Shown: positions 1-28,372 of the stretch, one piece after another
How the letters are laid out: each line of letters starts with the position of its first letter
Numbering within the stretch: position 1 is the first letter of the stretch
Virus record (IMG/VR): IMGVR_UViG_2734482782_000001
Coordinates: 1-28,372 of that record
Direction: 5' to 3' (one strand)
DNA from: a virus
Taxonomy: Duplodnaviria > Heunggongvirae > Uroviricota > Caudoviricetes
Length of the DNA stretch: 28,372 nt
The notes under the pieces: generated by a model
Databases searched by the model: none
What the model was told of the DNA's origin: nothing
The model's input: only the letters and a program-made list of their open reading frames with translations
Made by a program: the position numbers and the translations under genes

Positions 1-267
1 GAGGTTTGTGGTAAGCGCGTTTGTGAATTTTGTCACCAGCCCGGTAACATCTGCATTATCGAGAGCGTCCACGCCAGAGTTCGCAATAAACTGCCCCACC
101 AGCGCGGCAATTGTGGTCGCCTGCCGCAGAGCTTTATTTACCTGCGCACTGGACGCTTTCCCTGCGGTAAAACCAGACAGTAAAGCCGGGAGTGCTTCCC
201 AGTTCGCCTGTGGCGTGACATTAGCGTTAGGATCAAGCGCGAACGCTTTAAAGTTATTTGTTGCCAT
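1..267 (-). CDS. Putative tail fiber protein, N-terminal fragment; the gene continues beyond the window start
   Basis: ATG at 267-265 overlaps the stop of the upstream gene (TAATG coupling). My manual translation of the minus strand gives MATNNFKAFALDPNANVTPQANWEALPALLSGFTAGK... with no stop through position 1. Missing from the ORF track, apparently because it lacks an in-window stop. Position after the baseplate genes suggests a fiber. Confidence 0.5.
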   Translation of the reverse strand, partial: MATNNFKAFALDPNANVTPQANWEALPALLSGFTAGKASSAQVNKALRQATTIAALVGQFIANSGVDALDNADVTGLVTKFTNALTTNL

Positions 268-947
268 TAGAGTAAAGTCCCCCATGCTCCTACATCGAAC
301 CCGCCGATGTATTCGTTATCTAAATCAAAACCAAAGAATTTTGAGCCCTCGGACGGTGTTTCTACCGAAGGCGTTTCCACATCACCGGCCCATACGCCAG
401 CTGCTTTAACGGTGAGATAGCCCTGTTTGATTGCGGCGATCAGTTCGAGAGACACATCAGAAATATCAGTCTCCGGGAATACCCAGACCGAAATCGTCAT
501 GTCCTGGTTGTCGACGATCTGCATCTTCAGGCCAGAGCCTGCAGTCGCAGCGTCAAGGATGGGCGGCAGTGAGTCGTTGCGGCCGTCCCAGTTGTTGATA
601 GCGATTTTTGCTTTCAGAATGATGCGGTAGGTGTCATCGCTCAGCGACGTATAACCTGAATCCGGATCATACGGCCCTTGCCAGACGCCCTGGTCATATC
701 CGAGCCCGTCGGTGTCCCAGCTGAAATAAACACCCGTTATCGGCTGGCTAACTATACGGCTGCGTCCGATCCAGAGCCCGAGGGTATCAAGCTGGACGCC
801 TACAGCTGTATCGATGTCAAACGCGCTAACCAGCCCCCGGGTGGCTGATGTGATGTCAATCAGCGGCCGGGTGCTCAGGTCGATGTGATCAAAGTATTTC
901 GGTCTGGTGGCGTGGTAGTTGGTGATTAAGTCTGTGTACTTGCTCAT
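267..947 (-). CDS. Baseplate or tail protein (Mu gp48 / P2 gpI-like position)
   Basis: 226-aa ORF, ATG start, ATGA overlap with the J-like gene upstream. Lies between baseplate J and the tail fiber. Family not verified. Confidence 0.55.
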   Translation of the reverse strand: MSKYTDLITNYHATRPKYFDHIDLSTRPLIDITSATRGLVSAFDIDTAVGVQLDTLGLWIGRSRIVSQPITGVYFSWDTDGLGYDQGVWQGPYDPDSGYTSLSDDTYRIILKAKIAINNWDGRNDSLPPILDAATAGSGLKMQIVDNQDMTISVWVFPETDISDVSLELIAAIKQGYLTVKAAGVWAGDVETPSVETPSEGSKFFGFDLDNEYIGGFDVGAWGTLL

Positions 948-2143
948 GACGTCACCGTTAGAACAATATTTTCAGGCTTACAGGACGCTGATTCGTTGTA
1001 GGCGATATTGATATTAGCCGCCGCTACCGTTCCGGCAGATTTGCCAATCAGCAGCTCCTGAATGTCGTAATAGCGTGCGCTGCCACCACTGACCACGCCG
1101 AGGTTAGCCGGGGAGTAAATGCGGCTCAGCAGAACAGAATCACCGATCGTCAGCCCGTTGATGTAATCCGCAACGGCCTGCTGAATCTGTACGCCAATTT
1201 GCGACGTGTAGCCCGTAAAGGCTTTCAGTGTGATATGGCCGTAAATCGGAATATCAGTCGATCGCGAAAAGCTGATCACATGCGGGTTACCGTAGGTATC
1301 CGGCACCGTGACGGAAGTTGTCCCGTAGGTCGCGGTTCCCTGCCCTTTATTACCCCGGATAGTCTGGGCAATGTCGGTCACGTCCCCGCCGTCAACGATG
1401 GCCGATATAGAGTGTGGCGGCAGCCCGTTACTATCGGTAGCGCCAGTATCATTCTCGTAGAGCTTGTGACGTGTCACGCCAGCAACGTTAGCAATCGCAC
1501 CGTCGACGCCTTCAAACGGTGTGATAGAGGGCAGCGCAACGCTCTGCCCCTGCCTGATGCGCAGCTCTGCGTCGGTTTCTGCCGGAGCGCCTACGGTGGC
1601 CGCTGCCGGGTTGGTTACCGATGTCCAGCCTCGGGTCGGCGTGTTGATGGTAGTAATTGTCCCCGCCAGCGCTGCGACCGCGCCGCTGTTTGAACAGGTG
1701 GCAGTGGCCGTCACCGTACCGTCAACACCAATCACTACCGAGGCAGGAAGACGCCAGATCACGTTATTAGTGTCTTTCACAGTACCGTTCGTGATAGTTG
1801 TCCCTGCTGTGCCGGTGAGCAGCAGATCCACGGTGGAGTTCGTCGCCCCTTTGCGCGCGATACCGTTAATTTTCACGTTACTGGTCAGCGCTGCGCCGTA
1901 ACCCGTAGCAGGTGAGAAGCAGTTGTAAACGGCAATGGCCGTGTTATTGGCATCGTGAATAGCCAGAGCCACCAGCGCCACCATCTGGCCGTCTTTGCTA
2001 TCTGGCTCCAGATAAGCGTCACTGCCATAAATCTGCTGGAAATAGCTCGTCAGGGTATCGAGTATCGTCTGGTAATCAGGCGCACTGATCCCCTCAGCGG
2101 TTACCGTTGCCGATAAGCCGAGTGTGTCCAAATTGAGGGCCAT
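944..2143 (-). CDS. Baseplate J-like protein
   Basis: 399-aa ORF with ATG start, tightly coupled (TAAATG) to the gp46-like gene. Size and V -> W -> J gene order are typical of contractile-tail baseplates. Confidence 0.65.
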   Translation of the reverse strand: MALNLDTLGLSATVTAEGISAPDYQTILDTLTSYFQQIYGSDAYLEPDSKDGQMVALVALAIHDANNTAIAVYNCFSPATGYGAALTSNVKINGIARKGATNSTVDLLLTGTAGTTITNGTVKDTNNVIWRLPASVVIGVDGTVTATATCSNSGAVAALAGTITTINTPTRGWTSVTNPAAATVGAPAETDAELRIRQGQSVALPSITPFEGVDGAIANVAGVTRHKLYENDTGATDSNGLPPHSISAIVDGGDVTDIAQTIRGNKGQGTATYGTTSVTVPDTYGNPHVISFSRSTDIPIYGHITLKAFTGYTSQIGVQIQQAVADYINGLTIGDSVLLSRIYSPANLGVVSGGSARYYDIQELLIGKSAGTVAAANINIAYNESASCKPENIVLTVTS

Positions 2144-2497
2144 TTATGCCTCGCTGGTTACTGTCGTTGTTCCGTATATAGTGTCGATTTCAGCGAAGAA
2201 CTGGACGCGGCGCGTCGTCGTATTCACTGTCGTATTGAAAGAGAGAATGGATTTAACGCCCCGCGTTTCGAGGATGCGCTTACGGATCGCCAGGTTGTAG
2301 GTTTCCGGCTTCTGCTTACCGAGTACGGACTGAATCCACGGTGTCCCCTCTGTGGTGTCGAGAAACCACTGCCCATACCACAATTCGAATCGCGTTTTTA
2401 CAGCCTGCGCGACGGCCTCCGGTGAGTTAATCAGCCAGGTATCATCGCCGCTGCCAAAAGTGTAATCGCCGTCGTCGTCCTCACGTCGGTATCGCAT
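2144..2497 (-). CDS. Baseplate protein, GP46 / gp25(W)-like
   Basis: 117-aa ORF, ATG with GGGAGG RBS, immediately downstream of the V-like gene and upstream of J-like. Confidence 0.6.
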   Translation of the reverse strand: MRYRREDDDGDYTFGSGDDTWLINSPEAVAQAVKTRFELWYGQWFLDTTEGTPWIQSVLGKQKPETYNLAIRKRILETRGVKSILSFNTTVNTTTRRVQFFAEIDTIYGTTTVTSEA

Positions 2498-2499
2498 AA

Positions 2500-3153
2500 T
2501 TAGCCTCCCAGAGGTTTTGTATTGCTGCCGCCGCTTTCCACACCGCCATGCGTATGCTTATCAACGATTGAGCCATCCACCAGCTGCAGGCGGCCGTCAG
2601 ACAGAATTTTCAGGCCGTTCAGGTTGAACCCTCCCGGCGCGGTACCGGCTATAGCCCCACTTGAAGGATTAAGGCTCAGTTTGGTTCTGCCATCGTCGCT
2701 GCGCAGCTCAACCGCGCTGCCGCTGATGCCGCTGATTTTCTGCGCCTGCGACTGCGGTCCGACGATACAGAACGCATCCGATAAATCATGCACCCGGTCG
2801 TCGACAGGCTCCTGCACCCCGCCGTTCTGCCACCAGAAATCGATGCAGCGATCGGCGAAAATCACCAGGCATTCATCACCGGCTTTCACCGGGAACGTTA
2901 GCGTGCAGCCGCCGCCGCGTGGAAATATCACCGGCACATCCACCAGCAGCGGGTAATTTTTGGTAACGCGGTTGCCGTCGTTATCCGTTTCAACCGAACG
3001 AATAGCTGGCTGCACAACCGCCGTAACCGCGTCATGGTCGAATGACTGAACGATGCCAGGCAAAGCGACTCGGAGCTGGTTCTTTGTTGTGTCCCGCTCA
3101 GATTTGAATGTTTCGGCGAGGTCGCCGCTTCGGGTCTGGTCAGATACTGCCAT
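2500..3153 (-). CDS. Baseplate assembly protein V / central spike-like
   Basis: The track ORF 2500-3174 begins with TTG inside the terminator flank. The in-frame ATG at 3153 (MAVSDQTRSG...) is preceded by GGAGCC at good spacing, so I prefer that start. Size and position fit gpV-like. Confidence 0.6.
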   Translation of the reverse strand: MAVSDQTRSGDLAETFKSERDTTKNQLRVALPGIVQSFDHDAVTAVVQPAIRSVETDNDGNRVTKNYPLLVDVPVIFPRGGGCTLTFPVKAGDECLVIFADRCIDFWWQNGGVQEPVDDRVHDLSDAFCIVGPQSQAQKISGISGSAVELRSDDGRTKLSLNPSSGAIAGTAPGGFNLNGLKILSDGRLQLVDGSIVDKHTHGGVESGGSNTKPLGG

Positions 3154-3172
3154 TTGGTAGGCTCCAGAAAGC

Positions 3173-3198
3173 AAAAAACCCGCCGGGTGGCGGGTTTT
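3173..3198 (-). terminator. Rho-independent terminator closing the AT-rich cargo operon
   Basis: Plus strand reads AAAAAACCCGCCgggtGGCGGGTTTT: a GC stem CCCGCC/GGCGGG with a 4-nt loop. On the minus-strand transcript the stem is followed by a U6 run, directly after the stop of the 131-aa gene. Confidence 0.75.
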
Positions 3199-3217
3199 GC
3201 TAATTCACTGAATGAGT

Positions 3218-3613
3218 TTAAACAGCTTCGTCAGTCTTCATTTTTTCCCACTGAGAAAAAATAGTCTTAACCTCTAAGAGAGATTGCTGTGCCATTGCTT
3301 TATCAATTGCACAGCTAGTGAGGTCATAATCAGCTTCATTTCGAGCCAATCTCTGTTGCTCAAGTTTGTAAGCCATGGATTTTAGGCTTAATGGATCATA
3401 TGGCTCCAGTTTGTTTTCACTCTTATTTTTAAGATAAGAGATAAGGCTGGAATGATGATCCTTCGTATAAGCAGGAAGACTGGTCAGATTCTCTTTTATT
3501 TCATGGTAAAGCGCATAATATGCTCGCGAAATAGTATTACGATAACCAACCTCAGAATCTTCCGCAAAGCAACGCTCCGCAGAAGATAAAAATTCAGAGC
3601 TAGTTATAGGCAT
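3218..3613 (-). CDS. Hypothetical cargo protein, 131 aa, HEPN-like motifs
   Basis: ATG start with AAGGGTG RBS; overlaps the upstream 256-aa gene by 14 nt. About 35% GC by eye. Contains R30-x6-H37 (RAYYALYH) and R91-N-x3-Y96 (RNEADY), reminiscent of the HEPN Rx4-6H signature. Not confirmed by HMM. Confidence 0.7.
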   Translation of the reverse strand: MPITSSEFLSSAERCFAEDSEVGYRNTISRAYYALYHEIKENLTSLPAYTKDHHSSLISYLKNKSENKLEPYDPLSLKSMAYKLEQQRLARNEADYDLTSCAIDKAMAQQSLLEVKTIFSQWEKMKTDEAV

Positions 3614-4370
3614 ATTTACACCCTTTCAAGCTATTTCTTTCAACGGAAAAACGTGCAATAAGATTGCAATCATCCAGTAAATCGATTGAACAAATTTCAT
3701 CTGCAAGTCGCATATTCATTGCAACCACCTGCTCAGGGGATGCATTGACTACCTCAACCAGATAAGTCCCACCAGATGCACCGTTGATGTCAGCACGATA
3801 TTCAGTTGGCGGGAATTCAGCCATAACTCTATGAACAGCAAGAGCAACTTGCATGTATTGTTCTGAAGAGCAACCTGACTTTTTGTATGCTTCATCCATA
3901 TCGTGAATTACCTCCTGCAAGAAGGCTTCTGCGTCATCCCTATGTTCTTCTTGGGATAACATTTTGCAATGACGTCCAAAATATTCTACGCATTTTGATA
4001 GTTTCCCTACCAAATATGCAACGCCACCAGCCCTGTAAGTAAACCACTTGGTTGGATACTTATCAGCTAAAGAATAGATGTAGTAGTCCGATTTTTCGAG
4101 TAGAGAAAAACGCTCAAGCAGCTTACAAAAAATCCGCGCAAAGTTAACGTCAGCATGTGGGAGGATAGCTTCAAGCATTTCTATCCCGACACTCACCTCA
4201 CCTTTTGCAATATGAGCCAAAGCTACAAGCGTGTCAGCAGGCGGAGTATGCTTAGAGCCATATTCCGAAACCACCTCTCGAAAGGTCCAAATATCAAGAG
4301 GTTGACCACTATTGATTATCTTAACCAACTGGTCAAAACGCTCTTCCGCTTTCAGTTTTGGTCTTGCCAC
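3600..4370 (-). CDS. Hypothetical cargo protein, 256 aa, no recognisable motifs
   Basis: Long ORF in the AT-rich island. The first start codon after the in-frame upstream stop is GTG at 4370 with a weak SD, so the start is uncertain. No P-loop or nucleotidyltransferase motif seen. Confidence 0.65.
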   Translation of the reverse strand: MARPKLKAEERFDQLVKIINSGQPLDIWTFREVVSEYGSKHTPPADTLVALAHIAKGEVSVGIEMLEAILPHADVNFARIFCKLLERFSLLEKSDYYIYSLADKYPTKWFTYRAGGVAYLVGKLSKCVEYFGRHCKMLSQEEHRDDAEAFLQEVIHDMDEAYKKSGCSSEQYMQVALAVHRVMAEFPPTEYRADINGASGGTYLVEVVNASPEQVVAMNMRLADEICSIDLLDDCNLIARFSVERNSLKGCKYAYN

Positions 4371-4399
4371 AGTACGCTCGCTACTTATCTTTTGGTTGA

Positions 4400-4429
4400 A
4401 TTTTATGTTCGCGTATACAGTTTAGTCAA
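4400..4429 (-). promoter_or_regulatory. Candidate sigma70 promoter for the 256-aa/131-aa cargo operon
   Basis: On the minus strand: -35 TTGACT (4429-4424), 18-nt spacer, -10 TAAAAT (4405-4400), about 30 nt upstream of the GTG start at 4370. Confidence 0.45.
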
Positions 4430-4490
4430 TCCGAAGCTCATGCCGCTGAGCCGTTTCGCACAAAATCATCCATGCAAAAGGGATTGGACT

Positions 4491-4838
4491 TCAACCTGGC
4501 ACTTTCTTACACGGGAAAGAGCCGATGATTTTCGGCGCGTCCATGCTGTTCTGCAGCAGTTGGACGTTCAGGAAACGCGTTTCGGTACCAGGGCGATGGA
4601 TATACTCAAACCCATAGTTGTTGCCATCTTTAGCAGGCATTAGACCCATTTTGATCTGCATGCCTGTACCGTCTTTGCCCAACATTTTAACCTTTTGGGA
4701 TGTTACGGTTTCGCCATTGATTTTAAACAATGAGTCAGGGATCGCGTCCATACGAAAGTTACCACATTGCATCGTTATAGTGTTTGCACTTGCGCCAACA
4801 GACGCTAACGCCAGCAATGAAAAAATCCATCGTTTCAT
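4491..4838 (-). CDS. Small secreted protein with Sec signal peptide (cargo)
   Basis: The track ORF starts further upstream, but the internal ATG at 4838 gives MKRWIFSLLALASVGASA|NT..., a classic n/h/c signal peptide with an A-S-A cleavage site. GAGGGGG RBS sits 10 nt upstream; the start lies 2 nt after the hub stop. About 40-48% GC. Confidence 0.65.
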   Translation of the reverse strand: MKRWIFSLLALASVGASANTITMQCGNFRMDAIPDSLFKINGETVTSQKVKMLGKDGTGMQIKMGLMPAKDGNNYGFEYIHRPGTETRFLNVQLLQNSMDAPKIIGSFPCKKVPG

Positions 4839-4840
4839 TT

Positions 4841-5905
4841 CTATAACCCCCTCTGCAATGCAGTGCTCGATGGCATATCCTGCGCGCCACGCGCTTCGCA
4901 CATCATATCCATATACCACGCTTGGCCCCTTGTGTCGCCAGTGTACATAATCCCACGCACAATATAAACGCCATCCGTTGCGATGCTGGCAGGCTGCGCC
5001 GTGGTACCGCTGAGCGTGATATTGCCGTCTGTATTCTGGTCGGTGATGCGGCCCCCAGCCATCGCGATATCGTTGTTCGACAGTGCGGTGCGGAATACCG
5101 AAGCCTGATCCAGCTGAATGAGTCCGTTAACCCGGATGTTCGGGTTTATCAGCGCACGGACGTTCACGCCGTTGCCGATGGTCTGCTGCGGCATGCCGAT
5201 AAGCCCGGTGGCGCTGTTGAGCACAATCGCGTCGTGAACATACTCGTTATTCGCCACCATCTGGCGCTGGCCGTCCACGAACTGCCATGTTGCGCCACAT
5301 TGCCCGGCCACGTTATCCATAAGATGCCGTGTCATGCCGAACAGCACCCTGCCCCGGGGAAAAACGGTAGCAGGCATTTCAGGCGTCAGGCCTTCGGTCG
5401 CGCCTTTGGCCTCGAAGTCTTTCATCAGCGCGCGGTTCACGTCTGCGACCGTATAACCGGCCGCCAGCGTCTGCGAGGTTATGCTGGTGGCAAAGGCCAG
5501 ATCTGTATCGGCTGCCTGAATCAGGACGTAGGAATCAATGGGGCTGTCTTTTCCTGTGACCGAGTAACGAATTTCGCCGCTAAAAATCAGACCGTAGTTC
5601 CGGCCATCACTCTGGCCCACGTCCGCCGCGTCAACCTCCCGCACGGTCCCGACGTCGCTTGCCGATACCTCCGGCGCGATACCGTCGTAACCGGCAATTA
5701 GCCGCACCTTAGAAAACTCCTGCCCGGTGATGCGGTTCACCGTATCTGCCGAGAGGTTGTAGATTTTGAACGTTCCCACCCGGGACGCGCTGCTGATGTT
5801 GAACCAGTCGATCGTAAAGGTCACTTTAAAATCGCTGAGCTCAATACCCTGCCCGTTCTCGTCCACGAGCTGCAGCTCGAAATGTCTCATCCAGTTCTGC
5901 GACAT
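4841..5905 (-). CDS. Baseplate hub / tail protein (P2 gpD / Mu gp44-like position)
   Basis: 354-aa ORF, ATG start, high GC, placed after the tape measure and small tail proteins. Confidence 0.55.
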   Translation of the reverse strand: MSQNWMRHFELQLVDENGQGIELSDFKVTFTIDWFNISSASRVGTFKIYNLSADTVNRITGQEFSKVRLIAGYDGIAPEVSASDVGTVREVDAADVGQSDGRNYGLIFSGEIRYSVTGKDSPIDSYVLIQAADTDLAFATSITSQTLAAGYTVADVNRALMKDFEAKGATEGLTPEMPATVFPRGRVLFGMTRHLMDNVAGQCGATWQFVDGQRQMVANNEYVHDAIVLNSATGLIGMPQQTIGNGVNVRALINPNIRVNGLIQLDQASVFRTALSNNDIAMAGGRITDQNTDGNITLSGTTAQPASIATDGVYIVRGIMYTGDTRGQAWYMDMMCEARGAQDMPSSTALQRGL

Positions 5906-5907
5906 GC

Positions 5908-6210
5908 TTACTCCGTTGATACCAGTAAATGACTGCGGCCGCCCAGGTCGGTTTTCGTCGGATAATCCTGTGTGCTGTCGTCACAGACCACCACCAGCTT
6001 AAAGCCGAGCCCCATATAGCCGTACTGCGCCAGCAGGTCAGCGCCCGTAACGAGAGGAATACCAGAGATTACCGGCTCCCCTCTGTCGTTCTGCAGGTCC
6101 ATAATCCAGTACAGATCGCGCCAGGTGATGCTAATCCGCCAGGTGGTCCCCGCCAGGATGATGCTGAATTGCTGGTTATCCGCTGTCAGCGGGATTTCCT
6201 GAATTGCCAT
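5908..6210 (-). CDS. Small tail protein
   Basis: 100-aa ORF, ATG start, TAATG coupling with the upstream gene. Confidence 0.5.
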   Translation of the reverse strand: MAIQEIPLTADNQQFSIILAGTTWRISITWRDLYWIMDLQNDRGEPVISGIPLVTGADLLAQYGYMGLGFKLVVVCDDSTQDYPTKTDLGGRSHLLVSTE

Positions 6211-6797
6211 TAGCCGAGCCCCAGTAATGACGCCGCGTTACCCGTGATGCTTTTCAGCAGCGAGGTATTTGGCGGCTTTGTGGTTTTGGTGCCGGTATTC
6301 AGTACCGCCGACGTGCTGGCCCCGTCCTTCATGTTGGTTTTATCCGCGACGGTGATCTGCTGCGTCTGCGAGATAAGAACCTCCCTCAGGGTGAGGACGG
6401 CGGACAGGACGTTTTCGGTTGTCTTGTCTGTCGTCACTTCCATCGCGCGGATCAGCATGTTGCTGTACAGCCGTTTGCCGGTCACCACATCGAAAGGGAT
6501 ACGGCTCGCCTGCAGGTCGAGTATCTCCTGATACGTCTGCTGGGGGCTCAGACCGAGCAGACTGGTGGCCGTCAGGTTACTGGCAAAATCCAGCAACGAT
6601 CCGCCACCAGCGAAACCGACCTCCATCACCACTTCAGACGGTTTTTTGTAGGCATGGTCAGCGATAGCGGCCCCGACCTCGACAGGGTGCTCTGTTATCT
6701 CCAGCGTGTCGGTATGCTTCTCAGAAACAACCACACTGGGGACAATCATCCCTATTTTCCGGCTCTGCTGCTGAAAGAGCGTAGAGAGAATATCCAT
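6210..6797 (-). CDS. Tail protein downstream of the tape measure
   Basis: 195-aa ORF, ATG start, TAATG coupling with the TMP stop. Confidence 0.5.
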   Translation of the reverse strand: MDILSTLFQQQSRKIGMIVPSVVVSEKHTDTLEITEHPVEVGAAIADHAYKKPSEVVMEVGFAGGGSLLDFASNLTATSLLGLSPQQTYQEILDLQASRIPFDVVTGKRLYSNMLIRAMEVTTDKTTENVLSAVLTLREVLISQTQQITVADKTNMKDGASTSAVLNTGTKTTKPPNTSLLKSITGNAASLLGLG

Positions 6798-8806
6798 TAG
6801 CCCACCTTCGTTTGATTACCGCGCATGACCTGGGCGTTTGCCGACTGCTGCCGACGCTCGACCTCGGTACCGACAGAACGCGGGTCACCACCACCGTAGA
6901 TGTGATAGGTGTTTTGTTGCTGTACCTGCGCTCCCTTCCCGGGCATGTTACTCAACACCTTAGGAATGTAGTTGCGGGTTTCCTGCGGCATCAGGGCCAT
7001 TCCGTGCTTCTGCACGTTCCCGATCCCCCAGTTGTATGAGGCCAGCGCCTTGCTCAGGTCACCACCGTTAGCTTTCAGCAGCTGTGAGAGATATTTAGCA
7101 GCGGCCTGCGCGGCCTTTTCAGGATTGAATACGTCGTTCCCGCGCAGTCCCATATCACGCGCGGTACCGTCCATAAACTGAAACAGCCCTTTAGCGCCAG
7201 CGCCTGAAACAGCGAACTGATTTCCGCCCGATTCCGTTATGGCCACGCTGCGCAATAACCCCTCCGGAAGCCGATAGAGCTGCTCCAGGTTGGTTAGCAT
7301 GGGCTGCATCCATCCCAGCAGCTCAGAGCCCGCTTTGGTTGGCTGTGGCCGCTTGACTGACTGGCCGAGCTGTTCAGGCTCATCATCACCAAACCAGCCG
7401 CGCACCGTTCGGCCCACACTGCGAGGATCGAATCCCCAGTGCTCTTTAATCCAGTCGGCGGTACCGTTGGCGCTGTCTGTTACCATCGGCATCGCTGACG
7501 GATTTTCGCTGCCCTGATTGAGCATCTGTTTGCCGATGCTGGCGGCATCAGCCCAGCGGCCATCTTTAATGGCGTTGAGCAGGTCGGCGATCATATTCAG
7601 CATTTTGCTGAACTCGCCCATCTGGTCCCTGAAGTTGCTGAAATCCCACTTCAGGGACCATGATTTGGGGTCAATATTGAGCAGTTTCGCCAGCGCTTTC
7701 GCAAGGTCGTTAACGGTCGTTTTAAGGTCACGAACCATCTTCAGCGCGGCGTCGACTTCCGGTTTCCACTTGCCCCAGTCGATAAGGCTGTCGCCGCCCT
7801 CCTTCCAGGTCTGATAGTCCTCCCACAGAAGGGCAATCCCCGCCGCCAGCGCGGTAATAAGGCCAATCGGCGACATCCAGAACGTACTGTTCAGAATGCG
7901 TAGCGCAATCGTCAGCGCGCCAAACAGCGAGATCAGCTCCCGCGTTTGCTTGTCGAGTGATTGCCACCAGGTGATAAGGCTGGATGTTCCCTCAATAAGC
8001 CTGAAGAACAGCCGTCCGATGATGTCCCCGAGTGCCAGAATGCCTTTTATGGCTTTCGTCAGGGTCTGCTCGATACGCGGGAAGTTATCCAGGATATGAC
8101 GGCGCAGCGTGTCCAGCGAACCCGCCAGGCCACCAGCAAGATTAGAGCCGATTTTGTCACGGGCCATGCCTGCCATCGCGCCGAACTCGCGCAGGGAGGT
8201 CATGAATTTGTTGGAGCTTCTGGCCGCCTCGTCAGCATTGAAGCCGATAGCCTTCGCCATTGCGCTGTACTGCCCGGAGAAACCGCCAACACCCCGGCGC
8301 ATCGCCATGAGGGTATTTTCGTCAATGCCCAGCATCTGCGCATACTGGTTAGCCCGGTAGTACGGCATGCTGCTGAGCTTCTGGCCGACACCCGTAAAGA
8401 TAGCGGCCATATCGCGCATGTTACCGCTGGCGTCACGGGTCTGTACACCCAGGCGATTCAGGAAGCCTTCCGCACCCGGATTGTTACGAACAAACCGGGA
8501 GAGGCTTTCCAGAGAGGAGCGCGCCGCGTCTACGCTGCCGCCTACCTGCGAAACCGCATAGCCAATAGACTGAATCCCCTGAACCGTCGCGCCGGTGCGC
8601 TGTGACGCCCAGTAGAGATTATCCAGACCGGAGGCGATTTTAGCCGTAAAGGCCACCACAGTAAGCGCGGCACCTTCGACGGCCAGCCCCATTTTGATGG
8701 CGTTTGCGGTCGTACCTGCGAGAACTGAATCGAACTTTTCCGCGCCTGCTTCGTCGATATCGAAACCGAGCGAGACGAGAAAATCTTTAATAGTCTCAGC
8801 GTTCAT
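6797..8806 (-). CDS. Tail tape measure protein with C-terminal lytic transglycosylase (SLT)-like domain
   Basis: 669-aa ORF, ATG with GGAGAGAGG RBS. Alanine/glycine-rich helical N-terminal half, a hydrophobic segment (LISLFGALTIALRIL...GLITALAAGIALLW), and a C-terminal ...AITESGGNQFAVSGAGAKGLFQF...YNWG segment resembling SLT catalytic motifs. Lies downstream of the chaperone with frameshift. Confidence 0.75.
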   Translation of the reverse strand: MNAETIKDFLVSLGFDIDEAGAEKFDSVLAGTTANAIKMGLAVEGAALTVVAFTAKIASGLDNLYWASQRTGATVQGIQSIGYAVSQVGGSVDAARSSLESLSRFVRNNPGAEGFLNRLGVQTRDASGNMRDMAAIFTGVGQKLSSMPYYRANQYAQMLGIDENTLMAMRRGVGGFSGQYSAMAKAIGFNADEAARSSNKFMTSLREFGAMAGMARDKIGSNLAGGLAGSLDTLRRHILDNFPRIEQTLTKAIKGILALGDIIGRLFFRLIEGTSSLITWWQSLDKQTRELISLFGALTIALRILNSTFWMSPIGLITALAAGIALLWEDYQTWKEGGDSLIDWGKWKPEVDAALKMVRDLKTTVNDLAKALAKLLNIDPKSWSLKWDFSNFRDQMGEFSKMLNMIADLLNAIKDGRWADAASIGKQMLNQGSENPSAMPMVTDSANGTADWIKEHWGFDPRSVGRTVRGWFGDDEPEQLGQSVKRPQPTKAGSELLGWMQPMLTNLEQLYRLPEGLLRSVAITESGGNQFAVSGAGAKGLFQFMDGTARDMGLRGNDVFNPEKAAQAAAKYLSQLLKANGGDLSKALASYNWGIGNVQKHGMALMPQETRNYIPKVLSNMPGKGAQVQQQNTYHIYGGGDPRSVGTEVERRQQSANAQVMRGNQTKVG

Positions 8807-9038
8807 TATCCTCTCTCCATTTCTCTATACGGCGCTGGTTGTCAGCCTTAACGGCCAGGTGGTCATTCATCAGCGCGATATCGCACAGATCGACAGATCC
8901 ATCCTTCAGCGCGTAATAAGGGATTAACCCGGCGTCAACCGGGTCAAGGAGATAAGACAGCCCGTCAGGCAGGCTGTTGAGGGTTAGCCCTGAGGCTGGT
9001 CCGCCGTCGCGCTGGTAGGGCTCACGGGCAAAAAATTT
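8796..9038 (-). other. Programmed -1 ribosomal frameshift extension of the tail assembly chaperone (G/GT-type)
   Basis: Slippery heptamer A_AAT_TTT at minus positions 9038-9032, in the zero frame of the chaperone. By my translation the -1 frame stays open for about 80 codons across the 177-nt gap and stops at TGA around 8796, just past the TMP ATG. Confidence 0.6.
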
Positions 9039-9436
9039 CCCAACGAATCGGCGACCACCCGCGCCACCAGCTGCAGCATGGTTAGCAGGTCGATATCATC
9101 GAACATCAGCTGACCGCTGTTATATACCGGCGTCCATCCGTCCATGTGCTTGCGTGATACCAGGGCCAGGCACGGATGAATAATCGCATTGGTGTCCTCT
9201 TCGGTCAGAGAAGACAGTTCCTCAGCGATACGCGGAAGCAGGGTTTCAAACACCGGTTTCAGCTGATCGAATTTCACGGTGTCGATTTTGCCATCAGCGG
9301 GCAGAAGGGAGCGAATGCTCCCGAAATCTGACATCATGCCTGCCAGAACCGGCAGGAGTTTGCGGGTCACTTTCAGCTGGTCAAAAACGCTGAGTTTTGC
9401 CACGCGGTAATCGTGGCCTTTGATTGAGCATTCCAT
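8984..9436 (-). CDS. Tail assembly chaperone (gpG-like)
   Basis: 150-aa ORF between tube and tape measure, ATG with GGAGAG RBS. A slippery site lies near its 3' end. Confidence 0.65.
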   Translation of the reverse strand: MECSIKGHDYRVAKLSVFDQLKVTRKLLPVLAGMMSDFGSIRSLLPADGKIDTVKFDQLKPVFETLLPRIAEELSSLTEEDTNAIIHPCLALVSRKHMDGWTPVYNSGQLMFDDIDLLTMLQLVARVVADSLGNFLPVSPTSATADQPQG

Positions 9437-9439
9437 CTG

Positions 9440-9880
9440 TTAAAACTCTCCGAGTACCTGGTCGATTTTGCCGCAGTCAAACACCCAGGGCATCGTATTA
9501 CCTGCTTTAGCGTTGGCGTTATCCGGCTGTTTCTGGAACGCCACGCTGCGCGCCGTGATGATGTCACCGCTCACCTTGTTACGGATCACAATGACGTTGT
9601 TCCCCCAGGTGCCCGAGGACTGACTCTGGGCGTTGTACGCCAGCGACAGCTTTTTGTTCGTCGGTGAGGTTTTCAGCAGATTGATGGTCACCGTGCCGCT
9701 TTTATCCGCGTGCAGGCTGTGCATCACTTCGCCGTCAGCACCGATGGTCATGGTGTTTTTTGGGCCGCCCATTGCAACGGTGATCCCCTCCTCTGAACTG
9801 GCGGAACCATAGCCCAGATCAATCTCACCGGTCGGGCCGGAAAGGGACGCCGTGACGTCCATAAAAGAATACGTAGCCAT
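9440..9880 (-). CDS. Tail tube protein
   Basis: 146-aa ORF, ATG with AAGGAG RBS overlapping the sheath stop. Position is sheath -> tube -> chaperone -> TMP. Confidence 0.6.
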   Translation of the reverse strand: MATYSFMDVTASLSGPTGEIDLGYGSASSEEGITVAMGGPKNTMTIGADGEVMHSLHADKSGTVTINLLKTSPTNKKLSLAYNAQSQSSGTWGNNVIVIRNKVSGDIITARSVAFQKQPDNANAKAGNTMPWVFDCGKIDQVLGEF

Positions 9881-9891
9881 TCATGTTCTCC

Positions 9892-11037
9892 TTAGCGAAC
9901 GACGTTGATCTGAACATCAGCGAAATGAACCGCACCCGCCAGCTTACAGGCCACCTGAATAACCGGTGCCTTACGTGCTTCACGGTCTGCCTGCGCCTGC
10001 TCGGAAATCGGCTGCGCGTAGACGTAATAGCCTTTTGTCAGCGTATCGCCGGAATCCAGCTGCCCGATCGGGCCGCCGTTCCATACACCGGCAGCCACCA
10101 GCCCGTTTGTGACAGACTGATCCATCGACTGTTCGACATTGGAAAGGAGGCGCGTAACGCCAGCATCGGTCTGTGGGACTTTGGTTGTGCTGGTGTAGAG
10201 CAGGTTATACAGGTTGGTCTGAACGTAATTCTGCAGCCAGTCGAGCCCGTGGCGTTCATCGAAGAAATCACCGCTGGACATGACGCCCTGCTGCAGGATT
10301 GCCGTATCGTTCTGGTAGTACACAAACACGTTGCAGTTCTTGGTATCCAGCGCCGCCGCCTGATTGGTGGTCAGGGTTTCATACGTGATTCCCGGCTCCT
10401 GTTTGAACTTCAGGGTAATGGTGGTGTTGCTGCCGTTGAAATTCACGGTAAACGCGCGGCCAAACGCCGACAGCGCGGCGTACTTGCTGCTGGTGGAATA
10501 CTGCACAAACGTGCGAGCGTATTTTGCCGCCTTCAGCTTATAAGCCAGATCGGTAGTGGAGGTCGCGTTTACTGTCTCAGGATCTGCAGTGGTAATCGCC
10601 AGAATTCGGCTGAGACTGGAGGCCTCGATCGCAGCGGCCACGCTCAGCCAGTCGGCATCGTCGATATCTTCATCGTCAGCAACGGCCAGACCGTACCAGT
10701 TCGTGTAATTCAGAACGGCGTTCACCGCCTGCAGTAACGTTTCCGTCGAACCGCTTTCAGCCGATACCAGCGTTTTAGCCCAGCGACCGACATACACCTG
10801 CTGAGGTTTCGGTGACTGTGAGAAATACACGGTCGCGGCTTCATATTCCGGGCTATCCACGCCGAAATCAGAGCCGATATCTTCAGGGGATGAGTAGAGG
10901 CGAATACGCTCAGAAACCGGGATAACCGTCGAGCTCCCGAGAATGAGCAGTGAACCAAAGTTTCGACCAGTAGCCGCACGCGGCCCAATGATCACGTCGA
11001 CATTAACGACGTTAGATACAGGTAATCCCTGCGGCAT
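9892..11037 (-). CDS. Tail sheath protein
   Basis: 381-aa ORF, ATG start, first gene of the tail block, followed by tube, chaperone and TMP. Confidence 0.6.
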
Positions 11038-11040
11038 AAT

Positions 11041-11586
11041 TTAGTCTCCGAAAAATGAGACGGGCGCATCTTTCAGCGTCCGGACGTTGTAGGTACGAAT
11101 GTTTTTGCGGGACAGCGTGATGGTGAGGTCGTAGCGCCTCACCCACTGGTTATTAATGAGCTCGGGCAGGTTGTAGATAGTCCCGGCCTCCACCAGCGAA
11201 AGCCCCGAGCGATTCAGCTCGGCGTTGTTTTGCTCGACGAATATTCCCGCGCGGAAAGTTGATGCAGTGTTGGCCCCCAGAGGGCCATAGAAGCAGCAAA
11301 TCACCGTTACCTGTTCCCATGTCCATTGCTCGGACTGTTCTTCCGAAACCTGAACATCGGACTGGCTCAACGGCTGAGGAACGGTAGTGATACCGAAGGC
11401 GCACCACGTTACCCCGTTGTTGGGGATCTGCGGCTGCGGGTCAGTCCATCGGGGGAAAACAAGAGCGGCCGGCAAGCCAGAAACACCACGAATCCACCGG
11501 CTGATTTCACGCTCCAGCGCCTCGTCATACTGGGGGCTATCCCCGACAGGCGTCAGATAACCGCGCGCGGTGCTGTCGTTACTCAA
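11041..11586 (-). CDS. Head-tail joining / tail completion protein
   Basis: The track ORF starts at TTG 11667, overlapping the upstream gene by 89 nt. An in-frame TTG at 11586 with a GGAGGG RBS 7 nt upstream removes most of the overlap. Start uncertain. Confidence 0.5.
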   Translation of the reverse strand: MSNDSTARGYLTPVGDSPQYDEALEREISRWIRGVSGLPAALVFPRWTDPQPQIPNNGVTWCAFGITTVPQPLSQSDVQVSEEQSEQWTWEQVTVICCFYGPLGANTASTFRAGIFVEQNNAELNRSGLSLVEAGTIYNLPELINNQWVRRYDLTITLSRKNIRTYNVRTLKDAPVSFFGD

Positions 11587-11983
11587 CTGGCGTCCCTCCG
11601 TTAAAGTCCACCAGCTCACAATGCGCCTGGACGAATCCGGCGCCGTAACTGGTGTACGGATCGACAAATGTCACCCGGTAAGCACGCCCGTTATAGGTCA
11701 CGATATCGGCATCAAGTCGCGGGGCGCTGTCTGTACCGGGCTGGCCCTGGGTTAATCTGAACTGCGTCACGATGAGGATAGCGCCGCTAATGTTCTGGCC
11801 TGCCTCCATTCGTCTGGCTTCCAGAGAACGGTCAACCGTCACCACGCCAGAGAACGGGATATCCTGAACTGTGTTCTTCGTGAAATTGTCCTCATCCACC
11901 GTCTGAACCTGTCGGTGACACACCAGACTGGTGTCCATGAAGTCGGGATCGAGAAGAACATCGCTCACATCGAGAAGAGGCAT
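11579..11983 (-). CDS. Head-tail joining (neck) protein
   Basis: 134-aa ORF, ATG start, TAATG coupling. Confidence 0.5.
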   Translation of the reverse strand: MPLLDVSDVLLDPDFMDTSLVCHRQVQTVDEDNFTKNTVQDIPFSGVVTVDRSLEARRMEAGQNISGAILIVTQFRLTQGQPGTDSAPRLDADIVTYNGRAYRVTFVDPYTSYGAGFVQAHCELVDFNGGTPVE

Positions 11984-12489
11984 TATTTTTTCCTCACGAC
12001 GTAGTTAATTGAGCGCAGCAGGTAACCGTGGGCATACAGCGGCTTGTCGCCGGGAATGCCTTCGGCCCTTCTGCGTTCGAGGGTTTTCTCAGAAAGCGGG
12101 TGCAATCGGTCGCCAGCTCCGATAACGGCTTTTGCAGCGTCACGGGCAATCTGTCCGGCGCTCTCCAGCTCACGCACTGCAGCTTCAGTCTGCCCCTCCA
12201 GCGCGGCGGTTGCCGCTGCCTTCAGGTGCGCAGTGGTTCGGGGTTTTGAATCCTCGATCCCCATATCCAGAAAAGGACGTGGGGGAAGCGTGACCGTTGT
12301 ACCGTCGATTTCCACCGTTGCCCCCGTCGAGTGGAGGTAGCCCAGTTCCGCGTTATTTATCGGGGAACCATCCTCACGCCCTGCCTTGTCCACAGGTATT
12401 CCCACCAGCACATCCATTCCGGATAGCTGCCGGAGGGATTCCAGAACAGCCACGGCGTTATCAGCACGAACCGTTAACCCGCTTTTCAT
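11983..12489 (-). CDS. Head-tail adaptor / head completion protein
   Basis: The track starts at GTG 12528. The in-frame ATG at 12489 overlaps the upstream stop as ATGA, so I prefer it. Confidence 0.5.
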   Translation of the reverse strand: MKSGLTVRADNAVAVLESLRQLSGMDVLVGIPVDKAGREDGSPINNAELGYLHSTGATVEIDGTTVTLPPRPFLDMGIEDSKPRTTAHLKAAATAALEGQTEAAVRELESAGQIARDAAKAVIGAGDRLHPLSEKTLERRRAEGIPGDKPLYAHGYLLRSINYVVRKK

Positions 12490-12896
12490 AGCAGCTGCCT
12501 GCCACCAGCGCCGAACATCGACCACCACCAGTAGAACTCGCGCCCGTAGGCGGTGCTGTTCCAGAAACCGGCATCCGGATTGATTACCCCGGACACGTCA
12601 TAGCTCACTGAAACCTTATCCACTGACTTAGAGGACACGACACCTGCCGCGCCGTTGCTGTTCACACCACCAGCGGCAGCGGCGGCCAGCGTGCGGCCGC
12701 GCAGCTCCGTATAGTGAGCCGTGAATAGTTCGGCCAGGTAGACGAACTGATCGCCCTGTACGTCCTGATTCAGAAGCGAATCGGCCTGCCCCAGATAGAA
12801 ATTCACTGAGGGGTCAGGGTAGCGGGTTTTATCGGCAAACTCGGGAAAGTCGGTGCGGAACTGCTCGTTAGTCGGAAGCCTGCTGTTTTTTGGCAT
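12486..12896 (-). CDS. Head-tail connector protein
   Basis: 136-aa ORF, ATG start, in the neck-gene block. Confidence 0.5.
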   Translation of the reverse strand: MPKNSRLPTNEQFRTDFPEFADKTRYPDPSVNFYLGQADSLLNQDVQGDQFVYLAELFTAHYTELRGRTLAAAAAGGVNSNGAAGVVSSKSVDKVSVSYDVSGVINPDAGFWNSTAYGREFYWWWSMFGAGGRQLL

Positions 12897-13278
12897 TTTT
12901 CGCGTCCCCGCCGGTGTTATCGGTTTTGTCCGTGCTGTCGGCAGGTTTACCGCCTACTGGTGCCTGAGCGGCTGCCAGCTGCGCTTTCAGGTCTGTGTTT
13001 TCATTCCCCAGCGCGGTGATGGTTTTTTCATGCTCAGCCAGCTGCGCTTTCAGGGTGTTATTTTCTTCTGCCAGGAGAACAAGGCTCGCGGAAAGGTCTT
13101 CATTGCTCTGCTCGTTCGCCAGGTCGGCTTCGTCAATCGGGCGCGCATAGGCTTTAAAGGCCCAGTGGTCCTTAACTTCTTTCGGGAAAGAGGAACTGTC
13201 GTGGATGCCCTGAGAGAGCACAAATTTAGAACCGTCGGCAAAGCTGAGAGTTGCGCCACCGGAAACAACGTATTTCAT
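12868..13278 (-). CDS. Hypothetical virion protein with coiled-coil and low-complexity C-terminus
   Basis: 136-aa ORF, ATG with GGAG RBS, immediately after the capsid terminator. Heptad-like LKAQLAEHEK...LKAQLAAAQ segment. Confidence 0.5.
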   Translation of the reverse strand: MKYVVSGGATLSFADGSKFVLSQGIHDSSSFPKEVKDHWAFKAYARPIDEADLANEQSNEDLSASLVLLAEENNTLKAQLAEHEKTITALGNENTDLKAQLAAAQAPVGGKPADSTDKTDNTGGDAKNAKKQQASD

Positions 13279-13291
13279 GTTTTTGCTCCAT

Positions 13292-13313
13292 AAAAAAGGC
13301 GGGGTTCCCCGCC
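13292..13313 (-). terminator. Rho-independent terminator after the major capsid gene
   Basis: Plus strand AAAAAAGGCGGGGttCCCCGCC; on the minus transcript the GC stem is followed by U6. Sits 10 nt after the capsid stop. Confidence 0.7.
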
Positions 13314-13322
13314 TGTTTCAGG

Positions 13323-14270
13323 TTAAGACGCCGGAACGTCCAGGTAAGAGATCGTATTGGAATACGGAGTTTCCACCTGGCCCAGCTTGCCGTAGTAAGT
13401 GGTCAACTGCTGCAAGCCGCGATACTCCAGCGGCGTGTTCAGCAAAGGAACCATAGGGAAGCGAACGTATTTTTCGTCCTGGGTGTAAGCAACGATACGA
13501 TGCGCGCCACCAGCGCCACGCTTGGAGGCCCACTTCATGGAGACGATCTCCAGTGGTGTGCCGTTTTCCTGAAACGCGATGGTGTTAATCTTCACGTATT
13601 CCAGCACGGAGATATTCCCTGCAGAGGAAACCTTTTTGCTCGCCAGCAGGCCGAACAGCTCCGGAGCCAGACCGATTTTTGCCGGGCAGACCGCATAACC
13701 AGAACGAACCCAGCCATCAGACAGCACCAGGTTGATATCCTGAACAATCACATCCGGATCGGTGGTTGCGGTCCACGCTGCGGCTGCAGCAACAGGAGTA
13801 ACATCCGGCAGGTTCAGTAGGCCAGCAACGCCGAGCTCGTTATCACCGATATAAACCTGTTCGTCGGTGTCCATGTTCCATTTCAGCTTCATGCCTTCGT
13901 ATTTCTGGACATCAACCGGACGGCCCAGTTTCTGGGCAGAAGCCAGTTCCGGTACCGTCCAGCTGATTTCCTGTCCCCACAAGGTGAGGTTGTTACGGGT
14001 AGGCTGAATATCGAGTTCGATACCAGGAATGGCAGTAGCTTTTTTACCGATCCAGTTTTTACCGTTAGGGTTTGGACCACCAACACCGACAAAATCGGTA
14101 TTCGTGAAGGATGACACTTCATCAGCGATAGAAATGTCGCTGCGCAGCGGCATGTCGCGTGACCATTTGTAGGACACTAAAGGCATGTTCAGCGTCTGAT
14201 CCATGCGCTCCAGTTCGCCGACGAGAAACGCGCCGGTGGAGTCGATGGTCGCTCTGTCAATTGTAAACAT
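13323..14270 (-). CDS. Major capsid protein
   Basis: 315-aa ORF, ATG with GAGGGA RBS, followed by a strong terminator. Position is portal -> F-like -> scaffold -> decoration -> capsid. Confidence 0.65.
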   Translation of the reverse strand: MFTIDRATIDSTGAFLVGELERMDQTLNMPLVSYKWSRDMPLRSDISIADEVSSFTNTDFVGVGGPNPNGKNWIGKKATAIPGIELDIQPTRNNLTLWGQEISWTVPELASAQKLGRPVDVQKYEGMKLKWNMDTDEQVYIGDNELGVAGLLNLPDVTPVAAAAAWTATTDPDVIVQDINLVLSDGWVRSGYAVCPAKIGLAPELFGLLASKKVSSAGNISVLEYVKINTIAFQENGTPLEIVSMKWASKRGAGGAHRIVAYTQDEKYVRFPMVPLLNTPLEYRGLQQLTTYYGKLGQVETPYSNTISYLDVPAS

Positions 14271-14281
14271 TAATTATTCCC

Positions 14282-14785
14282 TCAGATGTTATAAGCGATT
14301 TCAATACGGCCGTCGGCTTCACCCGGCCCCATGACCTCTGCATTTGGCAACTGAGGTGTATTTGATGCGGTAGAGTCCGGAGACAGCACAAAAGAGCCAA
14401 CCGGGCTTTGAGTGGTACCACCAGCCACGCGAACGTAAACCGGATCGCCTTTTTTCGCGGTCGCCGCGTTGCCTGCGGTAGCAGTTACGCAGATGTAACC
14501 GCGTTTCAGGTTGTCACCAACCTGATTAGCCGTCACACCGATGTAAGCAAGGTCCAAAGCAGAGGTGATCGGGAACGGTCGAACCAGAATCCCTTTCACT
14601 TTGCTGATGGTGTCGCCAGATTCGAGCGGAACGAATTTATCGTTCACGTATTTACCAACCAGCCCGTAGGACGCGAACTGCTTCGTGTGGTCCAGGCTAA
14701 CCGGCTCGATGGTGAGATCACGAGGACGGGTAACGCCCCCGGCAATGCCCAGGGGCATGCGCGTTAAATATGCAGTACCTGCCAT
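14282..14785 (-). CDS. Putative head decoration / structural protein
   Basis: 167-aa ORF, ATG start, between scaffold/protease and major capsid. Confidence 0.45.
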   Translation of the reverse strand: MAGTAYLTRMPLGIAGGVTRPRDLTIEPVSLDHTKQFASYGLVGKYVNDKFVPLESGDTISKVKGILVRPFPITSALDLAYIGVTANQVGDNLKRGYICVTATAGNAATAKKGDPVYVRVAGGTTQSPVGSFVLSPDSTASNTPQLPNAEVMGPGEADGRIEIAYNI

Positions 14786-14796
14786 GATGATTTACC

Positions 14797-16068
14797 TTAT
14801 TTGTTTTTTGCCCAGAATTCGGCGTTGACCTTGTTCAGTTCTGCCGGGGAAAGGTGTTTAGTGCTGATTCCGCTGTCCGTGGTGCGGGTGATGTTACTTA
14901 GCGGGGTCAGCTGATTTTTCGCCTTATGCAGCGCCACAGCGGCAGTAAACACCGCGTCGACCGTAGCCTTAGGCGCTTTGTAGAAATCATCCACCCCGAA
15001 CGATTTCAGGCTGTCACCGGTGCGCATTGCATGACTCAGCACCTGACGCTTCAGGCTCTTATCGCCAGCAGGCTGGAAGCCAGGGCAGATAATTTCCGCA
15101 TCGGCGATCAGGTTGCGCTTAAAGGCTGCATCACCCGTCACTTTGCGGTTTTCTTCTTCGTCTTCGTCGGTGGTCATGTTGCCCGGGTCCGGATCGCCGT
15201 CGGTGGTTTTACCCTCCAGCTTTTCCAGACGAACCAGCAACGCTTTCGCCCAGGCTGGAATTTCTTCATCACCCGTGCCGGTTTTTTCTTTGTTCGGATC
15301 GCCTTCATCCGTAGTAGTGCGATTACCTTCAGGTAAGGCAGTAGCCTGTGAAGGAATGTTGATGGTGATAGAGGAACCGGGGATTGAAGGCATGCCATCA
15401 GACGGCATATCCGGCGCTTCGTCGATGAGTTTTGCCAGCGCATCCTCATCTTTCGTCTTAATGGCCTGAGCCAGTTTTTTAAGCCATGACATTACAGGCT
15501 TCTCCTTTGTTGTTGATGGGATGGAATCCCCGATTGCACAGCGGCCACCAGCACGCCCCCGGTCAATGCCGACTGCGAGGTGGTTACCTGTGATTTGGTA
15601 TTGCTTGCCCTTACCGGGCGCCAGCTGCTTGTACTGCGCGTCATAGCCGCAACTGACATCGGTTAGGCCAGAATTCACCGCGTCGATTGCTTCCTGCCGT
15701 TTAATCAGCACGTCAGCAATGAGCAGATCCGATTTATCGCCGGTGCCGCGCCGGACGTTCTGAATGTGTCCGTGCGCCAGCTCTGCGAAGTTGGAAGGGT
15801 TCACGAAAACGATGTTGCCCAGACTGTCCTCTGGATGCCCCAGCGTGACGGCGACGCCTTCAAAGCTCGCCATCGTCTCCGGGGAAAACACCTCGTCTTC
15901 TGTTCGCCAGACTGTCACCGTGCCAGTGCCGTCCGGTTCGAGGTCGATTTCCTCAGGTAAATAGACCTGCGTTCCTGTGCGTGCGATCGGCACGTCTTTA
16001 CACAGCAGCGAACCATCCGCCGTCAGATAGCGCGTTTCGCCCAGGCGTGTAGTGAAGAAATATTTCAT
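14797..16068 (-). CDS. Putative head maturation protease / scaffolding protein
   Basis: 423-aa ORF, ATG start. Very acidic, low-complexity C-terminal half (DEDEEEN, TGTGDEE) typical of scaffolds. Lies between F-like and capsid. Confidence 0.5.
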   Translation of the reverse strand: MKYFFTTRLGETRYLTADGSLLCKDVPIARTGTQVYLPEEIDLEPDGTGTVTVWRTEDEVFSPETMASFEGVAVTLGHPEDSLGNIVFVNPSNFAELAHGHIQNVRRGTGDKSDLLIADVLIKRQEAIDAVNSGLTDVSCGYDAQYKQLAPGKGKQYQITGNHLAVGIDRGRAGGRCAIGDSIPSTTKEKPVMSWLKKLAQAIKTKDEDALAKLIDEAPDMPSDGMPSIPGSSITINIPSQATALPEGNRTTTDEGDPNKEKTGTGDEEIPAWAKALLVRLEKLEGKTTDGDPDPGNMTTDEDEEENRKVTGDAAFKRNLIADAEIICPGFQPAGDKSLKRQVLSHAMRTGDSLKSFGVDDFYKAPKATVDAVFTAAVALHKAKNQLTPLSNITRTTDSGISTKHLSPAELNKVNAEFWAKNK

Positions 16069-16089
16069 GGGTTACCTGCTCGATTACGG

Positions 16090-16118
16090 GCAACAAAAAG
16101 GCCGCCCGGAGGCGACCT
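16090..16118 (-). promoter_or_regulatory. Terminator-like hairpin in the 5' region of the scaffold gene
   Basis: Minus strand AGGUCGCC-uccg-GGCGGCCU followed by UUUUUGUUG, about 22 nt upstream of the scaffold ATG. Could be a terminator/attenuator or a 5' stabilising stem-loop. Confidence 0.4.
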
Positions 16119-16153
16119 TGTGAGATGGGAAAAATGTTCGAAATAACGGGCTA

Positions 16154-16185
16154 TTTAACATAAGGGTTCTTACCCGCACCGACGA
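16154..16185 (-). repeat. Conserved 32-bp intergenic element, copy A (upstream of scaffold gene)
   Basis: Plus ATTTAACATAAGGGTTCTTACCCGCACCGACG; 27/32 identical to copy B at 20047-20078. Confidence 0.6.
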
Positions 16186-16329
16186 AAACGGACTCGATTA
16201 AAATGTCCTTTTAAAGCCGTAAAAGTAGCGATTAACTGGGCTGAAAATCGGTCTTTTCGAATACAACATTTTCATAACATTTCGCGGGTATTGCAGTTCG
16301 CATGAAATGAATGCTCAAAGCCGTATTTT

Positions 16330-17082
16330 TCATTTTCTCGGTGCAGGAATCTGTACTTCAGACCAGCATTTGCAGTTTGGCAAACATCCGGCGTGTCCGG
16401 TCATGCCGTCCAGCGTCGGCGGGTTATCCCAGCGCACAAATTTATCTTTCATCTTGCGGTGAGAATCGCGCGTTCCGGCCCCTTCGATACGCCACCAGTA
16501 GCCCTCTGAGCCAACCGAAAGGGCTCTGGCCTGCGTCAGCGCGCCGGTAGCTCGTCCAATCTCTGTACGGGCAATCAGCTGCGCCCTGCTGGCGGCCACG
16601 TCACCGGAGGCCATGATCATCTCGTAGAGCTCATCCGGACGTTCACCAGTGATAACCGCCTGCATTGCGCGCTGTTGTATGTCCATCACGCGATCGGCTG
16701 CTTCCAGCGGTAGGGACTTCATCAGCTGAATCTGGCGGTATACGATATCCTGCGCCACCTGCCCGATGGGGGTATTACCCACCACATCGCGCAGGCCAGC
16801 GCCGATTTCCTCAGATACCGATTTCCACTGATTCCATTCCTCCAGCTCGACCTGGGCAAACATCTTTCGCCCGACCTGCTCTGCCCAGTCGTTGATTACC
16901 TCGGAATAGTCCACCAGCGTTTTCGAAATGCTGTCAGCGCTAGTCTGTGAACCATCGTAGGTACCATCGACGATCTGCCCTATCTGGTTTGCTATCGCCA
17001 ACAGGCTTTTTCGATACTGGATCTCCGAACGGCGGCGGAGGGATGGTTTCAGGTTCATCCTCCTCCCACTGGGCCTTCGCAT
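16330..17082 (-). CDS. Head morphogenesis protein (Mu F / SPP1 gp7-like position)
   Basis: 250-aa ORF, ATG with GAGGA RBS, directly downstream of the portal gene. Confidence 0.5.
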   Translation of the reverse strand: MRRPSGRRMNLKPSLRRRSEIQYRKSLLAIANQIGQIVDGTYDGSQTSADSISKTLVDYSEVINDWAEQVGRKMFAQVELEEWNQWKSVSEEIGAGLRDVVGNTPIGQVAQDIVYRQIQLMKSLPLEAADRVMDIQQRAMQAVITGERPDELYEMIMASGDVAASRAQLIARTEIGRATGALTQARALSVGSEGYWWRIEGAGTRDSHRKMKDKFVRWDNPPTLDGMTGHAGCLPNCKCWSEVQIPAPRK

Positions 17083-18403
17083 CTTCTATGTCCTCGTCAG
17101 TGATAGAACCACCGATCCCAATCACATCAGAAATGTTCCTGAGGTCGTTAAGCGCGGCTGCCGGAGGCATTCCGAGGTCACGAACGGCGGTACCGAGTGC
17201 AGTAACCACATTGTTCGCCATCGTTGCGCGGTCCACGTCTGACATCTCCCAGAGCTTGTTAAACTCGAAAGTAAAATCGTCAGGTAGTGGTTCACCGAAC
17301 AGAGAACGCCAGGAGATATCGAGCAGCCAGCGGATATGGCGGCGTAAGCGTCTCTCCTGCAGCGAGTTAACCCGGCTGTAGTAGTTTTCCAGATCGCCGT
17401 CGCCAGTGTTGAAACCTGCAGGGGACTGCCCGAACAGACGGACGAGAGGAATTCCCGTCGCGCCGGAAACCTGCTCAGCAAAGCGCAGAAGGACATCAGC
17501 GATACCCGCAAACGTATAGCTGTGGGTTTCGAACTTATCCTTACCATCCATGATGGTCATGCCTTCGATGGTCTGGAACTGACGTATCATGTCCAGGTGC
17601 TTCATCAGCGCCTTTTCAAGGTCGCCTCCGGCAGCAAGAATCTTGCGCAGGTCTTCAATGCTGTAGGTCCGCAGATGTGCTTTGTGGATCAGCTGTGTGG
17701 TGCCGACCGTCGCAGTATCAAACGCCTCGATACGCTCGAAAATACGCTCAACAACAGACATCCCCCAGCCGTTTTCCGTCTGGGCCTGCTGGAAAGGTAG
17801 CGTATCGCCCTCCATACGGATAACGCGGCTGTGGTGGATCTTCCAGGGGGGAATCCCCTGCTGGTTCGTGATTACCTTGTAATATTTCGGTTTCCCAAAA
17901 TCGGGGCCGTAATCGGTAACGAGGTCGTAGTAACTCGGGTTAACCATCCAGCGGTCAAGGCTCATCACGCCCTTAAACTGCCCCTCTTTGATGCGATCCA
18001 GCTTCAGTGGGGAGGACATATCCTGCCCTTCAAGCAGGACCACCAGCACCGCGCCACCATACAATCGTGACCATTTGAGGTTATCGTTAAGCCCATCCCA
18101 TATAGCCAGCTCATCCCAGAAGGTTTCGAGCTTGCCCTTTTGTCCGGGTTTCAGCTTTGAGCTGATGTTAATCCCCTTGCGGGTCATATCATCGGCCATC
18201 GCGTCCACACCGGCACCAACGAGGAACGATGAACGATACGCAAACTCCAGCATCACCCTGTTACGGCTGATGTAGCCGGGCATGTACATTCCGCCCGTCT
18301 GGATGTTTCTCGTGTCGCTGCCAAGTTTGGCCGTGAAATTGTTGTACCCGTCAGCTGTCGCAACGGGCTTTTGTGCGCCGTTCTGGCGTTTCTTACGGGA
18401 CAT
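16940..18403 (-). CDS. Portal protein
   Basis: The track starts at TTG 18436. The in-frame ATG at 18403 (MSRKKRQNGA...) sits right after the TerL stop (TGAcATG). About 490 aa, acidic C-terminus, position after TerL. Confidence 0.7.
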   Translation of the reverse strand: MSRKKRQNGAQKPVATADGYNNFTAKLGSDTRNIQTGGMYMPGYISRNRVMLEFAYRSSFLVGAGVDAMADDMTRKGINISSKLKPGQKGKLETFWDELAIWDGLNDNLKWSRLYGGAVLVVLLEGQDMSSPLKLDRIKEGQFKGVMSLDRWMVNPSYYDLVTDYGPDFGKPKYYKVITNQQGIPPWKIHHSRVIRMEGDTLPFQQAQTENGWGMSVVERIFERIEAFDTATVGTTQLIHKAHLRTYSIEDLRKILAAGGDLEKALMKHLDMIRQFQTIEGMTIMDGKDKFETHSYTFAGIADVLLRFAEQVSGATGIPLVRLFGQSPAGFNTGDGDLENYYSRVNSLQERRLRRHIRWLLDISWRSLFGEPLPDDFTFEFNKLWEMSDVDRATMANNVVTALGTAVRDLGMPPAAALNDLRNISDVIGIGGSITDEDIEDAKAQWEEDEPETIPPPPFGDPVSKKPVGDSKPDRADRRWYLRWFTD

Positions 18404-18404
18404 G

Positions 18405-20036
18405 TCACGCTCCGGCCAGTTTGGCCCAATTATCAAGAGAGGAATCCATCGGCGCGTAGTTAATCATCACGGCGTCTGCGAGGTTCGGCGATTTTGTGCC
18501 TTCCGGCTGTTTATCCACGAGGATTTTACCGACGGCATTTTTCGACCACGTAGGCTGTGAAAGCTCCATCAGCAGGCGGTCAATATTTTCTATCTCGCTG
18601 CTTATCGAAATGATTTCGTCGGGGTTATAGTCCATCCCGTTCAGCGCCCGGAAGGTGTTCCGAAACAGCTTGCGGAGATGCCACCAGCTCTGCGCTTTCG
18701 CGTTCGCGAAGAAGTCTTTATTCAGGCGCGCCGCTTTACCGTTATCACCAGGAACGGCTTCATCTTCCGGATCGAATACGCTACCGCTACCACGGAAAGG
18801 CGTAGCTGTGATTGTTCCCCGGCCTTCAGCCTGCCTGAGCTCGTTTATCACGCGAGCATCGCCACGTGCACCAGCACCTAGACCGTCCTCATCGAAACGG
18901 AACTCATCCAGACCGTAATCGTCACAGTACCCAAACGATTTAACGACAGAAGCGTATATGTCGCTGCCAATGCCAGACCATTCGTGAACGTTCTGCAGAA
19001 GGAAGCCATAGCGGCAAGAAAAGCCGTTTTTGTCTTTCCCTTCGTCTGCTATATCCATTGCGCCGAGGCGCTGGCCGCTGGGCTGAATACCCAGTTTGAT
19101 ATGCGCGTCGACGGCAGCCTGCACCCATTCAGAAGGAATGAGAATCCCCTCTGTGGATGCGCTGTAGTTCAGGTCCAGTTCCTGAGCAACGATAATCGGA
19201 TCATCAATTTTCAGACATTCGTTGCGGTACCACTCATCATCCTTGCGCGGGTCGCTGCGCCAGTGGAACGTAAACACCGGGATATTTCCGCTGTGGCGCT
19301 TACGGGCAAACGGGTTATTCATGCCGTTGACGGATGAGAGGTCTATACGGCAGCGGGTCGTCTGAGAGAGCGCAGCATCGATGAGTAATGGCCGTTTGAG
19401 AAATGCCGACTCATCCACGAAATAAAGCGTGGTACGGTCACCACGGCCAATGTTATCGCCAGCCTCTCCCTTAATGACCGCGCCCGTTTCCGGGAACTCC
19501 ACGCGCATGTAAGGGGCATGTTTTTTGTCACTCCATGAACCGCGAAACTCAACCGGCAGCAGCTCGACAAACTTCCGTGCCTTCCAGAACAGCGCTTTCG
19601 GATCGCCGGTGCTATCGACATATTCCTCTTTACGGGAACCGAACCCGATCACCATTTCTTTGTTGAACAGGCAAAGCGAACAGGCCAGACCGATAGAGGT
19701 CCAGCTCAGCCCCATTTCGCGGCTTTTTTCTGTCAGTCCATGCTCAAGACTGGCGCGCCTGTCCATGATCCAGTTAATCCATTCCTCCTGGCGGGGGAAC
19801 AGCAAAAACGGGATGGTGGCAGGCAGGCCATAATCGAGGTTACGCGGGTCCGTCGTCATACCCCAGTCGATGATGAACTGGGCCGGGTTAGTGCGGTAAA
19901 ACTCACGGAGTGCCGGAAGCATTACAGGCGCTTTCCTGATCCGCTCCAGCCTCTCCATTCTCCACTCAAACACGGCGGTATAGTCCGGTTTGCGGAAGTC
20001 AAAGGGGAACGGGATCGGCACAGAAAAATTCCTCAA
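18405..20036 (-). CDS. Terminase large subunit
   Basis: 543-aa ORF between the TerS-like gene and portal; contains a Walker-B-like LYFVDESAF. Start ambiguous: TTG 20036 (track), GTG 20021 with GAGGAA RBS, or ATG 19958. Confidence 0.7.
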
Positions 20037-20046
20037 AAACGCCCCG

Positions 20047-20078
20047 ATTTAACATAATGGTCGTTACCCGCACTGGCG
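20047..20078 (-). repeat. Conserved 32-bp intergenic element, copy B (between terS and terL)
   Basis: Plus ATTTAACATAATGGTCGTTACCCGCACTGGCG; 27/32 identical to copy A. Confidence 0.6.
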
Positions 20079-20219
20079 CAACAGCACCCATCACGCAAAC
20101 GGCGTGAAGCCTCTGTTTTGAACAGAAAAGTGGTCAAATCGAGATGAATAAAACGTGCATAAAACGGGTCAAAAAGTGCATAGCGTTTTTACGGTTCGAA
20201 ACGCCTGTTTTTGCAATTT

Positions 20220-20822
20220 TCAGCCCAGGTATTTTTTGTAGATATCTGCTGCTTCCTGCGGGGTCAGGTTCGCCGCGTCGGCTTTGGCTGTCTCGTCCAT
20301 ATTGTTGAACGATTCGAAAATCTTCGGTGCTTCCAGCTCCATAAGCAGGGTTGCCGGAACTTTTACCCCCTCAGCCTCAAGCAGCTGCGCCGCCTCCAGC
20401 GCGGAGTATTTCCCGGCCACCTTATGTTTCATCACCTCGCGAAGCACATCACGCTGACGTTCTTCCTCGCTATAGACGCTGGTACCAAGACCGAGCACCT
20501 TTGAGAAAACAGCAATATCGTTGTGCGTGGGCAGCACATCTTCAATCGTGGTTTTCACACCATCCGGCGATGTGGTGACAACTTTCCGTTTACGAACGTC
20601 CAGGCTCTTACCGGCGACGCGGTTTATTTTCTCTCTGAGAGCTTCGCGAGCCTCAGTGAAAGCGCGCTCAAACTCGATATTCTCTTTACGCCAGCGACGG
20701 ATCGTCGTCTCGTCCACACCTAAGCGCTGAGCAACCATCCGATTGCTGATTTTGCTACGGGCTAATGCCATGTCCATAACGATACCGACGTAGGCTTTTC
20801 TGAAGCTTTTTTTAGGAGCCAT
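20220..20822 (-). CDS. Terminase small subunit (HTH DNA-binding)
   Basis: 200-aa ORF, ATG start, immediately upstream of TerL. N-terminal HTH-like SNRMVAQRLGVDETTIRRWR. Confidence 0.6.
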   Translation of the reverse strand: MAPKKSFRKAYVGIVMDMALARSKISNRMVAQRLGVDETTIRRWRKENIEFERAFTEAREALREKINRVAGKSLDVRKRKVVTTSPDGVKTTIEDVLPTHNDIAVFSKVLGLGTSVYSEEERQRDVLREVMKHKVAGKYSALEAAQLLEAEGVKVPATLLMELEAPKIFESFNNMDETAKADAANLTPQEAADIYKKYLG

Positions 20823-20880
20823 ACTTCCGCCTAAGTCAATGTGATTATTTTTTGTTCAAAATCCAATTTCTCCGATCCGG

Positions 20881-20974
20881 GTGCGGCGTATCACACGGTA
20901 AATTCTGGCGTGCAGGCCGCGTCCTCTCTGGTGCCAAGTGCGGCATATCAGAGGGGGTAAAAATGCGGCATATC
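20881..20974. repeat. Three direct repeats (G/A)TGCGGC(G/A)TATC between int and terS
   Basis: Copies at about 20881-20893, 20938-20950 and 20963-20974. An 8-bp inverted repeat ATAGTGGA-N13-TCCACTAT follows at about 21031-21059. Confidence 0.6.
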
Positions 20975-21066
20975 CTTTTTTTCGGGAAAACTGCGATTTG
21001 ATGCCCGGAGGCCGCGCAGAATGGGGAGATAGTGGATCGCCCTAATATTTCCACTATGTGGATAAC

Positions 21067-22071
21067 TCAGTCTAAATCCATCTCCACCACTTCACCGAAC
21101 AGGTGACCGTAAACGTCCATTGTGGTTTTGATGTTCGAATGCCCAATAAGTCGGGAAACCTTCAGAATATCGACGCCTTTGTTTGCCAGGCGAGATACAG
21201 CAAAGTGGCGAAGATGATGGAATCGTTTAATGCCATAGTCGTTCAGGGTTCTGACGAGAACGCCCTGAGTGCCGTAGCTGGTAGCAAGGCATGCGCCGGT
21301 AAACTGGTTGCAGATAAGAGGCTCAGAGGTACCGAGTTTACTTTTATCCAGCAACGCGAAAAGCTCACGCGGCATCCGTACCCGGCGCTCCACTCCTCTT
21401 TTCAGCCCCTCATGTATAACGCCGTCAACAACATGCCCCCGGATGTCGATCCAGTCGGCTGACACGTCGTTATAAGTAACAGCCAGAGCCTCACCGATGC
21501 GCAGGCCACAAATCCCGAGCCAGCACGCGATTCGCTCACGAACTGGCGCGTTATTCAGTAGCTCCCTGACCGATGATGATGGCGGTATGGTGATGGGTCG
21601 ACGCTTCCGGCGCGCGGGACGGTCAACAGGGTTAAAAGTGATGAGCCGTTTTTCCACCAGCAGGAAGAAAGCCGAACGAATCCAGCGATGGCAGCCGGTG
21701 CGAACCGAATCAACGATATCGCGATGGCTGATATGGAGAATATTTTTTTCCAGTATCGGCCCGTCTACAGCGAGAAGATCGTGACGGCATTTCGTATATG
21801 ACGACAGCCGTATGATATTTTTTTCCAGCTTGCCGGCCTGATACCCCAGATAAAACAGAATTAACTTTCGGAAAGTCCAGGAATGGTCTATTCCGGTCCA
21901 GCTGGCAGTTCGACAATCCAGCTCGATATTCTGTTTTTGCCAGAAAAGATGTGCGGCATCATCAATATTCTTAAAAATGCGGCGGCGTCCATGACCGGAT
22001 TTTTCATCCTTCCAGTGGACGTAATATTTTGATTGTCCATTGGCATCAGTGGATTCTTTTATCGAAGCCAT
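21067..22071 (-). CDS. int: Tyrosine-type site-specific recombinase / integrase
   Basis: The track starts at TTG 22080; the ATG at 22071 has a GAGGA RBS 9 nt upstream. C-terminal HLRHFAVSRL and GHSNIKTTMDVYGHL match the H-x-x-R and catalytic Tyr pattern of the tyrosine recombinase family. Confidence 0.8.
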   Translation of the reverse strand: MASIKESTDANGQSKYYVHWKDEKSGHGRRRIFKNIDDAAHLFWQKQNIELDCRTASWTGIDHSWTFRKLILFYLGYQAGKLEKNIIRLSSYTKCRHDLLAVDGPILEKNILHISHRDIVDSVRTGCHRWIRSAFFLLVEKRLITFNPVDRPARRKRRPITIPPSSSVRELLNNAPVRERIACWLGICGLRIGEALAVTYNDVSADWIDIRGHVVDGVIHEGLKRGVERRVRMPRELFALLDKSKLGTSEPLICNQFTGACLATSYGTQGVLVRTLNDYGIKRFHHLRHFAVSRLANKGVDILKVSRLIGHSNIKTTMDVYGHLFGEVVEMDLD

Positions 22072-22250
22072 GCTGAACAATCCTCACTCAAAAAACATTA
22101 TCAAAGCCACTCGCCGAATGGATTTGATAATGCTAATAAAAATGTCTCGGAAGCTATCCTTCTGTGCTCCCAATCAAGCTTTGCCGTTGCACCCTCATCA
22201 TATGAAAAAGTTCATGATACATTATGCTTTTATCAACTGAGGTGATCGCG

Positions 22251-22502
22251 ATGTCTGAACTCGAAAGTAGAGTTAATGAACTTGAAACAGAAAATGAAGA
22301 ATTGAAGTTAGAAATTCAAGCTTTGCGAATTGCAGTGGTAACTATCTCTTCTGTCGTAAACGAGGCTGTCGGCAAAACGGCTGGCTTAATGGGTAACACC
22401 ATTGAGGAAAGTTTGATTTTTGATGAAGACTTAGACCAAGATGAAGAGCGCTTCAACAAAATGAAATCAAAATTAGTTCACCTTTTAGGCAAAAAAGAGT
22501 AG
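22251..22502 (+). CDS. Small acidic coiled-coil protein, function unknown
   Basis: Only convincing plus-strand gene. ATG at 22251 with GAGGTGA RBS (the track's upstream ATG at 22224 has no SD). 83 aa, glutamate-rich heptad pattern (ELESRVNELETENEELKLEIQALR). AT-rich; convergent with the lysis operon. Confidence 0.6.
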   Translation: MSELESRVNELETENEELKLEIQALRIAVVTISSVVNEAVGKTAGLMGNTIEESLIFDEDLDQDEERFNKMKSKLVHLLGKKE

Positions 22503-22533
22503 TAACCACCTTTCCCTCTTGTTTTTAATAAAA

Positions 22534-22558
22534 TCGTCGCCAGCAGTGACTGGCGGCG
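22534..22558 (-). terminator. Terminator-like hairpin between convergent Rz and the plus-strand small gene
   Basis: 9-bp stem CGTCGCCAG/CTGGCGGCG with one mismatch; on the minus transcript it is followed by AUUUUAUUAAAAA. Confidence 0.45.
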
Positions 22559-22572
22559 AAATTGACTTATGT

Positions 22573-23118
22573 TTATTTCCTTTCATCCTCTATTTGACGT
22601 ATTCCAGCCAGCTGATTATTCGCTTTTTCGATGGCGGCCAGTAGCGGCTTGATCCAAAGAACAGCCTGGCAATACGTCAGCGAGCTGGTGGAAGCGGCAC
22701 TATCACCGGCTGCGTCAGCGCTCCCGGAATCGGTGTGCATTGCGCTGGCACGTAGACGGTGCGTGTATTCGAGCAGCCCACCAGCGACATCAGCAGGAAC
22801 AGGCAGATCACAGGTTTTTTCACGGCGGAGAATCTCCCGGTACTCCATAACAGTTTTATCGGAGCTGGCATCAATCAATGAGTTAAGTCGGCTGGCGTTT
22901 TCGGCCACCTGGTTAAACCGGTTGAAGTTGAAAGCCTGAGCAGCGATAACCGTCCCCTGCAGGTTGTTGTCACTGCGCAGAACGTCATTATCACTCTTCA
23001 GCGTAGCAACGTCAGAGCGGCTGTTTGCAAGCAGGACACACAGCCCGGCGACTACCGCAATGACGGCAACCAGCAGTATCAGACGCCATGAGGCTTTGAT
23101 ATCTGTAAAGGTGATCAT
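22573..23118 (-). CDS. Rz-like inner-membrane spanin (i-spanin)
   Basis: 181-aa ORF, ATG overlapping the endolysin stop (ATGA). N-terminal TM helix WRLILLVAVIAVVAGLCVLLA followed by a periplasmic helical domain. Last gene of the lysis cassette. Confidence 0.7.
   Translation of the reverse strand: MITFTDIKASWRLILLVAVIAVVAGLCVLLANSRSDVATLKSDNDVLRSDNNLQGTVIAAQAFNFNRFNQVAENASRLNSLIDASSDKTVMEYREILRREKTCDLPVPADVAGGLLEYTHRLRASAMHTDSGSADAAGDSAASTSSLTYCQAVLWIKPLLAAIEKANNQLAGIRQIEDERK
22677..22871 (-). CDS. Rz1-like outer-membrane lipoprotein spanin (o-spanin), embedded in Rz in another frame
   Basis: ORF entirely inside Rz. Lipobox L-V-G-C preceded by a hydrophobic stretch (KKPVICLFLLMSLVGC); proline-rich mature part (PAQCTPIPGALTQPVIVPLPPAR). 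Start codon uncertain. Confidence 0.55.
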   Translation of the reverse strand: MPAPIKLLWSTGRFSAVKKPVICLFLLMSLVGCSNTRTVYVPAQCTPIPGALTQPVIVPLPPAR

Positions 23119-23639
23119 TTCAGACCATCCAGGCAGAGCTGTTTCTCTGCGTCGCGCCGCTTAACCAGGCCCGGGAGAATAGTCTTCCCTGCATACACCC
23201 AGCGGGGGAACTGGTTACAGGCCGATGGCCACGCCGATTTCTGCTCGCGAAATAATGCAAACATTGTCGACTGCTTCATCGTTGGGCACCCGACGTTAAA
23301 GGTAATTGACGTTACCGCAGAAAAGGTATTGTCGCTGAGATTTTTGCCGTTGGCATACCGGTTAACACAGGATTCAGCATCGAGGATATTTTTTTCCCAT
23401 TCCGCCGCGATCTGCTGGTCATTTTTAACTGTGCCGGGTTTAACCCCGTGGGTGTTGCCCATGCCATCGGTGAGCACACCGGCGGGGCACACATAAGGAT
23501 CACGACGACATGATTCCGCATTACCGATGAGCTCAAGGCCGCGCTCATTGGTTCGAACATGCCCGTTACCGAGCACTATCGCGATGATCGCAGCAACTGA
23601 ACAAACAATACCCGCAGCACCTGCCTTTTTATTTTGCAT
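23115..23639 (-). CDS. SAR endolysin (T4-lysozyme-like, phage 21 R-type)
   Basis: 174 aa, ATG start. N-terminal weakly hydrophobic Gly/Ala-rich signal-anchor AGAAGIVCSVAAIIAIVLG, then a lysozyme-like domain. C-terminal RWVYAGKTILPGLVKRRDAEKQLCL resembles the phage-21 lysozyme C-terminus recalled from memory. Confidence 0.7.
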   Translation of the reverse strand: MQNKKAGAAGIVCSVAAIIAIVLGNGHVRTNERGLELIGNAESCRRDPYVCPAGVLTDGMGNTHGVKPGTVKNDQQIAAEWEKNILDAESCVNRYANGKNLSDNTFSAVTSITFNVGCPTMKQSTMFALFREQKSAWPSACNQFPRWVYAGKTILPGLVKRRDAEKQLCLDGLK

Positions 23640-23946
23640 TTGCGTTTATCCTGTTAATGGCATCTGTAACAACCTTGACGCTTGCCGGACGATCCGCAGG
23701 AGGTAATTTTCGGGCATCATCAAAATATTTTTCCAGCAACTGAGTGCGGCGTTGGTCCTCTTTATGGAGTTTTCTGGCGTCAAGCCGACCGGATATAAAA
23801 GAGGCCAGAGAAAGAAGTACGCCAATCAGACCGAAAAACATGAAAACCATGTCCTGGGTTGAAAATCCCAGAGCCGCTGATACAGCTGCCAGCCACGCGA
23901 AAAACTGGGTAATTACATTACCTGACTGGTCATTCATACGATGCAT
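23629..23946 (-). CDS. Holin with dual-start (MHRM) motif
   Basis: 105 aa; two hydrophobic TM segments (ITQFFAWLAAVSAALGF and MVFMFFGLIGVLLSLASFI) and a charged C-terminus. Two in-frame Mets at codons 1 and 4 with a GGAGGT SD. Overlaps the endolysin start by 11 nt. Confidence 0.7.
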   Translation of the reverse strand: MHRMNDQSGNVITQFFAWLAAVSAALGFSTQDMVFMFFGLIGVLLSLASFISGRLDARKLHKEDQRRTQLLEKYFDDARKLPPADRPASVKVVTDAINRINANAK

Positions 23947-24007
23947 TCCACACCTCCGGGTCCGGGGTGCTGTGTGTTAAAAAAAGAAGTTAAATTTTAC
24001 GGAAAAC

Positions 24008-24559
24008 TTACGGCAGAGCATTTGATAGAGCCTCTTCGAGGCCGAGACGCCGGAAGCACTTAAGCGCTGTCTGGCGGCTGCTGTTGATGATATTTACCTT
24101 ACCGGCCAGCGCTCTGGCAGTATTGGCAAACTCACCGCGCCATCGCGTGACACTCTCTGCTGTAGGGTTATCCAGCCCGACGTGATCACCATGCCAGTGA
24201 CTGCCGCAATTAATGGAGCAGTCAAACCCTAACAGGATGATGTTTTTCGCCCCCAGGCTGGCAGCAAAGAGAATCGAGCGCTGCCCGGAGTTGAAGGCCC
24301 ACCGGGTATCTGTATCAAACAGATTTAGCCCATAGCGTTTATGAGCCCGGTAATTACAGGTCCAGCGAGAGGCGGAGGACGGTAGAACATCGATGTTTGC
24401 ATCCCACCAGCGCAGATCACCCGCGTAAATGTATTCACAATCAGGCACGGCTTGCCAGGTGGAGTTAACAGCAATAACCGGCAGCCCCGATCCGGAGCTC
24501 AGTTCGCAATCTGATTTATTGAGAGACGGGCCGGATGCACAAATGATGAATGTATTCAT
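24008..24559 (-). CDS. Hypothetical cargo protein with GPSL Rossmann-like motif (DUF115 / GT42 glycosyltransferase-like)
   Basis: 183 aa, ATG start. N-terminal IICASGPSL, central ILFAASLGAKNIILLGFD, and HWHGDH; these resemble motifs of CstII-type sialyltransferases / MAF-DUF115 proteins as I recall them. Lies between the tR'-like terminator and the holin. Confidence 0.55.
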   Translation of the reverse strand: MNTFIICASGPSLNKSDCELSSGSGLPVIAVNSTWQAVPDCEYIYAGDLRWWDANIDVLPSSASRWTCNYRAHKRYGLNLFDTDTRWAFNSGQRSILFAASLGAKNIILLGFDCSINCGSHWHGDHVGLDNPTAESVTRWRGEFANTARALAGKVNIINSSRQTALKCFRRLGLEEALSNALP

Positions 24560-24582
24560 TCGCGGCGATCAAATTTAGGCAT

Positions 24583-24605
24583 AAAAAAACCCGCTCGGAG
24601 GCGGG
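24583..24605 (-). terminator. Rho-independent terminator (tR'-like) downstream of the Q-like gene
   Basis: Plus AAAAAAACCCGCtcggagGCGGGTTT; on the minus transcript the GC stem is followed by U7. 24 nt upstream of the 183-aa cargo gene. Confidence 0.7.
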
Positions 24606-24612
24606 TTTGATT

Positions 24613-24690
24613 TCGTGCAGGCGCAATAACCTACGATTTGAAGCATACACGACAAGTTCGGACAAAATCAAGCTTAATGTGGCTAATATG
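24613..24690 (-). promoter_or_regulatory. Candidate late promoter (PR'-like) / qut region
   Basis: Intergenic region between the Q-like stop and the terminator. Minus strand contains TTGATT-N16-TGTATGCT (weak -35/-10 matches). Assignment by analogy with the lambdoid Q-PR'-tR' layout only. Confidence 0.3.
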
Positions 24691-25494
24691 CTAAATTTTG
24701 TTCACATCATCACGAAAGCTCGTTGCGTCCTGAAACGCCGAGTCTGCTTTTTGTTCTTCTCTGTAGCAGACGTCGACAAGCCCCTCCAGAAACGGTTTCC
24801 AGTTACGGGTCCACGTTCTGACGTGCAGATCCGGGACTCGCTTCAGTATCGCTTTATAGGCTGCAGTAGACGGCACCCCAGAAAATCCATTTCCGCTGCA
24901 GCGCTCGCAGGTTTTAAACACCGGCGCGCCGCGCTCGCTTGTGGCTTTGCGGTCGAGCACCTCACCTTTGCCACCGCAACGGCATCGAGCCAGTAGCTCA
25001 CCTTTACCGTTACATGCCGCGCATGTACGCTTGACCAGTTCGTGCTTGATTTTCGGCGGTACGATTTCCATTCCGTCAGAGTTGAATATTCCAGGATATT
25101 TGATCACATCCTCATACTGAGAGGTTAATCCGCTGCCGCTGCAGCTGTGACACGTCACGCTGGTTTCCGCTGAACGGGAGTATTCTGCAAAGGCGAATTG
25201 TGCGAGCACCAGCATGCACCAGCCAAACTCTCCTGCAGCTGCTTTACGTACATTCCTGGGCGCTGATTCCATTGCATGACGCGCCAGAGCCTGTACAGCC
25301 AACTGCTCATCGCTTTTGCTGATCCCGGTCTTACCAAAGAATGCAGCCAGACCAAACCGCGCGCGGCTGCTGGTGGTACCAATGGCCGCCATAACATCGG
25401 TGCCAGTGATACGATCTGGAGAGGTTCCTTTCACGTCGTCGCTGATGTGCATCCCCTGAGGGCTGAAGTGTTTAAGTGAAGCTTCCAGTTTCAT
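24691..25494 (-). CDS. Putative late-gene antiterminator (Q-like) with DnaJ-type zinc finger
   Basis: 267 aa, ATG overlapping the primase stop (ATGA). Four CxxCxGxG-type motifs (CHSCSGSG, CAACNGKG, CRCGGKG, CERCSGNG). Sits immediately upstream of a promoter/terminator unit and the lysis genes. Confidence 0.5.
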   Translation of the reverse strand: MKLEASLKHFSPQGMHISDDVKGTSPDRITGTDVMAAIGTTSSRARFGLAAFFGKTGISKSDEQLAVQALARHAMESAPRNVRKAAAGEFGWCMLVLAQFAFAEYSRSAETSVTCHSCSGSGLTSQYEDVIKYPGIFNSDGMEIVPPKIKHELVKRTCAACNGKGELLARCRCGGKGEVLDRKATSERGAPVFKTCERCSGNGFSGVPSTAAYKAILKRVPDLHVRTWTRNWKPFLEGLVDVCYREEQKADSAFQDATSFRDDVNKI

Positions 25495-26468
25495 GCGGCC
25501 ACCTGCTGCTTTTTATAGAATACCAACTCACGAACCTGATCGCCGTTCATGAGCATGTCGTTGAAGTCCCCGTTATCCGGGTAGTAGATGCTGATTTTTT
25601 CCAGGTCATTTTTTGCCAGTAAGTTGGCATGGGCACATTCCGTGGCCGCAGCCAATCCGGTGGCGCTGTTTACGTCTCGATCTGCGAAAATAATCAAATT
25701 CTTCACACCTGCAGGAACTCGGAATTTCTTCATGAATCCGCTGGTCATGGTGGCCCAGGTGTTAACGTTGTACAGCTGCTTGCAGGAAAGAGCCGTTTCG
25801 ATACCCTCGGCAATTCCGAGGGTCGTCGCTACCGGGAACATTCGAATAGCGACGGAACGGGCATGATCCAGATAGCTTTCGTCCTGAAGAGATTTCTGCC
25901 GCTTCGCTCCGGAAGAATCCCTTAGTTGGGCTTTCTGATTGCCGTCCAGTAAGGTTCTGTGCAGATAGCAAAGCTCGCCTTTGTCGTCAGTTGCGAGTGA
26001 ATACAGACACTGGTAAACCTTACCGCCGTAGCGTTGTTTATCATTGAACTTCACTGCCTCTTGTGGGAGCTGATAAATTCCCCTGGCCTGCAGATAATCC
26101 GCTCCGGTAGTTCCTTTCAGGTTGACCAGTTTCGAAAATTTGGACAGAACCCGATCACGGGCGCTTACTGCATCTGAAGTGCGCGGGAACGCTTCGCGGG
26201 TAAAGTTATTACCAATCAGCTGGTCTATTTCCCTGCAAATTTCATTGAATGGCTTCCCTTGTGTCAGAGTGACAAGCTTCATTCCGTCACCGCTGCCGCA
26301 GGTACAGATCCATGTTCCCCGGCCGTCCCGGTCATCAATACGCAGCTTTCCCCGCGCACCACATACCGGACATTCACCTTTAAAATGATTTCTGGCATTA
26401 ATGGGAGGTAACCCGAAGTGCTCAAAAATCATTGCCCATTGACCTTTTGCCGCTTCTGCCGTTTTCAT
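25491..26468 (-). CDS. DNA primase (zinc-ribbon plus Toprim domain)
   Basis: 325 aa, ATG overlapping the helicase stop. N-terminal Cys cluster CPVCG...CTCG. Toprim signatures IAEGIETALS (conserved Glu) and IIFADRDVN (DxD). Confidence 0.75.
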   Translation of the reverse strand: MKTAEAAKGQWAMIFEHFGLPPINARNHFKGECPVCGARGKLRIDDRDGRGTWICTCGSGDGMKLVTLTQGKPFNEICREIDQLIGNNFTREAFPRTSDAVSARDRVLSKFSKLVNLKGTTGADYLQARGIYQLPQEAVKFNDKQRYGGKVYQCLYSLATDDKGELCYLHRTLLDGNQKAQLRDSSGAKRQKSLQDESYLDHARSVAIRMFPVATTLGIAEGIETALSCKQLYNVNTWATMTSGFMKKFRVPAGVKNLIIFADRDVNSATGLAAATECAHANLLAKNDLEKISIYYPDNGDFNDMLMNGDQVRELVFYKKQQVAA

Positions 26469-28081
26469 GCTCTTTTTCCTAACTGCTGTTTGATATCGCT
26501 AATCGCTTTCTGTGCCTGCTGTACTGAGGATGGGGCTGCCATGCTTGTTGCCTCCTGCAGGCGCTTGGCCTTCTCCTGCCCTTTCGCATACGCAATCAAT
26601 TTGTGTCGGATGAAATTAGAGACGGTTGGCGTGATCTCCATCGGGAAATCGCTTAACCCGTTAGGCCACTCGTCAAACCGTTCGCGAAAGGTATTTGCGC
26701 ACCAGCCATCGCTGACGGGCTTTTTCCCCTGCGATACGCGCTGACGCTGATAGAATTTGATCTGACTCCACCAGGCCTGTTTCTCTGCCTTCGTGGGCTG
26801 ATGCTGGTTTTTACCCAGCTTTTTGAGTTTGCGGCCGGTGTCGGTGTCGACGTCCTCACCGCCCAGCGGCTTATGCCCACATTTCGGGCATACATAGACG
26901 CCAGCTGGCTTCATGTAATGGCATTGAGAGCATTCGTGTGGCAGCTTTTCGGCCCGTTCCTCAGCTGCGCGGCGCGCGCTTTCCTCCATGCCGTCAGACT
27001 TACCGGGAAGATCGTCGTACTCGATTGAATCCGGATAACCCAAACGGTGCACGGTACCGCTATGATCGAAGATGAGGCAGGACTCTTTACCCGGTGCGGT
27101 GCGCAGGCCACGCCCGAGCGCCTGCAGCCAGCGAATTTCGCTTTTTGTTGGCCTGGCGTAGATGATGCAACGAACGTCACTATCGAAGCCGGCCACCAGA
27201 ACGCCCACACTAACGATAATTTTCGTTGCACCGGTTTCAAAGCGGTGAATGATGGTCTGGCGTTCATCCACTGGAGTGTCGGCGGTCATGATCTCAGCGT
27301 TAACACCCGCAAGGTTAAACTGGATTGTCAGGTAATTGGCGTGGGCTACGTTGACGCAGAAAGCGATGGTAGGAAGATCCCGGCCATTCTCCAGCCAGTT
27401 CTGTACGATGTCGCCCACCAGCGTAGAGCCGCACATGATTTCAGCCAGCTGCGTTTCGTTGTAATCGCTGCCGTACTCAAGCGATGCTTTGGTTTTAACA
27501 CCTTTCAGATCCGGCTTAGTTGGCGCGTAAAATTCGTATTTACTCAGATCGCCACGCTGGATTAACTCGCCGATGGTGGTCGGCTTAATCAGTCGGTCAT
27601 AGTATTTGCCCAGGAACGGGGAAAACGGAGTACCCGACAGGCCAATCACCTTTACGCCTTTGCCGCGCAGACGTTCGATATCCTTCAGGATGCGTTTTTT
27701 ACGCAGGTGTGCTTCGTCGATAATCAGCAGATCGATATTTTCAGGAAAAACACGACGAATAAGCGTGTCGGCGCTGGCAATCTGAATTTTCCGGTCCGGA
27801 TCGTAGTTCGGGTGATCTGCCCAGATATAACCGATTTCATCCCCCGGTAACCCATACTCCACGAACCGATTAGCCGTCTGACCGATCAGGATGGTGTACG
27901 GTGCACAGAACAGGACGCGCATACCACGGCTGACAAACCCGGCGACGATGAAGGCGGCCAAACCCGTTTTACCGCTACCGGTTGGCGAGTACACCATGAA
28001 GGTGTCGTTTGCCTTCCAGTCACGGCGCAACATGTTTAGCGCTCGTTCCTGTGCAAAATTCGGCGTGATCGTCAGCTCCAT
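26465..28081 (-). CDS. SF2 DEAD/DEAH-box replicative helicase with C-terminal zinc ribbon
   Basis: 538 aa, ATG with GGGGG SD. Walker A SPTGSGKT, motif II LIIDEAH, motif III SGT, motif VI QALGRGLR, and C-terminal CSQC...CPKCGH. Confidence 0.85.
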   Translation of the reverse strand: MELTITPNFAQERALNMLRRDWKANDTFMVYSPTGSGKTGLAAFIVAGFVSRGMRVLFCAPYTILIGQTANRFVEYGLPGDEIGYIWADHPNYDPDRKIQIASADTLIRRVFPENIDLLIIDEAHLRKKRILKDIERLRGKGVKVIGLSGTPFSPFLGKYYDRLIKPTTIGELIQRGDLSKYEFYAPTKPDLKGVKTKASLEYGSDYNETQLAEIMCGSTLVGDIVQNWLENGRDLPTIAFCVNVAHANYLTIQFNLAGVNAEIMTADTPVDERQTIIHRFETGATKIIVSVGVLVAGFDSDVRCIIYARPTKSEIRWLQALGRGLRTAPGKESCLIFDHSGTVHRLGYPDSIEYDDLPGKSDGMEESARRAAEERAEKLPHECSQCHYMKPAGVYVCPKCGHKPLGGEDVDTDTGRKLKKLGKNQHQPTKAEKQAWWSQIKFYQRQRVSQGKKPVSDGWCANTFRERFDEWPNGLSDFPMEITPTVSNFIRHKLIAYAKGQEKAKRLQEATSMAAPSSVQQAQKAISDIKQQLGKRA

Positions 28082-28372
28082 TGTGCTGCCCCCGTGCTGA
28101 TGAGATAATAATTTTGTGATGTGGTTTTCATGGATTCCCCCTCACATGGCTGGTGGCCTCCCCAAAGGCTGCCAGCCTCCCTTCTGATTCAGCTCCTCTG
28201 AAAAAATCACTCTTCCAGGAAGAACCCTTTACGTTTCTCAGCGCCTGAGCGCTTTGTACTATCTTGCTGATACAGGCGTTTTTTAAATTGCGCCCTTAAG
28301 ACAGTGATCTACTTAACCAATGGATCTCTCCTGTTGGAAAAGACCCTATTCCTACCCCTACACCCAATCCCC
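28082..28372 (-). promoter_or_regulatory. Upstream non-coding leader/regulatory region of the replication operon
   Basis: All three minus-strand frames hit stops within about 80 nt of the window edge. Contains a 19-codon uORF (MKTTSQNYYLISTGAAQWS) with GAGGGGG SD whose stop overlaps the helicase ATG, and a short inverted repeat AGCGC-N4-GCGCT. Confidence 0.35.

Follow-up and report, generated by a model that had tools for sequence, protein, structure and literature searches.

An exchangeable HEPN/TPR-like gene pair beside the spike gene of temperate enterobacterial myophages: a candidate anti-phage cassette

Related systems and the locus

The closest described systems include the HEPN–MNT pairs, such as that of Aphanizomenon (PDB 7ae2/7ae6/7ae8), in which, as here, the second gene of a tightly coupled two-gene operon codes for an HEPN protein of roughly 130 aa. 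With these pairs and with the AF0298-like HEPN-T proteins, our 131-aa protein shares the AF0298/UPF0332 sequence type and a strictly conserved Tyr after the Arg motif. The partners differ, however: the one encoded here is not a minimal nucleotidyltransferase, having no NTase Pfam match, a TPR-like fold and no conserved G-S...D-x-D pattern, and neutralisation by AMPylation is therefore unlikely in our case. The morons of HK97 and HK022 (Juhala et al. 2000; HK97 gp15) resemble the locus in another way, as they too are present in some relatives only, lie within a late structural operon, and combine deviant base composition with a placement between promoter and terminator, the promoter being a predicted one in our case, in a phage that also encodes a Q antiterminator. 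In contrast to those morons, the terminator here belongs to the backbone and was not brought by the cargo. The defence hotspots of P2-like phages and P4 satellites (Rousset et al. 2022, PMC9122126) are likewise fixed slots in which many alternative toxin–antitoxin and defence cassettes are exchanged independently of the backbone, and the Z/fun hotspot adjoins P2 baseplate and tail genes (bioRxiv 10.1101/2024.10.15.618418). One distant copy of our TPR/HEPN pair is found in a P2/186-like prophage, at its integrase end, but the slot described here belongs to a different phage family and lies between the hub plus a 115-aa gene and the spike. DefensePredictor DS-28, as described, encodes a 163-aa HEPN nuclease first and a hypothetical protein after it; gene order and HEPN size differ here. 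Phage proteins are sensed by a repeat or antitoxin domain in sensor-plus-effector systems, namely the Avs/STAND proteins with their TPR sensors and the CapRel-type fused toxin–antitoxin systems. The likeness to our pair is one of function, in that a repeat domain that evolves fast goes together with a conserved and, in our case, proposed toxic effector, but here there is no NTPase domain and the two functions reside on separate small proteins.

The DNA analysed (the window) is a 28,372-nt Caudoviricetes sequence, IMG/VR record IMGVR_UViG_2734482782_000001. Its phage family is SEN34/Mulock-like, with an E217-type sheath, a PhiTE-type tube and a Pam3-type plug, and occurs as prophages in about 7% of complete E. 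coli genomes (355/5426) and in many other Enterobacterales. The stretch between the 115-aa gene and the spike gene (Table 1) is best read as a cargo (moron) hotspot of these widespread temperate myophages; no description of it was found in the searchable literature. We put the probability at roughly 60% that in our window the slot carries an undescribed toxin–antitoxin-type system with anti-phage function, made up of an HEPN toxin and a TPR partner. If confirmed, this would add a new defence hotspot to a prophage family of such wide distribution, as well as a new two-gene HEPN system with a TPR regulator instead of a nucleotidyltransferase.

Table 1. Features of the cargo slot and its surroundings, with positions in the window
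Feature	Positions	Strand	Basis or remark
Central spike gene, downstream conserved flank	2500–3153	−	Pfam spike N-terminal domain (E = 6e-43) plus Apex motif
Intrinsic terminator (stem 3198–3175 plus T-run)	3169–3198	−	about 20 nt upstream of spike ATG; downstream slot border
Swapped cargo cassette: predicted promoter plus two overlapping genes	about 3200–4488	−	blastn breakpoints, GC
131-aa HEPN-domain protein, AF0298/UPF0332 (HEPN-T) type, ATG start; proposed RNase toxin/effector	3218–3613	−	profile and fold
256-aa partner, GTG start; proposed neutraliser/sensor of the HEPN protein	3600–4370	−	AF2 fold
Predicted sigma-70-like promoter TTGACT-18-TAAAAT, cassette-borne	4400–4429	−	10/12 consensus positions
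115-aa secreted-type protein gene (signal-peptide-like N-terminus, two invariant Cys)	4491–4838	−	backbone, outside swapped cargo
Baseplate hub gene, upstream conserved flank	4841–5905	−	PHROG 196 baseplate hub (E = 1.2e-88); PF22759 (E = 5.8e-5)
Q-type antiterminator gene, upstream of lysis and late genes	24691–25494	−	PF03589 Antiterm (E = 4.1e-51)

Borders and occupants of the cargo slot

A sequence-only reading of the window had described a low-GC block between the hub and baseplate V (spike) genes and interpreted it as a three-gene island ending at its own strong terminator. Sliding 300-nt windows bear out the block itself, with a GC trough at about 3150–4850 (0.39–0.47, vs 0.55–0.60 on either side), and the three minus-strand ORFs are present as described, the last two overlapping by 14 nt. 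The 1337-nt slot has a GC content of 0.418; elsewhere in the 28-kb window, no stretch of this length falls below 0.455 (z = −4.6 relative to all these stretches). By gene, GC and GC3 are 0.384/0.318 for the 131-aa gene, 0.425/0.362 for the 256-aa gene and 0.463/0.526 for the 115-aa gene, vs 0.577/0.715 for the hub and 0.576/0.642 for the spike.

Comparison with 133 related loci (the top 80 IMG/VR matches to the hub, a single genome for each species, plus hand-picked loci; a biased sample) divides the supposed island into three separate things: a backbone signal-peptide gene, a backbone terminator and a swapped two-gene cargo. In blastn alignments against relatives with other or no cargo, homology is lost at 3195–3199 and returns at 4489–4503, the latter coinciding with the stop codon of the 115-aa gene, so that only the AT-rich, 1.29-kb cassette is exchanged between related phages. 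The 115-aa gene begins 2 nt past the hub stop codon, and its orthologues directly follow the hub in 10/10 annotated relatives and in about 122 of the 133 loci, whatever the cargo and also where the slot is empty; some relatives have this gene and then directly the spike, and hub and spike are separated there by no cargo. It is absent only from the most distant relatives (L053, L059 and L063). Its product belongs to PHROG 3443, of unknown function, and gave no Pfam or PDB relative and no structural-family match; NCBI calls one orthologue 'STY1065/STY2022 family phage-derived protein'. Among the three genes, this one alone behaves as a conserved gene of the baseplate operon, and its GC is still lower than that of its neighbours. 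Downstream, the spike begins at ATG 3153, as had been supposed, with an N-terminus (MAVSDQ...) common to relatives. A truncation of the spike 5' end by the insertion is thereby ruled out; only the C-terminal allele differs.

The terminator is indeed strong, with a 10-bp stem (6 GC pairs), a 4-nt loop and a T-run, and with a predicted RNA fold of −22.5 kcal/mol (z = −3.0). It is not the module's own, however, because the same hairpin precedes the spike in 113/133 loci, including empty slots (L092, L102 and L113) and the three phages that lack even the 115-aa gene. Sequence comparison thus indicates that it is a backbone feature common to all cargo types. That all three genes and the terminator were gained together as one island is hardly plausible: the GC of every one of the three genes does lie below that of the flanks, but relatives with other cargo or none still have the 115-aa gene and the terminator, the breakpoints leave both outside the exchanged segment, and the 115-aa gene, given its limited absence, would if acquired represent a separate, older event. 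Of the proposed horizontally acquired, independently transcribed module there remains an exchanged cargo with its own predicted promoter. The corrected anatomy, in which the 115-aa gene and the intra-operon terminator are fixed phage parts, matters for searches of new cargo in the slot.

The slot is empty in 14 of the 133 loci and otherwise holds 44 different ORF clusters. Its GC is below that of the hub in 119/119 slots of at least 300 nt, with a mean difference of −0.14. Diverged TPR/HEPN pairs fill 40% of the sampled slots. The second commonest occupant is a YafO toxin–antitoxin pair (PF13957, E = 9.7e-18), and other cargo includes PD-Lambda-1 (PADLOC E = 2.8e-82), an Mrr-like nuclease (PDC-S02) and PDC-S42.

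The HEPN protein and its TPR-like partner

HEPN-like motifs had been noted in the 131-aa protein, and its family membership holds, in a variant form. A family profile with diverged subtypes added (A4) matched HEPN structures in the PDB with E = 4.4e-10 (9xbd), 3.3e-9 (9xbc) and 2e-6 (2hsb), whereas a narrow profile (A1) gave only marginal HEPN matches (0.022). PF05168 (HEPN) was matched by 5/16 family members (best E = 2e-6); the window's own protein, searched alone, stayed below the Pfam HEPN threshold, and its sole PADLOC match, HEPN_IX, was weak (E = 0.0089). The AlphaFold2 model is a five-helix bundle (pLDDT 75.5), and its top two Foldseek matches in the PDB are the HEPN proteins 2hsb (probability 0.98, TM 0.63–0.65) and 2q00, with E-values of only 0.5–0.75. 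On these sequence matches, we assign the protein to the AF0298/UPF0332 type of the HEPN family.

Among 16 diverse members, the residues E21, R25, R30, Y32, Y33, H54, R91, D95 and Y96 are invariant. The canonical Rx4-6H motif is absent: the corresponding motif reads R91-N-E-A-D95-Y96, with a His at +4 to +6 in 0/16. The AF0298-like clade has been classed as HEPN-T and predicted to use an alternative His (Anantharaman et al. 2013, PMC3710099); in this clade the Arg is kept, the His is replaced, and a second conserved His lies ahead of the motif in the sequence, between helices 2 and 3 (PMC3710099). The 131-aa family shows this residue pattern, with Arg91 kept, Asp95-Tyr96 in place of the canonical His, and the alternative conserved His54 where the third predicted helix (model residues 50–63) begins. 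With the canonical His missing, the HEPN protein could nevertheless be a non-catalytic binder. Confirmation of our main reading would bear on how HEPN toxins of this kind are controlled and activated.

The 256-aa partner was predicted by AlphaFold2 (mean pLDDT 87, pTM 0.84) to consist of TPR-like helical repeats (about residues 6–185) followed by a small C-terminal beta-beta-alpha-beta domain (about 190–243). Its best Foldseek matches are TPR proteins (MamA, E = 0.01; PcrH and SycD), none of them with E < 0.001, and in BFVD the matches were two uncharacterised proteins from phages, close to it in length (E = 2.6e-4 and 4.9e-4) and probably members of its family. The protein itself has no Pfam, NCBIfam or PADLOC match and falls into PHROG 17809, of unknown function; the distant partners P0035 and P0039 are also without a PADLOC match, and distant members of the family show weak TPR Pfam matches. 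Neither the Pfam searches nor the AF2 model revealed a helix-turn-helix or other DNA-binding domain, and the protein is larger than typical antitoxins. Three other candidate assignments were set aside: a kinesin-light-chain repeat match covered a single repeat and was not taken as homology, an MNT identity for the C-terminal domain found no conserved acidic pair or G-S motif across subtypes, and an ATC_hydrolase match (E = 0.05) from family searches on three proteins was dismissed. The earlier reading had recognised none of the three proteins as a known phage structural protein, and our Pfam, PHROG and PDB searches gave no tail-family match. At the level of the cassette, no catalogued anti-phage system model in PADLOC-DB v2.0.0 was matched, and the DefensePredictor supplements do not list WP_000113596 or WP_001123212. 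Literature searches for these two accessions, for 'TPR-HEPN' and for UPF0332 with phage found nothing, nor was 9XBD/9XBC found there in connection with HEPN proteins.

Pairing, transcription and proposed action of the cassette

The partner is present in 53 of the 120 occupied slots and is accompanied by the HEPN gene in 52 of these, while the HEPN gene never occurs alone; the two are spaced by −20 to +1 nt (47 pairs). The identities of the two proteins are correlated (Pearson 0.98, Spearman 0.70) and do not follow hub identity (rho 0.01); median partner identity is 19% among phages whose hubs are more than 95% identical. Divergence is faster in the partner than in the HEPN protein (mean identity 0.30 vs 0.40). 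We saw at least 14 partner and at least 9 HEPN subtypes, and there are about 60 clusters at 50% identity worldwide. The two genes do not behave as baseplate components: about 60% of the relatives lack them, including close relatives with near-identical hub and spike genes, their PHROGs are of unknown function, and they are found outside baseplate operons. In two prophages, one of them P2/186-like, a diverged pair adjoins the integrase, and a further diverged pair lies in a degenerate lambdoid prophage.

The near-constant company of two tightly spaced genes is a generic trait of type II toxin–antitoxin systems. Together with the single partner-only locus, the lack of HEPN-only loci and the YafO pair as a frequent occupant of the same slot, it would also suit a selfish addiction module, which stabilises itself or the prophage by post-segregational killing without protecting against other phages. 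We consider such a module unlikely, since PD-Lambda-1, a validated defence system, and candidate nucleases also occupy the slot, and since the pair also occurs in integrase-proximal cargo sites of other prophages. Many toxin–antitoxin systems at such cargo sites have proved defensive, which counts against an addiction-only role. The same distribution bears on a virion-cargo model drawn from the effector and chaperone genes beside type VI VgrG spikes, in which the HEPN protein would be loaded onto the spike for injection and the TPR protein would serve as its chaperone. The cassette does lie immediately upstream of the spike gene, and the TPR region weakly resembles the type III secretion chaperones PcrH and SycD (Foldseek E = 0.28–0.82). 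Virion cargo is nonetheless very improbable, given the pairs beside integrases in prophages without baseplate context, the AT-rich composition and separate predicted promoter, the many relatives that lack the pair, and the toxin–antitoxin and defence genes that otherwise occupy the slot.

The near-consensus sigma70 promoter that had been claimed for the two genes is present as a prediction, its −10 element ending 29 nt ahead of the GTG start. A single match is not significant alone, since promoter-like sites in the region number 5 vs 4.3 expected. The call gains weight from conservation of position: the promoter is identical in the E. coli and Salmonella copies of the cassette, and a −35/−10 pair lies at the same distance (28–33 nt) from the start codon in subtypes with proteins 25–57% identical. 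A search of the promoter for an operator-like palindrome was negative. Because the cassette runs in the same direction as the late operon, it should also be made in the phage's own lytic cycle, so that a role there is possible. Such expression late in a Q-dependent operon, along with the missing canonical His and the use of TPR domains as generic interaction modules, would fit a non-toxic accessory function for the phage (host takeover, counter-defence or regulation), in which the HEPN protein would bind RNA or protein without catalysis and the TPR protein would act as adaptor. We regard this as quite improbable, because R91, D95, Y96 and H54 are invariant across subtypes otherwise 21–40% identical, pointing to a conserved active site, because the separate sigma-70-like promoter is conserved, and because the module is dispensable, slots being empty or filled otherwise.

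A toxin or abortive-infection role, as already suggested for the 131-aa protein, is the best reading of the cassette, which is most likely anti-phage; no database names such a system yet. In the anti-phage mechanism that we propose, the cassette promoter would drive both genes in the lysogen, with translational coupling between them, and transcripts would end at the backbone terminator before the spike. During lytic growth, Q-antiterminated late transcription would pass this terminator; the Q gene could explain the read-through, by analogy with known lambdoid Q proteins. The 256-aa protein would bind the HEPN protein and hold it inactive. Infection by another phage would upset the partner, either through a trigger on its TPR surface or through partner loss, and the freed HEPN protein, as an RNase toxin using Arg91 and the alternative His54, would cut RNA and abort the infection. 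A further-reaching version, which we put forward tentatively as possible rather than probable, is that the pair is an unrecognised, highly polymorphic anti-phage system in which a TPR protein has replaced the MNT as controller of an HEPN-T protein and senses phage proteins directly, its subtype diversity reflecting an arms race. A cassette about 97% identical is present in EPEC E2348/69 (E2348C_RS13345/RS13350), and this near-identical copy in a model pathogen offers an easy route for testing. A diverged version is annotated in uropathogenic CFT073.

Composition and borders of the AT-rich stretch

Sliding windows of 300 nt place a GC trough at about 3150-4850 (0.39-0.47 vs. 0.55-0.60 outside), and the 1337-nt interval between the small secreted-protein gene and the spike has a GC content of 0.418, lower than every other window of that size (minimum 0.455; z = -4.6). 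The sequence-only reading had described here an AT-rich island of three genes with its own promoter and terminator. The drop in GC is confirmed by the sliding windows and by per-gene GC and GC3, the ORFs and the 14-nt overlap of the 256-aa and 131-aa genes match that description, and the promoter and terminator sequences are present where they had been placed. A second, milder dip (0.448) at 22001-23000 spans an intergenic region (22080-22573) and a 181-aa ORF (22573-23118; no Pfam match) adjoining the phage lysozyme gene (23115-23639), and may represent a further accessory or lysis-associated gene. A 337-aa protein with a Phage_integrase domain (E = 2.6e-15) is encoded at 21067-22080 on the same strand, with the lysis genes to one side and the presumed terminase and head genes to the other, an unusual position for a tyrosine recombinase.

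Features of the AT-rich stretch and its surroundings (genes of the stretch and its flanks all lie on the minus strand)
Feature	Position	Strand	GC	GC3	Evidence
Central spike	2500-3153	-	0.576	0.642	Spike N-terminal domain, E = 6e-43; Apex motif
Intrinsic terminator	3169-3198 (hairpin and T-run 3198-3175)	-			10-bp hairpin
131-aa HEPN gene	3218-3613	-	0.384	0.318
256-aa partner gene	3600-4370	-	0.425	0.362
Sigma-70-like promoter	4429-4400	-			TTGACT-18-TAAAAT; 10 of 12 consensus positions
115-aa small gene	4491-4838	-	0.463	0.526	Signal peptide; two invariant Cys
Baseplate hub	4841-5905	-	0.577	0.715	PHROG 196, E = 1.2e-88
Pam3-type plug and Dit-like protein	Beyond hub, further upstream
Q-type antiterminator	24691-25494				PF03589, E = 4.1e-51; upstream of lysozyme and late genes

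The closest hub sequence is from a Citrobacter genome (99% identity), and kin phages include Salmonella SEN34, Klebsiella Mulock, Yersinia YP3 and induced E. coli prophages; the backbone is present in 355 of 5426 complete E. coli genomes. The gene order hub, 110-118-aa signal-peptide protein, variable genes, spike was found in 10/10 annotated relatives, in all of which the small protein is orthologous, with two invariant cysteines and the motif ...LNVQLLQNSMDAPK...C; its gene has a GC of 0.39-0.48 in all relatives compared. The locus sample comprised 45 genome loci and 80 IMG/VR loci retrieved by hub similarity, and the parsed set 133 loci having both hub and spike. Whatever the cargo, the small gene is present in about 122 of the 133; an unrelated 153-aa secreted protein replaces it in six (Salmonella and Trabulsiella), and five have neither. 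The spike directly follows the small gene in 11 loci and the hub in three further ones. Homology with close relatives carrying other or no cargo stops at 3195-3199 and restarts at 4489-4503, and the exchanged DNA is therefore about 3200-4488, comprising the promoter and the overlapping gene pair (the cassette). The small gene looks like a backbone late gene, because only 2 nt separate its start from the hub stop codon and a Shine-Dalgarno-like run, GAGGGGG, lies within the last part of the hub gene. Its product matched no known fold or family. Since the gene is replaced in Salmonella and Trabulsiella and absent from the most distant relatives, the position after the hub looks like a second, older site of exchange, for periplasmic proteins.

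The terminator (RNA fold -22.5 kcal/mol, z = -3) lies about 20 nt ahead of the spike start codon, inside the baseplate operon. In E. coli relatives, irrespective of cargo, the arrangement ACCCGCC-loop-GGCGGGTTTTTTGCTTTCTGGAGCCTAC-AAATG stands ahead of the spike, and a hairpin with T-run occurs at most 80 nt from the spike start in 113/133 loci, including empty slots (L092, L102, L113) and loci lacking the small gene (L053, L059, L063). Because the hairpin is kept even in empty slots, cargo lands upstream of a pre-existing intra-operon terminator, which is thus not the module's own; the terminator and the small gene, a third of the island as proposed, turn out to be ordinary backbone. Polymerase modified by lambdoid Q proteins passes terminators. 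By analogy, Q-modified polymerase would read through the 3175-3198 terminator during lytic growth, and in the lysogen transcripts from the cassette promoter would end there. The terminator and the Q antiterminator together suggest a built-in docking point that insulates any cargo arriving upstream.

A co-diverging pair of HEPN and TPR-like proteins

Close homologues of the 131-aa protein form 10 clusters among 5.8 billion proteins, all in Enterobacterales, and five members match Pfam HEPN (best E = 2e-6). A profile including diverged subtypes matched in the PDB 9xbd ('HEPN domain-containing protein', E = 4.4e-10), 9xbc (the 9xbd protein with Phe for the motif Tyr, E = 3.3e-9) and AF0298 (2hsb, UPF0332, E = 2e-6), the last also being the top structural match of the AF2 model, a helical bundle (pLDDT 75.5). 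E21, R25, R30, Y32, Y33, H54, R91, D95 and Y96 are invariant in 16/16 diverse members, in none of which the canonical Rx4-6H histidine was found. The AF0298-like HEPN-T family likewise retains the Arg and has lost the His, and its proposed alternative active site is another conserved His on the N-terminal side, between helices 2 and 3 (Anantharaman et al. 2013, PMC3710099); the 131-aa protein resembles this family in keeping R91 and a conserved H54. Sequence and profile matches, model and residue pattern all support the HEPN assignment suggested earlier, while catalysis is only predicted. The closest solved structures differ in the motif (RNRSDY in 9xbd, RNRSDF in 9xbc), and the position probed by the depositors was evidently the counterpart of invariant Y96; a literature search found no paper on either entry.

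The 256-aa protein, whose close relatives form 11 clusters, matched nothing in Pfam, NCBIfam or PADLOC. Its AF2 model is confident (pLDDT 87, pTM 0.84) and has ten helices, in TPR-like pairs to about residue 185, followed by a small beta-beta-alpha-beta domain. Foldseek returned only generic TPR proteins from the PDB (MamA, PcrH, SycD; none with E < 0.001) and two uncharacterised phage proteins of similar length from the viral library; distant members have weak TPR matches in Pfam. Searching 1.84 billion representative proteins with a partner profile yielded only 62 relatives, nearly all of 244-286 aa. A nucleotidyltransferase identity was rejected, and the cassette is therefore not a HEPN–MNT system, in which the partner is a nucleotidyltransferase rather than TPR-like.

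HMMs built from slot proteins were used to score both genes across 120 occupied slots. The partner is present in 53, with HEPN alongside in 52, and HEPN without partner was not found in any. The sole partner-only case is the isolated Yersinia phage YP3 (L002, 2475-3275), with a 266-aa partner-type gene. At 60% identity the partner divides into 14 subtypes and HEPN into 9, with the two genes spaced by -20 to +1 nt. Identities between partners co-vary with those between the accompanying HEPN proteins (Pearson 0.98, Spearman 0.70) and are unrelated to hub identity (rho 0.01); where hubs are >95% identical, the median partner identity is 19%. The window's own subtype keeps its position and 14-nt overlap in Salmonella, Yersinia and Rosenbergiella prophages, and occurs also in EPEC E2348/69.

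Promoter-like sites in the AT-rich stretch number 5 against 4.3 expected, and a lone 10-of-12 match is not significant. Across cassette subtypes with proteins 25-57% identical, the -35/-10 pair ends 28-33 nt ahead of the start codon (for example TTGACT-18-TAAAAT, TTGATA-18-TAAATT, TTGGTG-18-TAGAAT, TTGAAA-17-TAGAAT, TTGACT-18-TAGAAT, TTGACG-18-TAGAAT and TTGACG-17-CACAAT), and this kept position supports the putative promoter being real.

Cargo hotspot and proposed function

Variable genes in the ten annotated relatives include a YafO toxin with partner (13-14 loci overall), DUF2335, DUF4282, DUF4236 (opposite strand) and hypothetical genes, paired or single. PD-Lambda-1 (PADLOC, E = 2.8e-82), a transmembrane Mrr-like nuclease (PDC-S02), PDC-S42, a secreted OB-fold protein and several membrane proteins also occupy the slot, whose GC is below that of its own hub in 119/119 slots of at least 300 nt. 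Cargo and GC bear the signature of a prophage hotspot for defence and toxin–antitoxin genes, with swappable cargo like that described for P2 and P4 (PMC9122126; 10.1101/2024.10.15.618418).

In Kosakonia, one more distant pair (270 + 130 aa) lies where the chromosome meets the integrase end of a P2/186-like prophage. A second (271 + 127 aa) adjoins the integrase of another prophage, from E. coli, and a CFT073 member of its cluster is named 'Tetratricopeptide repeat protein' in UniProt; a third (252 + 128 aa) is found within a degenerate lambdoid prophage. Since these lie outside baseplate operons, the module is self-contained and baseplate-independent; it is also mobile and polymorphic. Its occurrence beside integrases disfavours the rival reading of an injected effector associated with the spike and accompanied by its chaperone.

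The best-supported reading of the cassette is a toxin–antitoxin-like anti-phage module, which we infer from its HEPN homology, the organisation, strict pairing and co-divergence of its two genes, and the kinds of genes found alongside or in place of it. In the lysogen, the cassette promoter would express both proteins and the TPR-like protein would keep the HEPN RNase inactive; infection would upset the complex, and RNA cleavage would abort the infection. Rival readings are a purely selfish addiction module and a non-toxic role in the phage's own lytic cycle. The pair has no name in Pfam, NCBIfam, PADLOC v2 or PHROGs (families 5176 and 17809, function unknown), and a literature search found no paper on it or on the hotspot. 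Conceptually it belongs to known kinds, namely HEPN toxin systems and prophage cargo hotspots, and is worth testing.

The spike has at least two alleles, one of 217 aa with the Apex motif (window) and one of about 250 aa (L001, L003, L011 and other related loci), which are 56-67% identical next to hubs that are 95-100% identical. Because divergent spike alleles adjoin near-identical hubs, the hotspot is also a recombination junction between baseplate modules. Two copies of an IS26-type transposase gene (234 aa; rve, DDE_Tnp_IS240) flank the segment Dit–plug–hub–secreted protein–TPR partner–HEPN in a Salmonella locus (L014, GCA_026711365.1, 2613-8031). Outside this segment the tape-measure and tube genes are in inverted orientation and a Tn3-family transposase is close by, an arrangement that looks like an IS-mediated prophage rearrangement.

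Follow-up and report, generated by a model that had tools for sequence, protein, structure and literature searches.

A HEPN protein of the AF0298/UPF0332 type with a relocated candidate active site, encoded with a TPR-like partner in a mobile prophage cargo cassette

In Cas13, Csm6, RnlA, HepT and AbiV, killing or arrest is brought about by a HEPN ribonuclease module. Type IX retrons also make use of a HEPN RNase in this role (three July 2026 preprints). The Rx4-6H motif of HEPN domains is located at the end of the penultimate core helix, and several accepted families are likewise devoid of the canonical motif (PMC3710099). The AF0298-like HEPN-T proteins keep the arginine, the histidine is typically absent, and a strongly conserved histidine in an insert between helices 2 and 3 was predicted to provide an alternative active site (PMC3710099). 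Members of this AF0298/UPF0332 group (PDB 2hsb; 9xbd/9xbc; periphery of PF05168) are found in archaea and bacteria, usually associated with MNT or as stand-alone proteins, the association being typical and not obligatory (PMC3710099). A structure from this branch was solved in 2006, and no published function was found for it. The same non-canonical layout was noted earlier for the HEPN proteins of type IX retrons (PMC7736814). In the dimer of the Retron-Kva2 HEPN protein, H64 and R122 build a composite site at the interface, the exchanges H64A and R122A abolish toxicity and defence, and Y40-42 position the substrate, with the Y40-42A mutant abolishing defence; type IX retron HEPN proteins cut tRNA anticodon loops and/or rRNA, a cleavage that is likewise lost on mutation of these residues (three July 2026 preprints). 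The retron enzyme is kept silent by a partner protein whose gene overlaps its own (PMC7736814; July 2026 preprints).

The locus considered here is situated on a stretch of 28,372 nucleotides (the window), the whole of which is a SEN34/Brunovirus-like myovirus prophage. A preliminary description of this DNA had pointed, with no strand given, to a predicted helical 131-aa protein with HEPN-like motifs. The corresponding gene is encoded on the minus strand (3218-3613), with its ATG at 3613 and its stop at 3218, and its product is a predicted RNase effector of the AF0298/UPF0332-like HEPN-T type. The helical character proved correct, as the AF2 model, although of moderate confidence (pLDDT 75), is all-helical and comprises five helices (residues 5-17, 21-43, 54-65, 74-96 and 105-130) arranged as an up-down bundle with HEPN topology. 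Both of the motifs that had been pointed out lie within core helices of this model.

Taken alone, the protein gave little in database comparisons. It matched no Pfam or NCBIfam model (best Pfam model ATC_hydrolase, E 0.05), and Foldseek with the AF2 model gave PDB matches at E 0.4 or above only, none of them significant. Among PDB sequences the best meaningful match was AF0298/UPF0332 (2hsb, E 0.31), and the PADLOC model HEPN_IX aligned with the N-terminal half only (E 0.0089, 14 bits). A PHROGs scan assigned the protein to PHROG 5176, a family without known function. To collect the family, 1.84 billion representatives were scanned in full with HMMER, using a profile from 11 close homologues, by which 788 clusters (50% identity) were obtained at E <= 1e-3 and 87 at E <= 1e-10; almost all homologues among the matches listed have a length of 120-140 aa. 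An alignment of 102 relatives, 24-77% identical to the query, served for the analysis of conservation. As a profile, these 102 sequences matched the PDB entries 9xbd and 9xbc, each termed 'HEPN domain-containing protein' (E 1.5e-12 and 1.9e-11), as well as AF0298 (E 9.8e-9, about 1e-8) and, more distantly, the HEPN protein of Retron-Kva2 (E 0.018). Pfam HEPN PF05168 is matched by 53 of the 102 relatives and HEPN_IX by 56 of them, with a best E of 9e-7. The assignment to the HEPN superfamily made in the preliminary description was thus borne out, and the comparison with PF05168 that it had proposed turned out negative for the protein alone but positive by way of its relatives. Since the family profile matches HEPN structures in the PDB and the relatives match PF05168 and HEPN_IX, the sequence evidence makes it well supported that the 131-aa protein truly has the HEPN fold and represents the unusual type in which the classic catalytic histidine is absent. 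By fold and signature, it belongs to the AF0298/UPF0332-like HEPN-T clade.

Two observations on related proteins may be added. Five of the 102 relatives matched PDC-M05B, a PADLOC model of a candidate system, with a best E of 8e-5, so that a related HEPN may exist in another, unvalidated phage-defence candidate. Besides, over the aligned region (profile residues 27-127), the sole difference between 9xbd and 9xbc is RNRSDY versus RNRSDF; the invariant tyrosine of R-x3-D-Y was apparently targeted experimentally in this pair, and no paper citing either PDB code was found in the literature searched. In the window protein this tyrosine is Y96, which may serve in catalysis, in RNA stacking or as a site of modification.

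The two elements regarded as signatures in the preliminary description fared differently. R30-A-Y32-Y33-A-L-Y-H37 (3503-3526, minus strand), which had been taken to fit the Rx4-6H spacing, is a conserved family motif of helix 2 and does not stand at the end of the penultimate core helix; a pattern R-x4-6-H is moreover present in 28% of composition-preserving shuffles of the protein. It had to be given up as the catalytic HEPN signature and is probably involved in substrate positioning. The second element, R91-N-E-A-D95-Y96 (3326-3343, minus strand), is located at the C-terminal end of helix 4 and does mark the true motif position, with R91 as the predicted catalytic arginine. Its reading as an RNxxxY variant did not hold, as an exchange of His for Tyr of this kind is no recognised variant and the conserved unit is R-x3-D-Y. 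RNxxx[H/Y] is present in 1.7% of the shuffles. As bare patterns both motifs are weak, and their weight comes from conservation and fold. R25, Y32, Y33, R91 and Y96 are conserved in all 102 relatives (102/102 each), E21, H54 and D95 in 101/102 each, H37 in 100/102 and R30 in 97/102. N92 is found in just 20/102 relatives, and therefore 'RN' is no feature of the family.

At the end of the penultimate core helix, where the canonical Rx4-6H would be expected, R91 is followed by N-E-A-D-Y and by no histidine. The decisive histidine, missed in the preliminary description, is H54 (3452-3454, minus strand), which is placed directly after the loop of residues 44-53 at the N-terminus of helix 3 and is predicted to be a relocated catalytic residue. 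The kept arginine, the lost histidine and the histidine after the loop correspond to the features of HEPN-T. Judged from the alignments, the true counterpart of Rx4-6H is R91-x3-D95-Y96, from which the histidine has apparently disappeared, its place being taken by H54 from the helix 2/3 loop. When the profile was aligned with the Kva2 chain (36ht_I), H54 fell on H64 and R30-A-Y32-Y33 on R39-Y40-Y41-Y42; R91-NEA-D95-Y96 fell on R122-GIV-D126-Y127, a stretch which is not significant alone. H54 was also aligned with the histidine of 'KTH' in AF0298 by the family profile, and the position of H37 is occupied by Leu in the Kva2 HEPN and by Tyr in 9xbd. By homology, H54, R91 and Y32/Y33 would be expected to cluster in space.

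The missing canonical histidine also lends itself to another explanation, which is considered unlikely. The HEPN protein could be catalytically inert and act as an RNA- or nucleotide-binding adaptor, as a regulator or as an antitoxin-like subunit, the active component being the TPR protein encoded next to it or a recruited host factor. Many motif-less HEPN domains are indeed non-catalytic binders, e.g., MtlR and the MNT-fused HEPNs (PMC3710099). Furthermore, the invariant Y96 corresponds to the tyrosine of MNT-associated HEPNs and could be a site of modification, and 9xbc is apparently a Y-to-F version of 9xbd at the equivalent tyrosine. The same residue would be central to a classical HEPN-MNT (type VII) toxin, neutralised by AMPylation of its conserved tyrosine by a nucleotidyltransferase encoded upstream or elsewhere. 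This is very unlikely, since Rx4HxY is missing, neither Pfam nor NCBIfam shows a nucleotidyltransferase match for the upstream protein, whose fold is TPR-like, and no NTP_transf family occurs among the neighbours in the contexts of eight relatives. Likewise, the MNT association of HEPN-T, as neighbour or fusion, was found neither in the partner nor in the neighbours of these eight relatives.

The reading preferred here, that of a catalytic effector, gains its context from the gene upstream, which had been overlooked in the preliminary description together with the cargo ('moron') setting. This partner gene (3600-4370, minus strand) starts with GTG, encodes 256 aa and overlaps the HEPN gene by 14 nt, and a Shine-Dalgarno-like AGGG precedes the HEPN ATG. 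Its product, a predicted inhibitor or sensor, is absent from Pfam, NCBIfam and PADLOC models. The AF2 model is confident (pLDDT 89) and shows ten helices as TPR-like repeats (residues 4-185), followed by a small C-terminal alpha-beta-beta-alpha-beta domain in which a GxSGG loop and an MNxxLA(D/E) helix are conserved. The protein is large for an antitoxin and contains no DNA-binding domain.

Close homologues of both proteins were found together on the same contigs. A gene for 245-266 aa is located immediately upstream of the HEPN gene, abutting or overlapping it, in 11/11 informative contexts, i.e., those with enough sequence upstream of the HEPN homologue, covering relatives down to about 30% identity. 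These contexts represent seven or more different prophage positions. The cassette was encountered in a lambdoid nin region, after a lysis cassette, adjoining a primase-like gene, adjoining an integrase, in Pseudomonas phage PG1 between the tape-measure and DNA-circularisation genes, in a P2-like Vibrio phage between an ogr-like gene and gene A, in a Klebsiella prophage, in a siphovirus ahead of the tape-measure gene and on short metagenomic contigs. Thus, two co-directional, overlapping genes with conserved synteny move as a unit between unrelated cargo sites. In the Klebsiella phage ST405-OXA48phi1.3 (MK416008.1, 19076-19471; L016 3001-3396), an intact ORF of 131 aa encodes the HEPN homologue and shares 17 nt with the partner gene; GenBank shows two short 'hypothetical' CDSs over this ORF, so that the gene is mis-annotated.

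Most of the partners are connected by direct or transitive phmmer homology and by a broadened profile, which scored 70 bits for the partner of locus L021, 32 for L009, 19 for L011 and 17 for L023. By the same two means no sequence link to the partner family was found for the partners of phage PG1 and locus L010, single-sequence hhalign of the partners from L008, L009 and L011 against a narrow partner profile was not significant, and a word-indexed search with the partner alignment added just two more sequences. None of the partners matched PDC-M05A, nor did they match another PADLOC model. The partner diverges faster than the effector candidate, with 55-59% identity where the HEPN proteins on the same contigs share 72-78%. 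By analogy, this gap resembles the usual asymmetry of a sensor or antitoxin versus its effector. Both genes of the cassette are under strong purifying selection. In comparison with an 85%-identical E. coli copy, dN/dS amounts to 0.05-0.06 for the HEPN gene and to 0.05-0.08 across both genes, and the HEPN copy of E. coli E2348/69, with 97.5% DNA identity and 100% protein identity, differs by synonymous changes only. This EPEC strain carries the cassette with both genes annotated as 'hypothetical' (WP_001123212.1, WP_000113597.1). Altogether, the cassette is present in about 10 of 5426 complete E. coli genomes and always on the chromosome.

Within the window, the cassette and one further small ORF form a low-GC cargo island (3175-4840), flanked by the baseplate spike gene (2500-3174) and the baseplate hub gene (4841-5905), both recognised by Pfam. 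The GC content of the island is 38-46% versus about 57% in the flanking genes, with 38% in the HEPN gene, 43% in the partner gene and 57-58% in the spike and hub genes. A sigma-70-like promoter, TTGACT-18 nt-TAAAAT (4400-4429, minus strand), lies about 30 nt upstream of the partner start; it agrees with the consensus in 10/12 positions and is a pattern match only, as such sites are not more frequent in the region than expected from shuffles. An intrinsic-terminator-like hairpin with a 10-bp stem, six G-C pairs and a T run (3175-3198, minus strand) follows 20 nt past the HEPN stop. This terminator is placed inside the expected late tail operon, and late transcription must therefore read through it. 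The anatomy of the cassette is that of a prophage 'moron'. At the same junction, SEN34 contains ORFs of 138 and 77 aa instead of the cassette, YP3 ORFs of 266 and 113 aa, and vB_EcoM-606R2 ORFs of 170 and 111 aa. More generally, the hub-spike junction of SEN34/Brunovirus-like phages was observed to be a variable cargo slot (L017 1925-2749, L018 2351-3790, L019 2350-3681).

The position of the cassette among co-oriented tail genes, which is repeated in phage PG1 and locus L021, together with the frequent role of TPR proteins as chaperones, raises the question of whether the pair serves the phage itself, be it as tail or baseplate assembly chaperones, as a regulator of lysogeny or as an anti-defence factor cleaving or sequestering immune RNAs of the host. 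Such a service is judged quite unlikely. Elsewhere the cassette resides in non-structural regions (nin region, after lysis genes, beside an integrase, P2 ogr-A region), it is missing from sister phages that share the baseplate genes, and its GC content is foreign; these points of composition, position and sister phages nevertheless leave the anti-defence role standing. A further explanation regards the pair as a degenerate or split type IX retron effector that still needs a reverse transcriptase (RT) and msDNA encoded elsewhere. The closest model in the defence database is indeed the retron IX HEPN, and the active-site layout is common to both. Still, there is neither an RT ORF nor an Rfam RNA family in the 28-kb window and no RVT family near any relative examined, the partner matches no PADLOC retron model, the gene order is reversed (the partner upstream of HEPN here, HEPN upstream of the WH gene in retron IX), and the cassette is self-contained with its promoter-like site and terminator. 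This origin is accordingly regarded as extremely improbable.

Other parts of the prophage deserve a mention in their own right. The third gene of the island (4491-4835, minus strand; mechanical ORF to 4919) encodes about 113 aa, adjoins the hub gene and belongs to PHROG 3443, a family of unknown function. Its product has an N-terminal signal-peptide-like segment (MKRWIFSLLALASVGASA). The region matches about 290 E. coli genomes and is thus far commoner than the HEPN cassette, and YP3 features a same-size ORF (342 nt) at this position beside different cargo. The gene is probably an independent moron, possibly for a periplasmic or exclusion protein. Furthermore, a 337-aa tyrosine recombinase (21067-22080, minus strand; Pfam Phage_integrase, E 2.6e-15; PHROG 1) is flanked by an HTH small-terminase-like gene (20220-20822) on one side and the lysis genes on the other, an odd site for an integrase. 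It adjoins a stretch of 38% GC (22000-22600) which contains, on the opposite strand, a 92-aa coiled-coil ORF (22224-22502; PHROG 16546, function unknown). This region could represent either a second insertion of cargo or an invertase module.

For the cassette itself, the reading held with slightly more belief than doubt is that of a stand-alone, non-canonical HEPN RNase effector which would be restrained, or for which infection would be sensed, by the TPR partner, as in a toxin-antitoxin-like or abortive-infection module. RNase activity, dimerisation, the inhibitory or sensing role of the partner and the anti-phage phenotype are predicted by analogy with the retron IX HEPN, RnlAB/LsoAB and HepT-MntA, and the role of the partner as inhibitor or sensor is a guess from these analogues. 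The HEPN protein is the product of the second of two translationally coupled genes carried as prophage cargo. Its active site would consist of R91 at the end of helix 4 and H54 at the start of helix 3, probably contributed by both protomers of a dimer, and Y32/Y33 of helix 2 would position the RNA. As long as the lysogen is undisturbed, the TPR partner would bind the HEPN dimer and keep the RNA-binding cleft closed. An infection cue would free the RNase, either by binding of a phage protein to the TPR array or by loss of a labile partner, which would decay upon shut-off of host expression. Once free, the enzyme would cut tRNA and/or rRNA, translation would stop, and the infection would be aborted. 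The same HEPN-TPR module would also work as an addiction module and might therefore be of benefit to the lysogen as well as to the prophage.

These findings connect a large family of prophage proteins without annotation (PHROGs 5176 and 17809; listed as 'hypothetical' in RefSeq, the E2348/69 proteins among them) with the AF0298/UPF0332 branch and name H54, R91 and Y32/Y33 as its likely catalytic residues. They also reveal that these HEPN proteins come, in every informative context, with a fast-evolving TPR-like partner missing from Pfam, NCBIfam and PADLOC. Should defence or addiction be the function of the cassette, it would represent a new pairing of sensor and effector and offer a simple two-protein system for the gating of non-canonical HEPN sites. 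Moreover, it would mark the SEN34-like hub-spike junction as a hot spot of cargo. The combination of HEPN and TPR-like protein is absent from PADLOC v2, Pfam and NCBIfam, no paper on the cassette proteins was found by accession, PDB code or keyword, and the accessions of the E2348/69 proteins do not occur in the DefensePredictor supplements or in the literature searched.

Among the systems described so far, several share single traits with the cassette. Compared with the AF0298/UPF0332 HEPN-T proteins, the window protein has a 256-aa TPR-like protein as its constant partner, is carried by a prophage and itself falls below every Pfam threshold. Membership in the HEPN-MNT (HepT-MntA) systems of type VII was rejected, as there is no MNT AMPylase and the motif is R-x3-D-Y without histidine. 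RnlA and LsoA, the toxins of RnlA-RnlB and LsoA-LsoB, are large multidomain proteins with the canonical motif, whereas their small antitoxins are encoded downstream, and there is no sequence relation to the cassette. The DefensePredictor system 'ANEX' (WP_000528930.1 and the 252-aa WP_000494510.1), taken from the supplementary table of cloned hits, is likewise a two-gene system of E. coli in which a small HEPN protein is paired with a second protein of about 250 aa. It was rejected as the same system owing to its canonical RNSVAH motif, its opposite gene order and an hhalign probability below 1% for both proteins.

The HEPN proteins of type IX retrons (Retron-Kva2, Sen3, Yin1; PADLOC HEPN_IX; PDB 36ht) likewise lack Rx4-6H, and their catalytic histidine in the third core helix, arginine in the fourth and YY(Y) in the second correspond to H54, R91 and Y32/Y33 of the window protein. 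They act as abortive-infection RNases on tRNA/rRNA. Nevertheless, the relation in sequence is distant (E 0.009-0.018), the cassette comprises no RT, no ncRNA/msDNA and no WH/KH-HTH protein, the HEPN protein has 131 aa instead of 174, the order of the genes is reversed, and the TPR-like partner is unrelated to the WH protein by any search. Membership in retron type IX was accordingly rejected on account of the missing RT, ncRNA and WH protein and the reversed gene order. A narrower reading of the likeness, put forward tentatively and with more doubt than belief, is that the cassette could be a minimal RT-free equivalent of the effector module of type IX retrons, in which the TPR protein would replace the RT-msDNA-WH assembly, cage the HEPN dimer and release it upon binding of a phage protein. 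If this reading is true, the 788 clusters at 50% identity of the HEPN component would stand for a new widespread family of two-gene anti-phage systems, and the H...R-x3-D-Y HEPN RNase would be a portable effector reused with unrelated sensors. Among characterised proteins, the window HEPN is predicted, by analogy, to work most like the HEPN protein of type IX retrons.

What the first reader, a model, noticed from the sequence alone, without database searches (positions are those of the whole stretch)
3600..4370. 256-aa orphan protein as the partner or effector of the cargo operon
It is the first gene after the predicted promoter and is translationally linked to the HEPN-like gene by a 14-nt overlap. 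I found no P-loop, no nucleotidyltransferase GS...DxD motif and no transmembrane segment. A protein of this size with no recognisable motif, paired with a HEPN-like protein, could be a new sensor or effector. The GTG start with a weak SD should be verified.
Basis: inference. Interest (0 to 1): 0.65.

Follow-up and report, generated by a model that had tools for sequence, protein, structure and literature searches.

The report
TPR partner of a prophage HEPN toxin
The 256-residue protein is a real, conserved, non-enzymatic repeat (TPR) protein that almost always travels with a small HEPN ribonuclease-type protein as a two-gene cassette in prophages of enteric bacteria. It is most likely the antitoxin or sensor half of an uncharacterised toxin-antitoxin or anti-phage module.

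Summary
ORF 3600-4370 (- strand, GTG start, 256 aa) overlaps the 131-aa ORF 3218-3613 by 14 nt. A sigma-70-like site lies upstream and a strong hairpin terminator downstream, inside a low-GC island between the baseplate hub and spike genes of a SEN34-like prophage.

The protein is not an orphan. It belongs to PHROG 17809 and to a family of 62 clusters, nearly all 250-260 aa, sampled from Enterobacterales and Aeromonas. A confident model shows an N-terminal TPR array, a helical hairpin and a small alpha/beta domain with no specific structural relative. No residue is invariant across 51 relatives, so it is probably a binding protein and not an enzyme.

The partner is a HEPN-T (AF0298-type) HEPN protein with RNEADY in place of Rx4-6H and invariant His54 and His37. 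The pair is syntenic in 16 of 17 contexts examined. Both genes are under strong purifying selection (dN/dS about 0.07) and their divergence is correlated (r = 0.78).

Best reading: a toxin-antitoxin-like, probably abortive-infection, module in which the TPR protein takes the place of the usual MNT antitoxin. This is inferred, not shown. Verdict: a new variant of a known kind, of moderate interest.

The parts
4400..4429 (-). Sigma-70-like promoter of the cassette (TTGACT, 18-nt spacer, TAAAAT)
   Evidence: 10 of 12 matches. Identical hexamers are present in L016, whose gene is 85% identical in DNA. A comparable TTGATA...TATTAAAT is present in L022 and L018. Consensus match only; the transcription start has not been mapped.
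3600..4370 (-). Gene for the 256-aa TPR-containing partner protein (GTG start at 4370-4368, stop at 3602-3600)
   Evidence: PHROG 17809, E 4e-50; 62 representatives; AF2 pLDDT 89; start codon homologous to ATG starts in relatives; dN/dS 0.075.
3960..4292 (-). N-terminal TPR array, residues about 27-137 (paired helices)
3816..3941 (-). Helical hairpin, residues 144-185, linking the TPR array to the C-terminal domain
   Evidence: pLDDT above 90.
3642..3800 (-). C-terminal small alpha/beta domain (strand-strand-helix-strand, residues 191-243). It carries the best-conserved family motif: M218 N219 xx L222 A223, then A239 x F241.
3600..3613 (-). 14-nt overlap between the two genes (ATG of the HEPN gene lies inside the end of the 256-aa gene), suggesting translational coupling
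   Evidence: Abutting or overlapping gene ends recur in relatives.
3218..3613 (-). Gene for the 131-aa HEPN-T (AF0298/UPF0332-type) protein, the predicted RNase toxin. Motif R91-NEA-D95-Y96; invariant H37 and H54.
   Evidence: PHROG 5176. Family profile against PDB: 9xbd 1e-10 and 2hsb 5e-7. Pfam PF05168 in 4 of 14 relatives. Invariant E21 R25 R30 Y32 Y33 H37 P47 H54 L84 R91 D95 Y96. dN/dS 0.062.
3175..3198 (-). Intrinsic-terminator-like hairpin (10 perfect pairs, 6 G-C, then a T-run) that closes the cassette just upstream of the spike gene
   Evidence: inverted repeat I2. The sub-threshold Rfam leader hits here only reflect this hairpin.

Best explanation
The 256-aa protein is the non-catalytic partner of a two-gene HEPN cassette. 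It is made of a TPR array, a helical hairpin and a small alpha/beta domain.

The cassette is a self-contained prophage 'moron'. It has its own promoter-like site, two translationally coupled genes, its own terminator, and a GC content of about 0.40 against 0.57 in the flanking phage genes. It sits in a variable slot between the baseplate hub and spike genes.

The downstream 131-aa protein is a HEPN-T ribonuclease-type toxin of the AF0298/AbiV kind. In this kind the His of Rx4-6H is replaced (here RNEADY) and an alternative conserved His (H54, with H37 and R91) is thought to complete the active site.

Proposed mechanism (inferred):
1. In the lysogen, the TPR protein binds and holds the HEPN dimer inactive. 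It occupies the upstream 'antitoxin' position that an MNT nucleotidyltransferase normally holds, but it has no transferase chemistry.
2. On infection by another phage, either a phage protein or peptide engages the TPR groove, or host shut-off depletes the partner.
3. The released HEPN RNase cuts rRNA, tRNA or mRNA and aborts the infection. As a by-product, the module also stabilises the prophage.

Shown here: gene structure, fold, family, synteny, purifying selection and correlated divergence. Inferred: physical binding, toxicity, the direction of regulation, the trigger and the RNA target.
For: Anatomy: (GC 0.425 and 0.384 for the two genes; GC3 0.36 and 0.32, against 0.72 and 0.64 for hub and spike).

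Fold of the 256-aa protein: TPR array plus small alpha/beta domain, pLDDT 89.

Non-enzymatic character: no invariant column in 51 relatives. The best-conserved polar residue is N219, at 84%. No P-loop or NTase motif.

Partner is HEPN-T. Anantharaman et al. 2013 (PMC3710099) describe exactly this variant, with D in place of H and an alternative His, for AF0298-like HEPN-T and AbiV. AbiV has since been reported to be an rRNA-degrading RNase toxin (review PMC13064643).

Obligate pairing: 16 of 17 contexts, large gene first, ends abutting or overlapping. Mirror-tree r = 0.78. The large protein evolves faster than the HEPN (mean identity 22% against 34%), as antitoxins and sensors usually do.

Mobile, defence-like locations: the same hub/spike slot in other phages (L022, L023); next to integrases at prophage ends (L019, L024, L035-L038); before the tape-measure gene of a siphovirus (L001); next to a lysozyme gene (L034). 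In other E. coli prophages the same slot carries a YafO toxin cassette and other cargo.

Precedent: HEPN genes in operons with TPR or Sel1 proteins (LA2681, AbiU2) were noted in PMC3710099.
Against: There is no experimental or modelled evidence of a complex, of HEPN toxicity, or of anti-phage activity.

The HEPN lacks the canonical Rx4-6H histidine, so catalysis rests on an untested alternative site.

The putative antitoxin has no DNA-binding domain, and no operator-like palindrome lies near the promoter. This is unlike classical type II systems.

The first gene has a GTG start and a weak Shine-Dalgarno sequence, which is odd for an antitoxin that is expected to be in excess.

Neither protein hits a named defence system in PADLOC-DB v2 (only HEPN_IX at E 0.009). 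Neither is among the validated DefensePredictor systems held as text.

Both proteins are acidic (pI about 5.4), so there is no charge complementarity of the usual toxin-antitoxin kind.
Confidence: 0.55

Rival explanations
1. Derived HEPN-MNT system. The C-terminal alpha/beta domain would be a catalytically dead remnant of a minimal nucleotidyltransferase (MNT) fused to a TPR array. The pair would then be a type VII HEPN-MNT module that has switched from AMPylation to neutralisation by binding. This concerns origin and mechanism, and it is compatible with the main explanation.
For: The partner belongs to the nucleotidyltransferase-associated HEPN-T clade, whose usual upstream neighbour is an MNT (PMC3710099).

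Two family profiles give a weak sequence hit to RsfS, a non-catalytic NTase-fold protein (E 0.06-0.08).

Against: Foldseek returns nothing below E 3e-3 and no NTase.

The helix between strands 1 and 2 of the NTase core is missing; the model has a beta-hairpin there.

There is no G[SG]...DxD/E motif and no conserved acidic residues. No Pfam NTase hit appears in any of 51 relatives.
Confidence: 0.2
2. Activator or sensor model. The HEPN protein would be inactive on its own, and the TPR protein would be a pattern-recognition subunit that switches it on after binding a phage protein. This resembles a STAND/Avs sensor without the NTPase, and the TPR protein would not be an antitoxin.

For: The TPR protein lacks a DNA-binding domain and has weak translation signals (GTG start), which is unlike a typical antitoxin.

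It evolves faster than the effector.
Against: The gene order, with the large gene first and translational coupling to the HEPN gene, is the classical antitoxin-toxin layout (PMC3710099).

Stand-alone HEPN-T and AbiV proteins are toxic unless neutralised.

Nothing here distinguishes activation from release.
Confidence: 0.2
3. Addiction module only. The pair would be a toxin-antitoxin cassette that merely stabilises the prophage or itself and has no role in defence against other phages.
For: The same slot carries a YafO-family toxin cassette in other prophages. The cassette is mobile and patchily distributed: 7 of 307 slot-bearing E. coli genomes carry most of this version and 3 more carry an 85%-identical one.
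Against: The cassette lies at the places where prophages keep superinfection-exclusion and defence cargo (int-proximal ends, tail-module morons). The HEPN type is shared with the Abi protein AbiV. These are contextual arguments only.
Confidence: 0.15
4. Virion or assembly function. The 256-aa protein would be a tail or baseplate assembly factor or chaperone, because it sits between the hub and spike genes.
For: Its position inside the tail module. TPR proteins can act as chaperones.
Against: The slot is empty or holds unrelated cargo in closely related prophages. The same pair occurs outside tail modules, next to integrases and in a cryptic prophage. It has a foreign GC content, its own promoter-like site and its own terminator. 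It always comes with a HEPN gene. The only tail-family hits are E > 0.1.
Confidence: 0.03

Closest known systems
HEPN-MNT (HepT/MntA) type VII toxin-antitoxin systems
   Same: Both are two-gene operons with the neutralising partner upstream and a small HEPN toxin downstream, with overlapping genes. The HEPN here belongs to the nucleotidyltransferase-associated HEPN-T clade (PF05168, AF0298-like).
   Different: The upstream protein is 256 aa with an N-terminal TPR array. It has no G[SG]...DxD/E nucleotidyltransferase motif and no conserved acidic residues, so AMPylation of the toxin is excluded. Any MNT ancestry of its C-terminal domain is only weakly suggested.
AbiV (Lactococcus abortive-infection HEPN RNase; type III toxin-antitoxin)
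   Same: Both are HEPN proteins that lack the canonical His and have an alternative conserved His N-terminal to the motif (PMC3710099). AbiV is reported to be an rRNA-degrading RNase that aborts phage infection (PMC13064643).
   Different: There is no sequence hit to the PADLOC AbiV model. AbiV is about 200 aa and is neutralised by an RNA. Here the partner is a protein, and no RNA element was found.
[quoted passage not shown] 2013)
   Same: A HEPN domain is genetically coupled to a TPR or Sel1-type repeat protein.
   Different: Those HEPN families keep the canonical Rx4-6H motif, whereas this one has RNEADY. As far as I could find, none of these pairs has been characterised experimentally.
Prophage morons and defence hotspots (for example the P2/P4 hotspots of Rousset et al. 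2022)
   Same: A variable slot flanked by conserved phage genes holds interchangeable small cassettes with their own expression signals.
   Different: The phage lineage is different (SEN34-like myovirus) and so is the slot (between the baseplate hub and spike genes). This cassette is not among the systems tested in that paper.

Membership tests
TPR repeat proteins (Pfam clan CL0020) - the 256-aa protein | Tandem helix-turn-helix repeats of about 34 residues forming a right-handed superhelix | tested here: met
TPR repeat proteins (Pfam clan CL0020) - the 256-aa protein | Sequence match to a Pfam TPR model at the curated threshold | tested here: inconclusive
   The window protein itself hits no Pfam family. 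Among 51 relatives, 15 hit TPR_2 (best E 6e-6), 11 hit TPR_14 and 10 hit TPR_1.
MNT / MntA minimal nucleotidyltransferase antitoxins - the 256-aa protein | hG[GS] x9-13 Dh[DE]h catalytic motif | tested here: not met
   A regular-expression search finds none. No acidic residue is conserved in the 51-member alignment.
MNT / MntA minimal nucleotidyltransferase antitoxins - the 256-aa protein | Pol-beta-type nucleotidyltransferase fold | tested here: inconclusive
MNT / MntA minimal nucleotidyltransferase antitoxins - the 256-aa protein | Encoded immediately upstream of a HEPN gene | tested here: met
   16 of 17 contexts.
HEPN-T (PF05168, AF0298/UPF0332-like) - the 131-aa partner | Sequence homology to HEPN-T proteins of known structure | tested here: met
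   Profile A3 against PDB: 9xbd 1.1e-10, 9xbc 7e-10, 2hsb (AF0298) 4.9e-7. PF05168 is hit in 4 of 14 relatives, best E 2e-6. The window protein alone is only marginal (2hsb E 0.31; PADLOC HEPN_IX E 0.009).
HEPN-T (PF05168, AF0298/UPF0332-like) - the 131-aa partner | Canonical Rx4-6H at the end of helix 3 | tested here: not met
   The motif is R91-N-E-A-D95-Y96. This is the D-for-H variant that PMC3710099 describes for this clade. The alternative invariant His residues H54 and H37 are present.
HEPN-T (PF05168, AF0298/UPF0332-like) - the 131-aa partner | Ribonuclease activity and toxicity | not testable with these tools
   Needs expression and in vitro cleavage assays.
Type II-like toxin-antitoxin module | Bicistronic operon, antitoxin first, overlapping genes, small toxin | tested here: met
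Type II-like toxin-antitoxin module | Antitoxin with a DNA-binding domain and an operator for autoregulation | tested here: not met
   No HTH, RHH or AbrB domain in the model or in Pfam. No palindrome lies near the promoter.
Type II-like toxin-antitoxin module | Direct toxin-antitoxin complex that neutralises the toxin | not testable with these tools
Only correlated divergence is available (r = 0.78).
Named anti-phage defence systems (PADLOC-DB v2.0) | Hit to a system-specific protein model | tested here: not met
   The 256-aa protein has 0 hits. The 131-aa protein has only the generic HEPN_IX model at E 0.009. Later databases were not available.
Phage moron | Insert between conserved phage genes, with its own promoter and terminator, deviant composition and variable presence | tested here: met
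   Promoter activity itself has not been measured.
   Only tape-measure PHROGs at E 0.13-0.18. Nothing in Pfam or NCBIfam.

The most novel reading that the evidence does not exclude
The pair would be a minimal, NTPase-free immune receptor. A four-repeat TPR protein with a previously unseen (or pseudo-MNT) C-terminal domain would directly recognise a phage protein. It would thereby gate a HEPN-T RNase that uses the non-canonical His/Arg active site. This would be a new, widespread prophage-borne defence family in E. coli (including strains CFT073 and E2348/69), Salmonella, Klebsiella, Yersinia and Proteus. It would show how the abundant HEPN-MNT scaffold was rewired from enzymatic to sensor-based control.
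Probability: 0.25. Interest if true: 0.65.

Novelty: new variant of a known kind. Interest (0 to 1): 0.48.

Why it matters
HEPN toxins are among the commonest conflict-system effectors. Their known controllers are MNT nucleotidyltransferases, RNAs (AbiV, AbiF) or dedicated antitoxins (RnlB). A TPR protein in the MNT position would be a different control logic, most likely protein-protein sensing.

The AF0298-type 'alternative histidine' HEPN has hardly been studied in bacteria.

The cassette is carried by prophages of well-studied pathogens: a near-identical pair in EPEC E2348/69 and a 271+127-aa variant in UPEC CFT073. Toxicity, phage-challenge and escape-mutant experiments are therefore straightforward.

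The work also flags the baseplate hub/spike junction of SEN34-like prophages as a cargo hotspot worth mining.

Tried and rejected
- Direct family searches with the 256-aa protein gave nothing usable: Pfam only a sub-threshold MazE-like hit (E 0.24, 11.8 bits against a cutoff of 22), NCBIfam nothing, PADLOC nothing, PDB by sequence only malyl-CoA lyase at E 0.69.
- The search for related loci with the wide alignment A2 failed because no stretch was conserved enough. With A1 it returned mostly near-identical loci.
- Profile of the C-terminal domain against PDB sequences gave only helical or low-complexity hits and RsfS at E 0.08.
- I checked whether the pair is one of the newly validated E. coli systems of the DefensePredictor paper. 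Accessions and sequence motifs are absent from the held supplements. DS-28 (a HEPN protein plus a 252-aa protein) is unrelated in sequence and has the opposite gene order.
- The NetFlax toxin-antitoxin network paper and the P2/P4 hotspot paper do not describe this pair.
- An RNA antitoxin or riboswitch is rejected: Rfam gives only sub-threshold hits on the terminator hairpin.
- An operator palindrome at the promoter was not found.
- A tail-assembly role is rejected on context (see the rival explanations).

Full report
**1. What is in the sequence.**

The window is the tail and baseplate module of a SEN34-like (Brunovirus-type) myovirus prophage, with all genes on the - strand. The flanking genes are:
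- a tape-measure-like protein (6797-8806);
- a baseplate hub (4841-5905; PHROG 196, E 1e-88);
- a spike protein (2500-3174; PF18352 plus the Apex motif);
- Baseplate_J-type wedge genes.

Between hub and spike lies a low-GC island, with GC about 0.43 against 0.55-0.58 in the flanks. The two cargo genes have GC3 of 0.36 and 0.32, against 0.72 and 0.64 for hub and spike.

The ORF in the finding is exactly as described: 3600-4370, - strand, GTG start, 256 aa. It overlaps the 131-aa ORF (3218-3613) by 14 nt. A TTGACT-18-TAAAAT site lies at 4429-4400 and a hairpin of 10 perfect pairs plus a T-run lies at 3198-3175. Together they bracket the two genes as a self-contained unit. The promoter call is only a consensus match, and the scan as a whole is not enriched over shuffles. 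The hexamers are, however, kept in a copy whose gene is only 85% identical in DNA.

**2. Is it a real, translated gene, and is the GTG right?**

Yes to both.
- Against an 85%-identical copy, the 256-aa gene has dN/dS 0.075 and the 131-aa gene 0.062.
- Relatives down to about 17% identity keep the same length (about 250-260 aa) and the same N-terminal pattern, MxxPxxKxxE.
- The homologous first codon is ATG in five distant relatives. It is GTG or TTG in the closer ones.
- The Shine-Dalgarno sequence is indeed weak (GAGCG, read).

**3. It is not an orphan.**

The protein matches PHROG 17809 end to end (E 4e-50) and the partner matches PHROG 5176 (E 6e-36). A word-indexed search found 11 clusters. 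An exhaustive profile search found 62 representatives at 50% identity among 1.84 billion proteins, most of them full-length at about 255 aa. Named members come from E. coli, Salmonella, Klebsiella, Citrobacter, Kosakonia, Yersinia, Proteus, Pectobacterium, Rosenbergiella and Aeromonas. All are annotated 'hypothetical' or, automatically, 'tetratricopeptide repeat protein'. EPEC E2348/69 carries a near-identical pair in the same slot.

**4. Fold.**

AlphaFold2 with the family alignment gives a confident model (pLDDT 89, pTM 0.85) with three parts:
- paired helices from residue 27 to 137;
- two long helices (144-185);
- a strand-strand-helix-strand domain (191-243).

Across 51 relatives no column is invariant. 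The only well-conserved polar residue is N219, at 84%. There is no P-loop, no NTase motif and no transmembrane segment. This is the profile of a binding or scaffold protein and not of an enzyme.

**5. The partner.**

The 131-aa protein alone gives only marginal HEPN signals. A 14-member alignment is much clearer. It hits two HEPN structures (9xbd 1e-10, 9xbc 7e-10) and AF0298/2hsb (5e-7), and PF05168 is hit in 4 of 14 members.

Invariant residues are E21, R25, R30, Y32, Y33, H37, P47, H54, L84, R91, D95 and Y96. The canonical Rx4-6H position reads R91-NEA-D95-Y96.

Anantharaman et al. 2013 describe exactly this for the nucleotidyltransferase-associated HEPN-T clade typified by AF0298, and for AbiV. 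D replaces H, and a second conserved His from the insert between helices 2 and 3 could rebuild the active site. Here H54 fits that description. AbiV has since been reported to be an rRNA-degrading RNase toxin, so this HEPN variant can be catalytically active.

**6. The two genes are one unit.**

I examined 17 contexts. Sixteen have a large TPR-type gene followed at once by a 125-142-aa HEPN gene with the [SAG]RxYY and RxxxDY signatures, abutting or overlapping it. They are the window, L001, L006, L007, L018, L019, L022, L023, L024, L026, L027, L031, L033, L034 and the widespread E. coli variant L035-L038; L003 and L004 are near-identical copies. The one exception, L032, is a divergent member on a short contig.

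Pairwise identities in the two families are correlated (r = 0.78; 0 of 5000 permutations reach it). The large protein diverges faster than the HEPN (mean identity 22% against 34%).

Contexts are all phage or prophage:
- the same hub/spike slot;
- integrase-proximal prophage ends;
- upstream of a siphovirus tape-measure gene;
- next to a lysozyme gene;
- a cryptic prophage.

In 307 E. coli genomes that share the slot flanks, only 7 carry most of this cassette, and 3 more carry an 85%-identical version. Others hold a YafO-family toxin pair, a distantly homologous 243+142-aa pair, a DUF2335 gene or single small ORFs. The slot is a cargo hotspot.

**7. Most likely mechanism.**

The layout is that of a toxin-antitoxin or abortive-infection module: binding protein first, small nuclease second, translationally coupled, in a mobile cassette expressed from its own promoter in a prophage. 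The TPR protein sits where an MNT antitoxin normally sits but cannot AMPylate.

I therefore propose that it neutralises the HEPN dimer by binding. I also propose that its TPR groove, or its turnover, couples release of the RNase to infection by another phage.

None of binding, toxicity, trigger or RNA target is shown here. Three features fit a classical antitoxin poorly: the weak GTG/SD start, the lack of a DNA-binding domain, and the lack of an operator. These keep an activator-type sensor model alive.

**8. Comparison with known systems, and novelty.**

The pair works like HEPN-MNT (type VII) or AbiV-type HEPN systems, but it fails the defining MNT motif test and does not hit the PADLOC AbiV model. 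HEPN-plus-TPR or HEPN-plus-Sel1 operons (LA2681, AbiU2) were predicted in 2013 for other HEPN families with canonical motifs.

The pair has no named-system match in PADLOC v2 and is not among the DefensePredictor-validated systems. It is not described in the NetFlax paper or the P2/P4 hotspot paper.

I class it as a new variant of a known kind: a HEPN toxin module with a new, TPR-based partner. Interest is moderate. It is not a surprising architecture, but it is an uncharacterised and easily testable system present in model pathogens.

Noticed in passing
window 4494-4838 (- strand): A 114-aa protein with a clear signal peptide (MKRWIFSLLALASVGASA/NT), PHROG 3443 (E 6.5e-51, unknown function). 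It sits directly after the hub gene and is kept in every variant of the slot (L003-L006, L028-L030), unlike the cargo next to it. It could be a periplasmic exclusion factor or a tail accessory protein.
   Followed up: partly
window 3175-3198: A perfect 10-bp GC-rich hairpin with A/T runs on both sides lies inside the tail operon, just upstream of the spike gene. Late phage transcription must read through it. All sub-threshold Rfam 'leader' hits in this region are caused by this hairpin.
   Followed up: partly
window about 3175-4490, with L005, L006, L028, L029 and L030: The hub/spike junction of SEN34-like prophages is a cargo hotspot. 307 E. coli genomes share the flanks but carry different inserts: a YafO-family toxin plus a 190-aa protein, a distant 243+142-aa homologue of this same pair, a DUF2335 protein, or single small ORFs.
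   Followed up: partly
window about 21000-23000: A second low-GC island (GC about 0.45). It holds a 337-aa ORF that looks like a tyrosine recombinase (21067-22080, - strand; judged by eye, no family search was run) and a 92-aa coiled-coil ORF (22224-22502, + strand). It lies between an HTH-containing 200-aa gene and lysis genes (Rz-like, lysozyme-like).
   Followed up: no
L001 5986-7147 (Klebsiella phage ST405-OXA48phi1.3, MK416008.1): The GenBank record starts the TPR-gene homologue too late (at an internal ATG). It also splits the intact 131-aa HEPN ORF (6752-7147) into two short CDS. The pair is intact there and lies upstream of the tape-measure gene of a siphovirus.
   Followed up: yes
L035-L038 6001-7189 (E. 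coli, including the CFT073 lineage): A 271+127-aa variant of the pair is very common in E. coli (seen on hundreds of contigs). It sits at the integrase end of a lambdoid prophage, inserted beside the csiD/gab locus in L037 and L038.
   Followed up: partly
PDB 9xbd / 9xbc (hits of the partner profile): Two recent structures of a 125-131-aa 'HEPN domain-containing protein' differ only by Tyr to Phe in the RNRSDY motif. This suggests that someone is testing the Tyr equivalent to Y96 of the partner. I found no paper on them in the library.
   Followed up: partly

What the first reader, a model, noticed from the sequence alone, without database searches (positions are those of the whole stretch)
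4491..4838. Secreted 116-aa protein translationally coupled to the baseplate hub gene
It has a canonical Sec signal peptide (MKRWIFSLLALASVGASA, cleavage after ASA). Its ATG lies 2 nt after the hub stop, with a GAGGGGG SD inside the hub 3' end, so it is probably made from the late tail transcript. The mature protein is about 96 aa with two cysteines. A periplasmic protein encoded in a tail operon is atypical; it could be a superinfection-exclusion factor, a lysozyme or envelope-enzyme inhibitor, or a host-fitness moron.
Basis: partly seen in the sequence, partly recalled or inferred. Interest (0 to 1): 0.55.

Follow-up and report, generated by a model that had tools for sequence, protein, structure and literature searches.

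The report
Exported small protein after phage hub gene
A small protein that is almost certainly exported to the periplasm is encoded directly after the baseplate hub gene of a SEN34-like prophage. It is a fixed but very variable accessory gene of this phage lineage, and its most likely job, still unproven, is to block entry of related phages.

Summary
The gene is on the minus strand (4838→4491) and encodes 115 aa, about 97 aa mature. It has a Sec-type signal peptide and two cysteines. Its ATG lies 2 nt after the hub stop, 8 nt downstream of a GAGGGGG sequence.

It is not a sporadic moron. It belongs to PHROG 3443 (function unknown; no Pfam, NCBIfam, PADLOC or PDB sequence match).

- A homologue follows the hub gene in every relative examined whose hub is at least 50% identical, except Hafnia phage yong1.
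- More distant tail modules of the same type lack it.
- The start lies within -4 to +5 nt of the hub stop in 32 of 37 loci.

AlphaFold gives a confident small beta-barrel with no specific structural relative.

The gene is under purifying selection but exists as ancient alleles: loci with at least 93% identical hubs carry versions only 60-99% identical. The variable stretch begins inside the last 10-18 hub codons. Two genomes hold tandem arrays of paralogues, one with repeated hub 3' ends. Cargo downstream is highly variable and includes PD-Lambda-1, a YafO toxin and Imm-like and Sie-like proteins.

Best reading (about 0.4): a periplasmic superinfection-exclusion-type protein made with the late tail genes. 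Function is untested.

The parts
4491..4838 (-). Gene for the 115-aa exported protein ('p116'; PHROG 3443), stop codon included
   Evidence: Translation. PHROG 3443 E 3e-51 over the full length. 388 homologous clusters. dN/dS about 0.11. AF2 model pLDDT 86.6, seven strands forming a beta-barrel.
4785..4838 (-). Signal peptide coding part (residues 1-18, MKRWIFSLLALASVGASA)
   Evidence: n-region K2 R3, hydrophobic core, A-S-A at -3/-1. The same properties occur with different sequences in 96 of 117 homologues. pLDDT is low (54-65) for the first 20 residues of the model.
4847..4853 (-). Shine-Dalgarno-like GAGGGGG inside the hub 3' end, 8 nt before the ATG
   Evidence: Sequence read directly.
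4841..5905 (-). Baseplate hub gene (354 aa). Its stop TAG (4843..4841) is 2 nt from the p116 ATG
   Evidence: PHROG 196 baseplate hub E 1e-88; Pfam E217_GP41 E 5.8e-5, below the curated cut-off. Flanked by Pam3_gp18 plug, Dit-like and tape-measure genes.
4841..4898 (-). Hub C-terminal tail codons that belong to the variable cassette (approximate left limit)
   Evidence: Nucleotide identity to four loci with near-identical hubs drops from 93-100% to 30-60% starting 30-58 nt before the hub stop. The hub tail sequence co-varies with the p116 type.
4400..4429 (-). Promoter-like site (TTGACT-18-TAAAAT, 10 of 12) in the 120-nt gap downstream of p116, ahead of the 256-aa gene
   Evidence: Consensus scan. 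This is a pattern match only.
3600..4370 (-). Cargo gene 1 (256 aa, PHROG 17809, unknown function)
   Evidence: GC 42.5% against 57% in the tail genes.
3218..3613 (-). Cargo gene 2 (131 aa, PHROG 5176; weak HEPN-like signals)
   Evidence: PADLOC HEPN_IX E 0.009. PDB 2hsb UPF0332 E 0.31. GC 38%.
3175..3198 (-). Strong intrinsic-terminator-like hairpin closing the cargo region just before the spike gene
   Evidence: 10-bp stem with 6 GC pairs and a T run. An equivalent hairpin precedes the spike gene in L039.
2500..3174 (-). Baseplate spike gene, right border of the variable hub-spike region
   Evidence: Pfam spike N-terminal domain E 6e-43 plus the Apex motif.

Best explanation
SHOWN. The gene encodes a small protein with all the features of a Sec-exported, SPase-I-cleaved periplasmic protein. 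The mature 97 aa are predicted to form a compact beta-barrel. Two invariant cysteines lie on the first and last strands. The gene is a lineage-fixed accessory gene of SEN34-like (Brunovirus-type) temperate myoviruses of Enterobacterales. It always occupies the first position after the hub gene, is translationally coupled to it, and heads a variable cargo region that ends at the spike gene. It is under purifying selection but exists as old, recombining alleles.

INFERRED. The two cysteines form a disulfide that closes the barrel. The protein is made with the late tail genes, and perhaps at a low level in lysogens. In the periplasm it acts as a superinfection-exclusion-type factor. It would bind a part of an incoming related phage's tail tip that becomes exposed after the outer membrane is pierced (hub, tape-measure C-terminus or spike), or a host envelope partner of that tip. 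This would stop penetration or DNA entry. Late synthesis would protect cells near the end of infection from being punctured, and prematurely lysed, by sibling virions.
For: Export: signal-peptide features. Invariant Cys pair on the first and last strands. Variants in the same slot carry a lipoprotein lipobox (P0141, LSGC, gene starting the base after the hub stop).

Accessory rather than structural: homologous tail modules run hub to spike with no gene between them. This is seen in Providencia PSTCR3 and Acinetobacter Ab105-1phi, and for Pam3 gp18/19/20 as described in PMC11633184. In Hafnia phage yong1 most of the gene has been replaced by an unrelated signal-peptide protein, leaving a 23-aa remnant.

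Tied to this tail lineage only: all 37 genome loci found through the protein lie next to hub and/or spike genes. All phage records examined with a hub of at least 50% identity have it except yong1.

Conserved coupling: the start lies within -4 to +5 nt of the hub stop in 32 of 37 loci.

Immunity-like evolution. Locus pairs with at least 93% identical hubs have p116 identity of 60-99%, median 71%. Where hub dS is below 0.4, p116 dS is usually saturated and dN is mostly 0.21-0.40, while dN/dS within an allele is 0.02-0.12. Tandem arrays of 4 and about 8 paralogues occur in L009 and L039.

Neighbourhood: the cargo directly downstream includes PD-Lambda-1 (E 1e-82), PDC-S57, a YafO toxin, a T4 Imm-like 'superinfection immunity' protein (PF14373, PHROG 1039) and a 'Sie-like' exported protein (PHROG 8545).

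Precedents for periplasmic or envelope exclusion proteins aimed at tail-tip functions: T4 Spackle (PMC7677548), T5 Llp (PMC9586334), Ltp (PMC3952083) and the HK97 gp15 moron (PMC3594210).
Against: There is no functional data of any kind.

No promoter was detected that would give expression in a lysogen. Most known exclusion genes are prophage-expressed or early genes.

No sequence or specific fold relationship to any known exclusion protein was found.

p116 identity does not track tape-measure identity (Spearman 0.08) and tracks spike identity only weakly (0.39). No partner is therefore indicated by co-variation, apart from the physically linked hub tail.

The loops of the main subfamily are strongly conserved (NGETVTSQK, MPAxDGNNYGF). 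That fits a conserved target better than an arms race.

The sample of genome loci was found through the protein itself, so 'always after the hub' is unbiased only for the phage-database set.
Confidence: 0.4

Rival explanations
1. Periplasmic inhibitor of a peptidoglycan hydrolase. It would act either on the lytic-transglycosylase domain at the C-terminus of the phage's own type of tape-measure protein (a Spackle-like way of achieving exclusion) or on host or animal lysozymes (PliC/MliC/PhiA-like).
Confidence: 0.15
2. A helper for the phage's own lytic cycle that has nothing to do with other phages. Examples are a periplasmic regulator of lysis timing or a factor that conditions the envelope late in infection.
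For: It is coupled to a late structural gene and no independent promoter was found. It is fixed in the lineage and under purifying selection.
Against: It is not linked to the lysis cassette at 22573..23946. Ancient allelic diversity on identical backgrounds and multi-copy arrays are not expected for a housekeeping helper. It is dispensable in related modules and was displaced in phage yong1.
Confidence: 0.13
3. A host-fitness factor (lysogenic conversion), such as protection of the lysogen against host-animal or insect defences, carried passively by the prophage.
For: GC is lower than in the surrounding tail genes (46% against 57%). The protein is exported. It is present in pathogens and symbionts, including EPEC E2348/69, Klebsiella, Photorhabdus, Pantoea and Yersinia. 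The neighbouring slot carries morons.
Against: The family was found only in this one tail module and always in the same position. It was never seen as a free chromosomal gene or in other phage types. There is no promoter of its own. The same alleles occur across very different host genera. It has no similarity to known virulence or resistance factors.
Confidence: 0.12
4. A virion or tail-assembly component whose hydrophobic N-terminus is not a cleaved signal peptide, for example a membrane-inserting tail-tip protein.
For: It lies in the middle of the baseplate genes, is tightly coupled to the hub and is present in all close relatives.
Against: It is absent from homologous baseplates, including the structurally solved Pam3 type. 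The A-x-A site is typical, the Cys pair is invariant and lipoprotein variants exist, all pointing to the periplasm. Arrays of up to 8 paralogues make no sense for a stoichiometric structural part. It was replaced by an unrelated exported protein in yong1.
Confidence: 0.08

Closest known systems
T4 Spackle (gp61.3), periplasmic superinfection-exclusion protein
   Same: It is small, has a cleaved export signal, a single Cys pair, is phage-encoded and periplasmic. It acts on a tail-tip function of incoming related phages (PMC7677548). This is the closest analogue for the proposed way of working.
   Different: Spackle is an alpha-helical bundle and an early gene, with a proven target (the gp5 lysozyme). 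p116 is an all-beta barrel, sits in the late tail operon, shows no sequence relationship, and has an unknown target.
T5 Llp, phi80/N15 Cor and Streptococcus TP-J34 Ltp: exclusion lipoproteins
   Same: They are exported phage proteins that block entry of the same kind of phage. Llp and Cor are encoded next to tail or receptor-binding genes. Lipoprotein versions of the p116 domain exist in the same slot (P0141). References: PMC9586334, PMC3952083.
   Different: The window protein has no lipobox. There is no sequence similarity. Llp and Cor mask an outer-membrane receptor, whereas p116 is linked to the hub and not to the very variable fibres.
HK97 gp15 and other morons inside tail operons (lambda lom and bor)
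   Same: They are accessory envelope proteins embedded among tail genes. gp15 blocks DNA entry in a tape-measure-dependent way (PMC3594210).
   Different: Morons are autonomous units with their own promoter and terminator and a patchy distribution. p116 has neither signal, is coupled to the hub gene, and is fixed in its lineage.
PliC/MliC and Brucella PhiA periplasmic peptidoglycan-hydrolase inhibitors
   Different: There is no profile match. The fold match is generic. The conserved inhibitor loops of MliC/PliC, as I recall them, are not present.
Orphan toxin-tip/immunity cassettes of CDI and Rhs systems
   Same: In L009 a conserved 3' piece of the upstream gene (261 nt of the hub) is repeated four times. 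Each copy has a different extreme C-terminus and is followed by a different small exported paralogue. The alleles are ancient and recombining.
   Different: The hub tail is only about 10-15 residues and has no toxin domain. No evidence exists that tail and p116 interact. The resemblance is architectural only.

Membership tests
PHROG 3443 (phage protein family of unknown function) | Full-length match to the family profile | tested here: met
   E 3.1e-51, residues 1-114 on profile positions 1-114 of 115. The divergent paralogues and the lipoprotein fusions hit the same PHROG.
Sec/SPase I secreted protein | Positively charged n-region, hydrophobic h-region of 8 or more residues, and small residues at -3/-1 | tested here: met
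   K2 and R3; residues 4-16 have 9-residue hydropathy means of 2.2-2.3; A16-S17-A18. 96 of 117 homologues pass the same test.
Sec/SPase I secreted protein | Positive call by a dedicated predictor (SignalP) or experimental cleavage and export | not testable with these tools
   No such tool or data were available.
Bacterial lipoprotein (SPase II) | Lipobox L-[AS]-[GA]-C at the cleavage site | tested here: not met
   No lipobox was found in the window protein or in any of the 117 close homologues. The longer fusion P0141 has one (LSGC) and P0160 has a similar motif (LVSC).
Moron (autonomous accessory transcription unit in a phage late region) | Own promoter and terminator | tested here: not met
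   The consensus scan finds neither between 4371 and 5100 on the minus strand. It does find both for the adjacent 256/131-aa cassette. The scan covers sigma-70 consensus sites only.
Moron | Patchy presence among otherwise similar phages | tested here: not met
   A family member is present after the hub in all examined relatives with a hub of at least 50% identity except yong1. It is absent only from modules with a hub of 37% identity or less.
Moron | Base composition different from the neighbouring genes | tested here: met
   GC 46.3% (GC3 52.6%) against 56-58% (GC3 68-72%) in the hub, plug, Dit and tape-measure genes.
PliC/MliC lysozyme inhibitors (Pfam MliC family) | Match to the family profile | tested here: not met
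   No Pfam family matched at E up to 10 for the window protein. None was shared among the 42 members.
PliC/MliC lysozyme inhibitors | Eight-stranded periplasmic beta-barrel fold | tested here: inconclusive
T4 Spackle family | Alpha-helical bundle fold and sequence homology | tested here: not met
   The model is all-beta. There is no PDB sequence hit. The Spackle fold is taken from PMC7677548.
Superinfection-exclusion proteins (functional class) | Reduces entry of a superinfecting phage when expressed | not testable with these tools
   This needs infection assays. Only contextual and evolutionary evidence is available here.
Core baseplate or virion protein | Conserved across homologous tail modules, or detected in virions | tested here: not met
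   Hub-to-spike adjacency without this gene is seen in PSTCR3 and Ab105-1phi and in Pam3 (text of PMC11633184). No virion proteomics for this lineage was found.

The most novel reading that the evidence does not exclude
The last 10-15 residues of the hub and the exported protein encoded right behind them form a matched, polymorphic 'key and lock'. In the periplasm, p116 would recognise the hub tail, or another tail-tip part, of incoming phages of its own allele class and stop them. Phage lineages would thereby exclude their own kind. Arrays of orphan [hub-3'-end + paralogue] cassettes would widen the range of excluded types, and would offer spare hub tails that a phage can recombine in to escape exclusion. 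This would be a phage counterpart of toxin-tip/immunity cassette systems.
Probability: 0.12. Interest if true: 0.8.

Novelty: new variant of a known kind. Interest (0 to 1): 0.55.

Why it matters
If the protein is a periplasmic exclusion factor, it would define a new family, unrelated to known ones, that is carried by a common enterobacterial prophage lineage. About 300 of 5,426 complete E. coli genomes match this region, among them EPEC E2348/69, and related loci occur in Klebsiella, Salmonella, Yersinia, Photorhabdus and Pantoea.

It could explain part of the resistance of lysogens to related temperate or therapeutic myoviruses. It would also give a handle on what happens to a contractile tail tip between the two membranes.

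Independently of function, three features make this a well-defined system for studying how accessory genes are exchanged inside structural operons:
- a fixed slot directly after the hub gene;
- a sharp recombination boundary inside the hub's last codons;
- a downstream cargo region that holds known defence genes.

Tried and rejected
Sequence-profile searches gave nothing informative:
- Pfam found nothing for the window protein or shared among 42 family members at E up to 10.
- NCBIfam and PADLOC found nothing for p116.
- PDB profile searches with the narrow and the broadened alignment gave only chance-level hits.

The search of 1.84 billion representatives found only 44 clusters. Giant repetitive proteins among the hits (P0121, P0150, P0162, P0163) look like repeat or composition artefacts and were set aside.

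Co-variation was used to look for a partner. There is no correlation with the tape measure and only a weak one with the spike. The correlation with the hub is explained by linkage and shared ancestry.

I looked for a promoter that could drive expression in lysogens, both inside the hub 3' end and in the L039 array. None rose above chance.

I considered a programmed frameshift fusing hub and p116. The p116 frame is open for 27 codons upstream, and the spacing is congruent to 2 mod 3 in most loci. I rejected the idea because there is no slippery site in phase in the junction sequences I read, and an internal signal peptide would be pointless.

The literature gave nothing on this family, on WP_012578957.1, or on a hub-spike hotspot. 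The Klebsiella phage MMNM paper concerns a different genus.

A complex prediction of p116 with the SLT domain or the hub was not attempted. The tool returns no interface or PAE information and accepts no paired alignments.

Full report
1. THE OBSERVATION

The ORF exists at 4491..4838 but on the minus strand. It has 116 codons including the stop, so the protein is 115 aa.

The upstream gene (4841..5905, minus, 354 aa) is a baseplate hub. It matches PHROG 196 at E 1e-88 and has a weak Pfam E217_GP41 hit. Around it lie genes for a tape measure with an SLT-type domain, a Dit-like protein and a Pam3_gp18-type plug upstream. Downstream lie the spike, sheath-initiator-like, baseplate-J and DUF2612-type genes.

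The hub stop TAG (4843..4841) is followed by AA and then the ATG. GAGGGGG sits at 4853..4847, 8 nt before the ATG.

The N-terminus MKRWIFSLLALASVGASA has two basic residues, a hydrophobic core and A-S-A at -3/-1. The mature protein would be 97 aa with two cysteines.

2. IT IS A REAL, CONSERVED GENE

A search of 5.8 billion proteins found 388 homologous clusters. All named ones come from Enterobacterales and all are 'hypothetical'.

In a 42-member alignment the mature part is well conserved: mean column identity is 67%, both cysteines are invariant, and the loops NGETVTSQK and MPAxDGNNYGF are conserved. The first 18-25 residues vary freely but stay signal-peptide-like. 96 of 117 homologues pass a simple n/h/c-region test; most failures appear to be N-terminally truncated gene calls.

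Pairwise dN/dS is about 0.11, similar to the neighbouring plug gene. The family is PHROG 3443, function unknown. It has no Pfam, NCBIfam, PADLOC or PDB sequence match.

An exhaustive HMM search of 1.84 billion representatives found only 44 clusters, so the family is small.

3. STRUCTURE

AlphaFold2 with the family alignment gives a confident model: mean pLDDT 86.6, and above 90 for most of the mature part. It has seven long strands, consistent with an up-and-down barrel. The two cysteines lie on the first and last strands. I infer, but could not measure, a barrel-closing disulfide.

4. GENOMIC CONTEXT: A FIXED GENE AT THE HEAD OF A VARIABLE REGION

The window is the late region of a SEN34-like temperate myovirus. 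It carries a Q-like antiterminator, holin/endolysin/Rz genes, terminase and the tail genes. A near-identical arrangement is present in EPEC E2348/69.

In 37 genome loci retrieved through the protein, and in every related phage record inspected except Hafnia phage yong1, the homologue lies directly after the hub gene. The examined set includes YP3, SEN34, vB_EcoM-606R2, Mulock and Klebsiella prophage-derived phages. Hub identity in this set ranges from 50 to 99%.

In 32 of 37 loci where the start could be called, it lies within -4 to +5 nt of the hub stop.

A 292-aa variant with a lipoprotein lipobox and a C-terminal p116-like domain sits in exactly the same place.

More distant modules of the same architecture go straight from hub to spike. 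These are Providencia PSTCR3 and Acinetobacter Ab105-1phi, and Pam3 gp18-gp19-gp20 according to PMC11633184. Burkholderia BgManors32 has an unrelated opposite-strand gene there.

In Hafnia phage yong1 an unrelated protein with a signal peptide has replaced most of the gene, leaving a 23-aa remnant.

The gene is thus accessory to tail construction but fixed in one enterobacterial lineage. The position seems to be a slot for exported proteins.

5. THE DOWNSTREAM CARGO

The stretch between p116 and the spike ranges from 19 nt (no cargo, 9 loci) to about 2 kb. The one exception is L039, where that space is filled by the paralogue array. It holds 29 unrelated gene clusters in 42 loci.

These include the defence gene PD-Lambda-1 (E 1e-82), candidate PDC-S57, a YafO toxin, a T4 Imm-like 'superinfection immunity' membrane protein and an exported 'Sie-like' protein.

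In the window the cargo is a 256-aa + 131-aa pair. It has a promoter-like site, 38-42% GC and a strong terminator just before the spike gene. This is a textbook moron.

p116 has no such signals and an intermediate GC of 46%.

6. EVOLUTIONARY PATTERN

Locus pairs whose hubs are at least 93% identical carry p116 versions that are 60-99% identical, median 71%.

Where hub dS is below 0.4, p116 dN is mostly 0.21-0.40 and dS is usually saturated. The exceptions are pairs that share the same allele. Within an allele class dN/dS is 0.02-0.12. These are old alleles moved around by recombination, not fast in-place divergence.

The break in similarity is sharp and starts 30-58 nt before the hub stop. The last 10-15 hub residues therefore travel with p116, and tail type and p116 type co-vary across genera.

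In Pseudescherichia vulneris (L009) a 261-nt hub 3' end occurs four times at a spacing of 613-634 nt. Each copy has a different tail and stop and is followed by a different paralogue.

In Serratia aquatilis (L039) about eight paralogues, plus an IS-type transposase, fill the hub-spike gap.

p116 identity does not follow tape-measure identity (Spearman 0.08) and follows spike identity only weakly (0.39).

7. INTERPRETATION

Shown: an exported-type, beta-barrel, lineage-fixed accessory gene, coupled to a late structural gene, polymorphic through ancient alleles, sometimes amplified, and sitting next to defence and exclusion cargo.

Inferred: it works in the periplasm against incoming related phages (superinfection exclusion), by analogy with four known systems:
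- T4 Spackle, which is small, periplasmic, has one disulfide and blocks the tail lysozyme (PMC7677548);
- T5 Llp (PMC9586334);
- Ltp (PMC3952083);
- HK97 gp15 (PMC3594210).

Late co-expression could protect cells late in infection from puncture and premature holin triggering by sibling virions. This step is speculation. I give the exclusion reading about 0.4.

The rivals are:
- a peptidoglycan-hydrolase inhibitor, which could itself be the exclusion mechanism: 0.15;
- a lytic-cycle helper: 0.13;
- a host-fitness factor: 0.12;
- a virion component: 0.08.

The most novel reading not excluded is an allele-matched hub-tail/p116 recognition system with orphan cassettes (about 0.12).

8. NOVELTY AND VERDICT

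The family is catalogued (PHROG 3443) but uncharacterised. I found no paper on it.

As a probable exported accessory or exclusion protein in a tail operon, it belongs to a known kind of phage function. Several of its features are new, however: the family itself, its fixed coupled position after the hub, the boundary inside the hub gene and the cassette arrays.

I rate it a new variant of a known kind, with interest 0.55. The limit is the complete lack of functional evidence.

Noticed in passing
window 3218-4429 (minus strand): A two-gene cassette (256 aa, PHROG 17809; 131 aa, PHROG 5176) with overlapping stop and start. It has a promoter-like site at 4429..4400, a strong terminator at 3198..3175 and 38-42% GC. 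The 131-aa protein has weak HEPN-like signals (PADLOC HEPN_IX E 0.009; PDB 2hsb E 0.31). The same pair is in E. coli E2348/69, and a related 243 + 142 aa pair is in L010 and L014. It may be an undescribed defence or toxin-antitoxin pair.
   Followed up: partly
L009 1-2900 (Pseudescherichia vulneris NZ_BBMZ01000043.1): There are four direct repeats of a 261-nt hub 3' end at a spacing of 613-634 nt. Each keeps an open frame with a different last 10-14 codons and is followed by a different p116-family gene, one of them interrupted by a stop. The layout resembles orphan toxin-tip/immunity arrays.
   Followed up: partly
L039 5446-10334 (Serratia aquatilis CP173186.1): Seven to eight tandem signal-peptide paralogues of the family lie between hub and spike, together with a 402-aa transposase-like ORF on the opposite strand. 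One terminator-like hairpin sits just before the spike gene.
   Followed up: partly
L051 3534-4069 (Hafnia phage yong1 NC_073022.1): The slot after the hub holds an unrelated protein with a signal-peptide-like N-terminus (annotated 3600..4010). It is followed by a 23-aa C-terminal remnant of the p116 gene, so one exported protein has been displaced by another.
   Followed up: partly
L044 8001-8879 (Logan SRR26921863 contig): A 292-aa lipoprotein (lipobox LSGC) has an N-terminal domain of unknown family and a C-terminal p116-like domain. Its gene starts the base after the hub stop. A 263 + 127 aa gene pair follows it.
   Followed up: partly
cargo regions of L004-L043 (between the p116 homologue and the spike): The cargo is highly variable: 29 unrelated clusters in 42 loci. 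It includes PD-Lambda-1 (E 1e-82), PDC-S57, a YafO toxin, a T4 Imm-like PF14373 protein, a PHROG 8545 'Sie-like' exported protein, DUF2335 and a T5orf172 protein. The hub-spike junction is therefore a defence and moron hotspot.
   Followed up: partly
L002 3632-3910 (Salmonella phage SEN34) and L016: The SEN34 homologue is annotated as only 77 aa. The similarity extends further upstream, but the first ATG gives a truncated signal peptide 35 nt after the hub stop. Either the start codon is non-ATG or these copies have lost export.
   Followed up: no
window 4491-4919 and the hub/p116 junctions of 37 loci: The p116 reading frame stays open for 27 codons upstream of its ATG, overlapping the hub 3' end. 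In most loci the hub-stop-to-ATG spacing is -4, -1, +2 or +5, all the same frame offset. This is probably just the usual overlap geometry. No in-phase slippery site was seen in the junction sequences I read.
   Followed up: partly
window 21067-22080 and 24008-24559 (minus strand): An integrase-family ORF (PHROG 1, E 2e-29) lies between the lysis cassette and the terminase genes, an unusual place for it. A 183-aa ORF matches a PHROG labelled alpha-2,3-sialyltransferase (E 3e-51) and lies between the Q-like gene and the holin gene.
   Followed up: no
window 6797-8806 (minus strand): The tape-measure protein carries a C-terminal lytic-transglycosylase (SLT-type) domain at about residues 480-669. 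This is the tail-borne cell-wall enzyme of this phage and a candidate target for a periplasmic inhibitor.
   Followed up: partly

Follow-up and report, generated by a model that had tools for sequence, protein, structure and literature searches.

A predicted programmed -1 frameshift joins DUF6889 to the tail assembly chaperone of a contractile-tailed enterobacterial phage

Here, we analyze a 28,372-nucleotide stretch of viral DNA (IMG/VR record IMGVR_UViG_2734482782_000001, positions 1 to 28,372; hereafter the window) and find what is very probably a real, ordinary programmed -1 ribosomal frameshift of the G/GT type, in the manner of the E/E+E' proteins of phage P2, which would join a tail assembly chaperone to a DUF6889 domain. 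The source is a temperate contractile-tailed enterobacterial phage, and its locus is widespread: of 5426 complete E. coli genomes, 333 carry it, as do many other Enterobacterales prophages. The arrangement itself is well known, as long-tailed phages make a longer second form of their chaperone by -1 frameshifting, and an orthologue of the present case, in Klebsiella phage Mulock, is already annotated.

The minus strand carries all genes in this region, in the order sheath, tube, chaperone, a 177-nt gap and tape measure protein (TMP):

11037..9892, minus strand: sheath gene (Pfam DUF3383), upstream of the tube gene
9880..9440, minus strand: tail tube gene, 146 aa (Pfam KPP10_Orf10, E 1e-60), directly upstream of the chaperone
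9436..8984, minus strand: zero-frame tail assembly chaperone ORF ('G'), 150 aa, from the ORF list and translation; stop TAA at 8986..8984
9029..8796, minus strand: predicted -1-frame extension ('T' part), from translation, 77 codons after a slip at T_TTT_TTG plus stop TGA at 8798..8796
8921..8805, minus strand: DUF6889 domain in the extension, residues 173-211 of the predicted fusion (GT) (Pfam PF21829)
8806..6797, minus strand: TMP gene, 669 aa, ATG at 8806..8804, with a C-terminal SLT lytic transglycosylase domain

The chaperone matches Pfam PF21822 (Phage_TAC_15) over residues 6-137 (E 3.1e-31, 109 bits against a cut-off of 22) as well as phrog_1688, 'tail assembly chaperone' (E 1e-59), and the TMP is identified by phrog_2276, 'tail length tape measure protein' (E 1e-259), and by the SLT domain (E 6e-24). 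The -1-frame ORF of the chaperone overlaps the zero-frame ORF and sits between the tube and TMP genes. This is the layout of the G/GT-type programmed -1 frameshifts of tail assembly chaperones, a class reportedly described by Xu, Hendrix & Duda in 2004.

A preliminary description of this DNA had placed an A_AAT_TTT heptamer in the zero frame 18 codons before the chaperone stop, and had read the -1 frame as open across the gap until just after the TMP start codon. Independent translation bears out both statements: from the slippery site the -1 frame stays open for 79-81 codons, with no early stop, fills the 177-nt gap and overlaps the TMP gene by 11 nt. The predicted fusion is 213 aa long and includes 63 codons past the chaperone stop. 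Searched against Pfam, the -1-frame translation matches DUF6889 with an E-value of 2.2e-21 (75.7 bits against a cut-off of 23.9), and it also matches phrog_4364 (E 1.8e-24 to 1e-23). Neither sequence relatives in the PDB nor NCBIfam models matched the protein, an AlphaFold2 model of the single fusion sequence (pLDDT 40) was too low in confidence for use, and we found no mention of DUF6889 in the literature.

The slippery site is a cassette of three overlapping heptamers, all in phase with the chaperone frame:

9041..9029, minus strand: slippery cassette G_GGA_AAT_TTT_TTG, from translation and a phase check
9041..9035, minus strand: heptamer G_GGA_AAT, in phase
9038..9032, minus strand: heptamer A_AAT_TTT, in X_XXY_YYZ phase, its first A being the last base of chaperone codon 133
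9035..9029, minus strand: heptamer T_TTT_TTG, in phase; the heptamer used by phage P2

Both A_AAT_TTT and T_TTT_TTG lie within the region that is open in the two frames. The 34 ORFs of the window (8825 codons) contain 24 in-phase XXXYYYZ heptamers, among which only those of the chaperone cluster have a -1 frame that meaningfully outruns the stop of their own gene, by 188 nt. The combination of slippery site and open -1 frame is more than chance; only 3.4% of the -1-frame positions in the window are followed by at least 79 open codons, against a median of 10.

Comparison with related loci argues that both the site and the extension are maintained. In our main set of 175 distinct related sequences, which reaches down to about 30% chaperone identity, the slippery site and the -1 ORF are kept throughout, and the stop of the predicted fusion overlaps the TMP start in 169. 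Every one of the 175 has a U_UUU tetramer on a conserved Phe codon; T_TTT_TTN is present in 172 and X_XXT_TTT in 151, while two distant relatives (L154 and L177) retain the tetramer alone. In every sequence the T-run keeps the X_XXY_YYZ phase, with AAA or CCC on its 5' side or an extension at its 3' end; it consists of 6 T in 150 sequences, 7 T in 22 and 4 T in 3. A first set of related loci gave the same picture, with an in-phase T_TTT_TTK in 113 of 113 intact loci, and 96 of 106 distinct close relatives share an identical GGGAAATTTTTTG.

The pattern of variation changes at the same place. All 5-codon windows upstream of the T-run are most variable at the zero-frame third position and all those downstream at the -1-frame third position. 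The T-run, which precedes the chaperone stop by 16 codons, thus marks exactly where wobble variation passes from one frame to the other. Where the two frames overlap (15 codons), identity between diverged pairs is 64% in the -1 frame versus 37% in the zero frame. These substitution patterns indicate that the -1 frame is under protein-level purifying selection from the T-run onward. Together with the DUF6889 and phrog_4364 matches, this codon-wise variation supports the earlier proposals that a frameshift extension accounts for an otherwise empty gap and that the arrangement is the conserved one of tail chaperones, here a Phage_TAC_15 member between tube and TMP.

We propose that a minority of ribosomes on the chaperone mRNA would slip back by one nucleotide at A_AAU_UUU_UUG (9038..9029, minus strand), through a tandem slip of the P- and A-site tRNAs on either A_AAU_UUU (Asn/Phe) or U_UUU_UUG (Phe/Leu). 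These ribosomes would read 77-78 more codons in the -1 frame and produce a fusion of the chaperone domain with a C-terminal DUF6889 'T' domain that ends inside the TMP gene, while most ribosomes would terminate normally and release the 150-aa chaperone. As expected of the G/GT class, the fusion would be produced in a low, constant proportion and be needed to assemble the tail. Judging by lambda gpG/gpGT and P2 gpE/gpE+E', the TMP would be coated by both forms, and the tube subunit would be brought in by the rarer T domain, allowing the tail to polymerise around the TMP; the function suggested for the T domain comes from this analogy only. We infer the synthesis of the fusion, its ratio to the short form, the heptamer used and the partner of the T domain.

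The preliminary description named A_AAT_TTT as the slippery heptamer. That heptamer is real and in phase, but the overlapping T_TTT_TTG, the proven P2 site, is possible as well: the sequences are compatible with either, and the predicted products differ by one residue. A slip on U_UUU_UUG would give the junction ...VVADSLGNFLAR (...SLGNFLAR...), whereas a slip on A_AAU_UUU or G_GGA_AAU, or insertion of a U into the mRNA, would give ...VVADSLGNFFAR (...SLGNFFAR...). In E. coli, H_HH.U_UU.Y motifs including A_AAU_UUU form a high-efficiency class, and U_UUU_UUG is absent from the motifs listed as efficient (PMC4066793). An attempt to fix the slip site through -1-frame stop codons failed. Several relatives carry TAG, TAA or TGA immediately 5' of the T-run, but such a stop would be at most in the P site and therefore fits both heptamers. 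G_GGA_AAT is an unlikely slip site, since efficient E. coli motifs of the form X_XXA_AAN end in a purine (PMC4066793), and several relatives have lost this heptamer.

Upstream of the T-run the only Shine-Dalgarno-like stretch is the directly adjoining GGGA of the Leu-Gly codons, whose spacing is unlike that in dnaX, about 10 nt. A search for a downstream stem-loop or pseudoknot, which the preliminary description had put forward as a check, revealed none that is conserved. The downstream fold in the window is not more stable than shuffled sequences (z -0.35), minimum free energy folds of 22 relatives share no common hairpin or other structure, RNAalifold on 16 diverse sequences returned 0 consensus pairs, and no Rfam family matched downstream of the site. 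No conserved hairpin or pseudoknot of the IS3/dnaX kind lies 5-9 nt 3' of the heptamer, and although the window does have an 8-bp hairpin, it lies about 51 nt downstream, too distant for a stimulator, and is not conserved. P2 likewise shifts at TTTTTTG without downstream structure (PMC3091744), so the missing structure suggests no more than a modest frameshift efficiency.

The same fusion could in principle arise during transcription, if RNA polymerase added an extra U at the T6 run and thereby placed G and T in one frame, so that ordinary translation would yield the ...NFFAR... product. The invariant element is indeed a homopolymeric T-run, an extra U would give a reading frame equal to that of a -1 ribosomal shift, and slippage at homopolymer runs is a known phenomenon (reviewed in PMC5009743; see the remark on UUUUUUU in PMC4066793). 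However, the comparable TTTTTTG of P2 has been assigned to translational frameshifting (PMC3091744), and slippage by the polymerase would not need the X_XXY_YYZ phase or the tandem-slip heptamer flanks seen here. Productive transcriptional slippage in bacteria usually takes place on runs of at least about 8-9, whereas the T-run is short, mostly 6 T, and in none of the 175 sequences does it reach 8. We regard this route as very unlikely.

It is less probable still that the gap holds an independent small gene of 54-63 aa with its own non-canonical start, annotated in RefSeq and in many nr records as 'DUF6889 family protein' or 'NTP pyrophosphohydrolase'. RefSeq annotates a 54-aa CDS in E. coli genomes, and 23 database clusters consist of stand-alone calls of 46-108 aa. 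But the RefSeq CDS begins at CTG with no evident Shine-Dalgarno sequence, the database calls begin at at least 5 different positions with assorted CTG/TTG-type codons, and in the window the T ORF contains no ATG, GTG or TTG until 22 codons before its stop. The T ORF has no conserved start codon among the 175 relatives, in keeping with a G/GT-type extension that lacks its own initiation site; the first canonical start lies in different places, and in 78 of them just 24 codons before the ORF ends. Purifying selection on the -1 frame, moreover, sets in at the T-run, and the RefSeq start comes about 24 codons later. The CTG-initiated 'DUF6889 family protein' with which RefSeq fills the gap is very probably spurious. 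Least probable of all is that the gap is an untranslated spacer in which the open -1 frame and the heptamers coincide by chance. In its favour, about 3.4% of the -1-frame positions in the window do have at least 79 open codons ahead by chance. Against it, the extension matches two independent curated family models, retains an open frame and a conserved protein sequence across all 175 sequences, and varies with codon periodicity. The comparative data effectively refute this reading.

Programmed ribosomal frameshifting, the preferred reading, can be set against two known systems. As the phage has a sheath and a tube, P2 E/E+E', not lambda G/GT, is its nearest functional counterpart; the earlier assignment to the G/GT type stands, with all of its sequence-level predictions borne out. 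Like the present phage, P2 has a contractile tail, a chaperone gene between the tube and TMP genes, an identical T_TTT_TTG heptamer, no downstream stimulatory structure and an extension without its own start (PMC3091744). It differs in that its proteins are smaller (91/142 aa versus 150/213 aa here), the present site has an extra overlapping A_AAT_TTT, and the P2 frameshift is experimentally proven while ours is predicted from sequence. Lambda gpG/gpGT follows the same logic, with two products that share an N-terminus, a rare fusion carrying the T domain, genes just upstream of the TMP gene, and neither product expected in virions (mechanism reviewed in PMC5009743). Lambda, however, is a siphovirus whose heptamer is G_GGA_AAG with Lys in the A site, and it shows no sequence similarity; here the T domain would instead partner a sheath-enclosed tube protein from the KPP10_Orf10/DUF3277 family. 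We detected no homology to P2 E/E' or lambda G/T, and a Pfam scan at E <= 0.01 gave only Phage_TAC_15 and DUF6889.

Recognizing the 213-aa fusion gives DUF6889 a putative function, that of the T domain in a tail assembly chaperone, and removes the misleading 'NTP pyrophosphohydrolase' label. This is mainly an annotation correction; biologically, the case is a further lineage that follows a textbook rule, and it raises no new question. A broader interpretation, which we offer tentatively and hold to be somewhat doubtful, is that DUF6889 and the several hundred small ORFs in RefSeq/nr called 'DUF6889 family protein' or 'NTP pyrophosphohydrolase' are not genes and represent a T domain of Phage_TAC_15 chaperones made only by frameshifting. 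The invariant signal in this lineage would be a bare U_UUU on the conserved Phe, extended by lineage either 5' (A_AAU_UUU, C_CCU_UUU) or 3' (U_UUU_UUN) and acting without a stimulator, and both heptamers may be used in the window to give NFF-AR and NFL-AR isoforms.

We found no papers on the frameshift of this lineage; the Mulock genome paper does not mention it, and there it is known from annotation only. In the nearest phage records, YP3 and SEN34, the gap is left empty. The GenBank record of Mulock (MN098327) does contain an orthologous joined CDS, CPT_Mulock_014/015, annotated as 'tape measure chaperone frameshift product'. Its chaperone is 58% identical to ours, and the two loci share GGGAAATTTTTTG, the length of the extension beyond the chaperone stop (63 codons) and the overlap with the TMP start; Mulock differs in the zero-frame C-terminal tail, which is 8 residues shorter and unrelated in sequence.

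The entire tail region is read on the minus strand, and its source is a temperate phage or prophage with a contractile tail, ~90% identical to Yersinia phage YP3 across 63% of the window length and ~84% identical to Salmonella phage SEN34 (Brunovirus). Its gene order is as follows:

11037..9892 (-), sheath, Pfam DUF3383
9880..9440 (-), tube, Pfam KPP10_Orf10
9436..8984 (-), 150-aa chaperone ORF (G), Pfam Phage_TAC_15 (E 3.1e-31) and phrog_1688 'tail assembly chaperone'
177 nt without a called gene, between chaperone and tape measure
8806..6797 (-), 669-aa tape measure gene, phrog_2276, with an SLT lytic transglycosylase domain at the C-terminus

Chaperone codons 132-136 (TTG GGA AAT TTT TTG, L G N F L) contain three overlapping in-phase X_XXY_YYZ heptamers:

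9041..9035 (-), G_GGA_AAT
9038..9032 (-), A_AAT_TTT
9035..9029 (-), T_TTT_TTG

A preliminary description had singled out A_AAT_TTT, in the zero frame 18 codons before the chaperone stop, and independent translation confirmed its coordinates and phase. The -1 frame, said to stay open across the 177-nt gap and end just past the tape measure start, indeed does so: rather than closing soon after the heptamer it runs 79-81 codons from the slip site, passes the chaperone stop TAA (8986..8984), spans the entire gap and stops at TGA 8798..8796, 11 nt beyond the tape measure ATG (8806..8804). As an internal control we scanned the window's 34 long ORFs (8825 codons in all) and found 24 in-phase heptamers, among which only the chaperone cluster has a -1 frame meaningfully outrunning its own stop; at least 79 open codons lie ahead at only 3.4% of -1-frame positions (median 10).

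Frameshifting within the tail assembly chaperone is a conserved arrangement in long-tailed dsDNA phages, as in lambda G/GT (PMC5009743). Family matches, 175 relatives and a switch in the frame under selection bear out the earlier reading of this locus as such a case, and we consider a -1 frameshift of the G/GT type, yielding a 213-aa fusion (GT), very probable. As a recoding event it is ordinary textbook material, and one orthologue already carries the annotation: Klebsiella phage Mulock has the orthologous site (chaperone 58% identical, GGGAAATTTTTTG identical to the window), and its GenBank record holds a joined CDS 'tape measure chaperone frameshift product', on which the Mulock genome paper is silent. 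By analogy, G and GT would bind the tape measure, and the -1-frame extension (T) would recruit the tube subunit.

The C-terminal 40 residues of the -1 translation match Pfam DUF6889 (75.7 bits, cut-off 23.9; E 2.2e-21) as well as phrog_4364 (E 1e-24). Searches for relatives in PDB and NCBIfam found none, and a single-sequence AlphaFold model of the fusion was unusable (pLDDT 40). A protein search with the extension returned nothing but stand-alone calls, short at 46-108 aa and named 'NTP pyrophosphohydrolase' (older nr records) or 'DUF6889 family protein'. Their N-termini lie at at least five different positions, in each case taking the place of a Leu in the uninterrupted -1 frame. The locus is carried by 333 of 5426 complete E. 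coli genomes, where RefSeq/PGAP annotates a separate 54-aa 'DUF6889 family protein' with a CTG start; in YP3 and SEN34, the nearest relatives, the gap carries no annotation. Calls of the RefSeq type correspond to:

8805-8966 (-), window
781-945, related locus L116
777-941, related locus L117

For the comparison, we searched with the chaperone and gathered 80 viral contigs plus 32 genome loci, then used the most divergent of these as seeds to reach another 80 viral contigs farther away; combined, they yield 175 distinct chaperone-plus-extension sequences down to ~30% chaperone identity. In the first set, every one of the 113 intact loci carries an in-phase T_TTT_TTK. Across the combined sets a U_UUU tetramer on the conserved Phe codon of an L-G-x-F motif is present in 175/175, T_TTT_TTN in 172/175 and X_XXT_TTT in 151/175 (A_AAT_TTT; C_CCT_TTT once), with two distant sequences retaining the bare tetramer and no heptamer. 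The family's invariant signal is the tetramer, lengthened to a heptamer on either side by lineage. The extension is open in all 175 (mostly 77-84 codons), overlaps the tape measure start codon in 169, and keeps a recognisable consensus (...LP-G-ED/S-[FY]L-RPV...ALKDG-[VIL]DL-D[IV]A-MN..L...[AE][DE]N..R...) even in relatives whose zero-frame C-terminal tail is unrelated. This conservation rules out a chance open frame.

Selection changes frame at the slip site. In 93 distinct sequences aligning gap-free there, all 5-codon windows within the 90 nt that precede the T-run (the run of T within G_GGA_AAT_TTT_TTG, 9041..9029 (-)) vary most at the zero-frame third position, and all those from the T-run onward vary most at the -1-frame third position.

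Mean entropy at -1-frame positions 1 / 2 / 3 (zero-frame positions 3 / 1 / 2)
Upstream of slip site: 0.42 / 0.17 / 0.11
Overlap of the two frames: 0.37 / 0.33 / 0.66
Extension beyond chaperone stop: 0.20 / 0.16 / 0.53

Over the 15 codons from slip site to chaperone stop, identity between diverged pairs is 64% in the -1 frame versus 37% in the zero frame. It follows that -1-frame translation starts as early as the T-run rather than at the chaperone stop or beyond it, so neither independent initiation nor termination-reinitiation can be the main route.

The same fusion product would also arise from transcriptional slippage on the T-run, but this is highly improbable: the run holds six T in 150 sequences, seven in 22 and four in 3 of the 175, is never longer, and is always phased and flanked to make tandem-slip heptamers. 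An independent small gene in the gap, as RefSeq annotates it, has a slimmer chance still. No ribosome-binding site is evident before the CTG start of the 54-aa CDS in the E. coli genomes, the called N-termini scatter, the window's -1 frame contains no ATG, GTG or TTG until 22 codons before its stop, and -1-frame selection already begins at the T-run. The stand-alone calls look like artefacts of an unrecognised frameshift, and the added value here is curatorial only: DUF6889 and the ORFs labelled 'NTP pyrophosphohydrolase' can be read as the frameshift-dependent T domain of Phage_TAC_15 chaperones.

Judged from sequence, A_AAT_TTT and T_TTT_TTG appear about equally likely as the slip site, and both may contribute. 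T_TTT_TTG is the proven site of phage P2 E/E+E', where it acts without downstream structure (PMC3091744); T_TTT_TTN is the commoner heptamer type in the family (172/175) and the sole heptamer in four distinct sequences. For A_AAT_TTT, H_HH.U_UU.Y motifs belong to the high-efficiency class in E. coli, a list from which U_UU.U_UU.G is absent (PMC4066793). The synonymous A of GGA is retained in 100 of 106 close sequences, and where it is lost the run is T7 (U_UUU_UUU) in five of six. The three most divergent forms (C_CCT_TTT ATC, CCT TTT ATT and CGT TTT ATG) permit a slip only when the A site holds the first Phe codon. The predicted junctions, ...GNFFAR... from A_AAT_TTT and ...GNFLAR... from T_TTT_TTG, differ by one residue.

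The downstream stem-loop or pseudoknot proposed as a check did not materialise: the predicted fold of the 112 nt from the slip site is no more stable than that of shuffled sequence (z -0.35), minimum free energy structures of 22 relatives share nothing, RNAalifold predicts no pair in 16 diverse sequences, and Rfam has no match. An 8-bp GC-rich hairpin (CAGCCUGC CUGAC GGGCUG; 8940-8958 (-)) lies inside the T coding region ~51 nt 3' of the slip site; it was rejected as a classical stimulator, being too distant and not kept in diverged relatives. The lack of a stimulator, as in P2, suggests a modest frameshift efficiency of a few percent. P2 E/E+E' is the closest known system, sharing the contractile-tail setting, the heptamer and the absence of structure (PMC3091744), but neither it nor lambda G/GT has sequence homology to the window proteins, whose sole Pfam matches are Phage_TAC_15 and DUF6889.

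Several related loci appear to be degenerate copies. The -1 ORF of L105 and L151 (Izhakiella australiensis prophage) breaks mid-DUF6889 and continues ~240 codons into an unrelated structural ORF, suggesting a deletion that took out the tape measure gene; the chaperone ORF is shortened to 47 codons in L091 (Apirhabdus) and 19 in L113 (Arsenophonus endosymbiont). Two protein calls are chimeric: in P0017 a stretch of tube protein is fused to the T domain's C-terminal half, and in P0022 the N-terminal half of that domain is fused to a PF22479 segment unrelated to it. Each probably arose by deletion, or by joining during assembly, in prophage remnants. Two close relatives of the window's enterobacterial phage module (~75% nt, 76% aa identity) are recorded under Bacteroidota hosts: Elizabethkingia phage EKP1 (OM284015) and L092, a 799-kb contig of Chryseobacterium sp. 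18061. This could point to assemblies that are mislabelled or contaminated, or to a host range that was not expected.

Further upstream come genes for a helicase, primase, Q antiterminator, lysis cassette and terminase; ORFs of that region are:

24008-24559 (-), 183-aa ORF between the Q-like antiterminator and holin
23946..23629 (-), holin
23639..23115 (-), endolysin
23118..22573 (-), Rz
21067-22080 (-), 337-aa tyrosine-integrase-like ORF, TTG start, phrog_1 (E 2e-29)
20822..20220 and 20036..18405 (-), terminase genes

The integrase-like ORF separates the lysis cassette from the terminase genes, an unusual position in a phage genome. The 183-aa ORF matches phrog_4603, labelled 'alpha-2,3-sialyltransferase' (E 3e-51); it is possibly a moron, or the label is doubtful.

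Follow-up and report, generated by a model that had tools for sequence, protein, structure and literature searches.

Direct repeats between a late recombinase gene and terS as the probable small-terminase recognition array of a temperate headful phage

Results

Organization of the spacer between int2 and terS

The window analyzed here is a stretch of 28,372 nucleotides from a tailed virus (Caudoviricetes; IMG/VR record IMGVR_UViG_2734482782_000001). Within it, a spacer of 244 bp (20823-21066) separates the stop codon of an upstream tyrosine recombinase gene, int2, from the start of the downstream small terminase gene, terS. int2, the spacer, terS and their neighbors all lie on the minus strand, which is the coding strand referred to below. 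Along this strand, genes for a holin (23946-23629), a lysozyme (23639-23115) and an Rz-like spanin (23118-22573) are followed by a variable stretch of about 490 bp and then by int2 (21067..22071; 334 aa from the conserved start MASIK, Pfam Phage_integrase E 2.6e-15). Beyond the spacer come terS (20220..20822; 200 aa, family phrog_26539, recognition helix DETTIRRWRKEN), the large terminase gene terL (18405..20022; phrog_2) and a portal gene that extends from 18436 downward.

The spacer carries three same-orientation copies of GATAYGCCGCA on the minus strand, which we term R1, R2 and R3 and treat as putative TerS recognition repeats. R1 (20964..20974), the copy closest to int2, and R2 (20939..20949), 25 bp from R1, both read GATATGCCGCA, and R3 (20882..20892), 57 bp from R2 and about 60 bp 5' of the terS start, reads GATACGCCGCA. 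Taken as a 12-bp repeat, the copies span 20881-20892, 20938-20949 and 20963-20974, with start-to-start distances of 57 and 25 bp, and thus agree in position, sequence and common orientation with the three direct repeats that a first-pass annotation of this DNA had placed at about 20881, 20938 and 20963. The array sits 60-152 bp 5' of the terS start codon, with terL and the portal gene downstream. When up to one mismatch is allowed, R1-R3 are the sole matches to GATAYGCCGCA in the 28-kb window, and all three are exact; a three-copy 11-mer family arose in none of 1000 dinucleotide-preserving shuffles of the spacer.

Other elements flank the array on both sides. A conserved non-coding block (21000..21066, minus strand) begins directly 3' of the int2 stop codon and contains the inverted repeat that had also been described between the two genes; it is present as ATAGTGGA (21029-21036) and TCCACTAT (21050-21057), an 8-N13-8 arrangement with fully (100%) complementary arms. 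Between the block and R1 lies an invariant 13-mer, AAATCGCAGTTTT (20987..20999, minus strand). On the other side, a conserved TTTTGAACAAAAAATAAT element (20844..20861, minus strand) just 5' of the terS ribosome-binding site is almost unchanged within and between the repeat types described below. A small protein encoded by the spacer was considered and rejected, as its 69-codon open reading frame is interrupted by stop codons in relatives; this lack of conservation indicates that the spacer is non-coding, in line with the earlier description. Rfam gave no match to the spacer up to E = 1, its predicted RNA fold is not significant (z-score -1.28), a consensus scan that included the TTTTGAACAAAAAATAAT element found no promoter in it, and no terminator was found there.

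The gene downstream of the spacer encodes TerS and is paired with a TerL resembling headful enzymes

The 200-aa product of terS carries an N-terminal helix-turn-helix at residues 19-48. Its profile matches are weak, and consist of helix-turn-helix families, TerS PHROGs at 1e-4 to 1e-6 and the unannotated phrog_26539. The helix-turn-helix itself gives a weak, sub-threshold match to HTH_17, a Pfam family that we take to include excisionases, and a profile search for homologues of solved structure returned nothing significant (best 2ao9, E = 0.28). Genomic context is more informative. The gene lies directly upstream of terL in the window and overlaps the terL start in relatives, and no other TerS candidate exists in phiSG1, a member of the published list of P22-like phages (PMC2629481), or in relatives whose portal genes are of the P22 type. 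In addition, the C-terminal tail of the protein switches with the TerL family: tails of the form ...EAAD(I/A/V/L)Y(K/R)(K/N/E)xxG precede the TerL type of the window in every case with an identified downstream TerL, and the tail ...PVAITINVV... precedes a Terminase_6 TerL. A tail that co-varies with TerL, together with the overlap with terL, indicates a small terminase subunit, and position and modularity settle that this helix-turn-helix protein is TerS. In the classic layout of a TerS, as in lambda and phage 21, the N-terminus fits the DNA and the C-terminus fits TerL. Every database checked annotates phrog_26539 as "hypothetical" or of "unknown function", yet prophages of E. coli, Salmonella, Enterobacter and Citrobacter commonly carry it, as do elements of Yersinia pestis, Sodalis and Arsenophonus.

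The nuclease domain of TerL matches PDB chains named 'Gene 2 protein' (4idh, 5c10 and others; E about 3e-23), which we take to be Shigella phage Sf6 gp2. TerL aligns over 95% of its length, at 38% identity, with the 9NA-like TerL of Salmonella phage Solent, and it is 63% identical to the TerL of Burkholderia phage Magia, for which the depositor note names the phage 9NA TerL as BLAST match. The Sf6 TerL group has been placed among headful packagers (PMC12772287), and on how the 9NA group packages its DNA the same paper refers to Zeng et al. 2019. This similarity to characterized relatives is suggestive of a TerL of the headful class, and points to a pac-type rather than a cos-type site in its vicinity. 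We further note that the cassette of int2, spacer and terS also precedes Terminase_3 and Terminase_6 genes, alongside P22-type portal genes.

Repeat type follows the TerS recognition helix

Relatives of the spacer were collected as two sets of loci, 66 from IMG/VR found with an int2 query and 38 from species-representative genomes found with TerS alone, the TerS search being built on an alignment of six close sequences. The spacers align well and sort into types with the repeat consensus GATAYGCCGCA (type A), (A/T)A(C/T)TCCGCA (type B) or GATATGTCGCA (type C), and within each type switch all repeat copies differ jointly. When the repeat core is set against the TerS helix, the two agree in 75 loci with zero exceptions: GCCGCA occurs with DETTIRRW (40 loci), TCCGCA with DEATIRNW (34 loci) and GTCGCA with DEITIRRW (one locus). 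R1 is constant across 29 distinct type-A spacers, and GATAACTCCGCA takes the R1 position where TerS is of type B. Within a type the repeats stay constant while the DNA between them varies, and across types the 57-bp distance from R2 to R3 is kept although the intervening sequence is only 28-52% identical. In two insertion variants (L036 and L059) an additional, inverted repeat copy, of the cognate type each time, stands in place of R2, and each copy in a locus, these inverted ones included, carries one and the same variant.

Repeat type is independent of the sequence of int2 across these loci. Each of the two main types is found beside int2 proteins of 97% identity or higher (34 and 23 loci), and in one locus (L011) int2 is 100% identical to that of the window, yet the repeats are of type B. 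Similarly, L061 and L063 are sisters in int2 and in the C-terminal part of TerS, and differ together in repeats and helix.

The same correspondence recurs in distant lineages. At 67% int2 identity, EGTIRNW is found with TCCGCA (L121), and at 60%, ETTIRRW with GCCGCA (L122). L123 (53%) combines EITIRRW with ATGTCGCA in three direct copies and one inverted copy, and a Serratia locus (L124; 47%) combines EMTIRRY with four copies of (A/C)TGTCGCA. Two Arsenophonus loci, L103 (int2 about 33%) and L096 (partial int2 gene), have DEKTIRNW with four copies of TCCGCA. In a third, L105 (about 35%, partial gene), the TerS reads SNN...NEKTIRNW, with two helix-turn-helix changes, H to N and D to N, and all four repeat copies read TCCGAA. 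Finally, a Symbiopectobacterium locus (L095), with an int2 32% identical to the Yersinia int2, pairs ESTIRNW with four copies of TGCGCAC.

This co-variation strongly supports specific recognition of the repeats by TerS, and it bears out one of the two readings given in the first-pass annotation, that of small-terminase binding sites, as far as comparison of sequences can: 75 loci show a perfect match between repeat and recognition helix, which reappears in distant lineages. The repeats lie 60-180 bp from the co-varying codons, so that inheritance of both in one short cassette accounts for part of the association. Recombinants in which repeats and helix codons come apart were not seen, which is compatible with either recognition or cassette co-inheritance. 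Linkage alone, however, neither predicts nor explains that all copies in a locus change alike.

int2 encodes a late recombinase linked to terS

The catalytic residues of int2 (R, K, HxxR, H and Y) are invariant, and its dN/dS of 0.06-0.15 indicates purifying selection; by these measures int2 is an intact enzyme. An AlphaFold2 model (mean pLDDT 90.8) places a three-strand sheet (residues 3-8, 14-21 and 28-33) and a helix (36-52) at the N-terminus, followed by core-binding and catalytic domains, and its closest matches in the PDB are Tn1549 Int and full-length lambda Int. The model thus predicts an N-terminal domain of the arm-binding type; a Pfam search with the N-terminal 155 residues gave no match. 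The gene occupies a late position, overlapping Rz in phiSG1 and starting 36 bp after an Rz-like gene in Yersinia pestis contigs.

int2 adjoins a phrog_26539 TerS gene in every locus examined, whether found by int2 (62/62) or by TerS (38/38). This adjacency spans int2 identities of 23-100% and at least four TerL families, and extends to phiSG1 (23-25% int2 identity), Erwinia LS-2018a (31%) and elements whose ParA gives them the look of phage-plasmids. Phages obtained as virions also carry the unit of int2, spacer and terS. In an E. coli prophage that combines the TerL family of the window with another TerS, there is no recombinase at this place. Literature searches returned no published description of a recombinase paired with terS. 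In the record of Yersinia phage YP3, a recombinase is joined to terL with terS 15 kb away; we considered this as a deletion or recombination product and rejected it, the record being a scaffold with appended, duplicated left-over pieces.

The spacer is not the integration site of the prophage

The other reading of the first-pass annotation was that the spacer is the attP of the adjacent integrase, with the repeats as Int arm-type sites and, as its natural extension, the inverted repeat as core. Such a reading has the upstream tyrosine recombinase in its favor, with a modelled N-terminal sheet and helix like the arm-binding domain of lambda Int and with lambda Int and Tn1549 Int as best structural matches, as well as the placement of the site 3' of the recombinase gene, as in lambda, and a spacer length kept at about 245-270 bp. 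The fate of the spacer in lysogens argues strongly against it. A 2.3-kb query spanning the spacer matches six E. coli chromosomes, in five of the six as one unbroken alignment at about 98% identity. In E. coli 25-07338 the prophage is flanked by a 24-bp direct repeat, GTTCAACTCCCGCCAGCTCCACCA, whose copies lie 38,959 bp apart; one copy is the 3' end of ssrA and the other falls just past the gene for a 390-aa protein annotated 'Arm DNA-binding domain-containing'. This protein is the integrase of the E. coli prophage and is distinct from int2. In the same prophage the spacer is contiguous, with 23 kb of prophage on one side of it and 16 kb on the other, and it is likewise internal in the prophage of E. 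coli DX6. Indeed, it is unbroken in all 62 viral-contig loci and all 38 genome loci, and the ssrA att core is absent from the 28-kb window. The repeats moreover differ among loci whose int2 is 99-100% identical, and int2 belongs to the late operon, directly behind Rz in relatives. We therefore regard attP at the spacer as extremely unlikely.

The att sites of the prophage, which a comparison with prophage-carrying genomes had been suggested to locate, are thus the 24-bp ssrA repeat. Nor does the window display an unintegrated or circular gene order, as had been proposed for the case of an attP: the order is the same in integrated and free genomes and is therefore uninformative on the state of integration. 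The upstream gene, called int in the first-pass annotation, does have the fold of a tyrosine recombinase, but the role implied by that name falls away, since another gene integrates the prophage; int2 is a second, late-expressed recombinase. A record named Elizabethkingia phage EKP1 also has two recombinase genes, one between the tail and early genes and the other before terS. The interval between tail and early genes in EKP1 is the place where attP would be expected.

A conserved block and an invariant 13-mer adjoin the repeats

The segment 21020-21066 is 79-89% identical in comparisons where the adjacent int2 coding sequence is 43-73% identical and its dS is at saturation (1-3.5). In L090 and L123 (int2 identity 53-59%) other sequence stands in place of the block, and L090 has TerS sites and a TerL of the ordinary kind despite its switched block. 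As the change in these two loci accompanies a divergent int2, the block appears, on the basis of two divergent loci, to follow the int2 lineage; its position beside the int2 stop codon contributes to this association. The 67-bp block with its inverted repeat is a separate, strongly constrained element and, more tentatively, may most simply be a site of int2 itself.

Within the block, the inverted repeat is less well kept than its perfect form in the window suggests. Of 1000 shuffles of the spacer, 45 gave perfect inverted 8-bp arms 3-20 nt apart, and the inverted repeat is marginal when taken alone. Its left arm varies among relatives (ATAATGGA, TTAATGGA, AAAATGGA and ATCATGGA) and its right arm is nearly fixed; the left-arm changes are uncompensated in most relatives, with one compensated change in L061. 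The inverted repeat is a minor feature of a constrained block that probably belongs to int2. A simple site of the Cre/lox type fits poorly, in that the repeat has 8-bp arms and a 13-bp spacer instead of 11-13-bp arms and a 6-8-bp spacer, that the palindrome is poorly kept and that the recombinase has an arm-like domain. In Arsenophonus, the same position holds an 8-N13-8 repeat of unrelated sequence, ATTAAGGT-N13-ACCTTAAT, which makes the outcome of this comparison suggestive at best. An inversion or deletion switch acting through a second copy of the block was rejected; neither the whole E. coli prophage nor EKP1 has such a copy, which makes a switch of this kind unlikely.

All 56 distinct IMG/VR spacers share the 13-mer AAATCGCAGTTTT without change. 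Apart from one T-to-A substitution in L121, it also persists over the int2 identity range of 53-100%, with every TerS type and with three other TerL families, and the two mosaic junctions of the spacer meet at it. Its candidate roles are a fourth TerS site independent of specificity (R0), the cleavage point, a recombination core, or a mere homology patch for exchanges.

Discussion

A probable pac-type recognition array

Our comparison suggests that R1-R3 are probably the TerS recognition array of a pac-type site in a temperate headful phage. R1-R3 would be bound by the N-terminal helix-turn-helix of the adjacent TerS, and a TerS oligomer on the array would bend or wrap the DNA. The C-terminal tail of TerS would recruit TerL for a first cut nearby, from which headful packaging would proceed, probably toward terS and terL. 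In this scheme we infer the physical binding of TerS, where TerL cuts and which way packaging runs. Counting against a pac site at this position, the headful phages studied best, P22 and P1 (pacA), have pac inside the terS-equivalent gene and not upstream of it. The 13-mer and the conserved block, for their part, are not accounted for by TerS binding, which also counts against the pac reading. Bound 5' of its own gene, TerS could also, or instead, act as an autoregulator.

Comparison with known systems

In the headful phage SPP1, the pac site (pacL, pacC and pacR) is recognized by the TerS protein G1P through short repeated boxes upstream of, and at the start of, terS; TerS bends the DNA and TerL cuts nearby. 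The window resembles SPP1 in being of the headful type and in having short repeated putative TerS boxes 5' of terS. It differs in that the sequences are unrelated, the TerS is of another family (phrog_26539) and there is here no mapped cut site; SPP1 is also not known to have a recombinase gene abutting pac.

In lambda, the cosB sites R3, R2 and R1 lie between a conserved element and terS, and gpNu1 has a winged helix-turn-helix. Specificity in lambda and phage 21 resides in the N-terminal helix-turn-helix of TerS together with its sites, which are swapped as a cassette, and the C-terminus matches TerL. Three short repeats between a conserved element and terS, and the joint exchange of helix and sites, are thus shared with the window. 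Lambda, however, is a cos phage that has an IHF site and one inverted copy among its repeats, whereas the three repeats of the window are all direct and its TerL is of the headful type. The parallel with cosB drawn in the first-pass annotation therefore holds for the putative recognition of the repeats by TerS but not for the family of the packaging system, and cosB serves here as an analogy. The likeness to lambda attP likewise goes as far as an arm-domain-like tyrosine recombinase with a repeat-bearing non-coding region of about 250 bp 3' of its gene; the spacer is never split in lysogens, its repeats track TerS and not the recombinase, and int2 is late, not early, the prophage using another integrase at ssrA.

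Phage P1 has a tyrosine recombinase, Cre, with its loxP site close to the packaging origin, where it cyclizes terminally redundant DNA and resolves dimers. Cre lacks an arm-type domain at its N-terminus, and its loxP site, a 13-8-13 palindrome, is several kb away from pac. The window shares with P1 a phage tyrosine recombinase near the packaging origin, but int2 has the predicted fold of lambda Int and Tn1549 Int, abuts the putative TerS sites and probably lies upstream of pac. A tyrosine integrase gene within a prophage late operon, in the orientation of the late genes, also recalls the helper-embedded PICI satellites, whose integrases target prophage late genes and head a multi-gene satellite that interrupts such a gene (PMC10111431). 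Unlike in those elements, which are the closest published parallel, no satellite stands behind int2; terS and the whole morphogenetic operon follow.

Alternative explanations for the spacer

Several other readings of the spacer have to be weighed against a pac-type array. If the window held a lambda-like cos site, the repeats would be cosB R-sites, the nick would fall in the conserved block and genomes would be of unit length with cohesive ends. The succession of conserved block, three repeats and terS does resemble lambda cosN-cosB-Nu1, and the 13-mer AAATCGCAGTTTT is partially dyad-symmetric. The closest characterized relatives of TerL, however, are headful enzymes of the Sf6 and 9NA types, the cassette is also found before Terminase_3 and Terminase_6 genes with P22-type portals, and the 13-mer is kept despite the differing TerL families, which makes a TerL-specific nicking site unlikely. 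A cos site seems quite unlikely to us on these grounds. The repeats might instead be operators through which the helix-turn-helix protein regulates its own late transcription, with no part in packaging recognition. Sites 5' of the protein's own gene, a conserved A/T-rich element before the start codon and co-variation, which a regulator and its operators would show equally, all fit this proposal. We nevertheless consider it very unlikely: the spacer yielded no promoter-like site, the gene sits within a Q-antiterminated late operon, the protein is TerS, as judged from a tail that follows TerL and a gene that overlaps terL, and relatives of P22-type organization have no other TerS candidate.

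Another explanation gives int2 a part, making the spacer its recombination site and TerS an architectural, Xis-like partner, with recombination coupled to the initiation of packaging; example tasks would be the fusing or resolving of genome circles, or the cyclizing of terminally redundant DNA as by Cre at lox in P1. The obligate linkage of int2, spacer and terS over 23-100% int2 identity and at least four TerL families is consistent with this, as are the purifying selection and intact active site of int2, its predicted arm-domain-type fold, the constrained block by its stop codon that apparently follows the int2 lineage, the lack of a recombinase where the same TerL backbone has a different TerS, and the weak, sub-threshold match of TerS to HTH_17, with its presumed excisionases. 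Against it, no recombination product was observed, and the inverted repeat would make a poor core, its arms being 8 bp long, its spacer 13 bp, and its symmetry in relatives imperfect. Adjacency could also be explained by a cis-acting site retained beside its gene, some relatives have a serine resolvase as well, and from the geometry of headful packaging, a site upstream of pac would be misplaced for cyclization if packaging runs toward terL. We judge a recombination site at the spacer unlikely. In its fullest form, int2, spacer and terS would be one unit, the spacer being att-like, with a left arm belonging to int2, AAATCGCAGTTTT as common core and TerS on R1-R3 as the architectural partner; to this, too, we give a small chance.

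Implications for packaging specificity and annotation

With R1-R3 read as a TerS recognition array, one residue of the recognition helix can be read against one base pair of the site: T goes with G-C, I or M with G-T, and, in a third class, A or G (together with N) with T-C. Such a link between helix and site would make packaging specificity predictable, and this specificity governs both the sharing of terminases by phages and satellites and the pseudo-pac starts of generalized transduction. The analysis also corrects a likely annotation trap, in which an "integrase" stands by a repeat-rich spacer that is not attP, and brings to light a conserved late-operon recombinase tied to the packaging origin. 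Were int2, the spacer and terS indeed one unit, that unit would fuse, resolve or cyclize genomes and in this way ready or salvage them as substrates for packaging. int2 would then be a terminase-associated accessory enzyme, positioned like the HNH endonucleases of HK97-like phages and widespread in prophages and phage-plasmids of Enterobacterales and insect symbionts.

A recombinase gene accompanies phrog_26539 TerS

Terminase small subunits of family phrog_26539 are always preceded, about 150-300 bp upstream, by a late-operon tyrosine recombinase gene, both in the window (21067-22071, minus strand) and at related loci L008, L077, L095, L103 and L121-L124. The encoded recombinase is predicted to have a lambda-Int-like fold. 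This pairing holds across TerL families, virion types and lifestyles, whether the element is an integrated prophage or carries ParA.

Within the spacer that separates the two genes, the 13-mer AAATCGCAGTTTT (20987-20999, minus strand) has the same sequence in every specificity type, as the variants of the TerS-linked repeats are termed here. It is unchanged across recombinase lineages down to 53% identity, the sole exception being a T-to-A substitution in the distant relative L121. It lies precisely where the spacer's two halves, one linked to the recombinase and the other to TerS, are exchanged. Closer to terS, just 5' of the ribosome-binding site, lies an A/T-rich element, TTTTGAACAAAAAATAAT (20844-20861, minus strand), that shows almost no variation in any specificity type; a consensus promoter scan did not call it as a promoter.

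Variation in copy number and surroundings

More than 20 recombinase-spacer-terS modules occur within one draft genome, that of Candidatus Arsenophonus triatominarum (L097-L120); many of these are on short contigs and some of the recombinase genes are truncated. Several distant relatives also carry serine resolvase or invertase genes, which follow the recombinase-terS pair within 1-2 kb. Such genes are found at 8224-8826 in L077, 5008-5631 in L079 and 4985-5566 in L124, and in Yersinia the gene is placed between terL and the portal gene.

The GenBank record of Yersinia phage YP3 (L009, PV092592.1) appears to consist of one principal scaffold to which leftover contigs were added at about 30.9-36.9 kb. 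Duplicated pieces are present in it, terS is displaced to 15 kb from terL, and terL directly abuts the recombinase gene. Elizabethkingia phage EKP1 (L010, OM284015.1) shares 66-79% DNA identity over most of the late region with the Enterobacteriaceae-type phage of the window, and its stated Flavobacteriia host therefore looks doubtful from sequence.

Possible accessory genes near Rz and holin

Rz and the recombinase gene are separated by a 490-bp gap (22081-22572), with a terminator-like hairpin directly after Rz (22555-22538, minus strand). In relatives the length of this slot varies between about 70 bp and 1 kb and the small genes that fill it are unrelated, so that it behaves like a moron slot. 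A 183-residue protein (24008-24559, minus strand), encoded between the late-regulator region and holin, strongly matches phrog_4603, annotated as alpha-2,3-sialyltransferase, and gives a below-threshold Pfam match to MptE-like proteins. Its gene may be a lysogenic-conversion gene.

Follow-up and report, generated by a model that had tools for sequence, protein, structure and literature searches.

The 28,372-bp contig JUCB01000038.1, analysed in its entirety and referred to here as the window, encodes between its lysis and packaging genes a tyrosine recombinase (Rec) which, as seen in near-identical prophages, is a second, intact recombinase and not the prophage integrase. Rec, about 95 bp following its stop codon, the TerS repeats of the pac region and the N-terminal part of TerS form, by sequence comparison, one inherited cassette. 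Searches of the full-text literature returned no description of a recombinase–TerS module or of the function of Rec, so that this pairing is apparently undescribed so far. As a leading but tentative explanation, we propose that Rec, as a second recombinase in the pac/TerS cassette, recombines copies of its site in a Cre/lox-like manner. Since the window is the whole contig, the early/immunity end of this phage is out of view.

Rec is a tyrosine recombinase encoded among the late genes

Rec (334 aa; 21067..22071, minus strand) is encoded between Rz and terS and is co-oriented with the late genes, as the preliminary description of this DNA had reported. Rz (22573..23118, minus strand), a spanin gene with Rz1 embedded in it, is the last gene of the lysis cassette and matches phrog_214 at 3.8e-56. 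TerS (200 aa; 20220..20822, minus strand) was recognized through weak helix-turn-helix and terS profile hits, and TerL (538 aa in the deposited gene call; 18405..20021, minus strand) matches phrog_2 at 8.6e-28. The DUF1073 portal, a Mu-F-like protein and the relatives of TerL suggest headful packaging. The rec start had been placed at TTG 22080, whereas all homologues and the deposited gene call favour ATG 22071, almost certainly the true start codon, with the N-terminus MASIKE.... Rec belongs to the late operon, sharing its transcription with the terminase genes. The interval from Rz to terS yielded no sigma-70-like site, although a weak or non-canonical rec promoter could be present there.

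Rec matches the Pfam family PF00589 (E=2.6e-15; 57 bits against a cut-off of 27) and the ‘integrase’ family phrog_1 (1.6e-29), and residues R191, K224, H285-x-x-R288, H311 and Y321 are invariant among 26 homologues. On sequence grounds Rec is thus a member of the tyrosine recombinase superfamily with its catalytic set intact. The dN/dS ratio of chromosomal copies is 0.03–0.15, and strong purifying selection and intact catalytic residues are seen in chromosomal copies that have diverged to 59–80% identity. The AlphaFold2 model (pLDDT 88.9) predicts the two-lobed arrangement of core-binding and catalytic domains with a fold like that of lambda Int and Tn1549 Int. Foldseek gave a probability of 1.0 for Tn1549 Int, lambda Int, XerA, IntI4, XerH and Cre, the best PDB matches being Tn1549 Int and full-length lambda Int, with alignments to the latter spanning about 360 columns. 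Residues 3–52 of the model form an N-terminal three-strand sheet and helix. Arm-domain Pfam models gave zero matches to Rec even at E<=10, and no arm-type sites could be assigned to this domain in the spacer, where the sole repeated motif belongs to TerS.

Assignment to better-known subfamilies was rejected in each case. Scores for the Xer models are far below their cut-offs (XerA, 41.6 bits against 220; XerC, 28.3 against 335; XerD, 25.8 against 330), as is that for the integron integrase model TIGR02249 (36 bits against 265), and the cargo around the hairpin upstream of rec is devoid of repeated sites. Rec is too small for a protelomerase, and no telomerase-like match occurs among the best 50 structural matches listed. 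Cre chains are matched at a Foldseek E of only ~1e-4 with a TM of ~0.38, behind lambda Int and Tn1549 Int, and no match to the Cre family was found at the sequence level. A known anti-phage defence function was likewise discarded, PADLOC being silent for Rec, the small upstream ORF, the orf183 protein and the DUF6236 cargo. With TerS, PADLOC returned only a trivial helix-turn-helix hit.

Near-identical prophages carry a separate integrase

Escherichia coli prophages in which Rec, TerS, TerL and the helicase are 98–99% identical to those of the window carry a separate, canonical integrase at the prophage/host junction. This protein (390 aa; Arm-DNA-bind_2, SAM-like and PF00589 domains) is 23% identical to Rec; its gene lies beside the early genes at a distance of about 13 kb from rec, next to an unannotated small ORF. 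In the complete EKP1 genome, a second integrase and a PrtN-like gene are found after the tail genes. The earlier suggestion of a secondary recombinase is therefore borne out, Rec being internal both in these prophages and in EKP1. The companion suggestion, that attP lies beside the packaging site, is not supported as far as integration is concerned, as Rec was never at a prophage/host junction among the approximately 120 loci examined. The Rec–terS spacer was not matched anywhere else in 5,426 E. coli genomes, and neither an attB nor an arm-site set nor an excisionase was identified for Rec. A lambda-type integrase is expected to have its gene and attP at the prophage/host junction and a core identical to attB, which is not the case for Rec. 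An adjacent excisionase or directionality factor is also lacking, as had been observed before: the neighbours of Rec are Rz, variable cargo and TerS, the last being the sole helix-turn-helix protein nearby.

A backbone hairpin and variable cargo lie upstream of rec

Directly upstream of rec is a long hairpin (22090..22132, minus strand; arms 22096–22113 and 22115–22132, then T6) with an 18-bp stem that is 89% complementary. It resembles an intrinsic terminator and stands where the lysis cassette ends, between the latter and Rec. The hairpin is kept in related loci (L007–L011) with compensatory changes and also follows Rz in a Rec-less prophage (L179), which indicates that it belongs to the backbone and not to the Rec cassette. 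Beyond it lies an AT-rich insertion of 442 bp (22133..22574) containing a small ORF (22251/22224–22502, plus strand) and a terminator-like hairpin after Rz (22538–22555). The preliminary description had mentioned flanking hairpins, AT-rich DNA and a divergent small acidic gene, all of which were confirmed. The GC content is 0.38 in 22001–22500 compared with about 0.55 elsewhere, and the gene probably encodes 83 aa (22251–22502, with a good ribosome binding site).

The product of the small ORF is an acidic coiled coil (19 D/E against 10 K/R by sequence count) that matches phrog_16546, a family of unknown function, and gave no hit with PADLOC or in a tblastn search of phages. The insertion is missing from the closest relatives (L007 and L008), which have 17 bp instead; other cargo is present at this position in L006 and L009–L012, and the distance from Rz to Rec ranges from 65 to 1414 bp across loci. 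By this comparison, the small acidic ORF is variable cargo. Cargo is found both before and after the backbone hairpin and is not bounded by repeats; Rec-less prophages also carry cargo at the same position.

The Rec–terS spacer is a two-part cis region

The 244-bp spacer between Rec and terS (20823..21066, minus strand) is constrained in length: in 67 of 76 IMG/VR loci, the last codon of Rec and the start of TerS are 246–255 bp apart. The left part covaries with Rec (r=0.94) and the right part with TerS (r=0.76), not with Rec (r=0.31). In the pac region are three direct repeats, TGCGGCRTATC (20882–20892, 20939–20949 and 20964–20974, plus strand); these are the only matches in the window, where 0.08 would be expected. 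Two types of repeat covary perfectly with two types of TerS helix-turn-helix (48/48 and 34/34 loci, 82/82 together), and for this reason the repeats are assigned to TerS as its recognition sites.

The ~95 bp adjoining Rec, which covary with it, contain a candidate Rec core, ATAGTGGAAAT-ATTAGGG-CGATCCACTAT (11-7-11; 21029..21057, minus strand), located 10–38 nt past the Rec stop and 60–170 bp from the TerS repeats. Over 25 distinct sequences, mean column entropy is 0.12 and 0.13 in the two flanks and 0.71 in the 7-nt centre, and the elements change on both sides in the Rec subgroup with 55–59% identity. With up to three mismatches allowed, the core occurs just once in each of the three sequences searched, namely the window, the E. 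coli prophage L006 and the complete EKP1 genome. The combination of conserved arms, variable centre and single copy fits a site that recombines with itself, rather than an inversion switch or a fixed chromosomal partner. By comparison with shuffled sequences, the core's inverted repeat lacks significance (99/300), and the element is a candidate only; across subfamilies, an inverted-repeat search reached significance in the Y. pestis group alone (2/300 shuffles), was marginal in an smpB-linked group (29/300) and elsewhere no different from shuffles. We predict that Rec would protect 21029–21057, and that TerS would protect the TGCGGCRTATC repeats together with AAATCGCAG.

The Rec-linked and TerS-linked halves of the spacer meet at an invariant joint, GGCATnAAATCGCAGTTTT (20987..21005, minus strand), on either side of which similarity to different relatives breaks. 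Spacers of the close family (Rec at least 55% identical) have AAATCGCAGTT constant save for single-base variants. The joint resembles the TerS repeat unit and could be a fourth TerS site, a cut site or a crossover point. GATC (Dam) motifs also recur in the spacers. A coding function for the spacer was rejected: an ORF at 20845–21054 (69 aa) has no family hit, was not called by the depositors and shows indels in relatives that are not multiples of three.

Rec accompanies the DNA-binding part of TerS

The order Rec–spacer–TerS was found in 12/12 GTDB loci and in 73 of the 76 IMG/VR loci, the other three having a different helix-turn-helix protein. Homologous TerS proteins lie downstream of Rec in all relatives, with 35–63% identity even in phage-plasmids. 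Among plasmid records, 28 were hit by Rec and 28 by TerS, with 27 in common; these 27 phage-plasmids are from Yersinia pestis, Arsenophonus, Erwinia and Providencia, and the same order occurs in a Serratia contig and in Sodalis phiSG1. Contexts were inspected for all six of these sources. The wider Rec family is concentrated on non-mobilizable phage-plasmids of 28–48 kb with Rep3/RepL, ParA and toxin–antitoxin genes, in which a conserved serine recombinase adjoins terL; the integrative forms have lost the serine recombinase and kept Rec. Yersinia phage YP3, whose 95% identical Rec abuts terL, was set aside as a counter-example, its GenBank record being scrambled and duplicated relative to the window.

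The placement had struck the earlier reader as anomalous, unless related phages should prove to have it as their standard arrangement with characterized att sites. Synteny comparison shows that lysis genes, Rec, a spacer of about 250 bp and TerS are indeed the standard order; the part concerning characterized att sites found no counterpart. Overall, the earlier interpretation is partly supported.

E. coli prophages that share TerL (80–97% amino acid identity), the portal and Rz with the window, and have an unrelated TerS, are without Rec. Conversely, phage-plasmids whose TerL is not detectably similar retain both Rec and TerS. Where the same TerL is accompanied by unrelated TerS proteins, a C-terminal NLTPQEAADIYKKYLG tail is all that these have in common. 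By these comparisons, Rec tracks the TerS DNA-binding domain and the pac repeats, not TerL, and TerS itself is composite, the N-terminal helix-turn-helix part going with Rec and pac and the C-terminal ~20–40 aa going with TerL. Rec proteins that are 99% identical occur about as often beside one TerS/pac type as beside the other, which implies that exchange occurs inside the spacer. The cassette appears to have been inherited from, or to be shared with, a clade of enterobacterial phage-plasmids.

Discussion

The explanation we put forward, while holding it with some reserve, is that Rec would recombine two copies of the single site beside pac, carried either on two phage molecules or on both terminally repeated ends of one packaged genome. 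The reaction would close injected, terminally redundant DNA into a circle and/or interconvert monomers and multimers, as Cre/loxP does in P1. There, loxP lies a few kilobases from pac, within the terminal redundancy of the first headfuls, and DNA of this kind is cyclized by Cre. A useful site would need to be near pac, so that recombinase, site, pac and TerS would travel together. The DNA target of Rec, its reaction and its timing are inferred. We also count in favour of the model that no Erf/RecT/Red-beta-type recombinase was recognized in the ten annotated early-left EKP1 ORFs that were scanned. Several points count against it. The candidate site is upstream of the TerS repeats and packaging usually runs from pac towards terS/terL, so that the terminal redundancy would include the site only with a cut made further upstream. 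Placement in the late operon suits a late function better than circularization just after injection, and Rec, with its lambda-Int-like N-terminal domain, is not a member of the Cre family. Furthermore, circularization or multimer control is needed with any TerS type, so that the tie to one TerS family is explained only via the need for a site near pac.

If Rec were a partner of TerS at pac, its exchange along with the TerS DNA-binding domain and the pac repeats, independently of TerL, would be accounted for. Here Rec would be an obligatory cofactor of this TerS family, binding and perhaps nicking or remodelling DNA for terminase initiation. Four observations agree with this: the presence of Rec goes with the N-domain of TerS and the type of pac, and not with TerL, head or lysis genes or lifestyle; the spacer length is tight; rec directly precedes terS among the late genes, and no sigma-70-like promoter was found from Rz to terS; and a conserved Rec-linked element abuts the TerS sites. 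Nevertheless we consider it unlikely, because the full recombinase catalytic set is conserved beyond what binding or nicking needs, this TerL functions alongside other TerS proteins where Rec is missing, and physical adjacency alone could hold the genes together; to our knowledge, no tyrosine recombinase has been implicated in packaging before. The related notion that Rec was recruited into packaging and acts at pac, either building the initiation complex or making a DNA form that TerS recognizes, is doubtful to the same degree. Rec might instead serve in multimer resolution only, monomerizing phage-plasmids and persisting in integrative prophages as a hitch-hiking leftover linked to terS. The concentration of the wider family on phage-plasmids and the single-copy candidate site are in keeping with this, but purifying selection with intact catalytic residues in chromosomal copies at 59–80% identity is not. 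The serine recombinase beside terL could do this work in phage-plasmids, yet it is Rec that the integrative forms kept, and the tie to TerS type is left unexplained; we therefore regard a leftover resolvase as decidedly unlikely.

Two further readings are still harder to sustain. An alternative integrase with attP in the Rec–terS spacer and a second chromosomal site would account for the lambda-Int-like three-domain architecture predicted by the model, including an arm-binding-like N-terminal domain, and for conserved elements beside Rec in the usual position of attP. It is highly improbable in view of the lysis genes and terS, never host DNA, that flank Rec in every locus examined, the lack of a spacer match elsewhere in the E. 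coli genomes, the lack of a directionality factor nearby and the canonical integrase already located elsewhere in relatives. In addition, close relatives differ in the centre of the candidate core, as would scarcely be expected of a site with a fixed partner on the chromosome. The variable cargo immediately upstream could point to an inversion or deletion switch, cassette capture of that cargo or a defence moron, but we give these hardly any credence: the conserved element has no second copy in the window, the full prophage (L006) or the full phage genome (EKP1), and long-range inverted repeats near Rec are weak (70–80% complementary). Rci/FimB-type invertases act at two inverted site copies, and the candidate element of Rec has one. 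Capture and defence sit poorly with cargo that lies on either side of the hairpin without flanking repeats and recurs in Rec-less prophages, with integron-integrase and Xer scores far below cut-offs and with the silence of PADLOC.

The terminase-side ‘integrase’ of this widespread group of enterobacterial prophages and phage-plasmids is an annotation trap: it is not the integration enzyme, and predictions of prophage boundaries or lifestyle keyed on it will be wrong. Rec, its site, the pac repeats and the TerS N-domain form a compact, swappable cassette for which natural controls exist with the same TerL and head module, so that a role of the recombinase in circularization or packaging is directly testable. 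The two TerS helix-turn-helix types with their two repeat types are a ready pac-specificity pair for studying TerS recognition. Should Rec act in packaging initiation, it would represent a new class of terminase accessory factor; should it be Cre-like, a recombinase/site pair with a lambda-Int fold would be available as a possible tool.

Among known systems, HK97-like phages offer a parallel in that an accessory DNA enzyme is fixed directly upstream of terS among the late genes and inherited with the packaging genes. Their HNH proteins have been shown to take part in cos cleavage; the enzyme class differs from that of Rec, and we know of no tyrosine recombinase with a comparable role. A positional likeness is provided by gp50 of the Bacillus ‘Tyroviruses’, a conserved additional tyrosine recombinase of the late/structural region for which an inverted-repeat site immediately past the gene has been proposed; its authors call the location puzzling and give the function as unknown (PMC9703825). 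Unlike Rec, gp50 is not by terS: in these 160-kb phages it is encoded between neck and tape-measure genes (PMC9703825). With lambda Int and the Tn916/Tn1549 integrases, Rec shares the predicted order of N-terminal sheet and helix, core-binding domain and R-K-H-R-H-Y catalytic domain, and the 7-nt centre of the candidate core is also that of the lambda family; Rec differs from lambda-type integrases in being internal to prophages that use another integrase, to which it has 23% identity. The likeness to the textbook Cre/loxP system of P1 is functional and positional. In both, a temperate phage or phage-plasmid has a second, non-integrative tyrosine recombinase, with a single target site (a candidate for Rec) beside the gene and near the packaging site, and with a reaction, putative for Rec, between phage DNA and phage DNA that would serve circularization or dimer resolution. 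Rec differs from Cre in that Cre structures are a much poorer match to it than are those of lambda Int or Tn1549 Int, in its predicted arm-binding-like N-terminal domain, in being co-transcribed with the late genes and in lying no more than 250 bp from terS, where the distance in P1 is one of kilobases.

The recombinase gene in the late region

The window is the entire contig JUCB01000038.1 (GCA_000797605.1; 28,372 bp) and covers some 70% of a temperate enterobacterial phage of myovirus-like type, whose immunity/early-left end lies off the contig. By gene calls and profile searches the backbone genes all lie on the minus strand, in the order helicase (26465-28081), toprim primase (25491-26468), Q antiterminator (24691-25494), a 183-aa gene (24008-24559), holin and then lysozyme, Rz/Rz1 (22573-23118), the tyrosine recombinase Rec (21067-22071; PF00589, phrog_1), terS (20220-20822) and terL (18405-20021), with a DUF1073 portal downstream, then a Mu-F-like protein and head, sheath, tube, tape-measure and baseplate genes. 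The preliminary description had placed a recombinase between the lysis cassette and the packaging module, co-oriented with the late region; indeed, Rec lies between Rz and terS, and all genes from Q to the tail share one orientation. Since these genes are co-oriented and a search from Rz to terS found no sigma-70-like promoter, we infer that the structural genes are reached by transcription through Rec, which would belong to the Q-dependent late operon.

Other features of the backbone were also observed. The 183-aa gene between Q and the holin matches phrog_4603 ('alpha-2,3-sialyltransferase', 3e-51) and, weakly, MptE-like, and is kept in many relatives, including those lacking Rec. Within the baseplate module, two minus-strand ORFs (131 and 256 aa; 3218-4370) have a GC content of 0.41-0.44 against ~0.55 for the backbone and no match in Pfam or PADLOC. 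They resemble a moron or accessory cassette; an E. coli prophage (L006) has homologous hypothetical genes at this position. The terS-terL gap (20022-20219) is a second small variable spot within the packaging module, spanning ~200 bp here and ~520 bp in the closest relatives, L007 and L008 (11850-12370).

The enzyme class of Rec is already well known. Profile searches match it to PF00589 (E=2.6e-15) and phrog_1 (1.6e-29); equivalog models for Xer and integron integrases score far under their cut-offs, and these identities were rejected. Translation almost certainly starts at ATG 22071, shared by all homologues and the deposited gene call, rather than at TTG 22080. All 26 homologues compared, with identities as low as 36%, keep the catalytic residues R191, K224, H285-x-x-R288, H311 and Y321 unchanged. 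In the AlphaFold model (pLDDT 88.9), a three-strand sheet plus helix forms the N-terminus, ahead of a core-binding and a catalytic domain; the first 172 residues are matched by no Pfam model. In a structural search the closest matches were Tn1549 Int and full-length lambda Int, with Xer, IntI4 and Cre weaker. In E. coli DX6 (L005 21066-22069) Rec is split by a frameshift, like portal, lysozyme, baseplate and many other genes there, which could reflect sequencing error or a decaying prophage.

The flanks of Rec were as initially described, with a divergent small acidic gene, AT-rich DNA and hairpins. The gene product is acidic with a coiled coil, most likely 83 aa (22251-22502), and matches phrog_16546 in a profile search. 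It is carried by a 442-bp insertion (22133-22574), to which the AT-rich DNA (GC 0.38) belongs; the closest relatives have 17 bp instead. Because other relatives have different cargo at this position and the Rz-to-Rec distance varies from 65 to 1414 bp (76 loci), we regard the gene as a moron and not a partner of Rec. Both hairpins are terminator-like. The long one, followed by T6 (22090-22132), lies just upstream of Rec, is conserved among relatives through compensatory changes and is also found after Rz in relatives lacking Rec; the second (22538-22555) follows Rz.

Rec is inherited with the TerS DNA-binding domain

Synteny comparison with related phages, the check proposed in the preliminary description, showed that the lysis-Rec-TerS order is standard across a large clade. 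Every one of the 12 close GTDB species-representative loci has a homologous TerS after Rec, as do 73 of the 76 loci from IMG/VR; in the remaining three a different HTH protein, of 174 aa, comes next. In 67 of these 76 the gap between the final Rec codon and the start of TerS measures 246-255 bp. Rec also occurs at 25-47% identity on phage-plasmids (34-kb Y. pestis plasmids, Serratia, many Arsenophonus plasmids, Providencia, Erwinia tracheiphila and Sodalis phiSG1). In those inspected, a homologous TerS and terL come straight after it; holin, lysozyme and a spanin-like gene precede Rec in Y. pestis, Arsenophonus, Erwinia and Sodalis, but not in Serratia or Providencia. Rec and TerS each match 28 PLSDB records, 27 of them in common, and are adjacent wherever the two positions were compared.

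In L090, L019 and L167-L169 a 45%-identical Rec homologue precedes an unrelated 174-aa HTH protein. The element concerned adjoins smpB; it has an integrase, a D5-type primase and genes for baseplate and tail fibres, lacks head genes, and may be a degraded prophage or satellite-like element. The record of Yersinia phage YP3 (L003, PV092592.1) is unfit for synteny: relative to the window it is scrambled, with segments occurring twice and in the wrong order, terS and the spacer standing at 34.4-35.4 kb and Rec next to terL at 19.7 kb. Besides Rec, phage-plasmid relatives have a highly conserved ~200-aa serine recombinase (Resolvase + HTH_7) beside terL (L087 11224-11826; L092 9985-10566; L095 8176-8781; L096 7283-7873; L097 8243-8848), absent from the window and integrative relatives.

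Two natural experiments separate Rec from TerL. DNA homologous to terL occurs in 46 E. coli genomes, only five of which have Rec-terS. Three of the 41 Rec-less genomes were inspected individually (Sx181-0-1, LHM10-1 and LR-33): TerL is 80-97% identical and the portal is the same, one also sharing Rz (90%) and the hairpin, while TerS is unrelated (a 190-aa "terminase small subunit" or DUF2280) and Rec is missing. Likeness between the alternative and window TerS is confined to the last 20-40 residues (NLTPQEAADIYKKYLG), presumably a TerL-binding tail. A C-terminal tail of ~16-40 aa (..LTPQEAA-YKK-LG) is all that the unrelated TerS proteins of L179 (an E. coli prophage without Rec; 7024-7596) and L180 (6643-7116), which are paired with the same TerL, have in common with that of the window (20220-20270). 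This appears to be a clean example of natural TerS modularity, the DNA-binding domain being exchanged and the TerL-docking peptide retained. The phage-plasmids retain Rec (30-47%) and the N-terminal ~160 residues of TerS (35-63%); their TerS C-termini differ, and window-type TerL was undetected in them by tblastn at E<=1e-3. In both cases Rec, the spacer and the TerS N-domain behave as one swappable ~1.9-kb cassette: Rec follows pac and the DNA-binding part of TerS, independently of TerL.

The Rec-terS spacer

The spacer (20823-21066) contains all three TGCGGCRTATC direct repeats found in the window (0.08 expected). Over 83 loci the repeats occur in two variants, (A/C)(T/C)GCCGCA and YTCCGCA on the Rec/TerS coding strand, which covary without exception with the TerS helix-turn-helix sequences ETTIRRWRKEN (48/48) and EATIRNWRKEH (34/34), and 99%-identical Rec occurs with either type. 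On these two grounds we assign the repeats to TerS, as its recognition sites in the pac region. Similarity in the right part of the spacer follows TerS (r=0.76), not Rec (r=0.31); that in the left ~95 nt follows Rec identity (r=0.94), a correlation that could arise from physical linkage alone. The halves meet at GGCATnAAATCGCAGTTTT (20987-21005), invariant bar single-base variants.

Among 25 distinct left-spacer sequences, RTGGAAAT and GATCCACTATCTCCCC are nearly invariant (mean column entropy 0.12 and 0.13), and the 7-nt centre between them is variable (0.71). The resulting candidate Rec site, ATAGTGGAAAT-ATTAGGG-CGATCCACTAT (21029-21057), is laid out 11-7-11, like lambda-family core sites. 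One subgroup, whose Rec is 55-59% identical, has other elements (TGGCTATA-type) in place of both flanks, with unchanged spacing. Tested against shuffles, the inverted repeat of the candidate site is insignificant (99/300); only the Y. pestis subgroup has a clearly significant one at the corresponding position (13-7-13, 2/300 shuffles).

Possible roles of Rec

In E. coli prophages whose Rec, TerS, TerL, portal and helicase are 97-99% identical, a different, canonical integrase (390 aa; Arm-DNA-bind_2, SAM-like and PF00589; 23% identity to Rec) occupies the prophage/host junction, adjoining early genes ~13 kb from Rec. The complete EKP1 genome (L004; Rec 77% identical and likewise between lysis region and terS) has a separate integrase and a PrtN-like gene after the tail-fibre genes. 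Rec is therefore a second recombinase in these phages, in support of the earlier suggestion of a secondary enzyme, and its near-identical relatives indicate that it is not the prophage integrase of the window's own phage either. L004 (OM284015.1) is deposited as 'Elizabethkingia phage EKP1', though of an enterobacterial-type lineage, and the same lineage occurs inside a 'Chryseobacterium sp. 18061' assembly (L017, CACSKA010000001.1); both labels look doubtful.

The idea of an attP beside the packaging site was not supported: no copy of Rec lies at a prophage/host junction in ~120 loci examined, the spacer has no attB-like match in 5,426 E. coli genomes, and no directionality factor was found near Rec, all of which also disfavours a true second integrase. 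An inversion switch, integron-like capture and a defence function are not supported, given that the window, a full E. coli prophage and the whole EKP1 genome each contain one copy of the conserved element, that the integron-integrase model fails and that a PADLOC search lends no support. That Rec is left over from plasmid multimer resolution is made less likely by the strong purifying selection on integrated copies (dN/dS 0.03-0.15 for chromosomal copies), and by the integrative forms having lost the conserved serine recombinase of the phage-plasmids and kept Rec. The strict tie of Rec to one TerS family, whatever the TerL, lysis genes or lifestyle, together with the fixed spacer length, could instead point to a packaging cofactor working with this TerS family at pac, which we consider unlikely.

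Of the readings considered, the likeliest is that Rec recombines two copies of the phage's own DNA at a site beside pac, in a Cre/loxP-like manner. Such a role would fit the single conserved candidate site adjoining the Rec gene, with its centre varying by lineage, as well as the absence of a chromosomal partner, the immediate proximity of pac and the ancestry shared with phage-plasmids. It is also consistent with frequent exchange inside the spacer in nature, seen as the same Rec with either TerS type, and with the lack of a general recombinase match among ten annotated early-left EKP1 ORFs scanned. Two points weaken it: relative to the TerS repeats, the candidate site is on the side of Rec, and late expression of Rec suits a late function better than post-injection circularisation.

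A literature search found no account of the function of this gene or of a recombinase-TerS module; the closest parallel that it turned up in print is an unexplained late-module tyrosine recombinase in Bacillus "Tyroviruses" (PMC9703825). What is new is the conserved, swappable cassette of Rec, candidate site, pac and TerS, uncoupled from TerL, on which clean experiments are available. The likeness we propose to P1 Cre/loxP lies in the recombination of the phage's own DNA copies at a site near pac. In P1, loxP is near pac, inside the terminal redundancy of the first headfuls, and Cre both cyclises the DNA and resolves plasmid dimers. If the Rec site similarly needed to be close to pac, this would account for the joint inheritance of recombinase, site, pac repeats and TerS.

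Follow-up and report, generated by a model that had tools for sequence, protein, structure and literature searches.

The gene analysed here lies in the late region of a tailed phage genome (IMG/VR record IMGVR_UViG_2734482782_000001). The window, by which we mean the whole stretch of DNA that was analysed, has 28,372 nucleotides. The gene, hereafter referred to as the window gene, is an open reading frame of 183 codons with an ATG start, located at positions 24008 to 24559 on the minus strand. Its product contains the motifs IICASGPSL, ILLGFD and HWHGDH at residues 5-13, 107-112 and 121-126, respectively. The reading frame and the three motifs are all present as described in the initial annotation, which also placed the gene in the slot where lambdoid phages carry stx. 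This placement is borne out by the minus-strand order of Q gene, terminator hairpin, window gene and holin gene, with matches to PF03589 and to PHROG families. The region is composed of the following features.

26465-28081, minus strand: helicase gene.
25491-26468, minus strand: Toprim primase gene.
24691-25494, minus strand: gene of a Q-type antiterminator (Pfam PF03589, E 4e-51; phrog_127, E 2e-96).
24609-24690, minus strand: spacer between the Q gene and the terminator, with a candidate late promoter read by eye.
24587-24608, minus strand: intrinsic terminator hairpin AAACCCGCCTCCGAGCGGGTTT with a T-run, placed like tR' and near-invariant in relatives.
24008-24559, minus strand: the window gene.
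24012-24026, minus strand: deletion scar, delimited by local alignments to the related locus L028 (homology stops at 24026 and restarts at 24012).
23990-24012, minus strand: remnant of the 3' end of a methyltransferase gene (…FRKI*), aligned to positions 8985-9007 of L028.
23944-23977, minus strand: conserved linker and ribosome-binding region that ends at the holin ATG, from comparison with relatives.
23629-23946, minus strand: holin gene, the first of the lysis cassette (phrog_1350, E 4e-18).
23115-23639, minus strand: lysozyme gene (profile matches).
22573-23118, minus strand: Rz spanin gene (profile matches).

The terminator hairpin (24608-24587) stops about 20 nt 5' of the ATG of the window gene, and the whole spacer between the Q gene and the window gene, which has 134 nt, is nearly 100% conserved among relatives. 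Within this spacer, the segment TTGATT-18 nt-TATGCT is a putative late promoter; in a promoter consensus scan it scored below the threshold and was hence not flagged. The base composition of the window gene is that of its surroundings and gives no hint of a recent foreign origin. The Q protein has a segment, residues 158-203, that resembles a DnaJ-type CXXCXGXG zinc finger, with a PF00684 score of 23.9 bits that is below the cutoff. Four related loci, L006 (6828-7000), L008, L009 and L021, have about 170 nt of additional conserved leader between the terminator and the ATG, and L009 and L021 have small open reading frames inserted at this same site. An Rfam search with the leader of the relatives gave nothing convincing (the best was Trp_leader, 23 bits, below the cutoff), and an Rfam search of the window gave no match. 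At the other end of the gene, the linker ACACACAGCACCCCGRACCCGGAGGTGTGGAATG (23944-23977), which occupies the same place in L007, L008, L009 and L028, precedes three unrelated types of holin. It looks like a common ribosome-binding region and, in addition, a joint at which recombination exchanges lysis modules.

Sequence comparison identifies the window gene as an intact member of the family PHROG 4603, which includes PmgO of phage P1 and orf7 of phage D3. The protein matches phrog_4603, labelled 'alpha-2,3-sialyltransferase', with an E-value of 3e-51, residues 8-179 being aligned to positions 2-174 of the 178 in the profile. A large protein database contained 88 homologs at E≤1e-5 (best E 2e-116), nearly all of 180-190 amino acids, and an exhaustive profile search at E≤1e-3 retrieved 6,752 cluster representatives (50% identity), mostly of about 180-210 amino acids. 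Because of these homologs, and of a dN/dS of about 0.16 among close copies, we conclude from the sequences that this is a real gene and that a chance open reading frame is excluded. The phage family is very large and was catalogued before, and the window gene is nothing out of the ordinary within it. A tblastn search of phage genomes matched 70 records, with identities to the window protein of 47% in Citrobacter phage phiNP, 45% in Pseudomonas phage PAJU2 (gp10), 43% in jumbo Klebsiella and Serratia phages, 38% in P1 PmgO and 33-35% in D3 orf7. Caulobacter and Brevundimonas phages are also found among these matches, and the bacterial hosts named in the list are all Gram-negative. An alignment of 61 homologs has 17 invariant columns, and the window protein has all 17 of these residues: N32, D48, W51, W52, S91, G92, L109, G111, D113, H121, H123, G124, H126, N131, W140, N159 and S161.

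The length of the protein is conserved across PHROG 4603, so it is full-length and not truncated. A truncated sialyltransferase, one of the possibilities raised by the initial annotation, is thus rejected, since 183 amino acids is the normal size in this family. A minimal enzyme, which the annotation also raised, agrees with a single-domain protein in a compact family. An identity as a conserved lysis accessory protein was also rejected, since the family has further members among head-tail genes and in the pmg operon of P1. A role as a defence gene was discarded as well, the PADLOC defence models having no match to the window gene or to any of its cassette partners described below.

The labels attached to these proteins are of varying quality. 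In phiNP, the true PHROG 4603 homolog (OR565852.1, 23752-24288; L002, 5001-5537) is wholly unannotated, and the label 'alpha-2,3-sialyltransferase' sits instead on the adjacent PmgP-like gene (phrog_2111). The homolog in the jumbo phage Eowyn is labelled 'structural protein', for which no proteomics source could be traced. A search of the literature found no functional study of the family, the sole experimental data being that P1 does not need pmgO, pmgP and pmgQ to form plaques (PMC10695390). A virion role, if there is one, is therefore non-essential.

According to the structural model, the window protein consists of one domain with the sialyltransferase/Maf/MptE-like fold that is common to Maf proteins, GT42 Cst enzymes and MptE kinases. 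Structure comparison shows that this fold is shared with two solved members of PF01973, Maf (PDB-id 5MU5) and MptE (PDB-id 8SD5), and the best structural match is Maf, ahead of MptE. The protein has the nucleotide-binding motifs GxGPS, (T/N)SG and GxD that go with a fold of the sialyltransferase type. In the alignment to Cst-II, GPSL corresponds to residues 10-13, NSG to residues 131-133 and GFD to residues 152-154. The resemblance to GT42, DUF115 and MAF proteins that had been proposed from the motifs consequently holds for the fold class, and sequence does not establish formal membership of GT42 or PF01973. Profile searches gave the strong match to phrog_4603, but PF01973 (MptE-like, formerly DUF115) scored 30.6 bits (E 3.6e-7) and did not reach its gathering cutoff of 34.6 bits, and a profile search against PDB sequences matched Cst-II with an E-value of 0.2-0.4, which is not significant. 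Many close homologs have a precomputed PF01973 match, with 41-45 bits in some relatives. A search of NCBIfam with the window protein gave no match, and a fold search of the BFVD library of viral structures matched uncharacterised proteins only.

After the GxD motif comes a segment of only about 13 residues, in which H121, H123 and H126 are invariant. This HWHGDH loop is located outside the Pfam domain, is family-specific, and has the lowest confidence in the model (pLDDT about 70). In Cst-II, the lid region carries the catalytic histidine and the phosphate-binding tyrosine residues. The long lid of Cst-I and Cst-II from Campylobacter jejuni, as well as their C-terminal membrane-association region, is absent from the window protein, which is about 100 residues shorter and has the short HWHGDH loop in place of the lid. 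We know of no CMP-sialic acid pool in the host, and the label 'sialyltransferase' is therefore probably wrong on the sugar. The Maf flagellin nonulosonic-acid O-glycosyltransferases have about 600 amino acids, with additional N- and C-terminal domains, whereas the window protein corresponds to the catalytic core alone; its identity to the 632-residue chain of 5MU5 is 16%. Furthermore, Maf proteins are encoded in flagellar glycosylation loci, while the window gene is in a phage late operon, between the Q gene and the holin gene. The archaeal MptE (6-hydroxymethyl-7,8-dihydropterin pyrophosphokinase) and thiamine pyrophosphokinases are a poorer structural match than Maf and differ in their setting, as the window gene lacks neighbours for cofactor synthesis and the neighbours and fusion partners of its family are sugar-modifying enzymes.

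Five E. coli genomes carry a copy of the window gene that is 97% identical and follows the same Q gene. In these genomes the copy is followed by a gene of the family phrog_6804, encoding 313 amino acids, then by a gene for a methyltransferase of 204 amino acids (PF13489, phrog_6564), and then by the holin gene. The same order, PHROG 4603 member, phrog_6804 and phrog_6564, is found in about 56 of the 80 closest viral loci. The phrog_6804 protein has a heptosyltransferase fold of the GT9/TibC type and matched TibC with 18.0 and the heptosyltransferases of LPS with 17.2. Despite this strong structural match, hhalign of the GT9-like family against WaaC of E. coli gave no match. More distant phages have the three genes in other places: orf7, orf12 and orf13 of D3 lie among head-tail genes, gp10 to gp12 of PAJU2 lie between the head-closure and tail-terminator genes, and Eowyn carries the same three-gene cassette. 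Many phages with Gram-negative hosts have it in their late or structural regions. A second layout, seen in P1 and phiNP and in one of the 80 closest loci, comprises PmgO, PmgP (phrog_2111, a distant paralog) and PmgQ (phrog_1962, 'glycosyltransferase'); in P1, the pmg operon is located downstream of a late promoter and of C1 operators. Other neighbours, assigned by eye from sequence motifs only, are GT4-like and PmgQ-like in EP_H11, and GT8-like and GT9-like, next to an annotated methyltransferase gene, in Caulobacter phage CcrSC. The family is thus present in virulent phages (Eowyn and CcrSC) and within head-tail gene clusters. Rare domain fusions join its members to a TylF/Methyltransf_24 O-methyltransferase, a GT2-like domain (just below the cutoff), a second MptE-like domain or Ig-like domains.

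In CcrSC, a virulent giant siphovirus (L088, 5007-9493), the family member comes straight after the tail genes and opens a larger cluster, which comprises four proteins of about 280 amino acids, at least two of which look glycosyltransferase-like by eye, and a methyltransferase; the cluster ends at the endolysin gene. In E. coli DX6 (NZ_CP126345.1; L003, 4980-5671), the gene equivalent to the window gene is fragmented, with a piece of 97 amino acids annotated, and the GT9-like and methyltransferase genes look intact, which is the reverse of the pattern in the window.

In the window, the cassette is reduced to its first gene. A tblastn search of the whole window with the partner proteins found no gene of any of the four partner families. 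At the scar, 13 bp stand in place of 1,450 bp that hold the GT9-like gene and nearly all of the methyltransferase gene. The stop codon of the window gene (24010-24008) occupies the place of a TAC codon in the methyltransferase gene, and the segment TTTCCGTAAAATTTAA (24005-23990), just 3' of the reading frame, corresponds to the last few codons of the methyltransferase, followed by the pre-holin linker of the intact cassette. In the relative L014, the equivalent gene reads through its stop into '…QVFRKI*', the C-terminus of the methyltransferase in frame. The window gene is thus the sole survivor of a three-gene cassette, the 1,450-bp deletion being directly visible at the nucleotide level. Among the 80 closest viral loci, about 15 carry a scar identical to that of the window, three (L040, L042 and L043) have a different deletion junction, and another three (L023-L025) retain a short fusion in which about the first 26 codons of the GT9-like gene are joined to about the last 40 codons of the methyltransferase gene. 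From these distinct junctions it follows that at least three independent deletions have occurred, each of which spared the first gene.

The lone gene appears to be selectively maintained. Among 15 distinct lone alleles, all of them intact, dN/dS is 0.164 (dS 0.148), compared with 0.146 in close cassette alleles and 0.045 in a second lone lineage. These values indicate that purifying selection has continued after the loss of the partners. In the gene tree, lone and cassette alleles are interspersed, and part of the low dN/dS may therefore have been imported by recombination with cassette copies.

Taken jointly, these data lead us to a reading that we hold to be, on balance, somewhat probable: the window gene encodes an intact, late-expressed glycosyltransferase of the PmgO family that uses a CMP-ulosonic acid, is the only survivor of its cassette, and has a phage protein as its favoured candidate acceptor. 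Transcription of the gene would be confined to lytic growth, where it would stand at the head of the late transcript that depends on Q. A lytic-cycle role is suggested by the terminator that requires Q, by the late promoter and C1 operators of P1, and by the presence of the family in virulent phages and in head-tail clusters. A glycosyltransferase is suggested because the cassette partners and the fusion partners are sugar-modifying enzymes, and a CMP-ulosonic donor because such donors serve all of the closest structural relatives (Maf, GT42 and GT29). The usual CMP-sugar of enterobacteria is CMP-Kdo. In these hosts it would probably also be the donor; use of CMP-Kdo by a Maf enzyme in E. coli is on record (PMC11339370). 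The ancestral cassette would have had the order of this transferase, a GT9/TibC-like enzyme of heptosyltransferase fold, and a SAM methyltransferase. As the window gene is the first of the cassette and was retained after the loss of its partners, its product most plausibly performs a first and self-sufficient transfer, in which the ulosonic acid would be put on the acceptor first; heptose and a methyl group would have come next, from the partners that are now lost. Such a role would explain why the lone gene could still work and is still kept. GT9 enzymes naturally add heptose onto Kdo or heptose, which fits the gene order of the cassette. The acceptor would be a protein made by the phage, such as a virion protein, rather than LPS; this is favoured because the two best structural matches, Maf for the window protein and TibC for its partner, are protein O-glycosyltransferases. 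In these model-based comparisons, however, the margin of protein-acting over LPS-acting enzymes is small.

Extended to Gram-negative phages in general, the proposal becomes speculative and, as a whole, rather doubtful. It would hold that a mobile late cassette builds a methylated Kdo-heptose glycan on virion proteins from the CMP-Kdo and ADP-heptose of the host, that the PmgO family is a minimal protein O-Kdo-transferase which primes this glycan, and that the window has a Kdo-only version of it.

The main alternative, which we regard as unlikely, is that the enzyme modifies the inner core of host LPS, or another envelope glycolipid, in the manner of WaaZ, which transfers Kdo III. In that case the partners, before their loss, would have supplied heptose and a methyl group, and the change of receptor could block superinfection or the sticking of phages to debris. 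The structural matches of the GT9-like partner to WaaF and WaaC are nearly equal to that with TibC (17.2 versus 18.0), which keeps an LPS acceptor plausible, and there is a weak alignment to WaaZ, with a probability of 31%. The window gene is, however, preceded by a terminator whose read-through depends on Q, and its relatives are found in late or structural regions and in virulent phages (Eowyn and CcrSC), where lysogenic conversion is meaningless. The protein-glycosylating activity of Maf and TibC also speaks for the other acceptor. Moreover, the window protein lacks membrane segments and is close to neutral in charge, whereas WaaZ, WaaC and WaaA are basic; charge is weak evidence here. Neither pI nor net charge distinguished candidates that act at membranes from those that act on proteins. 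The fold would also allow an enzyme other than a glycosyltransferase, namely a pyrophosphokinase, or some different nucleotide-dependent enzyme akin to MptE and thiamine pyrophosphokinase, with a small molecule as substrate. This we consider distinctly improbable, given neighbours that are glycosyltransferase-like proteins and a methyltransferase, and no genes of a pterin or thiamine pathway.

It could also be argued that the lone gene is a decaying and functionless residue of the deleted cassette. Both partners are lost, pmgO of P1 is non-essential, the gene is broken in E. coli DX6, and the low dN/dS perhaps derives partly from recombination. Yet the 15 distinct lone alleles are all intact at a dS of about 0.15, each of the three independent deletions leaves the reading frame whole, the dN/dS of lone alleles (0.16 and 0.045) is no higher than that of cassette copies, and 17 of 17 invariant residues are kept, so that a functionless residue seems very improbable. 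The least probable of the alternatives, and one to which we give scarcely any weight, is glycosylation of the phage DNA with Kdo or heptose as a hypermodification against restriction. There is a precedent for it, since phage glycosyltransferases put Kdo or heptose on 5hmC from the metabolite pool of E. coli and their gene clusters adjoin structural genes (bioRxiv 10.1101/2023.12.21.572611). The known enzymes that glycosylate 5hmC, however, have GT-A or T4-βGT-like folds and depend on 5hmC synthesis, and an enzyme making 5hmC was seen neither among the scanned genes of the window nor beside the cassette. The lack of PADLOC matches also counts against this alternative. Furthermore, P1 and lambdoid phages have, as far as is known, canonical DNA.

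The favoured reading, a late glycosyltransferase with a phage protein as acceptor, can be compared with known phage systems. P1 PmgO and D3 orf7 belong to the same family, have a similar one-domain size and are located in late-expressed regions, and their labels ('alpha-2,3-sialyltransferase' and 'putative morphogenetic function') are putative annotations. The company differs: P1 pairs PmgO with PmgP and PmgQ, D3 and PAJU2 have a GT9-like protein and a methyltransferase, and the window gene is alone. The cargo genes, or morons, that lambdoid phages such as those with stx carry between Q/tR' and the lysis genes occupy the same slot, with the same probable Q-dependent late expression, and the relatives of the window have further inserts at this site. 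The product of stx is a secreted toxin, whereas that of the window gene would be a cytoplasmic enzyme. Since PHROG 4603 is equally often found in the head-tail clusters of unrelated phages, the cargo position is not a defining one. Mycobacteriophages have virion glycosylation cassettes in which glycosyltransferases and an O-methyltransferase are encoded beside capsid and tail genes. The layout is analogous, with several sugar transferases and a methyltransferase, late and near structural genes, but the enzyme families, the hosts and the sugars differ, and a virion glycan in the PHROG 4603 phages is a prediction.

Overall, the interpretation in the initial annotation is partly supported. The present analysis adds the setting of the gene in a cassette, the deletion that can be read from the sequence, and a proposal on which sugar is donated and in what order the enzymes act. 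PHROG 4603 is a widespread accessory family, found in P1, D3, jumbo phages and Caulobacter phages, to which automated pipelines give the putative labels 'alpha-2,3-sialyltransferase' or 'morphogenetic protein'. The combination of a Maf-like fold, the company of TibC/GT9-like and methyltransferase genes, and the retained constraint leads to predictions on the donor, the order of transfers and the mass shifts. Should a glycan on the virion be confirmed, this would be the first virion glycosylation system for such phages and would give a function to a family of thousands of proteins that is now mislabelled as sialyltransferase. With a virion protein as acceptor, phage therapy and phage immunology would have to reckon with glycan coats on phages of Gram-negative hosts; with LPS as acceptor, the cassette would be a new route of remodelling of phage receptors during lytic growth.

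Three further features were noticed in the window. A gene for a tyrosine recombinase or integrase-like protein (21067-22080, minus strand; phrog_1, E 2e-29) is located between the lysis cassette and the terminase genes; the late region is an unusual location for an integrase, and an E. coli relative has the same layout (L001, 1106-2110). Positions 22000-22600 form an island of low GC content (0.37-0.44, compared with about 0.52 around it), which contains an open reading frame at 22224-22502 on the plus strand, the strand opposite to that of every neighbour. It encodes 92 amino acids with a coiled-coil appearance and is probably an independently acquired cargo gene. Finally, the product of the tape measure gene (6797-8806, minus strand) has a C-terminal region, residues 480-650 approximately, that resembles a lytic transglycosylase and matches endolysin and transglycosylase PHROG families.

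Follow-up and report, generated by a model that had tools for sequence, protein, structure and literature searches.

The leader studied here lies at the 3′ end of the window, by which we mean the whole stretch of 28,372 nt of DNA that was analysed. All genes in the window are located on the minus strand. The leader (28082..28372) precedes the gene for an SF2 helicase of 538 amino acids (26465..28081, minus strand; Pfam ResIII, DEAD and Helicase_C; phrog_16), and this gene is followed by those for a toprim/zinc-ribbon primase (25491..26468) and a Q-type antiterminator (24691..25494). The helicase and primase genes share an ATGA overlap at 26465-26468, as do the primase and Q-antiterminator genes at 25491-25494, and a short upstream open reading frame (uORF) stands at the head of this chain of overlapping reading frames. 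The window DNA shares 98% identity with a prophage of E. coli DX6, ∼90% with the phages Fostie and YP3, 88% with Cronobacter phage ENT39118 (Hendrixvirinae) and 81% with Salmonella phage Fels-1. Judged by its sequence, the source element is a Fels-1/ENT39118-like lambdoid prophage.

In L001, a complete relative, the order is a leftward LexA-type repressor gene, a cro-like HTH gene, a gene of 105 amino acids, a gap of 413 nt, the helicase gene, the primase gene and further genes. The 105-aa gene occupies the cII position and belongs to phrog_852, a family that assigns it no function. The edge of the window falls 291 nt into the ∼413-nt gap between the cII-position gene and the helicase gene. 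An earlier note on this DNA had taken the region for an untranslated helicase leader that continues past the window. This was borne out, as relatives carry 122 nt more of it. Moreover, the region did not prove to be the 3′ end of a gene, since the upstream gene of L001 ends at 4878, 122 nt past the window edge. The absence of a long ORF was likewise confirmed: all six frames of 28082..28372 are broken by stop codons, and the longest listed ORF has 31 amino acids. The proposal that this is the early promoter region, however, did not hold. In L001, a sigma-70-like match (4261-4288) was found instead before the cro-like gene, ∼1 kb upstream of the helicase gene, and it was the sole one in the scanned stretch 4200-5500. 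The generic promoter/terminator scan revealed no sense-strand promoter-like sites in 27900-28372 of the window and no site of any kind within 28082-28372; its single match over 27900-28372 was terminator-like and lay within the helicase gene (27991-28005). The predicted early promoter is, in other words, outside the window, ∼1 kb upstream of the helicase gene.

The uORF and the helicase start

The uORF (28131..28072, minus strand) consists of 19 codons, encodes MKTTSQNYYLISTGAAQWS and is preceded by its own Shine-Dalgarno (SD) sequence GAGGGGG (28137..28143, minus strand), which is located 5 nt before the ATG and of which each position is 90-100% conserved among 40 haplotypes. The uORF terminates at a TGA codon (28074..28072, minus strand) that lies 5-7 nt beyond the helicase ATG (28079..28081, minus strand), inside ATGGAGCTGA, and this ATG is the first start of the 538-aa ORF. 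A 19-codon uORF with a strong SD sequence, ending in ATGGAGCTGA over the helicase start, had been described in the earlier note, and the 10-nt overlap was indeed read in the sequence. In addition, the helicase gene has an SD sequence of its own, GGGGG (28089..28093, minus strand), positioned 7 nt before its ATG within uORF codons 13-15. In relatives this SD sequence reads GGGAG or AGGAG, with an invariant CC/GG core.

The arrangement in which the uORF has its own SD sequence and a stop codon in ATGGAGCTGA is preserved in 152 of 153 relatives. This open frame is not independent evidence for a role of the uORF, because the nucleotides themselves are nearly invariant. The single exception is L209, where, through a 20-nt deletion, the uORF ATG has become joined in frame to the helicase gene. 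In this viral contig (about 4084-4392, minus strand), the deletion within the uORF also takes out the −10 element of the antisense promoter predicted below. Among the variant alleles of the uORF, 21 are nonsynonymous, 9 are synonymous and none creates a stop codon, as compared to 117:34:11 for all possible single changes. The lack of stop-creating alleles (0 of 30, with ∼2 expected) is not significant. Several substitutions are radical (Y8D, Y8H, L10H, L10R and N7I), and the C-terminal half of the uORF varies freely, being dictated by the overlapping SD sequence and start codon of the helicase gene. With 21:9 against a random expectation of 117:34, no purifying selection at the amino-acid level was seen on the uORF peptide, and such a near-random ratio implies that the peptide is not under selection. 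If the uORF matters, it would be the act of its translation that counts, not the peptide. Translational coupling from the uORF to the helicase gene is plausible and would fit the style of this operon with its ATGA junctions. Strict coupling, however, is unlikely, because the helicase SD sequence is the gene's own and conserved, and because relatives that lack the uORF manage without it.

Other small reading frames in the leader were considered and rejected, namely those on the plus strand, which correspond to hypothetical proteins in phage Fostie, and one of 22 amino acids on the minus strand; all of these cross a T/A run of variable length. The two opposite-strand hypothetical proteins annotated in the leader of Fostie (L002 4931-5053 and 5103-5219) are probably spurious, because the T/A run, which measures 4-7 nt in close relatives, shifts any ORF that crosses it.

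A conserved cassette with a candidate antisense promoter

The upstream regions of 82 loci gathered by helicase homology were aligned, and extra loci were added by DNA pattern from viral, genome and metagenome collections; the conservation profile was based on 40 haplotypes picked by helicase homology alone. A hairpin, the uORF SD sequence and the uORF together form a discrete cassette that makes up the proximal ∼100 nt of the leader. Conservation amounts to 97-99% over the block that extends from the hairpin to uORF codon 11, which is above that of the adjoining helicase codons. Across at least nine genera, this core out-conserves the flanking helicase codons, and it does so even in comparison with Fels-1, where a gene is inserted just upstream. 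The cassette was always found before this helicase gene, and a search of phage, plasmid, genome and metagenome collections did not reveal it before other genes. Klebsiella phage KPP5665-2 and Providencia phage PSTCR3 have the distal blocks of the leader and a homologous helicase N-terminus (MLNITPNFAQER), with which the helicase N-terminus MELTITPNFAQER of the window aligns from residue 1, but they are devoid of the ∼80-nt cassette. In these phages the helicase ATG is directly preceded by GAGGGG or GAGGAA, and the helicase SD sequence of the window is homologous to the GAGGGG before the helicase ATG of KPP5665-2, where there is no uORF. Since the Klebsiella and Providencia relatives use the homologous SD sequence directly, the cassette represents a clade-specific addition before a surviving ribosome-binding site of the helicase gene.

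The Fels-1/phi467 group carries a 122-aa gene (phrog_1347; L083 3106-3474, which is Fels-1 STM0899, and L087 1134-1502) between the distal leader and the cassette. Four loci (L231, L245, L251 and L255) combine a Fels-1-type upstream gene with the 3′ half of a main-type cassette and, since they mix the two types, they point to recombination within or beside the cassette.

On the plus strand, a sigma-70 promoter directed away from the helicase gene is predicted at 28081..28109 from its motif and its conservation footprint. The predicted elements are a −35 sequence TTGTGC (28081-86), a 17-nt spacer, the TG of an extended −10 (28101-02) and the −10 sequence GATAAT (28104-09), and the Fels-1 counterpart reads TTGTCC-17-TGcGATAAT. 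Within the whole window, TGnnATAAT occurs on either strand only here (56.7 kb of two-strand sequence). Likewise, TTG-N(16-18)-TGnnATAAT has its sole match on both strands at this site, with 0.13 matches expected per window from dinucleotide shuffles. The predicted −35 element matches at only three of six positions, and the plus-strand site goes undetected in the generic promoter scan. Among the 40 haplotypes, TTGT is 100% conserved, the spacer, apart from the helicase SD core, is variable (53-95% conserved) but of constant length, ATGnGATAAT is 100% conserved with only the n variable, and the six discriminator positions are variable at 80-100%. From the predicted +1 at 28116, 7 nt after the −10, up to ∼28187, nearly all bases are 95-100% conserved, position 28154 having 79%. 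Furthermore, the variable codon positions of the uORF are exactly the unconstrained positions of the promoter. This footprint was read only after the motif had been noticed and is, as such, a post hoc observation, and the invariance of CAATG is explained in part by the helicase start codon. A −10 element on the sense strand (TATTAT in the uORF) was rejected, as it lacks both a −35 and a TG, has a variable first base and leaves the downstream invariance unexplained. The conservation footprint as a whole points to an extended −10 promoter on the plus strand, with which it would match.

The short inverted repeats mentioned in the earlier note include one that is real, the pair GGCTGGCAGCCT/AGGCCACCAGCC (28148..28177), with 12-nt arms and a 6-nt loop. 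This hairpin is fully paired in RNA from the plus strand only. In the antisense orientation all 12 pairs, two of them G.U, are formed in 147 of 155 sequences, whereas the stem of the sense RNA is interrupted by C.A and A.C mismatches and is fully paired in none of the 155. For the form present in the window, the folding energies were −22.1 kcal/mol for antisense versus −17.9 kcal/mol for sense. The lineage-fixed transitions 9G>A, 21G>A and 4T>C keep a G.U pair in the antisense RNA and create an A.C mismatch in the sense RNA. When transitions are counted by event, however, the five that favour the antisense fold and the four that favour the sense fold, the latter mostly singletons, are nearly balanced, and no two-sided covariation was found in the stem pairs.

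Based on conservation and folding, we predict a cis-antisense RNA of ∼70-75 nt (28116..28190, plus strand) with UCCCUUCUGAUU as its tail. In the predicted fold, stem-loop I would contain the anti-SD and anti-AUG sequences, while stem-loop II would correspond to the GC-rich 12-bp hairpin. The antisense 75-mer folded at −29.1 kcal/mol with a z-score of −3.44, as opposed to −0.99 for its sense complement. Over longer stretches, the z-score was −3.1 for 147 nt of antisense RNA and −0.28 for the 171-nt sense leader, which is no better than shuffled sequences. No intrinsic terminator was recognised after the hairpin, where the tail UCCCUUCU has 4 U in 8, so that the 3′ end of the RNA is undefined. 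The hairpin was also rejected as an intrinsic terminator or attenuator of the sense strand: there is no U run behind it, and it precedes the uORF instead of following it. Long-range pairing of GACCCAATTCCT with AGGAATAGGGTC around the G-rich tract of the distal leader was dismissed as well, as its left arm varies without compensation. A search of the whole spacer against Rfam, on both strands, returned only eukaryotic families at chance level (E ≤ 10). Covariation was nearly absent from the consensus fold of the whole spacer, whichever strand was used (terms of −1.7 and −0.6 kcal/mol), and we make no claim for a structured leader of the riboswitch or put type. Searching full texts for the cassette sequence yielded no papers, and a keyword search of the literature found no leader or antisense system specific to this module.

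The explanation that we prefer, tentatively and with a likelihood somewhat short of even, is that a ∼70-nt cis-antisense RNA acts over the ribosome-binding site of the uORF in conjunction with translational coupling. We infer the activity of the promoter, the existence and length of the RNA, the coupling and the physiological role from sequence features. A constitutive extended −10 promoter on the plus strand, overlapping the helicase start codon, would fire away from the helicase gene at ∼28116. Its product would be an RNA of ∼70 nt with two stem-loops that is perfectly complementary to the SD sequence and AUG of the uORF and to the adjoining upstream hairpin. Pairing of this RNA with the rightward early mRNA would block translation of the uORF, and RNA polymerase at the antisense promoter would collide with rightward transcription. 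Ribosomes that translate the uORF would cross the helicase SD sequence and terminate 5-7 nt past the helicase AUG, where termination could be followed by reinitiation. Loss of uORF translation would thus lower initiation at the helicase gene, because the uORF ends at the helicase AUG and runs over its SD sequence. The overlapping junctions would pass the lowered expression on to the primase and Q genes. Overall, expression of the replication genes would be restrained, for instance to prevent leakage in the lysogenic state or to set the timing once the prophage is induced.

Conceivably, the region could also serve as a plain translational leader without any antisense RNA, in which the uORF recruits ribosomes that reinitiate at the helicase gene, the hairpin stabilises or insulates the mRNA 5′ of the SD sequence, and the conservation reflects the needs of the sense mRNA. 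We consider this somewhat unlikely. It would account for the invariance of the SD sequence, the AUG and the ATGGAGCTGA overlap, for the survival of the stop codon upon a synonymous change in the helicase gene (CTG to CTA, which turns TGA into TAA), and for coupling as the style of an operon with ATGA overlaps between helicase, primase and Q. A few singleton variants of the hairpin even keep the sense pairing and break the antisense pairing. On the other hand, a plain leader leaves unexplained why ATTATC-n-CAT and GCACAA do not vary when the bases separating them do, why the invariance starts 15 nt inside the uORF, and why the hairpin is fully paired on the opposite strand only. In addition, the sense structure is no better than shuffled (z = −0.3 and −1.0), the helicase gene has its own SD sequence, and its homologues work without a uORF.

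The distal leader

The distal leader is likewise conserved. It contains the second copy of a GTAY-N10-GTAC motif, TGTATCAGCAAGATAGTAC (28256..28274, minus strand; direct-repeat family D2), of which the first copy lies past the window edge (L001 4949-4967); the copies are 151 nt apart in L001. Both copies flank a G-rich tract, and they are kept in the leaders of Fels-1, phi467 and KPP5665-2 despite a differing intervening sequence. By its sequence, the pair looks like protein-binding sites, such as an operator or an origin. Of the G-rich and C-poor tract itself, the 3′ end is found at the edge of the window (28343..28372, minus strand), and the tract runs on outside it (L001 4965-5034). In L001, it contains 34 G and 3 C in 70 nt, a GC skew of +0.88 on the sense strand, and it is conserved as far as the Providencia phage PSTCR3. 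The leftward, plus-strand transcript of this tract would be C-rich and G-poor, like Rho loading sites, whereas in the rightward leader the tract would turn a long untranslated RNA into a poor substrate for Rho.

Several further observations concern this part of the leader. The window ends in the G-rich tract, and the ends of at least eight unrelated contigs from IMG/VR and metagenomes, among them L004, L020, L024, L028, L034, L038, L081 and L243, fall no more than ∼30 nt from there. That unrelated contigs should end at the same point of the G tract suggests a recurrent assembly break or a module boundary. A block of high conservation includes two GATC (Dam) sites, at 28306-28309 and 28323-28326, 17 nt apart. 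The corresponding position in relatives is likewise occupied by two GATC sites, which there form a perfect inverted repeat (TAGATCTCGATCTA in phi467 and KPP5665-2, AGATCT...AGATCT in PSTCR3). A 13-bp palindrome, TCTTCC(A)GGAAGA (28211-28223), is conserved at 83-100% per position in the main group, with 11 of 13 positions invariant, and the Fels-1 group has a coding gene in its place. Beyond the window, L001 4896-4913 (minus strand of the locus) contains a terminator-like hairpin, CAGGCACCTTTAAGCCTG then CTTCTGTTCG, that faces leftward transcripts. This hairpin is located just after the stop codon of the cII-position gene, a few of its stem pairs show compensatory changes, and it could, judging from its sequence, halt leftward RNA before the immunity region.

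An origin function is possible for the distal leader in view of its sequence. Taken further, the hairpin and the conserved blocks together might form a replication element at the DNA level, being part of an origin or a site where helicase, primase or a regulator binds or is loaded, with the uORF and the promoter motif as incidental features. Such an element would be in line with conservation throughout the spacer, with the paired GTAY-N10-GTAC motifs, the two GATC sites, an A-rich run, the 13-bp palindrome and the G-rich tract, with the adjoining helicase-primase genes, and with the retention of the distal blocks in the Klebsiella and Providencia phages that have no cassette. The cassette, however, is missing in relatives with the same helicase and distal blocks, which argues that it is not an essential component of an origin. 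Moreover, the G.U-type asymmetry of the stem is a signature of RNA, whereas a DNA element would carry mismatches on both strands. For these reasons we regard a DNA-level element as unlikely.

Similarly doubtful is a more elaborate version of our preferred antisense reading. In this version, the leader would be a replication-licensing switch in the style of a plasmid but in a temperate phage: a constitutive ∼70-nt antisense RNA and a coupled leader ORF would gate the helicase-primase operon, the G-rich tract would be a one-way gate for Rho, and the paired GTAY-N10-GTAC motifs would mark an origin that is activated by transcription. As to the gate, rightward early RNA would be resistant to Rho, and the C-rich leftward RNA would be terminated.

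It is very unlikely that the cassette has no present function and is a recently spread mosaic joint or recombination linker that merely appears conserved through its youth or through recombinational homogenisation. Such a view would agree with the recombinant loci L231, L245, L251 and L255, which switch type inside or next to the cassette, and with the 20-nt deletion in the cassette of L209. Against it, the block surpasses the neighbouring helicase codons in conservation when both are compared between the same genomes, and does so across nine or more genera. Its invariant and variable positions, moreover, form a structured and not a uniform pattern. Lastly, despite its strong SD sequence and a frame that is open in 152 of 153 relatives, the uORF is most improbable as a source of a functional 19-residue micropeptide, since its substitutions are as nonsynonymous as random ones and often radical (Y to D, L to R, N to I) and its C-terminal half is free to vary, being set by the helicase SD sequence and start.

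Relation to known antisense and leader systems

The replication region of lambda contains a leftward promoter, pO, from which a short antisense RNA is made and which interferes with pR transcription into the replication genes (PMC3985674), and oop RNA was detected at the same map position by RNA-seq in the Salmonella prophage BTP1 (PMC7067206). The leftward promoter predicted here resembles pO/oop in its location at the junction of the cII-position gene and the first replication gene, where it would be convergent with pR-driven early transcription. The oop RNA of lambda has a length of 77 nt, and the predicted RNA of ∼70-75 nt would likewise be a short and structured antisense RNA. No sequence similarity to oop was recognised and the Rfam search gave no match to it, although Rfam may contain no oop model. 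A further difference is that lambda oop overlaps the 3′ end of cII and targets the cII mRNA, whereas the predicted RNA covers the uORF ribosome-binding site and the hairpin only; a distance of ∼300 nt separates the conserved antisense block from the cII-position gene (gene end in L001 at 4878). Lambda oop ends at a good intrinsic terminator, whereas there is a weak U tract here, and the replication genes of lambda are O and P, as opposed to an SF2 helicase and a toprim primase.

The control of plasmid replication offers a second comparison. In the CopA-tap-repA system of R1 and the Inc RNA-repY-repZ system of IncI-alpha/IncB, a short leader ORF has its own SD sequence, and its stop codon overlaps with the replication-gene start. 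A small stem-loop antisense RNA, made constitutively, is complementary to the leader in both cases, and the replication gene is translated less when translation of the leader ORF is blocked. The rep ribosome-binding site of R1 and ColIb-P9 is sequestered, making the coupling obligatory. The present locus is like R1 and ColIb-P9 in that the leader uORF has its own SD sequence GAGGGGG and a stop codon in ATGGAGCTGA at the start of the replication gene. As in R1, a stem-loop antisense RNA would lie over the ribosome-binding site of the leader ORF, here predicted from the motif, the fold and the antisense-specific pairing. In contrast to R1 and ColIb-P9, the helicase SD sequence is exposed and conserved at its 7-nt spacing, with no significant sense structure (z = −0.28), and the locus belongs to the operon of a temperate phage, not to a plasmid replicon, and has no homology to these systems. 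A third parallel is sar of P22, a ∼68-nt cis-antisense RNA on ant, of which the promoter lies inside or next to the gene and which crosses the ribosome-binding site and represses translation. Here too, a small cis-antisense RNA would be transcribed over a ribosome-binding site. The target, however, would be the uORF site and not that of the main gene, and the genes are unrelated and without sequence similarity. Finally, the uORF stop codon within 10 nt of the helicase AUG recalls generic coupled ORFs (ATGA, ATGnnnnTGA), from which the present case differs in that the upstream partner has only 19 codons, encodes an unconserved peptide and resides on a cassette that is absent from relatives.

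We conclude that the locus is best read as being like lambda pO/oop in position and like P22 sar and R1 CopA-tap-repA in logic. It does not qualify as a member of the pO/oop or R1 families, since an intrinsic terminator, overlap with the cII-position gene, a sequestered ribosome-binding site of the helicase gene and homology are all lacking. What the leader most likely contains in addition, from its sequence, would be an unannotated antisense unit of a pO/oop-like kind.

The helicase-primase replication module is widespread among prophages of the Enterobacteriaceae. Of 5,426 complete E. coli genomes, 87 were found to carry it, and it is also present in Fels-1 (Salmonella LT2) and, among others, in Cronobacter, Yersinia, Citrobacter and Enterobacter. 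Public records leave its control region virtually without annotation, showing either nothing or doubtful small ORFs on the opposite strand. Even if the antisense RNA is not real, the leader is an example of a conserved uORF of which the conservation is not about the peptide. If the antisense RNA and the coupled leader are both real, they would provide a testable handle on how such prophages keep their replication genes silent or timed, and they would extend the logic of lambda pO/oop and of plasmid CopA-tap to a different replication machinery.
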